Assembly: GCA_046759445.1 (NCBI GenBank)
Contig: JBHICG010000028.1
Span: 1-39,360 of the forward strand
DNA: 39,360 bases
Reading direction: 5' to 3'
Origin: Candidatus Scalinduaceae bacterium
GTDB lineage: Bacteria > Planctomycetota > Brocadiia > Brocadiales > Scalinduaceae
Every line of letters begins with the position of its first letter. Position 1 is the first letter of the stretch. Of this stretch, positions 1 to 39,360 are shown one piece after another. Below the pieces are notes generated by a model that saw only the letters and a list, made by a program, of their open reading frames with translations, was not told the origin of the DNA and did not search any database. Made by a program: the position numbers and the translations under genes.

Positions 1-2
1 GA

Positions 3-89
3 CAGGCAGTATTATTTGATGACGTAATCTCCGAAATCTGCAGTGACATGGAGATCCTTGAAGACCAGAAGAACGAATGGAAGATATAA
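3..89 (+). CDS. 3' end of an unidentified CDS truncated by the window edge
   Basis: Frame 3 is open from the edge (QAVLFDDVISEICSDMEILEDQKNEWKI) to TAA at 87-89; no recognisable motif. Confidence 0.45.
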   Translation, partial: QAVLFDDVISEICSDMEILEDQKNEWKI

Positions 90-242
90 AAGCCGGGGTC
101 AGACTTTAAGGGGGTTATAAGGACACATGTATATGCTCAGTAATTAGGTAACTCTTTTTTACTATAACACTATTAGAATACAATACATAAGACTAAAGTT
201 TATTACTAAATTATTGAGCTAGTACAACACATCCCTTTTTAA

Positions 243-440
243 AACAAGGGTTATACCCTCATAATCCCTGTATTATATGGTCCATTTGAGGGTAGAGAGA
301 AGATTTGGGCTCCTGTAGGACTGGTCGTAATCTCCGGATTGGTTACGTCTACAATATTAACGCTCGTAATTATGCCTACAATCTATTCACTAATAGATGA
401 CTTTGGAAGGTGGATGAAAAAATTATTTGCAATCGCATAG
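243..440 (+). pseudogene. C-terminal fragment of an AcrB/AcrD/AcrF-family RND transporter
   Basis: Manual translation ...WAPVGLVVISGLVTSTILTLVIMPTIYSLIDDF...* resembles the last TM helix of RND permeases (P...VI.GL..ST.LTL...P..Y). In-frame TAA at 240-242 and no start for a full gene. Confidence 0.75.
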
Positions 441-511
441 GGCAACAAATTTTTCTATACTTTCCTCAACTAGCATCCTATAACGTATTAAACTTATAAA
501 ACATTCTTGGG

Positions 512-898
512 TTACCTAATGAAATATTGGCGTCTTACGATGAGGTAAATCACAAATGGGATGAGAAATGCAATGAAAATAGTTCTGATCCTTCCATATC
601 CTAGCAGGATGAAACTTGAAATGGCACTGGTTAAAACATCGGAGGCGTAAAAAAGGGCCAAATAGAAAGCCCAACGTCGAAGGGTCAAAAAGCCGTAACC
701 GAGAGCTATATGCATCGAGGGCTGGGCTGCAAGCACGATCTTGGCCAGAAAACCTGTTACCAGAATGCCAAAGAACTTGGGATTGTAAGCCCAATCAGTT
801 TGAATGATATTGTAAAGCTCTGCTGGACCGCCCAGCAGAAAGAGCACCCCGCATATCATTATGTCTAAAGGCCTCCTGGTCACATCTGAATTTCTCAA
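512..898 (-). CDS. Hypothetical small integral membrane protein (about 4 TM helices)
   Basis: 128-aa ORF with TTG start, several hydrophobic segments and a basic C-terminus. Confidence 0.7.
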   Translation of the reverse strand: MRNSDVTRRPLDIMICGVLFLLGGPAELYNIIQTDWAYNPKFFGILVTGFLAKIVLAAQPSMHIALGYGFLTLRRWAFYLALFYASDVLTSAISSFILLGYGRIRTIFIAFLIPFVIYLIVRRQYFIR

Positions 899-1225
899 AT
901 CAAATCCCTTTATTGGACTTAATCCCGGAAGAATTTAATATGTACAAGTCGATAAACAAAACATAACCTTACTGGACTTGCTGGATCTGTTACTATGCCA
1001 AAAGAACCAATATTTAAACATAAACTTGTTGAGAGCGAGTTTGTCGAAAAAACTGCTCTAACAAATAGTAAAAAGTACTATTTATTCAAGAAGAACTTGC
1101 TCTTCAAAAACCTCACTGTATAAGATATATTATTTTGAGCAACTTTTTCACGGAGTACCAGAAGTAACAACCTCTCCTCTCTATCACCTCCTTCAGGTCC
1201 CAGGTCGATTACGTAATCTGCCGTC

Positions 1226-1918
1226 TTAATAGCATTTATTGCTTGCTAATTCATCGCTCTTAATCAAGCCATCACGCAGTTGAATAACTCGTCTGGCATG
1301 TTTTGAAATGTATTCTTCATGAGTAACCAGTATGATACTATTTCCCTGTTCATAAAGTGTTCGTATAATTGCCATGATTTCTTCACCTGTTTTGCTGTCC
1401 AGATTCCCCGTAGGTTCATCTGCCAAAATAAGGGATGGTTTATTCACCAGAGCCCTGGCAATCGCAACTCTTTGCTTCTGACCACCGGATAGTTCATTTG
1501 GTTTATGTTCCATACGGTCACCGAGACCTACACGTTCTAAGGCTTCTCTGGCTAATTGCTTTCTTTTGGTAAAGGAGAATCCGCTATAAATCAAGGGTAA
1601 TTCAACATTACGCAAAGCAGTTGCACGGTGAAGGAGATTAAATGTCTGGAAAACAAATCCAATCTTTATATTTCGAATTTCAGATAACTGATTGTCATTT
1701 AAGCCACTCACATCTTCGCCGTTAAAATGGTACGTACCCTCGGAAGGTGTATCTAAACAACCCAAAATGTTCATCAACGTAGATTTTCCAGATCCGGAAG
1801 GTCCCATAACAGCTACGTATTCGTTGGTTTCTATGTGCAGGTTGACGTCGTGTAAGGCGGGCACTTCTACTGAACCTAATTTATATGTTTTGGATACATC
1901 CTTCACATCAATGAGCAT
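1226..1918 (-). CDS. ABC transporter ATP-binding protein, MacB/LolD-like
   Basis: Walker [18 protein letters not shown], signature [15 protein letters not shown], Walker [13 protein letters not shown]-loop VTHE. Confidence 0.96.
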
Positions 1919-1940
1919 TGTCCACCTACCTTAATTGATT

Positions 1941-3140
1941 TTATTCATATCTCAGCGCATCAATAACATTCTCATTGGCAGCACGAATGGCCGGGTATAT
2001 GCCTGCAACTCCACCAATGCCAACACAAATGGCGAAACTGTAACCTATCCAGTTCCACGGCAAAATGAATCCCTCGCCAATATGAAAGTGATTGAAAATC
2101 ATACCGCTAATTACTCCTAATATTCCCCCGAGTATTCCCAATGTCATTGCCTCAATCAAAAACTGTATGAGGATATGAATTTTCTTTGCCCCGATTGCTC
2201 TCCGAATACCGATTTCATGTATGCGTTCGGTTACTGACACCAACATTACATTGGCAATTCCAATGCCTCCAACTATCAGAGAAACAAGCGCAATAATAAT
2301 GATGAAATTGGCTATATCCTTATTTGTTTCTTGAATAGTGGAGAGATATAAATCCTGTCGCCTGACACGGAAATCATTATCCTGCTTTGTGGGTAGTCGA
2401 TGGTTTCGACGTAATATGGTCTCTATATCGAAAAGCGCTTCATCAAAATCCTCTGCAGACCGCATCTGTGCCAGGATACGGGAGAGATAATTTACTCCAT
2501 ACAAGCGTTCCTGTGCGGTTGTCAGCGGGACAAAAACCTGATCATCCGGATTCCACCAGCTTTCTCCTTTTGCTCCCAGTAATCCAATTACCGTAAATCT
2601 CCTTGACATAATCATAATCGTTTCGCCAATGGGCGAATTGTTTCCATATAGCTTTTCGTGGACTGTGGCGCCTAATATACATACACGTGCTCTCCGATTA
2701 AGTTCATCTTGACTAAAAAACCGTCCTTCGATGGGATGCTCGTTATTCACAAATTCATATTCGGGTGCAGTGCCGGTTATGCGGGTTGTCCAAATTTGAT
2801 CTTTAAATTCCACAACCCCACTTGATGAATAAATTGGTACTGCCTCAGAAATGACTTCTGAGGTATTTGTGATTTCTTTGGCATCTTTCCACTTTAGATT
2901 GACAACATTATCTCCGGTACGAATACCGCGCATTCGAGAAAAGCCTGGTTTTATGAGCAGGATGTTTGACCCCAATGACTCCAAACGTTTATTAATCCTT
3001 TGCTGGGTAATTTCACCAAGGACTACAACGTATAGCACGGCTCCGATCCCAACAGCTATTCCGAAGAGGGTTAAGACGGATCGTAAGGGATTTGCCTTAA
3101 GGCTTTGAAGTGCCTCAAGTAAATTTTCATATAGTACCAT
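1941..3140 (-). CDS. ABC transporter permease, MacB/FtsX-like
   Basis: RSVLTLFGIAVG N-terminus, large periplasmic loop, VGGIGIANVMLVSVTERIHEIGIRRAIGA, C-terminal DALRYE. Confidence 0.95.
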   Translation of the reverse strand: MVLYENLLEALQSLKANPLRSVLTLFGIAVGIGAVLYVVVLGEITQQRINKRLESLGSNILLIKPGFSRMRGIRTGDNVVNLKWKDAKEITNTSEVISEAVPIYSSSGVVEFKDQIWTTRITGTAPEYEFVNNEHPIEGRFFSQDELNRRARVCILGATVHEKLYGNNSPIGETIMIMSRRFTVIGLLGAKGESWWNPDDQVFVPLTTAQERLYGVNYLSRILAQMRSAEDFDEALFDIETILRRNHRLPTKQDNDFRVRRQDLYLSTIQETNKDIANFIIIIALVSLIVGGIGIANVMLVSVTERIHEIGIRRAIGAKKIHILIQFLIEAMTLGILGGILGVISGMIFNHFHIGEGFILPWNWIGYSFAICVGIGGVAGIYPAIRAANENVIDALRYE

Positions 3141-3189
3141 TGGTTGACTCCATTAGTACATATTGGAACTTAGTTCGCACCCTTCTCAA

Positions 3190-4368
3190 TTAAGGTGTTG
3201 TTTTGCGTTTGATCGTGCCAAAACTGCGGCTTCTTCTTATCCTGTTTTCACGCCAATCGTTTTCTTCTTTCAATCGTGACGTCATAGGCACACCAAGAAT
3301 GCTGCCTTCTGACAGCCCGGATAAGATTTCAGTCTGCTTAAAATTAGAGAGTCCGATATTTACCTTGTGAAGTACAAATTCACTTCCTTGTTTTAATAGA
3401 ACCGCTCGCTCATTCGATTGCGCTTTAGGCTCTGTTAACGTCTGTAGTGCAATAGTAGGGACTAAGAGAACATTTTCCTGATTTATAGTGGGAATTTCTA
3501 TATCCGTATTCATGCCGGATTTTAATTTACCATCGGTGTTTCCCACCTCTATAATTACGTCAAACAGGGTTACATTCTGCTCAATTTTCGCTTCAGGCGC
3601 AATACGGGCTATTTTTCCATTAAATTTGAGCTGTGGGTAAGCTTCTGCGATAACGGTTGCCTTCTGTCCTGTTTGAATCTTTCCTATATCAATCTCGTCA
3701 ATACCCGCTTCTATGTAAACAGAACTCATATCGGCAATATCAATAATTAAGGTTCCGCCACTTACATTACTTACTCCTGAGGCAATGATCTGGCCTTCTT
3801 CGACATATTTTTGTAGAATAGTACCATCAATTGGGGCACGTACAATTGATTCACTCAGCCGTTCTTTAGCGCGTTCTAGAGCTATTGTCGCTTGGACTAA
3901 CTTTCCCTTAGCAATTGCTAAATTTAGTTCTGTCAGATCTCGCTCTTCTTCTGAAATGAGGTTGTCCTGGAATAACTGATTCTGATGATCAAAAGTAAGT
4001 TGTGCCTGTTTGAGTTCAGCTTTTGCTATACCTGAATTTGCCTGAGTCTGTGCAACTTCCGCCAGTTCATCTTTCTGGTCGAGTCTCGCAATTAGCTCAC
4101 CCTTTTGAATAAGGTCTCCTTCTTCCACCGGCAACTCTTCAATTCGGCCGCTCGCTTTTGACTTTATTTCAATTCGATTGATGGGTTTCACTACACCGTT
4201 GGCCGTGATAATAACTTGAAAAGTACCACGTTCTATCTTAAACTCTTTATATTTTGGGCTGTTCTTCTCGACTTCAGTTGTCTTACTATTTACAAAAAAA
4301 AGAACTGTTCCGGCAATTGAGGCAATCAGGATTAGGCCAATTACAAAGCTCATTTTTAAAAAGCGCAT
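3190..4368 (-). CDS. Efflux periplasmic adaptor (membrane fusion protein), MacA-like
   Basis: N-terminal TM anchor, lipoyl-like halves (KASGRIEELPVEEGD; IVRAPIDGTI), coiled hairpin, IDEIDIGKI, LKSGM; adjacent to MacB-like genes. Confidence 0.93.
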   Translation of the reverse strand: MRFLKMSFVIGLILIASIAGTVLFFVNSKTTEVEKNSPKYKEFKIERGTFQVIITANGVVKPINRIEIKSKASGRIEELPVEEGDLIQKGELIARLDQKDELAEVAQTQANSGIAKAELKQAQLTFDHQNQLFQDNLISEEERDLTELNLAIAKGKLVQATIALERAKERLSESIVRAPIDGTILQKYVEEGQIIASGVSNVSGGTLIIDIADMSSVYIEAGIDEIDIGKIQTGQKATVIAEAYPQLKFNGKIARIAPEAKIEQNVTLFDVIIEVGNTDGKLKSGMNTDIEIPTINQENVLLVPTIALQTLTEPKAQSNERAVLLKQGSEFVLHKVNIGLSNFKQTEILSGLSEGSILGVPMTSRLKEENDWRENRIRRSRSFGTIKRKTTP

Positions 4369-4466
4369 TTTTCCCCTCTTTAGTAATTCGATCTTTTTTA
4401 TGACTATATTCTTTTCTTGAGTTTTAAATTTATCTAATTGAAACTGGTTTTGGACTATACAAAGAC

Positions 4467-7382
4467 TTATTTTTTAGAAAGGAACTCCCTCTTCAAATAC
4501 CTTCCTGTATAAGACCTTTTGCTTTGAGTAATTTTCTCCGGGGAACCAGCGGCAACAACATATCCTCCTTTGTCACCGCCATCAGGTCCCAGGTCTATTA
4601 TGTAGTCTGCCGTCTTTATGACATCAAGATTATGTTCAATAACTATAACCGTATTTCCCATATCCGTCAATCTGTGAAGTATCTTTAAAAGGTTTTGTAT
4701 GTCTGCAAAGTGCAATCCTGTGGTCGGTTCGTCCAATATGTAAAGTGTTTTTCCAGTGCTTTGTTTTGCCAGTTCAGTTGATAATTTTATCCTTTGCGCC
4801 TCACCACCAGAAAGAGTCGTGCTGGACTGTCCAAGCGTTATGTATCCCAAACCCACGTCATGTAATGTCCTTAATATGCGTTCTATACTTGGAATATTCC
4901 TAAAAAATTCATGCGCTTCGTCTACACGCATATCCAGTATATCAGAAATATTTTTGCCTTTATAGGTTATTTCCAATGTTTCCGGATTGTATCGTTTCCC
5001 TCTACATTGCTCGCATATCACAAACATATCTGGCAGAAAGTGCATTGAAAACTTCTTTAAACCCTGTCCCTCGCATAATTCGCATCGACCACCTTTTACA
5101 TTAAAACTGTAACGACCGGGTTTGTATCCTCGTATCTTTGATTCCTTTGTCTGGGCAAATATTCTCCTTATATGATTAAATAGATCCGTATATGTTGCGG
5201 GGTTAGAACGCGGTGTGCGTCCAATTGGAGATTGATCTATTTCAATAACCTTATCAATATTTTCTATACCCGTTATCTTGTCAAATTTACCTGGTTTACG
5301 GCGACTACCGTAAATCGCTTTCATTAATGCCCTGCGCAAGATCTGGCTTGTAAGTGTGCTCTTACCTGATCCTGAAACTCCAGTTATACAGCAAAAAACC
5401 TTTAAGGGAATCCTGACATCGATTGATTTAAGGTTGTTTTCCCTTGCGCCTTTTATCAGGATTGAATTTTTAAGGTCTATTTTTTTTCTATATCTGGGGA
5501 TTTCTATCTTGAGTTTATGATTAAGGTACTGTGAGGTTAATGATTCGTTACTGGATTTAACCTCATGAACAGTACCTTTTGCCACAATCTTACCTCCATG
5601 TTTGCCGGCGCCTGGTCCCAGATCAACGACATAATCAGCGTTGCGTATAGTTTCTTCATCATGTTCTACAACTATTACGGTATTGTCTAAATCTTTTAAT
5701 TTTTTCAGTGTATTAATCAACCTTTTATTATCTCTCAGGTGCAGGCCTATCGTTGGTTCATCCAGTACGTAACACACTCCAACCAGACCAGTTGCGACCT
5801 GGGTAGCCAATTGAATCCTTTGTGTTTCTCCTCCTGCAAGTGTGTTACTTCTTCTATCCAGTGTCAAATAATGCAACCCTATATCACACATAAAATTCAA
5901 TCGAACCATAATTTCTTTTAATATCCCTCTTGCAATAATTTCTCTTCCACCTTCAAATTTGAGAGATTTAAAAAAACTTAATGCCTCATCTACAGTCATT
6001 AAAGTGACTTCATTAATCGTCTTACTATTAATCTTCACCGCTAGAGCTTCAGGTCTTAATCTTGCTCCTTTACAAGCTTCACATGCGTCATATTCCATAT
6101 ATCTTTCAAGACGTTTGATAACATCACTACTATTCGTCCTTTCGTACACACGCAACAAATTTGGGATGATGCCTTCAAAACTCTCAGAGTTATTAACGCC
6201 TTTTTGTCTTCCCTTATCTCCAGAAACTTCGGCAAATAAAAGCTCGTCTTTTGTTTTTTTAGAGATTTGTGTCTTGCCGTATAATAAAATGTCTTCGATT
6301 TTTTTATTAAGCTTTTTGAAAGGGACCTTGAGGTCTACATCGTATTTTCTGGAAAAGTTATCCAGTAAATCATTATAATGTCTTTGTGTAATTGAACTCC
6401 AATTGGACCATGCATGAACGGCCCCTTCACTTAAACTCAATTCTTTGTTCGGACAGATCAGTTCTGGATCAAAGTACAATGTCATTCCAAGGCCTTCACA
6501 ATCCTTGCATGCTCCATATGGACTGTTAAAGGAAAACATTCTAGGGACAAGCTCATCATAACCTATCCCGCAGTGAGGACAGGAATAACGTTCACTAAAA
6601 ACCATGTCATACCACTTCCCCCTCTTTTCTTTGGTAATAATTACCACTCCTCGTCCCAGTTCCAAGCCCGTATTTACAGAATCGTAAAGCCTTTTGTGGA
6701 TATCACCCTTAACTACCAACCTGTCTACGACAATATCAATATCATGTATTTTATACCTGCTCAGTTTAATATCAACGTTTACGTCAAAGATGTTTCCATC
6801 AACCCGCACACGCACGAAACCCTTGCGCTTTGTCGTTTGAAAAATCTCTTTGTGCTCACCTTTCTTACCCTTAATGATGGGTGCCAGAATCATAATCTTT
6901 GTCCCTTCAGGGATCTGATATACTCTTTGTAAAATCTGTTCTACTGTTTGCCTTGTTATTGCAGTACCACAATTATGGCAATAGGGTTCTCCTGCTTTGG
7001 CAAAAAGGAGACGTAAGTAATCATATATCTCAGCTGTAGTGGCGACTGTGGAGCGTGGGCCTGTATTGCTTGTGCGTTGTTCAATTGCAATTGTAGGCGG
7101 AAGACCTTCAATGATATCAACGTCCGGCTTTTGCATTTGATCAAGGAATTGTCTTGCATATGAGGAAAGGCTTTCTATATAACGTCGTTGCCCTTCCGCA
7201 TAAATAGTATCAAAGGCCAGAGAGGATTTCCCAGAACCGCTGACACCCGTTATGACCACAAACTTATCTCTGGGTATGTCGATATTTATACTTTTGAGGT
7301 TATGCTGTCTTGCACCCTTTATAGATATGTGGTTATTAATTGCATGTTTATAAAAATTACTTGTTGATTTTTTTGTTCGCAT
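4467..7382 (-). CDS. uvrA: Excinuclease ABC subunit A
   Basis: GARQHNLK, two Walker A GVSGSGKS motifs, [14 protein letters not shown], CxxC zinc fingers, [19 protein letters not shown]. Confidence 0.99.
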
Positions 7383-8889
7383 CAGACATCTTCTTCCAAT
7401 CCTGAATCAATTGAACTAATAGGCGCACACCCACTCCAGTAGCGCCTTTTCTTATATATGGTGTGTCTCTTTCTACCAAGAAGGTTCCTGCAATATCAAG
7501 GTGAACCCATGGAAACTCTTCTACAAACTTACCTAAAAAACATGCTGCCGTGATAGCGCCTGCATATCGTCCGCCAATATTTTTGACATCAGCTATAACG
7601 CTCTTTAGCAGGTCGTAATATTCATCCCATAGTGGTAATTCCCATACTCTTTCATAACATTTATCAGCGGCTTTTTTTACTCTGTTTTTAAGTTCATCAT
7701 TATTTCCAAACATACCTGATGCAAAGGTGCCTAAGGCCACAACACAAGAACCCGTTAATGTAGCTAGGTCTATTACGGTGTCTGGCTTATACCTCTTTGC
7801 ATAACTAAGCGCATCTGCCAGTATCAGGCGACCTTCGGCATCTGTATTTAAAACCTCTACCGTCTTTCCTGACATACATTTGATAATATCACCAGGTTTC
7901 AGTGCTGTGCCACTAGGCATGTTTTCTGAACAAGGTACCAGCCCGACAAGATGTACTGAAGGTTTAAGTTTTGGTATAGCCATAAAAGTGCCAAGAACAG
8001 CAGCAGCGCCTGCCATATCAGCCTTCATTAAGTCCATATCCTTAACTGGTTTTAAGGATATCCCCCCGGAGTCAAATGTTATGCCCTTACCTATTATGAC
8101 AATTGTATCATTAGTTTTTTTCCTGGTGTTATATTCGAGAATAATAAATTTGGGTGGTTGAGTACTACCTCTAGAAACATTCAAAATACCACCCATGCCA
8201 AGCTTACGCATATCGGGCTTAGACATAATTTTGCATTTGATGCCTGCTTTTTTTGCAATCTCCTTTGCTTTGTTTGCAAGGAAAGTTGGTGTGGCATCAC
8301 TACTAGCCATATTTACTATGTCACGCGCAAAGCTTACTGCGTCAGCTACAACCTGAGTATCTTTAACTACAGTTTTAACCTTTCCTAACTTGTCTTTTTT
8401 TTGTAAGAGCAAGGTAAAATTGTTAATGTCTGCTTTCTCTTCCTTTTTTAATGTTTTGTACATAGTAAAGTTATATAACGACAATAAAACACCCTCTACA
8501 ATTGAACGGGTAGTGTCCTCTATGGGAATATCCTTATAGTTCGTATTGTATAATAACATCTCAAAGTTTTTGAGTTTTTTTCCTTGAATTGTTCTTGCCG
8601 TAGTACCAGCTGCCTGTCGAATCTTATCCGATGATAATTCCTTCGATTTACCCAGTCCAACTAACATAAGCCTTTTCGGTTTGATCTTCTTATTGGTTGG
8701 AATCATTAAAACTTCATTTAATTTTCCAGTAAAATCATTGCTTTCAAGCAAATTGGAAATAACATTCCCGGAGGCTTTATTAAGTGCGTCTAATTCAGCA
8801 GGTATCTCTTTCGCATCCTCAAAAAGGCTTATTACAATTACGTCCGTTAATTCTTTTTCGGCTCTGCCAGATTTTACTGATATCTTCAT
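7357..8889 (-). CDS. pepA: Leucyl aminopeptidase (M17 family)
   Basis: GKGITFDSGG, MKADMAGAA, NTDAEGRL, WVHLDIAG. ATG at 8889 follows GGAGG/GAGG (alternative GTG at 8898); 3' end overlaps the first uvrA ATG by 26 nt. Confidence 0.97.
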   Translation of the reverse strand: MKISVKSGRAEKELTDVIVISLFEDAKEIPAELDALNKASGNVISNLLESNDFTGKLNEVLMIPTNKKIKPKRLMLVGLGKSKELSSDKIRQAAGTTARTIQGKKLKNFEMLLYNTNYKDIPIEDTTRSIVEGVLLSLYNFTMYKTLKKEEKADINNFTLLLQKKDKLGKVKTVVKDTQVVADAVSFARDIVNMASSDATPTFLANKAKEIAKKAGIKCKIMSKPDMRKLGMGGILNVSRGSTQPPKFIILEYNTRKKTNDTIVIIGKGITFDSGGISLKPVKDMDLMKADMAGAAAVLGTFMAIPKLKPSVHLVGLVPCSENMPSGTALKPGDIIKCMSGKTVEVLNTDAEGRLILADALSYAKRYKPDTVIDLATLTGSCVVALGTFASGMFGNNDELKNRVKKAADKCYERVWELPLWDEYYDLLKSVIADVKNIGGRYAGAITAACFLGKFVEEFPWVHLDIAGTFLVERDTPYIRKGATGVGVRLLVQLIQDWKKMSDANKKINK

Positions 8890-8988
8890 TTGCCTCACCC
8901 TCCAAGAAAGAAAATAAAATAGAATAATTTTTTGAATAATCTTAGCAATATACTAATATTATACAAATAAAAAGAGAATCTTTTTCTT

Positions 8989-9017
8989 TTGACAATCACA
9001 GAATTTTAAATTAGAAT
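8989..9017 (+). promoter_or_regulatory. Sigma70-type promoter for the PPIase gene
   Basis: TTGACA (8989-8994), 17 nt, TAGAAT (9012-9017); about 60 nt upstream of ATG 9076 with GGAG RBS. Confidence 0.75.
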
Positions 9018-9075
9018 TTTATTTCATTTCTACAATAAAATACAAACACTTTAGAAACCAACAGCGGAGAAAACT

Positions 9076-10437
9076 ATGAAAATAAGGACTATCATAACGT
9101 TAGTTATATTGGGTATTACACTTTCATTAATAAATGCGTGTAGTAAAAAAGAAGAAAAAACTGGCCATTTTTCTTTTAGTGGCGGTGGAGGAGGGGGTAA
9201 CCTAAATTATGAACAACAGGCATTACAAATGGAGAAGGATGATCTTGCTAAGTTAGGCAGTGGGAAGGGAGCACATGGAAAACCATTTGGTGGAAAAGGT
9301 GAAGAATTATTAAAAAACCAGGATTTTGACAAGATCCATGAAGGTGTTACAGGAATTAAAAAGGATCCAAACGAAGTAATAGCTATAGTTAATGGTGAGA
9401 ATATACTTCGTTTGGAGCTTGACAGAATACTGGATAAGGTCAAAAACAAGGTTAGTAGATCAAAGATATATACTGTTGAAAAGCGGATTTTAGATGATTT
9501 AACTACACAGCTTTTACTAAAACAATTTATTAGAAAAGAAAATATCCAAATTGATCAGAATCGCGTTGAGGAAGAGATAAATAAATTTAGGGAAAATCTT
9601 AAGAAAAACCCTGATACCAAGGATAAGAGTCTTGAGACGGTCCTTGAAGAAAGAGGTGGAAGTATAGAAGAGCTGAGAGTCGCTCTGGACATTTCATTTG
9701 CAATAGATGATTACTTAGAGAAGACAGTGCCAGAAGAAGAAATAAAAGAATATTTTACTAAAAACATAGGTAATTTTAATGGGGAAACTGTTACAGTAAG
9801 CCACATTTTCATAGACACAAGAAACATAAAAGATGAAGAGAAATTAAAAGAGGCGAAAGAGAACATAGAAAAAATAAAAGAAAAACTTGATAAAGGCGCT
9901 GATTTTGCCGAACTTGCTGGAGAAAACTCTGATTGTCCTTCTGCAAATAATGGTGGGCAATTAGGAACTCTTGGTAGAGGTGAAATGGTAGATGAATTTA
10001 CGGAAACAGCATTTGCTACGGACGTGAATAGCATAAGTGAACCCGTAAAGACCCAATTTGGTTACCACATAATAAAGGTTACAGGAAAACAAGAGGGGAA
10101 AGAGGTTAAATATGAAGATACAAAGGATAAAGTTAAGGTTGCACTTTTCAATGGGAAAACCATAAGCTTGATACAAGAGTTAAATAAAAACGCTGATATA
10201 CAGATTTTGTTGAAAGAAACACCACAACCAGCAGGAAGTTTGCATGGTTCATATGGCAGCTCACACGGTGGCGTCTCTGCTCATGGAAGCATGTCCGGCG
10301 GTGGCCATGCCTCCATGTCTGGCGCTTCTCCTCATTGGAATGTACCAAGCGGCAACTCCCCACACGGGAAGACATACAAGAAGGAAAAAAAGTCATCCGA
10401 AGAAAGTATTGAGGAAAGCTTTAGCCTTTCACATTAA
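9076..10437 (+). CDS. PpiC/parvulin-type peptidyl-prolyl isomerase lipoprotein (PrsA/SurA-like) with His/Gly/Ser-rich tail
   Basis: Lipobox-like INAC, IAIVNGENI SurA-like N-domain, VSHIFI, DFAELAGENSDCPS..GGQLG, SEPVKTQFGYHIIKV. Confidence 0.92.
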   Translation: MKIRTIITLVILGITLSLINACSKKEEKTGHFSFSGGGGGGNLNYEQQALQMEKDDLAKLGSGKGAHGKPFGGKGEELLKNQDFDKIHEGVTGIKKDPNEVIAIVNGENILRLELDRILDKVKNKVSRSKIYTVEKRILDDLTTQLLLKQFIRKENIQIDQNRVEEEINKFRENLKKNPDTKDKSLETVLEERGGSIEELRVALDISFAIDDYLEKTVPEEEIKEYFTKNIGNFNGETVTVSHIFIDTRNIKDEEKLKEAKENIEKIKEKLDKGADFAELAGENSDCPSANNGGQLGTLGRGEMVDEFTETAFATDVNSISEPVKTQFGYHIIKVTGKQEGKEVKYEDTKDKVKVALFNGKTISLIQELNKNADIQILLKETPQPAGSLHGSYGSSHGGVSAHGSMSGGGHASMSGASPHWNVPSGNSPHGKTYKKEKKSSEESIEESFSLSH

Positions 10438-10703
10438 GGACTAGTTAGTACTAGAGAATTTCCGATCCAACTTTGTTATTTTCTCTAACTGGGTTAGAAT
10501 GGGTTGGAAAGTTTATACATAATGGCAAATTGCGCTAGTTATCTGCAGAATAACAAGATATTCTGATAACACATAAATAATAAATTTGAGTATTAGAGTG
10601 TAAATATTTTAGTTGGGTTTCTGGATTATGGCAATAACTGAATTGAATTTATTTGCCCTGATTCAGAGACCCATTTTATTATAACCCAAAAATAATTTAT
10701 AAA

Positions 10704-11465
10704 ATGAATCCACAGTTGTTTATAAAATTATCCGTTTTCTTATTCTGGAGTTCGTTATTTATATACACCGCTTACTGGATAATCGGTTTCTTTGGTAAAA
10801 GGCTACGGTTTTATGTTCTGCTAAGCGGGATTATTCTACATACGGCTGCAATAACCTTCAGAGGAATAGCTATAGAATACTTTCCCTTAACAAACAAATT
10901 TGAGTCATTCAGCGCATTTACACTGGCTACGTTTGTTGTTCTTTTATTTCACTCTAAGATCGAAAGCTATGTGTACAGAATGTCTCTGTTTTTTGTAGGA
11001 TATTGCTTTTTCGTTGCAGCTTCTTTTTTTTCCAAGCATCTATCATACGCACCACCACTTATGTTGACGATATGGTATATTCTTCATGTCCCAATATCTT
11101 TCTTTTGTTATGCATTGTGGACGAGTTCGTCTGCTGCGGCAATGGCAAGGTATTTCTCTACTGGAAACAAAAGACAATTTGAACAAATAATAGATTCTGG
11201 TTTTCAATATGGCCTGATAGCTTTCTCAATCTCGATGATATTTGGAGGTCTGTGGGGATATGTAGCCTGGGGGTCTTACTTCTTGTGGGATCCAAAGCTG
11301 CTATGGTCTGTGATTATCTGGTTCTTTTATGCGACATGCATTCACCTTGATTTTTGGTCTGAAGCTAAATGGCTAAAGACACCGTTAGCTATAGTCGGGT
11401 TCCTGATACTACTGACTACTTATGTTGGCACAAGTTTCTTTGCACGGAGTTCACATAGTTTTTAA
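10704..11465 (+). CDS. ccsA: Cytochrome c biogenesis protein CcsA/ResC (system II)
   Basis: PLTNKFES, WYILHVP, WWD-domain variant GGLWGYVAWGSYFLWDPK, CIHL, C-terminal HSF; multiple TM helices. Confidence 0.9.
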   Translation: MNPQLFIKLSVFLFWSSLFIYTAYWIIGFFGKRLRFYVLLSGIILHTAAITFRGIAIEYFPLTNKFESFSAFTLATFVVLLFHSKIESYVYRMSLFFVGYCFFVAASFFSKHLSYAPPLMLTIWYILHVPISFFCYALWTSSSAAAMARYFSTGNKRQFEQIIDSGFQYGLIAFSISMIFGGLWGYVAWGSYFLWDPKLLWSVIIWFFYATCIHLDFWSEAKWLKTPLAIVGFLILLTTYVGTSFFARSSHSF

Positions 11466-11488
11466 ACCCAAAAAAGGTGTAATAATCT

Positions 11489-11633
11489 GTAGCGGAACAC
11501 CTTTGGCAACTCGGAGAATTGCACGGTTTCCACTAAATCTACATACTATTAATTTTATGTCTAATTTCAGAAATATACATGCCATCTTTGTTGGAGACCG
11601 TGCAATTCTCTGAATTGCCATAGACCTCCGCTA
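11489..11633. repeat. Long imperfect inverted repeat (REPIN/MITE-like) between ccsA and ccsB
   Basis: Left arm tagcgga...tggcaactcggagaattgcacggtttcca matches the reverse complement of right arm tggagaccgtgcaattctctgaattgcca...tccgcta; about 45-bp arms around an AT-rich spacer; left end begins GTAG. Confidence 0.8.
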
Positions 11634-11647
11634 AGTGTGAGAGATAG

Positions 11648-12610
11648 ATGAAAAAGGTTTACGGCTTCTTAAAATCTCAAAAAACTGGAATAATAACGGG
11701 CTTTACGGTTACAGGGCTCCTAATAATAGGGAGTTTGATTATGAATTTTAAGCCTGAGGCTTATGAAGGGCTTTCCGGAGAGGATATTACTTTCTTCTTT
11801 AAAAATATTAAGGCAGTAAACATTTGGTTTTATTTAATGTTTGTTGCTTTTGTTTTGTATGGGGTAAGCGTTTTCTTCTGTACGTTGGATTCAATTATCA
11901 GGAAGGTAAAAGGACGTATTAGCAAGATTCCATTATATGGAGCCGCAATCGTACATGTTGGTTTTTTGATTACGCTTGTCGCTCACCTGATAGGTGGTAT
12001 AGGGTCTGATTCCAGCATGCCTATCACTGTTGCAGATGCATGGGTAGAGACAGGTGATTTTGATATGAAGGTGGCTGGTCTTAAAAATACCTCATACCCT
12101 AATGGCATGCCCAGGAAGATATACGCACATATGAAAATAAGAAGAAACGGAAAGGAGTTTGACGATACACTTGGTTATAACAATCCTGTACTACTAGATT
12201 GTGGGACAAAGGAAATTCTCCTGCGTAATTATGGAAATGTACCGAAATCAATAATCTTGAATATAGGTGGAAAAACAAGAGATTTGAGAATAAACGATAC
12301 CATCATGATAAATGAATCAAAGGTATATTTAACAAATCTATACTTACCACCTATGGTTCGTAATCCTGTTATTAAATTAGTATCGGAAGATAAGACAACC
12401 AAACATAATCAAACATACATACCCATCCAGAATACTCAAATAGTCAATGGTGAGAACATAACATTTGAGGACATAAGCACATCTCCTGCTGTGGTTGTAA
12501 CAATAAAAGAAAATCCGAGTATTCCACTTACCTTAATTGCAATTGGATGCTTCAGTGTAGGGATGCTACTCGTAATCTTCAGGACAGCGTATAAGATGGT
12601 AAGGGTGTAA
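11648..12610 (+). CDS. Cytochrome c biogenesis protein CcsB/ResB-like (short form)
   Basis: Three N-terminal TM helices with FCT and a His (IVHVG), periplasmic domain with YNNP and ENP motifs, C-terminal TM; directly downstream of ccsA. Confidence 0.75.
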   Translation: MKKVYGFLKSQKTGIITGFTVTGLLIIGSLIMNFKPEAYEGLSGEDITFFFKNIKAVNIWFYLMFVAFVLYGVSVFFCTLDSIIRKVKGRISKIPLYGAAIVHVGFLITLVAHLIGGIGSDSSMPITVADAWVETGDFDMKVAGLKNTSYPNGMPRKIYAHMKIRRNGKEFDDTLGYNNPVLLDCGTKEILLRNYGNVPKSIILNIGGKTRDLRINDTIMINESKVYLTNLYLPPMVRNPVIKLVSEDKTTKHNQTYIPIQNTQIVNGENITFEDISTSPAVVVTIKENPSIPLTLIAIGCFSVGMLLVIFRTAYKMVRV

Positions 12611-12652
12611 GGATAGCCCATACATTTTTTTTCGCCAGCCTATTGTGTAAAC

Positions 12653-12850
12653 TTAAACCATTATTGTTATCGGGCTTTGACTTCGTTGCCATAAAATATC
12701 AAATCGTAAATTATCCAACACTTTCTTTGTTAATTTAAGGGTCATTTGCCTACCTGTATTTGTTATCTTCGCTGTAAAAACCAGTGCCTTCCTCCTCACC
12801 GTTGTCGCATAGCTCCCTATTTGCATTGTTTTTTCTAATACATCCTCTTT
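12653..12850 (-). mobile_element. C-terminal remnant of an IS1380-family-like transposase
   Basis: KEDVLE...SYATTVRRKALVFTAKITNTGRQMTLKLT...LRFDILWQR resembles, from recall, the IS1380 transposase C-terminus (T.RR.....AAKI...GR...LK); no catalytic core present. Confidence 0.65.
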
Positions 12851-13651
12851 ATCTGCCGCAAATAAAAAGCAGAATTTAGTCCTTAATGTTTTATTCTTTA
12901 ACGAAATCTTCACACAAAAACAAATTAACGTAAAGAAATCAACTCCAAAAAGTATAGGGTCAAATAAACTAAAAAATTGATAAAATAGAAATAATCCACA
13001 ACCACATAGTGACAAAGCTACATCTACTATTCCTGAATCGGTCATGATGCTTTTACATTCCCCTATGACTTGTTCTTTGATGCCTTCTTTATCATCATCC
13101 GTTTCTATTAGTTTATTGGCGATTATGTTATGTTCAATAACCTTCTGCTTAAGTGGTTTCTCTTTTACATGTCTGATCAAAGTCCGTTTATTTTCCTTCT
13201 CTTTCTCACTTTGCGGGAGCAAAAGGTGTTCTTTCTTCCTGCACTTTAAACATGTAAAATCTCTAGCATATATCTTATTAATAGATTTGTCTGAAAGCTC
13301 CTTTAACTTCTTACAACATTTTATACAGCATTCTTCTTGTGTATTTCCTTTCTCATCAGGCAAAATGTGAATCTTTAAATAAGCACTTCCTACCTTTATG
13401 ATATCTCCATCCACAAGCTCTACTATGTCTTTTGTCTTTTTTTCGAAATATGTCTTATTGTTGTTTTCCACATCACAAATGTAGCAATTCTCAAGAGGCT
13501 TTTTTTGTAGCATAAAGTGACGGTGATAAAACCCGTTATCATTAGAGGAGAGTTGGAGGCAAGAATAATTAGTACTGAGTTTCTCTGTAATGTACGCAGG
13601 CCGTTCTATATCTATTTTTTTGTTTTCGACAACTTCAAGGTTAATATTCAT
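12653..13651 (-). pseudogene. Mosaic ORF: degenerate FHA-like domain, CxxC...CxxC zinc ribbon, unassigned segment and transposase tail
   Basis: HRHF...NKTYF...ELVDGDIIKVGSAYLKI is FHA-like; CIKC...CLKC follows; sequence character changes abruptly near 13030 and 12850. Confidence 0.55.
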
Positions 13652-13813
13652 TTTTTTCGCAATAGTCCACTATAAAGAACAAAGAAAAACTTATAATTTA
13701 AAGAAGTATTATTATTTTTTTTCTCTCATCTCTTTCTTTCCTCTAATATTACAAGAATTTATTAATACTAAAATTTAGAGATTTTTTCTAAAATTAATGC
13801 AACTTTTCCTTTG

Positions 13814-13836
13814 TCCCTTCCTTAATAAGGAGGGGA
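13814..13836. repeat. REP-like palindrome
   Basis: tcccttcctt-aat-aaggagggga with one mismatch; same CCCTT-n3-AAGGG style as the palindrome inside the MITE at 38586-38602. Confidence 0.55.
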
Positions 13837-14520
13837 AGAGTGATACGAAAGGTGGTTTTTATGGCACGCACTAAATGATATAAATTTATAAGTAACTGCT
13901 GTATTAAAACAATATTGTTGCTATTGAACTTAAGAGATTGCTCGACTTAAGTATTAATAATCACAATAAGAATACATATGGCATTTTTGTAACAACTAAC
14001 ATATTAATCACTTGAGTTACGTTTTGTGGTGTAAGAAAATAAACTTTTTCCTATTCCAGATCTATCAGGGGCGTATTACGTCTAAAACGGATTTATTCTT
14101 GGTGTAAGGGATTTGATGAAAGTAATGTTTTTCTTCAGGTTTGAGCCGATCAGGGTTGGTTATCTTGATTGATACTTATAATGGGATTTAGTTTAAAGAG
14201 TTAACCAAATAACCATGAAAGGCAGATATTTTCAAAAGAATAAAAATAGGTTTCCTAATATAATATCAATTATTGTTTGATAGTGTAAGAAAAACCAACA
14301 CCTTGTCTTTTTTTTACATTAAGGAAATAATTTTTCCTTAAAATGTTAAATCATAAGACTTTTATTTTCCATATGTTATAGAAATATTTGCTTTGCAATG
14401 CTATTCGGCATGGGAATCGTTGTATACATATTCCGATGATAAACAGGGTTTAGAAAGAGAATACAAATTAAATGGGGTGCAGAATTAGTAAAAACAAATT
14501 TGGTTAAGGAGGATATAATA

Positions 14521-14691
14521 TTGGTAAAAAAGATATTTAAGTTGTCAAAAAAGACAATGCTTTTGTCACTGATAGGTGTTTTTTTATTATCTGGCTGTAT
14601 AGTGCCACCAGGACAAATAAAAAAACAAACAGCTCCAGGTCAGATCAAGAAACATACAGGCTATAATCCAGCATCTGGAAAATTTAAATAA
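14521..14691 (+). CDS. Small lipoprotein with two PGQIKK repeats
   Basis: AAGGAGG RBS at 14506-14512, TTG start at 14521, basic N-region, hydrophobic core, lipobox LSGC; mature part is 31 aa. Confidence 0.8.
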   Translation: MVKKIFKLSKKTMLLSLIGVFLLSGCIVPPGQIKKQTAPGQIKKHTGYNPASGKFK

Positions 14692-15014
14692 ACTTAATAC
14701 CACTGCAACTTTTGTATACAAGATGGGATTGACCTTTAATAAATAACGTAAAAATTGGTTAATCTTAGAAGAAAGAAAAAGTAATAAGAAAGATTTAAAT
14801 TAAGGCTTGGGTAAATGAACCATTAAAGCATGATCTTTATTCTTTTAAAATTTATTTAAGTATATTGGATGGTATTGGCAGACTTTATAATTATTCCAAT
14901 TATAGTCTTTGGGGGAATATTTGGTTTTTATAAGGGATTTACAAAACTTGTATCAATAGAAATATCATTTTATCAAAAGATTATGTAAAGTTAGAACTAA
15001 TGCAAGTACCTGTA

Positions 15015-15049
15015 AATAAAAGCGGACAGAGCTCTTATACCCTGTCCGT
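15015..15049 (-). terminator. Intrinsic terminator downstream of tRNA-Gln
   Basis: Minus strand acggacagggtataagagctctgtccgc followed by ttttattt: cggacag/ctgtccg stem plus U-tract. Confidence 0.75.
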
Positions 15050-15055
15050 CATATA

Positions 15056-15129
15056 TGGCTACCCGGGGAGGATTCGAACCTCCAATGAGAGAACCAAAAT
15101 CTCTAGTGTTACCATTACACTACCGGGTA
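15056..15129 (-). tRNA. tRNA-Gln (anticodon TTG)
   Basis: TACCCGG/CCGGGTA acceptor stem, G discriminator, encoded CCA, anticodon arm agaga-ttTTGgt-tctct, T-arm ggagg-TTCGAAT-cctcc. Confidence 0.97.
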
Positions 15130-15209
15130 AACTGAATATACTTTATTGATTGTGAATTGCAGATTTGGGTTAGGAATTTAAGTCTGTTTTTTCGAATTTT
15201 TATATTGTT

Positions 15210-16871
15210 TTAACTTTCGAGTATTGCACCCTTATCGGCTGATGTTACGCATTTCGCATATCTAACAAGAAATCTGTTCATAGCCTCTAAAGGTGGTGGT
15301 GACCACTTTGCACGACGAGCATTAAGCATAGATTCAGATAATTCTGCATATAGTTTACGTTTTGGAATGTCAATGATTATCTCGTCTCCATCCTCTATTA
15401 ATGCTATTGGTCCGCCTATCATTGCCTCTGGTGATACATGACCAATACAAGGTCCCCTTGTGCCGCCTGAAAAACGTCCGTCCGTAATTAAGGCAACAGA
15501 ATTGTCCATACCCATACCAACAAGCGCCGCTGTAGGTGACAACATCTCTCTCATACCAGGGCCTCCACGAGGCCCTTCATATCTGATAATGACTACAGAA
15601 CCCTGAGGGACATTTTTATTCATTATTGCCTGCATTGCGTCTTCTTCACTTTCAAAGACCTTCGCAGGACCCTTAAAGATCATCATATTGCCTGATAATG
15701 CGCTTTGCTTAATCACTGCGCCATCTGGGGCTATATTTCCATGAAGTACTGCGATGCCCCCTTCTTCATTAAAGGCATTTTGCTTTGACCTGATTATGTC
15801 GTCATCATAAACCTTTGCTCGTTTTGCTATCTCTTTTGTCCTTAATCCGCTAACTGTTATACAGTCATTCAGATCATCATCGAGTCTTTTCATCACTGCC
15901 GGTATACCGCCAGCATAAAAAAGGTCTTCCATAAAATGTTCACCACCTGGCCTTAGATTTGTTATTTGAGGGACTCTTCTGCTGATTTCGTCAAAGAGGT
16001 CTAAATTTATATTGATACCTGCTTCATCGGCAATTGCTGGAATATGCAGACATGTATTGGTCGAACCTCCGAGTGCCATGTCAATTAAGATTGAGTTCTC
16101 AAAGGCTTTTCGTGTCATAATCTTTCTGCAATTTATATCTTCCTTTGATAATTTAACTATTGCTTTTCCGCTGTCATGGGCAATTCTGTCTTTCTCTGCA
16201 GAGATTGCCAAGGCTGCAGCACATCCCGGCAATGACATCCCAAGCGCTTCAGTGACGCATGCCATTGTGTTTGCCGTATATAATCCCTGACAGGATCCAG
16301 GGCCTGGACATGCTTCCATTTCGAGCGAATCCAGTTCTTCATCATTTATTTCTCCTTTTTGTTTCCTGCCAACAGCTTCAAATGTATCACGAACTAAAGA
16401 AAGTCGCTGCATCTTACGACGTCCGGAGATCATAGGTCCGGCCGTTACCACGATAGCGGGAATGTTTATCCTTGCAACTCCCATAAGCATTCCCGGCGTA
16501 ATCTTATCACAGTTAGTCAGCAATACAAGTCCATCCAGACAATGCGCATTTGTAACACATTCTATTATGTCTGCGATCAGTTCCCTTGAGGCGAGGGAAT
16601 AACTCATCCCTTTGTGTCCCATGGCAATACCATCACAAATACCTGGTACACCAAAAATAAAACTGACACCTCCCGCCGCATATATGCCCTTTTCTATCTC
16701 CCTCTCTAAACGTCTCATATGTGTGTGGCCTGGAATCAGGTCTGTAAAACTACTGGCAATGCCTATAAATGGTTTTCCCATATCCTCTTTGGTCAGGCCA
16801 GTTGCATAAAGTAGAGCCCTTGCCGGCACCCTTTCAATACCACACTTAATAGTATCGCTGCGCAACGTCAA
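15210..16871 (-). CDS. ilvD: Dihydroxy-acid dehydratase
   Basis: [66 protein letters not shown]. Confidence 0.98.
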
Positions 16872-16937
16872 TTTCCTCTCTATCTCTAAAAGATGAAAAT
16901 TTAAAATATTTTTTCTACTAGTATAGTCTCGATTTGC

Positions 16938-16965
16938 ATTATATCCAAAGGTTTTATGTTGTCAA
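16938..16965 (-). promoter_or_regulatory. Sigma70-type promoter for ilvD (possibly also tRNA-Gln)
   Basis: Minus strand TTGACA (16965-16960), 16 nt, TATAAT (16943-16938). Confidence 0.75.
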
Positions 16966-17093
16966 TGCCAATCCTAATCTGGTCTATAAGCTCTGAAATA
17001 TTTGATATAAGTCTGTACAAAAGAGTCTTTATTTGGAAGTGAAAGATTTACCTTGATTTGGCTTTTAACACAGGTAAAATAGCAAACAGAGTT

Positions 17094-19748
17094 ATGGAGA
17101 CAAACGTAATCAGGAAGAAATATTTAAGTTTTTTTAAGAAAAATGGACATTCTATTTTTCCGAGCGATTCGCTTGTCCCTAGAGATGATCCAACTCTTTT
17201 GTTTACGGGCGCTGGGATGAACCAATTTAAAGAGATGTTTTTGGGAAAAGGAAAGTTGGATATCAAAAGGGCTACGACATGTCAAAAATGCCTTAGAACG
17301 GGTGACATAGAAAATGTGGGTAAAACTCCAATGCATCACACGTTTTTTGAGATGTTGGGAAATTTTTCCTTTGGAGATTATTTCAAGTTAGAAGCAATAG
17401 AACTAGCATGGGAATTTATGCTTCACGAGATGAAAATTCCAGAGGAAAGGCTGGCGGTAAGCGTCTTTTTAGATGATGAAGAATCCTACGAAATCTGGTC
17501 GAAGAAGATTGGTGTTTCAAAGAACAAGATATACAGGTTTGGTGAAAAGGAAAATTTTTGGCCTGCTAATGCTCCCACTGAAGGTCCAAACGGACCTTGT
17601 GGCCCATGCTCAGAAGTATTTTATGATCGAGGGCCGAACGTTGGGTGTAAAAGAAAAGAATGTGCCCCTGATTGTGACTGCGACCGTTTCGTTGAGGTAT
17701 GGAACCTTGTTTTTACGCAATTTGACAGAAGAGATACTGGAATCCTTGAACATCTACCTAACAAGAACGTGGATACAGGAATGGGTTTGGAAAGAATGGC
17801 CAGTGTAATGCAGGGTGTTAATACAAACTTTGAAATCGATATCTTCAAGTCCATTATCCAGAATATATCAGAGATTGTTGAGGTTAAATACGATGGTCAA
17901 ACAGAAAATGGCAAATTAATGAATCGAATAGCCGATCATATAAGGGCAATCATTTTTTGCATTTCAGATGGAGTTTTGCCAAGTAATGAAGGAAGAGGAT
18001 ACGTAGAAAGAAGACTTTTAAGAAGGGCCGTTCGTGATGGTTTAAAATTGGGAAAGAAAGAAATCTTTCTTTATAAACTTGTTCCTATAACGGCTGAAGT
18101 AATGGAAGAGCCATATCCCGAGATAAAACAACGTCGAGAGAATATTGCAAGAATCATAAAAAACGAAGAAGAAAGATTTCACGAAACTTTATTAATGGGA
18201 AAAAAGAGGTTGGAAGAACTAATGGAAGACCTTTGCAACAAAGGACAAAGAACCCTGTCAGGTTCCGAAGCTTTTCAATTGTACGATACTTTTGGTTTTC
18301 CCCTTGATATGACTGAATCAATCTTAAGAGAAAATAACCTGCTTATTGATAGGAAAGGTTTTGAAAAAGAGATGGATATGCAACGAAAACGGGCAAGAGT
18401 TTCATCTCAAATGCAGGGAAATATTTTTGACGAAGGTCCGTTAAGTAAAATAAAAGAAACAACAAAAAAAACTATTTTTCTTGGTTATGAAAAAGATGAA
18501 ACTGAAAGTAAAGTAATTGGCATAATTACAAATGAACGATTGATTAATTGTGCTGAAACTGGTCAGGAAGTACACATAGTATTAGACCAGACTCCTTTTT
18601 ATGGAGAGTCTGGAGGGCAGATTGGTGACACTGGTATAATTAAAACAAGACACGCAAAGGTTGAAATCTACGACACAAAAATCGTAAATAACATTATTAT
18701 CCATATTGGCAAGGTAATTAAGGGTAGAATTACCACAAATGAAGACGTTATTTCCAAGGTTGATGTGAAACTAAGATCTGCCATCAAGCGTAATCATTCA
18801 GCGACGCATTTACTGCATTATATCTTGCGTCAAGTGATTGGGCAACATGCTGAACAATCCGGATCTCTTGTGGCGTCTGATAGACTTCGCTTCGACTTTC
18901 ATCATTTTAGTAGTATAAAAAAAGATGAGATTTCAAGAATAGAAGAGCTTTTGAATGAAAAGATTGTGGAAAATGCTCAAGTTATTACTCAAGAAATGAC
19001 ATTAGATAAAGCAAGGGCAATCGGCACAATGGCATTATTTGGCGAGAAATATGGTGAAAAGGTTAGGGTAGTGAGTATTGAAGATTATAGCCGGGAACTC
19101 TGTGGAGGTACACATGTGAACTATACTGGTGAAATAGGTTTATTTAAAGTCATAAATGAATCATCAATAGCTGCGGGGATACGAAGAATTGAAGCTGTAA
19201 CAGGTAAAGAAGCCCTCTCAAAGATAAATCACAAAGAGGAAATACTTGAACGACTATGTAATATTCTCAATGTTCATGAAGATGCGGTTGTCCAACGTAC
19301 CGAGGACATGTTACAGCAAATAAAAAGTTTGAAAAAGGAAGTTCAAAAGATAAGGAAGGATAGCGCATTAGAACATATTTCTAAACTCATTGCAAATGCC
19401 AGGGAAATATCAGGTGTAAAGATTGTAACAGAAATGATAAAAGGAGTAGAAAAAGAAGATTTAAGGAAAACTGCAGATTCGTTGAAGAAAAGTTTGGGTT
19501 CAGTTGCAATAGTTCTGGGAACCACTGATAATGGGCGCGTGAACCTAATAACTGCATTAAGTAATGATTTGGTTCAAAAGGGGCTTCATGCTGGTAATGT
19601 AGCCAGGGGTATGGCGAAAATTCTTGGTGGAGGTGGTGGAGGGCGCGCTGATATGGCTCAAGCTGGTGGTCGTTTTATAAATAAGATTGACGAAGCCTTT
19701 GATTTTGCATTTAAGATTATACGTGAAAAAATAGAACATTCCATATGA
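17094..19748 (+). CDS. alaS: Alanine--tRNA ligase
   Basis: DPTLLFTGAGMNQFK, HHTFFEMLGNFSFGDYFK, DTGMGLER, editing motifs HSATH and ELCGGTH, GGGGGRADMAQAGG; ATG at 17094 preferred over TTG at 17058. Confidence 0.99.
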   Translation: METNVIRKKYLSFFKKNGHSIFPSDSLVPRDDPTLLFTGAGMNQFKEMFLGKGKLDIKRATTCQKCLRTGDIENVGKTPMHHTFFEMLGNFSFGDYFKLEAIELAWEFMLHEMKIPEERLAVSVFLDDEESYEIWSKKIGVSKNKIYRFGEKENFWPANAPTEGPNGPCGPCSEVFYDRGPNVGCKRKECAPDCDCDRFVEVWNLVFTQFDRRDTGILEHLPNKNVDTGMGLERMASVMQGVNTNFEIDIFKSIIQNISEIVEVKYDGQTENGKLMNRIADHIRAIIFCISDGVLPSNEGRGYVERRLLRRAVRDGLKLGKKEIFLYKLVPITAEVMEEPYPEIKQRRENIARIIKNEEERFHETLLMGKKRLEELMEDLCNKGQRTLSGSEAFQLYDTFGFPLDMTESILRENNLLIDRKGFEKEMDMQRKRARVSSQMQGNIFDEGPLSKIKETTKKTIFLGYEKDETESKVIGIITNERLINCAETGQEVHIVLDQTPFYGESGGQIGDTGIIKTRHAKVEIYDTKIVNNIIIHIGKVIKGRITTNEDVISKVDVKLRSAIKRNHSATHLLHYILRQVIGQHAEQSGSLVASDRLRFDFHHFSSIKKDEISRIEELLNEKIVENAQVITQEMTLDKARAIGTMALFGEKYGEKVRVVSIEDYSRELCGGTHVNYTGEIGLFKVINESSIAAGIRRIEAVTGKEALSKINHKEEILERLCNILNVHEDAVVQRTEDMLQQIKSLKKEVQKIRKDSALEHISKLIANAREISGVKIVTEMIKGVEKEDLRKTADSLKKSLGSVAIVLGTTDNGRVNLITALSNDLVQKGLHAGNVARGMAKILGGGGGGRADMAQAGGRFINKIDEAFDFAFKIIREKIEHSI

Positions 19749-19768
19749 TTTCCTATGTTGTTTTTTGC

Positions 19769-19797
19769 TTGACAAAGATAAGGTACAACTATAGTAT
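19769..19797 (+). promoter_or_regulatory. Sigma70-type promoter for the rpmF-plsX-fab operon
   Basis: TTGACA (19769-19774), 17 nt, TAGTAT (19792-19797); TATAAT also at 19795-19800. Confidence 0.65.
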
Positions 19798-19968
19798 AAT
19801 GCGACTAAGTGAGTAGTAAATCTCTTATAAGTTTTTAAACTTAAAGGAGATAGATAAAAAAAGGGAAGGACAAGAAAGTAATGGGAAGCTTGGCAACAAT
19901 TCATTACATTATCCCTTTCTTTCTTCTTCTTCCCTTTATTTATTTTAGCTTTTAATTTAAGAACACAA

Positions 19969-20199
19969 ATGCCAAATCCAAAAAGAAAACATTCAAGTTC
20001 CAGAACACGTAAACGGCGTTCACATGATGCATTGAAGACACCAAACATTCCAAGTTTAGAATTTAACAAAAAGACTTCGGGACCCAGGTCAAAGAAGTTT
20101 ATTTGTCCTCAGTGTAAGCAGATAAAAAAACCACATACAATTTGTCACAATTGTGGTTACTATCGTGGCCGCCAGGTAATTACCGTAGAGAGAGCGTAA
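19969..20199 (+). CDS. rpmF: 50S ribosomal protein L32 (zinc-ribbon type, with internal insertion)
   Basis: MPNPKRKHSSSRTRKRRSH, CPQC...PHTICHNCGYYRGR; canonical position upstream of plsX. Confidence 0.96.
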   Translation: MPNPKRKHSSSRTRKRRSHDALKTPNIPSLEFNKKTSGPRSKKFICPQCKQIKKPHTICHNCGYYRGRQVITVERA

Positions 20200-20202
20200 A
20201 TT

Positions 20203-21219
20203 ATGCGTGTTGCCGTTGATGCCATGGGTGGTGACGCAGCTCCATTCGAAATCATAAAAGGAGCCGTAAATGCAGCCCATGTTTTTTCTAAACATGAGAT
20301 AATACTCGTAGGTGACCAAAAGCGAATTCATAATGAATTAGATACAATTGGTCATACTTCTAATAATATATCCATTGTTCACTCTTCACAAGTAGTAGGT
20401 ATGAATGAGTCCGCAACGGTTGCTGTTCGGAAAAAGGTTGACTCATCAATTACTAAAAGTGTTGTACTAGTATCAAAAAATGAGGCAGATGCTATAGTGA
20501 GCGCCGGAAACACGGGTGCAACTGTGGCTGCGGCAACTTTATTTCTTCGTACCTTAAAAAATGTTAAGCGTCCTGGAATAGCTGTAGCAATACCAACCCT
20601 TCACGGCACATGTTTAGTAATAGATGCTGGGGCAAATATTAAATGTAAACCTATACATTTGTTACAGTATGGAATCATGGCTTCAGTATTTTGTAGTTAT
20701 ATCTTCAATATTGAAAAACCAAGGGTTGGGCTACTGAATATAGGCGAGGAAGATGTTAAGGGCAATGACTTAGTTAAAGAAGCATTTGCACTCCTTTCGA
20801 ACTCACAAATAAATTTTATTGGAAATGCTGAAGGTAGAGATGTATTTGATGGTAAGTTTGATATTGTAGTATGCGAAGGCTTTATTGGCAATGTCTTGCT
20901 GAAATTTGGTGAAGGTCTTGCCATAAGCCTTTTGTCTGCTTTTATCTCAGAAGCGAAGAAGAGTATTAGGACAAAAGTTGGTGCGTGGCTTTGTAAACCC
21001 ACGTTCAAACAATTGCATAGCAAGAATGACTACTCTGAATATGGAGGGGTGCCACTTCTTGGGATTGATGGAATATGCGTAATCGCACATGGCAGGTCAG
21101 ACTCAAAGGCAATTCAAAATGCAATAAGGGAAGCGATACAATTTGGGAAATATAAAGTAAACGAACATATTGTTGCAGAAATAAAGAGCGCAGATTCGCT
21201 TCTCGCAACTGTTGTTTAA
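20203..21219 (+). CDS. plsX: Phosphate acyltransferase PlsX
   Basis: AVDAMGGD, VSAGNTGA, DAGAN, LLNIGEE, GFIGNVLLK, YGGVPLLG, HGRSD. Confidence 0.98.
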   Translation: MRVAVDAMGGDAAPFEIIKGAVNAAHVFSKHEIILVGDQKRIHNELDTIGHTSNNISIVHSSQVVGMNESATVAVRKKVDSSITKSVVLVSKNEADAIVSAGNTGATVAAATLFLRTLKNVKRPGIAVAIPTLHGTCLVIDAGANIKCKPIHLLQYGIMASVFCSYIFNIEKPRVGLLNIGEEDVKGNDLVKEAFALLSNSQINFIGNAEGRDVFDGKFDIVVCEGFIGNVLLKFGEGLAISLLSAFISEAKKSIRTKVGAWLCKPTFKQLHSKNDYSEYGGVPLLGIDGICVIAHGRSDSKAIQNAIREAIQFGKYKVNEHIVAEIKSADSLLATVV

Positions 21220-21253
21220 TGAGACAATTACCTGATATAAGTTAGGATGGTTA

Positions 21254-22243
21254 ATGGAGAAAGGTTACAAGGCTTCAATTACGGGTATAGGTTCTTTCTT
21301 GCCCAAGAAAATTCTTACTAACGATGATCTAACAAAGATGCTTGATACAAGTGATGAATGGATTTCCAAGCGTACGGGAATCAAAGAGAGGCGTATTGTA
21401 GAAGATGGAACCGCAACTTCTGACCTGGCAATTGAAGCGTCATTACGTGCGCTTGATGATGCAAAGGTATTACCCTCCGAAATTGACCTCATTATTACTT
21501 CAACTATCACACCTGATTGTTTATTTCCTTCTACTTCTTGTTTTATACAAGAGAAAATAGGAGCGCATAATTCAGGTGCTTTTGATGTATTAGCGGCTTG
21601 TGCAGGATTCATTTATGCACTATCTATAGCTAAAAATTTTATCAATTCTGGTTCGGTAAAGACTGTTTTAGTTGTAGGTGCAGAATGTTTATCAAAGATC
21701 ACAGACTATTCTGATAAATCTACCAGCATTCTTTTTGGTGATGGAGCGGGTGCTGCTGTAGTACAAAGAAGCAATGGTAAACGTGAAATAATTACAACTC
21801 TTTTAGGTGCAGATGGAAGGCAAGCAGAGTTATTAATGCTTCCGGCAGGGGGTTCTAGATTACCTGCATCACATGAAACTATCGAGTCCCGTTCACATTA
21901 TATTCAGTTAAAGGGAAAAGAAGTATTCAAATTTACTGTTAATAACATGGTTGATGTGGTCAAAAAGACAATATATGAAAATAATATGAAGATTGATGAC
22001 ATTGATCTGATTATTCCTCATCAGAGTAATATCAGAATTATTGAAGCTGCAATGGAGAAACTAAATTTGCCGATGGAAAAGGCATACGTAAACATCGATA
22101 AGTATGGTAATACCTCCTCTGCTTCTATTCCTATTGCGATTGATGAAATAGAAAAAGTGAAAATGCTTAAACCTGGAGATAATGTAATTTTGGTTGCATT
22201 TGGAGGTGGTTTAACCTGGAGTTCATCTATTATTAAGTGGTAA
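21254..22243 (+). CDS. fabH: 3-oxoacyl-ACP synthase III
   Basis: WISKRTGIKERR, catalytic AACAGF, LFGDGAGA, PHQSN, YGNTSSAS, FGGGLTW. Confidence 0.98.
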   Translation: MEKGYKASITGIGSFLPKKILTNDDLTKMLDTSDEWISKRTGIKERRIVEDGTATSDLAIEASLRALDDAKVLPSEIDLIITSTITPDCLFPSTSCFIQEKIGAHNSGAFDVLAACAGFIYALSIAKNFINSGSVKTVLVVGAECLSKITDYSDKSTSILFGDGAGAAVVQRSNGKREIITTLLGADGRQAELLMLPAGGSRLPASHETIESRSHYIQLKGKEVFKFTVNNMVDVVKKTIYENNMKIDDIDLIIPHQSNIRIIEAAMEKLNLPMEKAYVNIDKYGNTSSASIPIAIDEIEKVKMLKPGDNVILVAFGGGLTWSSSIIKW

Positions 22244-22245
22244 AA

Positions 22246-23172
22246 ATGGCTAAGACAGCTTTTTTGTTTACAGGTCAGGGTTCACAATACGTTGGGATGG
22301 GTAAAGATATTTACTCGCAGTCCAGAGAAGCAAGAGAAATATACGAAAGAGCGAATGATATATTGAATTTTGACCTGTCGGGTATATGTTTTAATGGCAA
22401 ACAGGAAGAACTAAATAAAACATCAATCAGTCAGCCAGCAATTTTGGTTACAAGCATGGCATTCTTGAAGACATTTAAAGAACATTATAATGGGAGTATC
22501 CAGTGTCATGCAACGGCAGGTTTAAGCTTAGGTGAGTATACCGCACTTGTATTCGCAAATTCTATGTCATTTGAAGATGCTTTATGGCTTGTATATAAGC
22601 GTGGACAATTTATGCGCGAGGCGTGTAATAAGGAAAAAGGAACGATGGCATCGATAATAGGGTTGGAAGAATCAAAAGTTGAAGAGATATGTGAGTTAGC
22701 TGGAAAGTATGGAAAAATTTGTGCGGCGAATTATAATTCACCAATGCAAATAGTCATCTCTGGAAAAGAAGAAGCTGTAAAAAAAGCGATGGTTTTCGCA
22801 AAAGAAAAGGGAGCAAGAGCGGTAGTGCCATTAAAGGTTGATGGTGCATTTCATTCTGCTTTGATGGGCCCTGCAAGCAACAAACTTGCGAAAGAAATCG
22901 AAAAAACAAAAATTCTGAGAGCTGAAATACCCGTTATGGCAAATGTGCATGCGAAATACGTAAAAGACCCTGCAGAAATAAAATCTTCTCTCATTAAACA
23001 ACTTGACAGTCCTGTAAGATGGAATCATTCAATGCAAAATCTAATCGAAGATGGTATTGAAGAATTTTATGAAATTGGTCCAGGAAAGGTTCTTGCAGGT
23101 CTATTAAGAAAAATTGATCCTACTAAGAAAGTCAAAAATATCGAGAGCTACGAATCAATAGTAAATTTTTGA
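22246..23172 (+). CDS. fabG-adjacent in other taxa; here fabD: Malonyl-CoA:ACP transacylase
   Basis: FTGQGSQ, SQPAI, GLSLGEY (GxSxG), GAFHS, EIGPGKVL; ATG at 22246 just after the fabH stop. Confidence 0.97.
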   Translation: MAKTAFLFTGQGSQYVGMGKDIYSQSREAREIYERANDILNFDLSGICFNGKQEELNKTSISQPAILVTSMAFLKTFKEHYNGSIQCHATAGLSLGEYTALVFANSMSFEDALWLVYKRGQFMREACNKEKGTMASIIGLEESKVEEICELAGKYGKICAANYNSPMQIVISGKEEAVKKAMVFAKEKGARAVVPLKVDGAFHSALMGPASNKLAKEIEKTKILRAEIPVMANVHAKYVKDPAEIKSSLIKQLDSPVRWNHSMQNLIEDGIEEFYEIGPGKVLAGLLRKIDPTKKVKNIESYESIVNF

Positions 23173-23209
23173 AGAATTTTAGAAGGTTTACCTTAAGGAG
23201 GAAATAATC

Positions 23210-23461
23210 TTGTCCACAGAAGAACAAACAGTAGAAGAGAAAGTAAAAGAAATAATTACAAAACAAATGGGTGTAGGTAAAGAGCAGGTTATGCCGGAAA
23301 CATCTTTTGTAAATGATTTAGGTGCTGATTCACTTGATACGGTAGAGCTTGTTATGGAATTTGAGGATGCATTTGACATAAACATTCCTGATGAAGATGC
23401 GGAAAAAATCCAAACGGTAGGGGATGCAATAAAATACATTAAGGAGCATATACAAAAGTAA
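23210..23461 (+). CDS. acpP: Acyl carrier protein
   Basis: [20 protein letters not shown] phosphopantetheine site; AAGGAGG RBS and TTG start. Confidence 0.98.
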
Positions 23462-24705
23462 TGGGGCGTAGAGTAGTTGTTACTGGTCTGGGCGCAATAA
23501 CCCCGTTTGGTCAGAACAAAGATCAACTTTGGGCATCATTATGTGATGGCAAAAGTGGTATTGGCAAGATAGAGGCTTTTGATACGTCAAATCACGAAGT
23601 TCTTATTGCAGGAGAGGTAAAGGATTTCGAGCCAAGTAAATGGTTTGACAGAAAGCAGGAAAGAAGAATCGACAGATTTACTCAATTCGCACTTTCCTCA
23701 TCAATTCTTGCCGTTAAAGATTCAGGGTTAGATTTCGATAAGATAGATCGAAATAAGGTTGGTGTAGTTATTGGCACAGGCATAGGCGGCATCCTTGAGA
23801 TTGAGGCACAATATAACGTTTTACTTCAGAAAGGCCCATCAAGAGTTTCTCCATTTATGGTTCCTAAATTAATGGCGAATGCCGCTCCTGGGTATATTGC
23901 CATTGAATTTGGTATTTATGCAGCAAACTTTTCGGTTGTCTCAGCATGCGCATCGGGCGCCCATGCTATTGTTGAAGCTTTCAAAATTATCCAGAGTGGA
24001 GAAGCTGACGTAATAATCACAGGTGGTACGGAAGCAGCAATAACACCACTCTGCGTGAGTGCATTTCATAATATGAAAGCATTGTCGTCCACAAGGAATG
24101 ATAATCCTCAGGCTGCAAGCAGACCATTCGATAGAGATAGAGATGGATTTGTCATATCAGAGGGTTCAGGGATTATAATCTTAGAAGAATTGGAAAAGGC
24201 AAAGAAAAGAAAATCCCATATCTATGCAGAGATACTTGGATTCGCTATGAGTGATGATGCTTATCATATTGCGGCACCACACCCCGAGGGTAAAGGTGCA
24301 TACGTTGCTATGAAAAAAGCCTTAGAATCTTCCAAATTGAATACAGAACAAATATCTTATGTCAATGCACATGCAACATCTACCCCACTGGGTGATAGGG
24401 TTGAGGTAGATACTATAAAGAAGATTTTTGGAAGTTATGTAAAAAATATATCAATTAGTTCAACAAAATCCATGTTAGGACACCAGTTGGGTGCTTCAGG
24501 TGGAGTTGAAGCATTGATATGTGCACTAATAGTAGACAAGGACGTGATACCACCTACGATAAATTATGAAACACCAGATCCAGACTGCAATGGTATAGAT
24601 TTTGTTCCGAATGTGGCTAAAGAGAAAAATATAGAAAATGTGATGACTAATTCATTTGGTTTCGGCGGACATAACGTAAGCATTGTATTAGGTAAAGTTC
24701 GTTAA
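23461..24705 (+). CDS. fabF: 3-oxoacyl-ACP synthase II
   Basis: RRVVVTGLG, catalytic SACASG, SRPFDRDRDGFV, NAHATST, KSMLGH, NSFGFGGHN; TAATG overlap with acpP. Confidence 0.98.
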   Translation: MGRRVVVTGLGAITPFGQNKDQLWASLCDGKSGIGKIEAFDTSNHEVLIAGEVKDFEPSKWFDRKQERRIDRFTQFALSSSILAVKDSGLDFDKIDRNKVGVVIGTGIGGILEIEAQYNVLLQKGPSRVSPFMVPKLMANAAPGYIAIEFGIYAANFSVVSACASGAHAIVEAFKIIQSGEADVIITGGTEAAITPLCVSAFHNMKALSSTRNDNPQAASRPFDRDRDGFVISEGSGIIILEELEKAKKRKSHIYAEILGFAMSDDAYHIAAPHPEGKGAYVAMKKALESSKLNTEQISYVNAHATSTPLGDRVEVDTIKKIFGSYVKNISISSTKSMLGHQLGASGGVEALICALIVDKDVIPPTINYETPDPDCNGIDFVPNVAKEKNIENVMTNSFGFGGHNVSIVLGKVR

Positions 24706-24736
24706 GAACGATTCACAATAGAGGTATCACTAAAAA

Positions 24737-26365
24737 TTATCTTGAAAATTCATATCTGCCATTATGAACGATGATATGTTTTCTCCAGTGTTTGTCATCA
24801 ATATCAGGAAAATCTACACGATAGTGAACGCCTCTCGATTCACATCTTTTGAAAGCCAAAGTAGAAATCAATCTTGATACTGTTAACATATTCTGTATTT
24901 CCCAACCAACAGGCATTGAGAATTCTTTGTTAATTATGTATTTGCACCAAATATTAATATTGTCAATTGCTTCTTTAAGATGCTCACCCTTTCTTTCAAT
25001 ACCAACACTTCTCCACATAAGGCTTTTTAAAGAATGTTTTACATCTTCCAAGTCCAGTTCACCATACAAATTACTTTTAAAGTTTTCTTTGACTGAATAT
25101 GGAGACATATCTCCTTTCTTCCTTCCTAGTATTTTACTTGCTTCATAACCAGTTCTGTAACCATATACTGAGCATTCAAGTAAAGAGTTGCTCCCCAATC
25201 GATTTGCCCCGTGTAATCCTGTACAAGATACTTCTCCACAAGCATAGAGATTTTTAATATTAGTTCTTCCTTTTTGATCAACTTTAATACCGCCAATCAT
25301 ATAATGAGCACTTGGATGTACGGGAATCAGCTGTTTCGCAATATCGATACCGAAAGATGCACATAATTTCTTAATCTTTGGGAATCTTGTACTAAGTTTT
25401 TCTTCTGGAACATGTCTAATGTCCAGATATACATGTGTATAGTTAGTCCTGTGTATTTCATGTAAAATGCATTTACTAACTATGTCCCTGGGAGCTAATT
25501 CAGCATTTTGATGGTATTTCTGCATAAACCTTTCGCCATTTTTATTTCTTAATATTCCTCCCTCACCACGAACCGTCTCAGAGATCAGCACTCTTTCTGC
25601 ACCAGGCACATATAATGTTGTTGGATGAAATTGTACAAATTCAAGATCCTGAAGTTTAACCCCGGCTCTATAAGCCATAGCGATTCCATCTCCGGTTGCT
25701 ATGTCTGGATTTGTTGTTTCCCTAAAAACCTGGCCACAACCACCTGAAGCTAATATAATCTGTTTGGCCCATATTAATATTTTTCCTCCTCTATTGCGCC
25801 ATGCTATAACACCATTACAGACATTATTACTTACCAGCAAATCAATAGCAAATGTGTGCTCATAAATCAGAATATGTGGATGATTGACAACCATATTTAC
25901 GAGGGTATCTTCAATTTCTTTACCTGTGGAATCGCCTCTCGCTCTTAGTATTCTGGGATGGCTATGCCCTCCTTCTTTTGTAAAAACCAAATCTCCGTTT
26001 TCCCTGTCAAATTTTGCTCCCCAGCCGATTAATTCATTTACACGCTTTGGACCATCTCTGACTATCCCGCTAACTATCACATCGTCACAAAGACCTTGAC
26101 CTGTATTAAGAGTATCGTTTATGTGTTCTTTAAAACTATCTTCAGGACACAGTCTGGCAGCGATCCCCCCTTGTGCATGTTCAGTGGAGTTCTCATTTAT
26201 CTTAGCTTTAGTTACTATTAAGACGGAACCTCCTTTGGCAGCATGAATAGCGGCGCTTAATCCTGCGATACCGCTTCCCACGATAAGTGTATCAGTAAAA
26301 ATATGTTGAAGAGCCGTACTATTAAATGATACCAAATATCTCCTGAATGTATTTTCGCTTGTCAT
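24737..26365 (-). CDS. nadB: L-aspartate oxidase
   Basis: IVGSGIAGL, AQGGIAA, EGGHS, QFHPT, LISETVRGEG, ELAPRDIV, GLHGANRLGSNSLLE, ESRGVHYR; ATG at 26365 (alternative TTG at 26374). Confidence 0.96.
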   Translation of the reverse strand: MTSENTFRRYLVSFNSTALQHIFTDTLIVGSGIAGLSAAIHAAKGGSVLIVTKAKINENSTEHAQGGIAARLCPEDSFKEHINDTLNTGQGLCDDVIVSGIVRDGPKRVNELIGWGAKFDRENGDLVFTKEGGHSHPRILRARGDSTGKEIEDTLVNMVVNHPHILIYEHTFAIDLLVSNNVCNGVIAWRNRGGKILIWAKQIILASGGCGQVFRETTNPDIATGDGIAMAYRAGVKLQDLEFVQFHPTTLYVPGAERVLISETVRGEGGILRNKNGERFMQKYHQNAELAPRDIVSKCILHEIHRTNYTHVYLDIRHVPEEKLSTRFPKIKKLCASFGIDIAKQLIPVHPSAHYMIGGIKVDQKGRTNIKNLYACGEVSCTGLHGANRLGSNSLLECSVYGYRTGYEASKILGRKKGDMSPYSVKENFKSNLYGELDLEDVKHSLKSLMWRSVGIERKGEHLKEAIDNINIWCKYIINKEFSMPVGWEIQNMLTVSRLISTLAFKRCESRGVHYRVDFPDIDDKHWRKHIIVHNGRYEFSR

Positions 26366-26400
26366 TGTAAACAAATATTGTTAAATTATTAAAGATTAAC

Positions 26401-26438
26401 TGTAAGTAGATTCTATACTTACAAAATAATATTGTCAA
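26401..26438 (-). promoter_or_regulatory. nadB sigma70 promoter with overlapping palindromic operator candidate
   Basis: Minus strand TTGACA (26438-26433), 17 nt, TAGAAT (26415-26410); perfect TGTAAGTA-N7-TACTTACA at 26401-26423 brackets the -10 box. Confidence 0.75.
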
Positions 26439-26643
26439 AAATTAAATATCACGATATTAATATTATATGGTAATCGATAAAACACAGTTTGCAGTATGAT
26501 TTGATTGTAATTATAGAATTTACCTTTTCCATCAAAATTTTCTTTACATCACAAAGTAAGTATTTTATATTCTTCAATATATAAAAGGTTATGCAAATTT
26601 TAGCGGGGTAAATATTTAATACAATGAAAGGGGGAGGTATCAT

Positions 26644-27045
26644 ATGGGAGCAACGGTAGATGGTTTTAAAGCAACACATCAAGCAGCGGCAGGTTTATTA
26701 GGACAGATAGATTCATCAAGCGGACAACAAAGGATTGATAATCTCAGTGCATTAAAGGATGCTTTATTAGCACATGTTGGTGAGGAAAACGAAGTCATAA
26801 AAGAGGCAATGGGCAAGGCAGACGCTGATGATTCATTTAAGACAGCAGGTCAAACATTTTTGGATGAACTTGGCAATATTGCTCAAACCGCGTTATTGCC
26901 TTTTTTTGATAAATATTCATCTGCTGATGCAGTAGACAGTGATGAGTTTACAAACGATTTCGGTGGTATAAAAGGCGCACTTGCAGATAGGATAGCATTT
27001 GAGGAAGGAAAGTTTTATCCAGAACTAGAGAGGTTAGGTTATTAA
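26644..27045 (+). CDS. Hemerythrin-like (HHE) four-helix protein
   Basis: GGAGGT RBS; H near the N-terminus, LLAHVGEEN, RIAFEEGKFYP pattern typical of hemerythrin-like domains. Confidence 0.75.
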   Translation: MGATVDGFKATHQAAAGLLGQIDSSSGQQRIDNLSALKDALLAHVGEENEVIKEAMGKADADDSFKTAGQTFLDELGNIAQTALLPFFDKYSSADAVDSDEFTNDFGGIKGALADRIAFEEGKFYPELERLGY

Positions 27046-27224
27046 GCTTTATTTTTTGTTATTAAATTGATTTCGTTTTTGCCCCGCTTTAATTTAGTAG
27101 CTAATCTTTTATTATTTATTATAACCCGATGACAATTTCTATCTTAGTTAGGATTTGTTGTTTATTTTCTAAAAAAATAACATAGTTAAAAATAGTTAAG
27201 GCTACACGACTATTTTCATATTCC

Positions 27225-27257
27225 CTGCTGGTTCAGGTTTGTAGCCCGAACCAGCAG
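27225..27257. repeat. Hairpin (REP-like or terminator) between convergent genes
   Basis: ctgctggttc...gaaccagcag perfect 10-bp stem; no strong U-tract. Confidence 0.55.
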
Positions 27258-27451
27258 ACCTCATACACTGTAATATTGAAATAAGAAAGTAACCTTATTT
27301 GCATTGTTTTATCCTGCATTATTTTCTCTACCTCAAACTTAAACCGAACAAGTAGGAAGTGGGATTAAGACTTCAGCCTTTTATTTGAAATAGTTTTCTT
27401 ACCAGAATTATTCAAAAATTATTATTAAGGCTTAAACCCTCCCGTTAATCA

Positions 27452-30400
27452 TTAGTTGCCGTCCATATCTCCTGTAGCCATAACCTCCGGGCTCAACGGG
27501 TGAAGCTTCTGCCAACTGGCATTGTTCTTCATAATCCACATGCCAATTCCTGTTCCAAAGTCTATAATGACCTCATCCTTGCCATTGCCGTCCATATCAC
27601 CTGTAACCATAGTCTCCGGGCTCAACGGGTGAAGCTTCTGCCAACTGGCATTGTTCTTCATAATCCACATGCCAATTCCTGTTCCAAAGTCTATAATGAC
27701 CTCATCCTTGCCATTGCCGTCCATATCACCTGTAACCATAGTCTCCGGGCTCAACGGATGAAGTTTCTGCCAACTGGCATTGTTCCTCCTAATCCATATG
27801 CCAATACCAGGTCCAAAGTCTATGACGACCTCATCCTTGCCGTTTCCGTCCATATCCCCCGTAACCATAGTCTCCGGGCTCAACGGATGAAGTTTCTGCC
27901 AACTGGCATCGTTCTTCATAATCCATATGCCAATACCAGGTCCAAAGTCTATGATGACCTCATCCTTGCCGTTTCCGTCCATATCCCCCGTAACCATAGT
28001 CTCCGGGCTCAACGGATGAAGTTTCTGCCAACTGGCATCGTTCCTCCTAATCCATATGCCAATACCAGGTCCAAAGTCTATGACGACCTCATCCTTGCCG
28101 TTTCCGTCCGTATCCCCCGTAACCATAGTCTCTGGGCGCAACGGATGAAGTTTCTGCCAACTGGTATCGTTCTTCATAATCCATATGCCAATACCAGGAC
28201 CAAAGTCTATAACAACTTCGCCCTTGCCATTGCCGTCCATATCACCTGTTGTCATGATCTCTGGAGAAACTTTGTGCAGCTTTTTCCATTTGCTGTTGTT
28301 CATCAGTATCCAGGCACCATGAATCTTGCCAAAATCAATGATGACTTCGTCAAGATAAGTTATAGCTACCGTAAACATATTTGGAAGCGTAGCAGATTGG
28401 TTATCTGGATTTGTTACCACCACGTTCCATTCCCCTGTCTTTGCGCCAGCGAGATTGATTGCGCACGTGATTTGGATTGAACTGACAACGGTTACATTGG
28501 TGGCGTCAATGTATGTCTGGCCAGCCTTTGTCAGCTTCACGGTTGCGTCTTTCTTAAATCCACTGCCTGCAATATTTGCGGTAACACTCTGACCTTTCTT
28601 GCCGAATGAGGGGGTGATTGTAGATACCGCTAATGGTGAATCGTAATAAATTGTTATTACTTGTGCAGTTATGTTTTTGTTATTACTGTTGTCATAGGCC
28701 ATTACGGTTATGGGGTTTGCTCCAAGATTTAGATTTACCACAATGTTCCAGTTAGCCGTAACATTACCCGATGCAGTATCATTATTCGCCCTGATTCCGT
28801 TTACTGTTACCTTCTCGATACCATTGTTGCCCAGACCTTCATCAGTCGCATTCCCTCTTAATGTTATGCTAGACGTGTTTACGTGATCTTCATTGTTATG
28901 ACTCGTTATATTGAGGCTCGGACCATTTGTGTCAGGAGGATTATAGGTTACAATGATTGTATCTTCGCTGCTAACATTACCAGCTACATCATATGCCCTT
29001 GCCTTAATTGTGTTAGTATCGGAAGTTAGAGTTATTCCAGCTACAGAAAAGGAAGCAGAATTGCCTGAAACACTGTTATCCCATCCACTGCTACTATTTG
29101 TTGTTTGGTTATAAACATAAACCTTATCTAATCCCGATCCACCAGAATCAGTAGCAGAACCACCTATCGTAATTAATGACGTTGAAGCAGGGCATGATGA
29201 ATTGCAGGGAGAAGTTATGTCTACTGTGGGGGAGATATTGTCAGATGGCTGACCTGTCATATCCACTGTCACAGATACTGTTTGTATAGTACCCCAATTT
29301 CCTGCATCATCCTTTCCTCTTACATTAATTTGGTATGGAGAATTGGTTGCAATCCAGGAAGATGTGTTTACGATTGCCTGTACGTTTTCTTGTATAGAAT
29401 TAAATGTGCCATCCACTGCATTCATTGCAGTTCCATTGCCTTCTCCAGGGTCAGAATTTCCAATGTAATATTCAGCAGCAGCAATGTTTGAGTTGCCATT
29501 TGAAGTATCATCAATTATTGCAGAAATCGTTATGGAATTATCGACTCCTTCTGTAATAGTGGCCTTTGAGGAGGACAGGTTTGTTACAATTGGGGCTATA
29601 GTATCATCTACAGTAAGTGTTATATTCACGCCATTAGGATAAGGATTTTCATCAGGATCATTAGAATAAACTATTAAACGATCAGTATTAGTTCCATAGT
29701 TTGCAAGACTCGGATTAACAATTACTGTTACATTTTGTGAATTTCCAGAATTGATGCTAAATGGTGGAGGAGGAGAAAAACTAAGCCACGAAGAATTATT
29801 TTCTTTAATTATATCGGTTATATTAAGGATACCTAAACCATCGTTATAAATTGTGAATGTTTTTGATTGTGACCCACTAGTCAAAACATCTGCAGTCATA
29901 ATATCGCCATAATTGGAAATATTTATTACAGAGATGTTTGTAGAAGTACCATTTTTCAATTTGGAATTAGGTAAGGTAGAATCAGTGAAGCTCGAATTAT
30001 TTCCACTAAAATAAAACATATCAGTATCAGCACGGCTTTCGTTTTCGTCCAATTTACTTTTTCCTAAACTCCCCTCATTGGCCTCCTCGATATCCACCCC
30101 TTTATCGTTTTCATCAGCATTAACCGTATTAGAACCAGGCCAGAGAACAGTCTTCAATTTATCAATATGATATATAACAAGACCACCATGCCCAGAGGCG
30201 CCTGTCCATCTCTGGAAGCCGATGTCGTAGCCAGAAGATTGCCTGTTTTCTATAAGGAAATATTGGTTTGGGTCTGTAGTATTTATCCTGAATATCGAAG
30301 CACTATTACCATCTGCCTTTGGGAAGGTAATTGATTGCCCTGACAATATAGTGGTTACTGTTCCCCATCCAAGAGATTCTTTACTCCATGCACAAAGATG

Positions 30401-31531
30401 TGTTGGAGAAGAACCTGCGTTAGACCCTGATGCAGCCCCCCAACTTCCTGTACCCATTAACCCAAATCCACCAATTCCTGCCGAATCCCCATTTAATGGT
30501 ACCGTATCATAAAGATCCGGCAATGAAAACATCAAATGCCCGAGTTCATGGCACATAATACCAATAGTAGCTAAATTTGCTCCATGCCTTTCACCAATCT
30601 GAGCATATTCAATTATTGTTTTCCCATCCACAGAAGGGTTACCAACACCCCACATACTCGACTTATGTCCCCATACTGACGGTGAAAGTGAGCCAGATAT
30701 TGATGCCTCATAGCCGGCTACTATGATAATGATTGACAGTTCTGTTGTTTCAATAATACTGTTACCATTAGTATCATACTGTGAATAATCAATGTAAGGA
30801 TCAGCAGCTACAATTGCATCTTTTGCTATTTGCTGATTTGCAATTACAATTGAAGATCCCGTATTGGGGTGGCTCCCACTCACCCTTATCCATCCTACAA
30901 ATCCGTCGTTGGCAGTACCATGAGATTCGGTTGCTGGAGAGACGCCTACGTTTGAGTATGAGATATTACTAAAATAATCTGCAACGCTGCCACTGGAGCC
31001 AAAAAATAGAGGTTGAATTTGTGTTACAGAATAATTAGCAGGCTGATCCGAATAATCTACCCCTATTACGAGTAGATTTTTAGTACCACTAACTGGCGCC
31101 TGTAAAGACATAGCTTCTGATGTAATTTTTGATGTAAGCATACTGGGTGACGTTTTTTTAGGAGGTCGTAAACCTTTGGGAATGCCTAACGTGGAAGGAT
31201 ATACCTCACCTACTACAATTTCAGTCATGATGTTCAAACTTAAAGATGAGGCATTAGAATTCTTTTCACCAGAAGGTACAAGATATTCCCAATTGCCATT
31301 GTCTTGATTATGCGAGATCCCATAACCATCTTTTGTCTCAAACCAGTTATACCATTCATCCCCTTTCTGTCTCGCCTCAAAGGAATAACCCAATGGTTGC
31401 TGTAATTCTATAAGTCCATCATAAGCTGGGACAGCCCATGAAATTGCCGGGCTAAAAAATATAAAAATAAATAATAGCCAAAGATATTTGTTAATATGAT
31501 AAAACGTTTTTTTGTAATCCATTGTTTGCAT
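27452..31531 (-). CDS. Secreted M6-family (immune inhibitor A-like) zinc metalloprotease with Ig-like/IPT domains and C-terminal FG-GAP/VCBS-like propeller
   Basis: Signal peptide ending SWA-VPA, propeptide GDEWYNWFET.DGY, GSVADYF, CHELGHLMFSLPDLYD (30536-30550 for HELGH), LMGTGSW, YFLIENRQ, then Ig-like domains and seven GDMDGNGK repeats. Confidence 0.9.
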   Translation of the reverse strand: MQTMDYKKTFYHINKYLWLLFIFIFFSPAISWAVPAYDGLIELQQPLGYSFEARQKGDEWYNWFETKDGYGISHNQDNGNWEYLVPSGEKNSNASSLSLNIMTEIVVGEVYPSTLGIPKGLRPPKKTSPSMLTSKITSEAMSLQAPVSGTKNLLVIGVDYSDQPANYSVTQIQPLFFGSSGSVADYFSNISYSNVGVSPATESHGTANDGFVGWIRVSGSHPNTGSSIVIANQQIAKDAIVAADPYIDYSQYDTNGNSIIETTELSIIIIVAGYEASISGSLSPSVWGHKSSMWGVGNPSVDGKTIIEYAQIGERHGANLATIGIMCHELGHLMFSLPDLYDTVPLNGDSAGIGGFGLMGTGSWGAASGSNAGSSPTHLCAWSKESLGWGTVTTILSGQSITFPKADGNSASIFRINTTDPNQYFLIENRQSSGYDIGFQRWTGASGHGGLVIYHIDKLKTVLWPGSNTVNADENDKGVDIEEANEGSLGKSKLDENESRADTDMFYFSGNNSSFTDSTLPNSKLKNGTSTNISVINISNYGDIMTADVLTSGSQSKTFTIYNDGLGILNITDIIKENNSSWLSFSPPPPFSINSGNSQNVTVIVNPSLANYGTNTDRLIVYSNDPDENPYPNGVNITLTVDDTIAPIVTNLSSSKATITEGVDNSITISAIIDDTSNGNSNIAAAEYYIGNSDPGEGNGTAMNAVDGTFNSIQENVQAIVNTSSWIATNSPYQINVRGKDDAGNWGTIQTVSVTVDMTGQPSDNISPTVDITSPCNSSCPASTSLITIGGSATDSGGSGLDKVYVYNQTTNSSSGWDNSVSGNSASFSVAGITLTSDTNTIKARAYDVAGNVSSEDTIIVTYNPPDTNGPSLNITSHNNEDHVNTSSITLRGNATDEGLGNNGIEKVTVNGIRANNDTASGNVTANWNIVVNLNLGANPITVMAYDNSNNKNITAQVITIYYDSPLAVSTITPSFGKKGQSVTANIAGSGFKKDATVKLTKAGQTYIDATNVTVVSSIQITCAINLAGAKTGEWNVVVTNPDNQSATLPNMFTVAITYLDEVIIDFGKIHGAWILMNNSKWKKLHKVSPEIMTTGDMDGNGKGEVVIDFGPGIGIWIMKNDTSWQKLHPLRPETMVTGDTDGNGKDEVVIDFGPGIGIWIRRNDASWQKLHPLSPETMVTGDMDGNGKDEVIIDFGPGIGIWIMKNDASWQKLHPLSPETMVTGDMDGNGKDEVVIDFGPGIGIWIRRNNASWQKLHPLSPETMVTGDMDGNGKDEVIIDFGTGIGMWIMKNNASWQKLHPLSPETMVTGDMDGNGKDEVIIDFGTGIGMWIMKNNASWQKLHPLSPEVMATGDMDGN
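27455..28351 (-). repeat. Intragenic tandem array: 7 x 129 bp (43 aa)
   Basis: Units DEV(I/V)IDFG.GIG.WI..N.ASWQKLHPLSPETMVTGDMDGNGK; 897 bp equals 7 x 129 minus 6; units 2-7 nearly identical in DNA. Confidence 0.95.
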
Positions 31532-31597
31532 GGCATTAAAAATACGAAAGATAAACTCTCAGAATAAAAATATAAGTATCTAATACTAATGAAATAG

Positions 31598-31771
31598 AAC
31601 TTAGTTCGCTCCGCTCACAGTTGGAATGGCTGCTTGATACTTGTTTCACGTTTAAACTCGAAATCCGAATATCGAAATCCGAAACAAATTCTAAATTCAA
31701 ATTTTCAAATGTTCAAAACAACATAAGCTAAGCTTAGCTTTGGATATTTCGTATTTCGTACTTCGGATTTC
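31598..31771. repeat. Composite intergenic repeat: GAACTTAGTTCGC motif, heptamer-based inverted repeat and 16-bp palindrome
   Basis: gaaatccgaatatcgaaatccgaaa (31660-31684) pairs imperfectly with tttcgtatttcgtacttcggatttc (31747-31771); AAGCTAAGCTTAGCTT perfect palindrome at 31725-31740. Confidence 0.75.
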
Positions 31772-31876
31772 AAAAGTCGAGAATCCAGTATCCATGAGTT
31801 AACAAATTGCAAGCCCAAAAATCTTTTAATATCAAATATCAAGAAGTTATAGAATTCTCGAGACGTTTGGATAAAG

Positions 31877-32344
31877 CTAAATGCCTTCCTCATTATCAAA
31901 CACCTCAACCAGGAATAAATACTGCCCCCATTCATCGCCTGAAACTCGAAGTACTAAAGATATTTTGACTCCGATTTTAATAGATGGTGGAATACCGATC
32001 TCAGAAAATATTTCAACTGACTTCCCTACATAATCATTTCCAAAGTTAACATAATCGCCAAATTGTTCTACTTTATCTATTTTCATAATAATTTTATGAA
32101 TCCCCTTTTGCTCACATACAATGTCTTTTACTATCCCAGTAGCAACAAATTTATTCTCAATGACAACTCCAGCTAATTTACAAAATAAATTATCCGATAG
32201 CGTATTTATGCCAAACATGTTATTGTGATAATTTATCTTAGCTAACTCTTCATTATTGGTAACAGCAGAAGTTGTTTTCATATAGACAAAACCTTGAACA
32301 AATAGGATTAAAAATATGATTAACAAGTAATTAATTTTTTTCAT
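31877..32344 (-). CDS. Hypothetical exported protein (about 155 aa, beta-rich, possibly OB-fold-like)
   Basis: ATG at 32344 gives a signal-like MKKINYLLIIFLILFVQG (ORF track extends to 32410); ends LRVSGDEWGQYLFLVEV. Confidence 0.75.
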   Translation of the reverse strand: MKKINYLLIIFLILFVQGFVYMKTTSAVTNNEELAKINYHNNMFGINTLSDNLFCKLAGVVIENKFVATGIVKDIVCEQKGIHKIIMKIDKVEQFGDYVNFGNDYVGKSVEIFSEIGIPPSIKIGVKISLVLRVSGDEWGQYLFLVEVFDNEEGI

Positions 32345-32431
32345 TATTAAGAACATCCTATGCAAATTGTTTAATAATGTAGGGTTGGACTGCCTTTCCC
32401 AGGGAGACATTGCACACCATAATTTATAACT

Positions 32432-35400
32432 TCAAAAATCAAGAGATGTTGGATCTATTCTTATATCTGGTGATTGTGTTATAATCACATTAATAGAAAT
32501 ACTCTGAATATTCCCCCAATTTCCCGCAACGTCTCTTCCTCGTACATTTACGGTGTATGGAGAATTGGCTGCTGTCCATGATGAGGTATCTATATTTGCC
32601 TGAACATTTTCACTTGTTGAATTAAATGATCCATCTGTAGGCGACATTGATAACCCATTCCCGTTTCCTGGATCAGAATTTCCGCTGTAATACTCAGCAG
32701 CGGCAATATTTGAATTGCCTGTTGTATTATCATCAATGGTTGTAGAAATTGTTATAGAATTATCACCTTCAGTAATAGGATTCTTCGAAGGTACGGGTAT
32801 TGTTGGAACAGGGCCTGTGGTGTCAACAGTTCCGGAAATCACTGCTTGGGTGTACGAACCCGTAACACTTAGCCCCTGCCCATCATCGACCGTCACCTGG
32901 ATCGTACAGTTCTGCTGGCTACCAGTCGTGTTCGGAGGTGACATCCATGTCGGGTTCTGCACATTTGGGTTGCTAAAACTCCCGTTCGACCCGAGTCCCT
33001 GACAGCTCGCCGTCCATACGTAACTCGGTTCGTGCCCCAGCGAGTCCGTAGCCGTCGCACTCAGGTTTACCGTCCCCTCAGAGATTACAGGATTATTATC
33101 ACCGCTTGGCCCACTCGTAATGTTTAGCGTGTGTCCAACCTCGAATACTAATTGGGCTATACCCCCCGACTCGAAGTTCGTAATAGGTTCCTGGCCTGGA
33201 ATATTGTCGAATTTGGCATAGATCATTACCGTAGCTGTGGTGGCTAAACCAGGTAAGTCATTAGCAAGAAGTTTGGTGTACTGATAAGTCTCTCCTGGAT
33301 TGAGCGATAATGGTGACCCAAACTGCTCGGAAGGCCAGGTTCGCTCGTAAACAAACCCATCTTTATCCTTAAATTCACCGATTGCTTGAACACGGTCTAG
33401 TATTACTGTGACACCACTTGTATTTTTTATTGTCACATCAACTGTAGCACTTCCATTAAGCACATAAGGCGGAGGTTCCAGAAGTCTTATTCCATCAACA
33501 ATACTCAATGATGTTACTCCACCTGGATCAACTTTATGAATATATGTACTCTGTTGACTCAAGCCTTGTCCATCGCTAACAGTTACTCCAATTGTGCAAT
33601 CCTGCTGACTACCAGTATTGTTTACCGGGGCTATCCAGCTCGGTAACCGAGTTGCGGTTCCAATGAGTGTTCCATTTGACGACAGGGTAGGACAAGATGC
33701 AGTCCACGCATAGCTTAAATTGTGTCCTAACGAGTCCACCGCTGTCACGCTCAGATTTGCAGTTCCTCTTGGGACCACTGGGTTTGGACTCCCGTTTGCC
33801 CCGCTTATGATGTCCAGTGTGTGAGAGAGGGTAGGTGTAAAATTAGCCACAAGTGTTCTATTAGCACTGGCTGTGAATGTATAAGTGGATGTTGTGTTGA
33901 CTTCTATCCCATTTTCAGTCCAATTCGCAAAACTGTAACCAGTGTTAGCACTTGCCACTACAAACACAATTACTCCATTAGAATAGCCTCCGTCTCCACT
34001 GGTTGTTCCTCCTTGTGATGGTGAGGCGCTAGTGTTAATCGTATAAATGGTGCTTAGAACCGTAATTTTATTGGGGGTTGTACTGCCGATGTTGTTATTC
34101 TCATTAGCTTCGGTAACAACACCTGGCGCTGGGCCATCGGCATAAACCGTTATCCAATAGTCTCCTTGCAAAGCATTAGTAGGAATCGTAACATCTTTGA
34201 TTACTGTACTGGATTCATTTGGAGCAAGAGAGGCCATTGAGAAATTAGCCAATAGATTCTGAGTTCCATAAGCACTCGTAGCTAAGGAAATTCTATTATT
34301 AAATCCTCCTGATGCAGCATCGCCTATGTTTTTCACCGTAAAGGTGACTGGAATGGTTGATCCTGCGCTTACTGCTGAAGAAGTGTCAACCGAAACTGAA
34401 AGTACAGTAAGATCGGACAATGTACCGGGTGATGTAACGTTAACATTTGTCTTAAAATAGATTGTTTCTTTCCATATTACGTTCTCGGTCACATTTTTTT
34501 TTTCTAAATTTGCTGTTATTTTTACCTCCTTTTTCCCGGTAGAGTTATAAGTATGATTAGGATTCCATCCGGTACCAGTCCCGCCGTCTCCAAAATCCCA
34601 TGCTAAACTAAGTATATCAAGTCCTGCTAAGCTAGATGCAATAGGATAGATATTGCCATTAAACTCTATTTCAATGTCTTTCTGGAGTAATAAAGGATCT
34701 GCATTGTTGGCTATTCCTTCATTATTAATGATATAGGTTTTTTCAGGGATACTTAAAGAAACATTATATCTTGTATCAGCAACTGCTGCGGGGTCTCTAA
34801 AGACGCGACCTGGGGCATTTATAGGGGTAAAATTATTATAGATGGTATATTTTATTCGTATTGGTGGACATTGTTGACCTAGATTATTTACTATGGGCCT
34901 ATAATCAGGTATGGTCCAAGGAGGATGCGCCTGATTGTTGTCTGAACCTGTTGGCTCAGTACCGCAAAATGCATCATAACCCTGTGAATCTGTACAATAA
35001 ATACAATCAGAATCAGGATCTTCTTTAAGATCCCAAAGTTTTTTTATATCTATTAGATCATATTTATAAAAGCTGTCATAAAAACTGTTAAGTTTGTTAA
35101 GGTCAGGTTCCTCATGGGCAAAATTACCAAAATTTACATATACGACACCCGGAGTAAACTTATCATTATTGTTATACCAATTACCTATATTTATGCCAGC
35201 TACAGTGCACTTATATTTATCAAAATAAATCCCATGACCTCTTGATTCTATAAATGCAACATAACGATGGTCTCCATATTTATTAACTCCCTCGTTAATA
35301 TCACTGGAACCTTGAGCTGGGATTACCGTTATATTCTGGCCAATTGGATAATTCATCCAGATGTTATGAGCCATAGACTCTATAATAATTAAATCACCAT

Positions 35401-36832
35401 AATCACTGCCATCCTTTTTTATAACAAAAAGCATTGCCTCCATATCATTTTCATGTTCAAATCTCTTTGTGATATTATTCTCATCCTTAATAGTCGCCCA
35501 ATCTCTTGGATGAAAAACAGCGTAGTAGATAAACCAATGTGTATCAGTTTCTTTGACATCATAATACACGGATGCGTATAAGGGATTAATTTCTGCGCCA
35601 ATCCAATTATCGTCTCCGCATATTGTGCCTATGGTTCCGGCACGATCATCAAAATCAAAATTTGTAATAAAATCAGCTCTACCATTCAGACCATTATTCA
35701 CAGGGAGAATGCTATTGTCTACTTTTTGATAAATCACAGGCGCCCAATGTTCGGCTAATTCCCTTTTAAAATCAGTAGTAGCACTAGAAGATGTTTTTCC
35801 AAGTTTCATAATTGCACCATCAGTCCCATTAGTTCCTTTTTCTGTCCAATATATGCTTATACTGTCTTCTACAATATCATATGGACCATTCAAACCACTT
35901 GCTAATGTAGCAATAGCACCTCCATTAATAGATATTTTCTTTATTGAGCCAGCCCCTGCAACTCCATTAGCATATTCTGTAAAGTATAAATTATTATTGT
36001 CAACTGCAATTCGGAATGGATTATCTAACCCTGTGGCTAAAGTAGTTACTGATCCACCATTAATCGGAACTTTCTTAACTGAGCCTGCATTTGGTTCGAC
36101 CCAGTATACATTGCTTTCATCAACTGCAATTCCAGATGCGTTGTTTGCCAAATTTGTAGCTAAATCAATTACACTTCCACCCTCTTTATTAATCTTAGCG
36201 ATAAAATAAACGGTTCCAGTGAAAAAACTAAAAGTAAAATAACTAAAATAAACATGTGTATCGTCAATTGCCATAATACCTGTATTACCACCTTTAGTGG
36301 TAAGGGTAATTAGGTCGCCACCATTTATTGGAATCTTCCTTATCCCAGTAAAGCTGGGTGTACCACTGTTGTTGTCAGACCAGTATACATAGGCACTATC
36401 TACTGCAATGTCTCCTGGTTGATTAGCATCTGATGATAGAGTAGTTCTAACTCCACCTGTGATAGGAATTTTGTATATAATACCACTGCCACCACCAGGA
36501 TTCCAACCCCAGTACACAGAGGTATTATCTACTGCAATGTCTGTCCACCCAGTTCCACCAGCAAAACCAAGAAATTGACTTGAGACAGTAGAAACTGCTC
36601 CTCCAATAATAGGAACCTTCTTCACTTCCCCTGTTTTATTAGGAAACGAAGTTTCAGTCCAATAAACATTATTTTGATCTACGGTGAGGAAATTGGGGCT
36701 ATCCAAACCACTAACTAAAGTGGTAGGTAGATCTGCTCTGGATTGTCCTATGAAGATAAAGCAAATAGGAAACAGTAATGAAATAATTAACATCTTTGAA
36801 AAGGTTGTGGTTATTTTATAAAAAAAACTCAT
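32432..36832 (-). CDS. Large secreted mosaic surface protein: beta-propeller, NPP1/Vps62-like domain, PKD, CARDB, B-repeat-like and Ig-like domains
   Basis: Signal peptide; about 7 IAVD...VYW repeats; HWAPVIYQ...HENDME...ESRGHG domain; WDFGDG (PKD); DLTV...VTFTVKNIG (CARDB); ANTGYSFANW; two DSLGH...WTASC repeats. Confidence 0.88.
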   Translation of the reverse strand: MSFFYKITTTFSKMLIISLLFPICFIFIGQSRADLPTTLVSGLDSPNFLTVDQNNVYWTETSFPNKTGEVKKVPIIGGAVSTVSSQFLGFAGGTGWTDIAVDNTSVYWGWNPGGGSGIIYKIPITGGVRTTLSSDANQPGDIAVDSAYVYWSDNNSGTPSFTGIRKIPINGGDLITLTTKGGNTGIMAIDDTHVYFSYFTFSFFTGTVYFIAKINKEGGSVIDLATNLANNASGIAVDESNVYWVEPNAGSVKKVPINGGSVTTLATGLDNPFRIAVDNNNLYFTEYANGVAGAGSIKKISINGGAIATLASGLNGPYDIVEDSISIYWTEKGTNGTDGAIMKLGKTSSSATTDFKRELAEHWAPVIYQKVDNSILPVNNGLNGRADFITNFDFDDRAGTIGTICGDDNWIGAEINPLYASVYYDVKETDTHWFIYYAVFHPRDWATIKDENNITKRFEHENDMEAMLFVIKKDGSDYGDLIIIESMAHNIWMNYPIGQNITVIPAQGSSDINEGVNKYGDHRYVAFIESRGHGIYFDKYKCTVAGINIGNWYNNNDKFTPGVVYVNFGNFAHEEPDLNKLNSFYDSFYKYDLIDIKKLWDLKEDPDSDCIYCTDSQGYDAFCGTEPTGSDNNQAHPPWTIPDYRPIVNNLGQQCPPIRIKYTIYNNFTPINAPGRVFRDPAAVADTRYNVSLSIPEKTYIINNEGIANNADPLLLQKDIEIEFNGNIYPIASSLAGLDILSLAWDFGDGGTGTGWNPNHTYNSTGKKEVKITANLEKKNVTENVIWKETIYFKTNVNVTSPGTLSDLTVLSVSVDTSSAVSAGSTIPVTFTVKNIGDAASGGFNNRISLATSAYGTQNLLANFSMASLAPNESSTVIKDVTIPTNALQGDYWITVYADGPAPGVVTEANENNNIGSTTPNKITVLSTIYTINTSASPSQGGTTSGDGGYSNGVIVFVVASANTGYSFANWTENGIEVNTTSTYTFTASANRTLVANFTPTLSHTLDIISGANGSPNPVVPRGTANLSVTAVDSLGHNLSYAWTASCPTLSSNGTLIGTATRLPSWIAPVNNTGSQQDCTIGVTVSDGQGLSQQSTYIHKVDPGGVTSLSIVDGIRLLEPPPYVLNGSATVDVTIKNTSGVTVILDRVQAIGEFKDKDGFVYERTWPSEQFGSPLSLNPGETYQYTKLLANDLPGLATTATVMIYAKFDNIPGQEPITNFESGGIAQLVFEVGHTLNITSGPSGDNNPVISEGTVNLSATATDSLGHEPSYVWTASCQGLGSNGSFSNPNVQNPTWMSPPNTTGSQQNCTIQVTVDDGQGLSVTGSYTQAVISGTVDTTGPVPTIPVPSKNPITEGDNSITISTTIDDNTTGNSNIAAAEYYSGNSDPGNGNGLSMSPTDGSFNSTSENVQANIDTSSWTAANSPYTVNVRGRDVAGNWGNIQSISINVIITQSPDIRIDPTSLDF

Positions 36833-36978
36833 TTTTTTTTCTCAGAAAGGTAAAAATAGTATTGTCTGTTCTCCTTTTAATTAAAATAGGGTCTGTTTAA
36901 AGCCAGTGGTACTTTCTCCTATTCTCTAATCAATTATTCTTTGTTCAAGATTTATATTAGTATTAGACATAGGACATT

Positions 36979-37088
36979 TAAAGTGGACTAAAGTGCCTAA
37001 AGTTAAAAGAATTGTAACTACTCAGGCACAAAGTTTATATACCTATAGAGTGAGCTAAAGTGTAAAGTGTTCTAAAATGCCTAAAGTT
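36979..37088. repeat. Degenerate short tandem repeats (TAAAGTG core)
   Basis: taaagtggac-taaagtgcc-taaagtt (36979-37004) and tagagtgagc-taaagtg-taaagtgttc-taaaatgcc-taaagtt (37046-37088). Confidence 0.7.
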
Positions 37089-37247
37089 TAACAAACCATT
37101 TTCATCTACAATTTATAATATTAATTCAGACTAAGCTAAGCTTTGCAGGATAAACCCGCCTGCGGCGGACCTAGAAATTGCACACAGGGGCACCTCTGGC
37201 GGTAGAATTAACACGATTGACCCACCCAACGTTTATGCGGATATCTC

Positions 37248-37296
37248 TTGACAAAAAGTGTTTTATACATTAATAATTATATTCATTTGCTATAAT
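37248..37296 (+). promoter_or_regulatory. Probable promoter(s) of the toxin-antitoxin operon
   Basis: TTGACA (37248-37253) with AATAAT 18 nt later; extended -10 TGcTATAAT at 37288-37296. Confidence 0.55.
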
Positions 37297-37387
37297 TATA
37301 ATAAACAGAGGCAATGATTATTGAATCACTAAAAACACTCTAAAAAAACTAAAAGACCTGAATATTACCTACAGGAGGTAAAACACA

Positions 37388-37627
37388 TTGGAAAACAGAA
37401 TAGAAGTTAACCCAGATATTTGTCATGGCCAGCCATGTATAAAAGGAACAAGAATAATGGTTTATATCGTCATTGAACTTCTCGAATCCGGTTTAACACC
37501 AGATAACATTATAAGGGACTATTATCCAAACATCACAAAGGAAGACATAAGACAATGTCTGCATTATGCCGCTTCTCTTATTAAAGACCAGGAATACATC
37601 CCATTTGAAGAGGCTACTCAGCATTGA
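37388..37627 (+). CDS. DUF433-family antitoxin (VapB45-like)
   Basis: RIEVNPDICHGQPCIKGTRI.V...I...YP.IT.EDI..CL.YA; AGGAGGT RBS and TTG start. Confidence 0.93.
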   Translation: MENRIEVNPDICHGQPCIKGTRIMVYIVIELLESGLTPDNIIRDYYPNITKEDIRQCLHYAASLIKDQEYIPFEEATQH

Positions 37628-37974
37628 GATTTCTTATCGATGAAAACATCTTTCCTCACATAACTTCCTATATTCGAAAATCAGGTCATGATGTCAAAAC
37701 TGTTCAAGAGTCTGGTCTAATCAAGGCTCCAGATGATAAGATCGTTGATTTATCAATCAAGGAAAAAAGAACCATTATCACATTTGACAAACATTTTGGT
37801 GACACACTCAGATATCCACCACAAAATCTATTTGGTATAATTCTTATAAGGATTCATCCTCCTATATTAGACGACATCTGTCATGCTATAGATAACCTCT
37901 TTAAAAACTATCAAGCCGATTCTTTCAAAGGAAGGCTTATTGTGCTATCTAAATCAGGGTATAGGATAAGATAA
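37624..37974 (+). CDS. DUF5615 PIN-like protein (VapC45-like toxin)
   Basis: MRFLIDENI...GHDV...DDKI...RTIITFDKHFG...GIILIR; TTGA overlap with the DUF433 stop. Confidence 0.92.
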   Translation: MRFLIDENIFPHITSYIRKSGHDVKTVQESGLIKAPDDKIVDLSIKEKRTIITFDKHFGDTLRYPPQNLFGIILIRIHPPILDDICHAIDNLFKNYQADSFKGRLIVLSKSGYRIR

Positions 37975-38043
37975 TAAATTGTTTATTAGAGCACTTACCC
38001 TCATTCTTTTACCAATTACTCTTTTTTCACGATTTCCATTCAT

Positions 38044-38320
38044 AATAGTTATTAGCTAACTTTGTTAGTTGTTATTAGTTCATTCGTTATTAGCTGGCTA
38101 TTCAGTTTGTTCGTCCAATTTGACGATAAAATGAAAAAAAGTACGAATATATATGTTCTCTATAAACTCGAAAAAAAGTAATCAAGAAATTCGTTAGATT
38201 TATTTGAAAAGTTTCGTAAACACAGAAACGTGATATAAGTGATGTAAGATGATATGATTTATGATTACGTCTCTGCAGAGGTCTCTGCACAGAATGCAGA
38301 GAATGCAGAGATTGCAGATA
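38044..38320. repeat. Patches of degenerate short tandem repeats
   Basis: gttattag repeated three times (38048-38093); tgatataag/tgatgtaag; tgcagag-type units repeated about five times (38270-38320). Confidence 0.6.
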
Positions 38321-38548
38321 TAGATGTGAAAAAAATGCGGAACCGTAACAGCAAAACGTTGTCTTCTGCATTACCAGCACTCCCATGGCATTATGTGTGG
38401 GTGATTGGCTAACTTTTAAAATTACGTTCAATAGCGCAATTTTATAACATATTTTCAAAGAAAAAACAATTGGTCAAAAGTTGCAGCCGAAATGCAACTT
38501 TAGTTTGATTCGACAGATATAACAAACTTGATAAGAAAAAAGATATTA

Positions 38549-38734
38549 CCTGAATCTTGCACGAAAAGCGACAAATCCCCCCTTGCCCCTTTACTAAAGG
38601 GGGACTAAGGGGGATTAGATTTTAACCAAATAGGTTATACTACAGTTTCTTCTTCGTTGTGTGAAAAAGCACAATTAAAATATCATTTCTCGTGCAAGAA
38701 ATTTCTTTCACATAATTATGGTGCAAGATTCAGG
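38549..38734. mobile_element. 186-bp MITE with IS1380-like ends
   Basis: Perfect 14-bp terminal inverted repeats CCTGAATCTTGCAC (38549-38562) and GTGCAAGATTCAGG (38721-38734); flanked by direct repeat TATTA (38544-38548 and 38735-38739); no transposase ORF. Confidence 0.88.
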
Positions 38735-38736
38735 TA

Positions 38737-39360
38737 TTAATCTGTGCACTCCTTTTTCTGGAGTATTTGATGTAGTTTAAATTGGTTTGTTTTAATGGCA
38801 ATGACGGCAAGCTGTAGCCTGTCAGTGACTCCTGTCTTTTTATATATCCTGTTCAGGTGTGATTTGACAGATTGCTCACTGATGTTTAGGTCCTTCATAA
38901 TTTCCCTGTTAGAATATCCCCGGCAAATCATTTTGACTATTTCCAGCTCCCTTCTGGACAAGAGAGTGCTCTTTTTGGCTGACACATCATTCGTAATGGT
39001 AATAATGTCTCGGTATTTATTACGATCAAACCAGAGTTCTCCAGAGATAACACTCTTTATTGCTTTTAGTAATTGAGATAAATTGGTATCGGGTGACAGG
39101 ATACCAACGAGCCCTTTTGAGATAAAATCTAAAAAAAACTTATTCTCTATCATCGGGAGGCATTCTGATTCTAAGAGCAATATTTTCATATCGTGCTCTA
39201 AGGGAATGTCATGAAACTTATGCGACAGTGTATTAAAATCGGCAATTACCAGATCGGGTTTTTCCTTAATAATTTCTTTGAGGCCGCAGCACCTAATAGA
39301 GACATTTATGTCAAATTTCATTCCTTTTAATAACTCTTTGACACCTTCACTAATGATATT
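38737..39360 (-). CDS. LuxR/NarL-family transcriptional regulator (receiver-like domain plus HTH), 5' end outside the window
   Basis: Frame is open to the edge (NIISEGVKELLKG...); KPDLVIAD, KAIKSVISGELWF, LSRRELEIV...GYSNREI...ISEQSVKSHLNRIYKKTGV.DRLQL. Confidence 0.93.
   Translation of the reverse strand, partial: NIISEGVKELLKGMKFDINVSIRCCGLKEIIKEKPDLVIADFNTLSHKFHDIPLEHDMKILLLESECLPMIENKFFLDFISKGLVGILSPDTNLSQLLKAIKSVISGELWFDRNKYRDIITITNDVSAKKSTLLSRRELEIVKMICRGYSNREIMKDLNISEQSVKSHLNRIYKKTGVTDRLQLAVIAIKTNQFKLHQILQKKECTD

Follow-up and report, generated by a model that had tools for sequence, protein, structure and literature searches.

We propose that a secreted M6 metalloprotease (P0002) is held on a separately exported multi-domain scaffold protein (P0001) by natural strand complementation in trans, a reading to which we give a probability of roughly 0.7. 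Both genes lie in the window, by which we mean the whole analysed stretch of 39,360 nucleotides (Table 1). According to this model, the last 13-15 residues of P0001 would supply the cognate first strand (A/A') to an Ig-like beta-sandwich of choice-of-anchor-D type, whose remaining strands, B-G, would be those that immediately follow the M6 catalytic domain in P0002. Both proteins would be exported by signal peptides of their own, and outside the cytoplasm the tail of P0001 would insert beside strand B in antiparallel orientation (DIRID against TIYND) before running alongside strand G (TSL against NITL), which would close the sandwich and keep the protease non-covalently on the scaffold. The window would represent the two-gene form of a widespread single chain in which scaffold domains are followed by strand A, by a propeptide with a catalytic domain and by B-G. 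Once the propeptide is removed from a single-chain form, strand A would be severed from the enzyme, and we infer that the mature state of such forms would therefore also consist of two strand-joined chains; the window may be considered as encoding this end state directly.

Table 1. Positions of the relevant features in the window (nucleotides of the forward strand; residues refer to the protein named)
Feature	Position	Strand	Comment
P0001	32432..36832	-	1466-aa secreted scaffold protein
X1 domain, P0001 residues 1337-1452	32477..32824	-	directly before the strand A tail
P0001 tail SPDIRIDPTSLDF	32435..32473	-	TGA directly after, at 32432..32434
P0003	31877..32410	-	small ORF; probable start MKKINYLL at 32344, signal-peptide-like N-terminus
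Imperfect inverted repeat (long hairpin)	31659..31772	-	within the spacer of 345 nt that separates P0003 from P0002
P0002	27452..31531	-	1359-aa secreted M6 metalloprotease
M6 catalytic domain, P0002 residues 156-446	30194..31066	-	TIGR03296
Strands B-G of P0002	29609..29863	-	start 8 residues past the last M6 strand
X2 domain, P0002 residues 643-760	29252..29605	-	paralogue of X1

Results

The scaffold and the protease

P0001 begins with a propeller-like region and PKD, CARDB and InlB B-repeat-like domains, continues with repeated Ig-like modules and the X1 domain, and ends with the strand A tail; profile scans with Pfam and NCBIfam revealed no catalytic domain in it. Its translation terminates in ...NVIITQSPDIRIDPTSLDF with TGA immediately behind, exactly as the earlier note had read it. 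The N-terminal strand motif P-x-I-x-[IV]-x-P-x-x-L-x-F that stands before TFTI.N.G is present in this system, but on P0001, within the tail PDIRIDPTSLDF. A strand-A HMM of 16 positions, trained on 31 strand-A instances from proteins other than P0001, gives the tail 20.2 bits, and the cis instances in genome loci score 9.4-24.7 bits; as judged from its sequence, the tail is no chance match to strand A.

In P0002 the signal peptide is followed by the M6 N-terminal region, the catalytic domain (HELGH) and the M6 C-terminal beta region, and the second half of the protein consists of the B-G module, X2 (62% identical to X1), Big_7-type domains and seven 43-aa repeats. The M6 domain profile TIGR03296 scores 157.7 bits on it (cutoff 110.8), and the translation contains ...IMCHELGHLMF..., which we take to be the HExxH zinc-binding motif; among the Pfam PF05547 matches at E 0.01 relatives of P0002 are listed and P0002 is not. 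The stretch ...NISNYGDIMTADVLTSGSQSKTFTIYNDGLGILNITDI...SNDPDENPYPNGVNITLTV, encoded by 29609..29872, had been described as an Ig segment behind the M6 domain without a first strand of its own, and the partial profile match agrees with this: Pfam HYDIN_VesB_CFA65-like_Ig (PF22544) aligns to residues 552-627 with 18.3 bits, under its cutoff of 25.5, and since the match spans only profile positions 18-91 of 100, P0002 is without the N-terminal strand region. Strand G (GVNITLTV) is present, and the absent element is the N-terminal A/A' strand. The junction from M6 to strand B measures 8 aa in trans forms and 9-11 aa in cis forms, and from the layout of the domains we see no spare strand in the protein's own chain. 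Both reading frames are intact, being open over 1466 and 1359 aa as noted before, and each starts with a signal peptide, assessed by eye only.

Between the two genes lie 900 bp and one ORF, P0003, which matches no Pfam or NCBIfam family; a structure search with it gave Atlas rows of TM at most 0.54, the OB-like and NTR-like ones at 0.41-0.45, which is at most a weak lead. P0003 is probably no part of the system, because it is missing from the other two-gene loci described below. Nothing in the scans for repeats, composition, promoters and terminators and Rfam families pointed to a mobile element at the junction, and no close orthologues of P0001 and P0002 were found. Reading the TGA after LDF as glycine (table 25), which would give LDFG in frame with P0003, was rejected by reasoning only: the two long ORFs are free of internal TGA under table 11, and the text downstream of the TGA is a signal-peptide-like start, not strand B.

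Strand A and strands B-G as parts of one domain

The Ig-like domain in question is of a widespread SNDPDENPYP type related to choice-of-anchor D, and its usual layout is a PDIRIxPxxLxF strand A upstream of B-G on the same chain, with a propeptide and a catalytic domain (S8, M6, C25, C1, M12B, M10, C39-like or amidase) nested in between. The earlier note had advised to look for single-chain homologues that carry a nested domain at this loop, and this layout proved to be the usual one. A distal cis strand A accompanies 42 of the 47 strong B-G modules (at least 85 bits; an independent set of 78 genome loci), the gap from A to B-G in the genome loci being 289-1309 aa with a median of 456. Among 49 proteins of the subfamily 33 have strand A in cis (31 distal, 2 contiguous), a count which is partly circular because the strand-A HMM was made from many of these proteins. 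The contiguous state is seen in P0274 and P0308, each twice, where the A motif stands 9-10 residues ahead of strand B and is continuous with the TFTIYNDG...SNDPDENPYP module. Contiguous P0308 reaches 46.8 bits on choice_anch_D NF012200 (cutoff 45) over profile positions 11-108, and nested B-G relatives score 20-21 bits over positions 31/35-108 only. In all 11 of the first 11 relatives B-G comes right after the catalytic domain with no adjacent A. Since relatives carry the two pieces either contiguous or split by a nested pro-enzyme, strand A and B-G are, on this comparison, complementary parts of one domain, as had been suggested for the window.

The B-G modules group partly by taxon and not by enzyme, in a tree that is poorly resolved. 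Among solved structures, sequence searches with P0002, the cis S8 homologue P0065 and the B-G profile yielded none that covers the split domain.

Two-gene loci

A scan for the A motif over 13,500 six-frame ORFs (1.43 million residues, the window plus 78 loci; matches of at least 9 bits) found strand A in 46 ORFs, 43 of which contain B-G as well. The other three matches are each the extreme C-terminus of a gene located just upstream of a B-G protease without its own A, so that all 46 ORFs or ORF pairs combine A with B-G. A search for reading frames ending in the A motif before an orphan module had been suggested earlier, and beside the window it brought up two loci, L020 (M6, Acidobacteriota) and L039 (papain C1, Thiotrichaceae), in both of which the paired genes abut, which they do not in the window, a difference that speaks against the reading; the L020 assembly has evident frame disruptions upstream. 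In the three two-gene loci the stop codon falls 0-1 residue past the final F of strand A, and by eye each of the downstream proteases starts with what looks like a signal peptide of its own. In a quick M6 tree the window and L020 are separated by branches of 99 and 95 support, and the two-gene form would therefore have arisen at least twice within M6. L037 alone has a strong B-G module and a readable context with no A in its own ORF or at the C-terminal end of the upstream gene; it holds an A-like stretch in another frame, which resembles a frameshift.

Structure prediction and covariation

Prediction of the complex of P0001 with P0002 gave ipSAE values of 0.66, 0.77 and 0.84 (median 0.77), the best of three controls being 0.00; of 157 solved complexes 116 attain the mark used for ipSAE, as do 2 of 215 mismatched pairs, though with our own alignment as input these figures are approximate. 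Contacts agree between the runs to at least 97%, with a partner pLDDT of at least 86. On the side of P0001 the predicted interface consists of residues 1452-1466 only, and on the side of P0002 of residues 555-570, 593-607, 621-629 and 631-640, so the tail is placed onto strands B, F and G at the A/A' position. Such a model may just complete a familiar Ig fold, and it speaks for compatibility and not for binding in the cell. A prediction of this kind had been proposed as a check, and it came out with nothing except the tail entering the A/A' position and with clean controls; together with L020, L039 and the exclusive association of A with B-G, it favours the first of two readings that the earlier note had offered, namely completion in trans.

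In the AF2 model of P0065 the A region forms two strands (43-46 and 49-55) with a mean pLDDT of 77 at residues 41-50 and below 50 in the flanking segments, in a model that is poor overall (mean pLDDT 56.6) and whose output does not give the sheet partner of these strands. In the cis M6 homologue P0054 the A strand (52-63) is unstructured and undocked, with pLDDT below 50 over residues 37-96 and a very shallow alignment at the strand, and the model thus lends the proposal no support; the best Foldseek match of this model is the InhA2 zymogen (4yu6), and its M6 core is like InhA.

Raw mutual information couples position A5 (I/V) to column 66 (V/I) with Z 8.4 and A4 (R) to column 9 (D) with Z 5.3. 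Phylogeny-aware covariation between A and B-G is not significant (p of at least 0.25, on 3-4 independent pairs only), and the predicted interface holds 8 of the top 20 covarying pairs at a base rate of 36 of 86 columns, i.e. no enrichment.

Discussion

Origin and alternative explanations

The second reading of the earlier note, in which a cassette entered a loop of an ancestral giant gene, is plausible as an origin and is compatible with completion in trans, being no competitor to it. The Scalindua protein P0041 does not fit the part of undivided ancestor, as it shares only the X domain (82% identity to X1) and the C-terminal repeats (57%). The signal peptide and M6 part of P0002 belong to an anammox paralogue clade of 40 members whose other 39 lack B-G, and this points to an origin by recombination.

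From here it is one step to suppose that the arrangement is a relic, i.e. that an A/B-G gene was broken by a signal-peptide-M6 cassette, the tail of P0001 being a leftover and the B-G strands of P0002 being stable or dispensable alone. The clade just mentioned, the unrelated ORF and 345-nt structured spacer between the genes, and the lack among our findings of an orthologous P0001-P0002 pair that would show conservation are all in line with it. We regard it as unlikely, since the tail scores like working cis strands, the stop codon coincides exactly with the domain boundary here and in two unrelated two-gene loci, L037 is the only one among strong B-G modules with readable context to lack an A in its own ORF or at the end of the upstream gene, and the predicted interface is specific to the tail.

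Completion of B-G from within the protease chain itself, for example by the last M6 strand, IMTADV, with the tail serving, say, as a sorting or processing signal, appears to us still more doubtful. The strand of the IMTADV type belongs to the M6 fold in about 40 paralogues without any B-G, the junction is equally long in cis forms that have an A, and in the complex model the A/A' position is taken by the tail and not by the M6 strand. The P0054 model, where the last M6 strand (591-598) directly precedes strand B (601-609) with A undocked, would suit self-completion, as would P0011 and P0035, which consist of a signal peptide, M6 and B-G with no A within the chain; P0035, however, is sister to L020, whose upstream gene has the tail.

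That a single-chain nested gene only looks split through a mis-join or base errors is very improbable: P0003 shares the reading frame of the TGA that ends P0001, and chimeras can occur in metagenome assemblies, but the interval from the tail to M6 contains the whole of a small ORF, then 345 nt of non-coding spacer and finally a signal peptide with an AVPAYDG N-terminus, of the kind typical for the family, parts unlike the linker-plus-propeptide of cis forms, the composition is continuous across the region, and the same two-gene layout is found in two other genomes.

Relation to known systems

In chaperone-usher and related pili an exported Ig-like fold short of one strand is completed by a strand of another polypeptide, and strand complementation between P0001 and P0002 would resemble this, as the sandwich of the protease would receive its missing strand from another polypeptide after export. 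In pili it is the C-terminal G strand that is missing; a dedicated periplasmic chaperone first fills in for it and the next subunit then takes over, an outer-membrane usher is needed too, and the product is a homopolymer. The term donor-strand complementation has also been used for archaeal filaments. Here, unlike in pili, the N-terminal A/A' strand is missing, a scaffold would donate its C-terminal tail to an enzyme as acceptor, and the product would be a 1:1 heterocomplex. NCBIfam scans of P0001-P0003 and the 20 other ORFs of the window found no chaperone or usher genes; the matches obtained were to housekeeping genes and an ABC/MFP exporter. In SpyTag/SpyCatcher and similar split-domain tags, which are engineered, a short peptide that forms one strand restores the fold of an otherwise incomplete Ig-like domain and joins two proteins through a covalent isopeptide bond, whereas the P0001/P0002 pair is natural and presumably non-covalent.

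VesB and the gingipains have a beta-sandwich after the catalytic domain, as P0002 has, in a contiguous form; to our knowledge, no sandwich strand that originates ahead of the propeptide or in a different protein has been described for them or for InhA2. B-G resemble choice-of-anchor D and HYDIN-VesB-CFA65-like Ig domains (NF012200, PF22544) in matching the C-terminal two thirds of these profiles; in contrast to them, the SNDPDENPYP subfamily is mostly discontinuous, and P0002 alone stays under both cutoffs without the first 17-35 positions. The B-G module falls under curated cutoffs because a third of the domain is elsewhere.

The RTX adhesins MpIBP and FrhA are reported to have a split Ig-like domain with a nested ligand-binding region in a continuous chain (PMC10865825). 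Lipins likewise have a split Ig-like domain, with a nested phosphatase region, the chain again being continuous. Where a sandwich is interrupted by an inserted domain, the N- and C-termini of the insert therefore meet at the sandwich. The single-chain relatives of our subfamily similarly have a functional domain nested in the beta-sandwich. Unlike in the adhesins and lipins, the insert is a propeptide with a peptidase (or amidase) and the break always comes after strand A, and in three loci the two halves are encoded separately; in the window the ORFs that carry them are kept apart by a stop codon, P0003 and a spacer.

Significance

This view may be extended to the whole subfamily, and we consider the chances for and against such an extension to be about equal. 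A and B-G would then constitute a natural modular non-covalent strand clasp, of tag-and-catcher kind, that holds secreted hydrolases to scaffold domains after excision of the propeptide in many bacterial and some archaeal lineages, that can be split into two genes, and in whose A-B loop enzyme cassettes are swapped; at least 8 enzyme families are found nested there. We found no description of the split A/B-G arrangement in open-access literature. If the strand complementation proposed here is real, beta-strand complementation, a principle known mainly from pilus polymerisation, would also be used for heterodimeric attachment of enzymes to scaffolds, and the undescribed architecture of a pro-enzyme nested after the first Ig-like strand, present in hundreds of secreted peptidases of many phyla, would be accounted for. 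The pair could also offer a natural short peptide and domain usable for protein docking, and in genome annotation short C-terminal tails like PDIRIxPxxLxF-stop would flag the partner genes.

The divided domain

Three consecutive ORFs lie on the minus strand of the window, encoding the large secreted scaffold protein P0001, the small ORF P0003 and the secreted M6 protease P0002. It had been claimed in the earlier note that one Ig-like domain is split between scaffold and protease, and the observation is correct at the coordinates given there, because the translations, the M6 match and the partial Ig profile match agree. P0001 ends in ...NVIITQSPDIRIDPTSLDF with TGA directly after, that is, in the first strand (strand A, PDIRIxPxxLxF) of the sandwich. 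In P0002, TIGR03296 (M6 metallopeptidase) covers residues 156-446 with 157.7 bits (cutoff 110.8), the domain contains HELGH, and its last strand, DIMTADV, is separated by eight residues from KTFTIYNDG...SNDPDENPYPNGVNITLTV, the remaining strands B-G, on which (552-627) the Pfam HYDIN/VesB-like Ig profile begins only at position 18. The further claim that P0002 has no strand A of its own before B-G also stands, the junction having no spare strand.

Coordinates of the features in the window
Feature	Position	Strand	Description
P0001	32432..36832	-	1466 aa; propeller-like N-terminal region, PKD, CARDB, InlB-B-repeat-like domains
X1 domain of P0001	32477..32824	-	residues 1337-1452 (116 residues)
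P0001 stop to P0003 ORF	32411..32434	-	TGA in frame with P0003 ORF, 21 nt downstream
P0003	31877..32410	-	small ORF; signal-peptide-like start at MKKINYLL
Inverted repeat	31659..31772		25 nt, imperfect; 62-nt spacer with second palindrome inside
P0002	27452..31531	-	1359 aa; signal-peptide-like N-terminus, M6, B-G, X2, Big_7-type domains, repeats
X2 domain of P0002	29252..29605
Repeats ending P0002	27326..28399	-	seven head-to-tail 129-nt copies, 66-94% identical to reference copy; 43-aa FG-GAP-like units
tRNA gene	15059..15129	-	Rfam RF00005, 62.4 bits

The paralogous domains X1 and X2 are 62% identical to each other, whereas X1 is 82% identical to a Scalindua protein; Pfam has no family for the X domain, which is met again in many surface proteins and multicopper-oxidase-associated ones. 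For P0003 neither Pfam nor NCBIfam has a family, and comparison with Atlas structures gave TM <= 0.54, with OB-like and NTR (TIMP-like) rows at 0.41-0.45, a weak hint that P0003 could have an OB fold or inhibit proteases. P0003 is missing from the two other two-gene loci described below and is probably unrelated. Read-through of the P0001 stop would join P0001 and P0003 into one fusion; contiguous Ig domains often have G after LDF, and a single base separates TGA from GGA.

Enzymes nested in single-chain relatives

With P0002 420-770 as query, 11 other proteins proved to carry the B-G module (40-75% identity). In each of them it stands directly behind a catalytic domain (M6, S8, C25, papain C1 or C39-like), with no P-x-I-x-V-x-P-x-x-L-D-F strand before it; the PDIRIxPxxLxF motif lies in the same chains, hundreds of residues upstream. 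Searched exhaustively, the 90-residue module gave 1754 matches (E <= 0.001), the single-stretch ones at 48-64% identity forming a distinct subfamily. HMM scoring placed strand A in cis, on the same chain as B-G, in 33 of 49 subfamily proteins, a count that is partly circular because the HMM was made from 31 of these same instances. It was not found in the other 16, at least seven of which are short entries (202-417 aa), possibly fragments. Only in P0274 and P0308 is A contiguous with B-G; the NCBIfam choice-of-anchor D model matches the contiguous P0308 over positions 11-108 (46.8 bits, cutoff 45) and the nested modules over 31/35-108 only (20-21 bits).

By Pfam, the inserts between A and B comprise C25 (Propeptide_C25 with Peptidase_C25; P0053, P0312, P0314), Peptidase_S8 with Inhibitor_I9 or a fervidolysin prodomain (P0058, P0067, P0068) or, at the threshold applied, without a prodomain (P0065 among other S8 proteins), M6 (P0054, P0285), papain C1 (P0070, P0280), C39-like (P0055, P0309), reprolysin M12B (P0252, P0212), matrixin M10 (P0335) and Amidase_2 (P0311), and CARDB or similar scaffold domains often stand immediately before strand A. 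In some giant proteins, or across neighbouring genes, complete A - enzyme - B-G units occur two or three at a time (loci L027, L038, L008, L042; proteins P0194, P0234, P0263), L027 having an M12B and an S8 unit within one ORF.

An independent set of 78 loci from species-representative genomes, fetched with an alignment of 18 B-G modules, contained 47 modules of at least 85 bits. Strand A (at least 9 bits) stands in the same ORF for 42 of these, 289-1309 residues upstream (median 456), so the single-chain homologues with a domain nested at this loop that the earlier note proposed to look for do exist; two more have a weaker cis A and three have none in the ORF. Scanned with Pfam at E 1e-8, 41 inserts gave Peptidase_S8 in 22, M6 in four, reprolysin M12B in three, Amidase_2 in two, a C39-like domain in one and no match in nine. 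Thirty modules of 40-85 bits are more diverged, and the narrow strand A HMM had no match in 26; with a looser motif, A-like strands, either distal or adjacent, turn up in many of them. In a poorly resolved B-G tree (L001-L049) the modules group partly by taxon, which is a hint that enzymes were swapped within a resident clasp; Acidobacteriota B-G from S8, amidase and M6 proteins, for example, cluster together, not by nested enzyme.

The two-gene form and its origins

The strand A HMM was run over 13,500 stop-to-stop ORFs totalling 1.43 million residues; it reaches 9 bits in 46 of them, and 43 of the 46 also contain B-G. The other three carry strand A as a C-terminal tail, and no other match lies as close as 40 residues to the end of an ORF: P0001 itself (...PDIRIDPTSLDF-stop), an ORF of locus L020 from Thermoanaerobaculia (...PDIRIQPLQLVFD-stop) and a gene of locus L039 from Thiotrichaceae (...PDIRIEPTTLIFE-stop). 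The earlier note had proposed to look for an orphan domain downstream of such tails, and both additional tails have an orphan B-G there. In L020 the next gene begins about 12 nt on, and its product combines a signal peptide and M6 with a B-G that lacks A. In L039 a signal peptide, LRR and PKD are found in the upstream product; the next gene overlaps and codes for a signal peptide and papain C1 together with B-G. The L020 scaffold gene (6489..8369 of that locus) contains an in-frame stop and stretches reading like the wrong frame, probably an assembly indel error or a decaying gene; the start of its downstream neighbour is clean and family-typical. The last of the three loci lacking a cis A is L037; an A-like stretch lies upstream there in another frame and not at an ORF end, which looks like a frameshift. 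The distance between the last M6 strand and strand B is eight residues in both P0002 and L020, and the cis proteins P0054 and P0285 have 9-11 residues there, hence the trans forms have no spare strand of their own.

In a quick maximum-likelihood tree of M6 domains the cis A-M6-B-G proteins form one clade (support 93), and P0011, L020 and P0035 another (99). P0002 falls inside an anammox paralogue clade of 40, the other 39 of which are without B-G, and its signal peptide and AVPAYDG N-terminus are standard among these paralogues. Branches with support 99 and 95 part P0002 from the L020 clade, so the two-gene form had at least two origins within M6, besides one with papain. The B-G of P0002 is 75-77% identical to that of P0011 and the M6 ends only 39%; evidently the P0002 M6 part recombined with a B-G-X2 tail. 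Such recombination fits, as an origin, the suggestion that a cassette was inserted into an ancestral gene. The undivided ancestor was not found. Scalindua protein P0041, considered for this role, was rejected, having only X and the terminal repeats (57% identity) in common.

The main rival to a working complex is that the P0001 tail is a non-functional relic of recombination, and we regard it as unlikely. The reading put forward in the note, that the tail completes the P0002 fold in trans, is supported by the two further two-gene loci and by complex prediction, and we would give functional trans complementation in the window a probability of roughly 0.7.

Predicted complex

P0002 34-645 (49-row alignment) was modelled with P0001 1337-1466, giving ipSAE values of 0.66, 0.77 and 0.84 (median 0.77), with 0.00 for the best of three controls; the tool's mark is reached by 116 of 157 solved complexes and 2 of 215 mismatched pairs, counts that are only rough here because our own alignment was used. 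The runs share at least 97% of contacts, with partner pLDDT of at least 86. In the prediction the confident interface on P0001 is 1452-1466 only, and X1 makes no contact. I1459, R1458, I1457 and D1456 would pair antiparallel with I561, Y562, N563 and D564/G565 of strand B, T1462-L1464 would lie against 635-638 (strand G) and 603, and further contacts are predicted with V621 and 623-629 (the SNDPDEN turn). In the model the tail is docked at the position of the A/A' strand in this kind of sandwich. The score may come partly from the model's knowledge of Ig folds, and the model shows fit, not in vivo binding.

Evidence from single-chain models is mixed. In the AF2 model of the cis S8 protein P0065, residues 43-46 and 49-55 are assigned as strands, with mean pLDDT 77 over 41-50, flanks below 50 and a poor whole model (mean 56.6). 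In that of the cis M6 protein P0054, residues 37-96, strand A among them, are disordered; of the solved structures, the InhA2 zymogen 4yu6 matches the P0054 model best (E 5e-18, TMq 0.40). Raw covariation pairs A5 with column 66 and A4 with column 9 (I1459/V621 and R1458/D564). A test that takes relatedness into account had low power, with only 3-4 independent pairs, and gave p of at least 0.25, and the top-20 covarying A/B-G pairs have no enrichment in the predicted interface.

Proposed mechanism and known systems

We propose that A and B-G would make one sandwich that clasps a pro-enzyme at both of its ends. Single-chain proteins have A upstream of the propeptide, and activation would cut the covalent link of scaffold and enzyme, which the clasp would then hold together. 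The window, L020 and L039 would encode the two-chain state directly, an A-ending scaffold and a B-G enzyme being exported separately and then joining by strand complementation.

Donor-strand complementation in pili follows the same principle. Unlike in pili, it is an N-terminal strand that is missing here, neither chaperone nor usher genes came up nearby in scans of 20 further ORFs of the window, and the proposed product is a heterodimer. Lipins have a split Ig-like domain with a nested insert, in a single chain. The window's halves lie on two chains, in contrast to lipins and to RTX adhesins, whose split Ig-like domains with nested inserts are, as described, always single-chain (PMC10865825). 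In the open-access literature we found no account of an Ig domain with a peptidase nested in it, nor of one split over two genes, and the words protease, peptidase and immunoglobulin are all absent from a 2026 domain-insertion survey (PMC13114784). The principle is known already; the large nested architecture around the window's pair appears to be undescribed.

Other features of the window

The inverted repeat has no Rfam match and its word is found once only in the window; the RNA fold of 31640-31800 (minus strand) has -39.3 kcal/mol (z -3.1). The remaining genes are housekeeping ones (uvrA, leucyl aminopeptidase, ilvD, alaS, plsX-fabH-fabD-fabF, nadB), and a MacAB-like exporter is also encoded.
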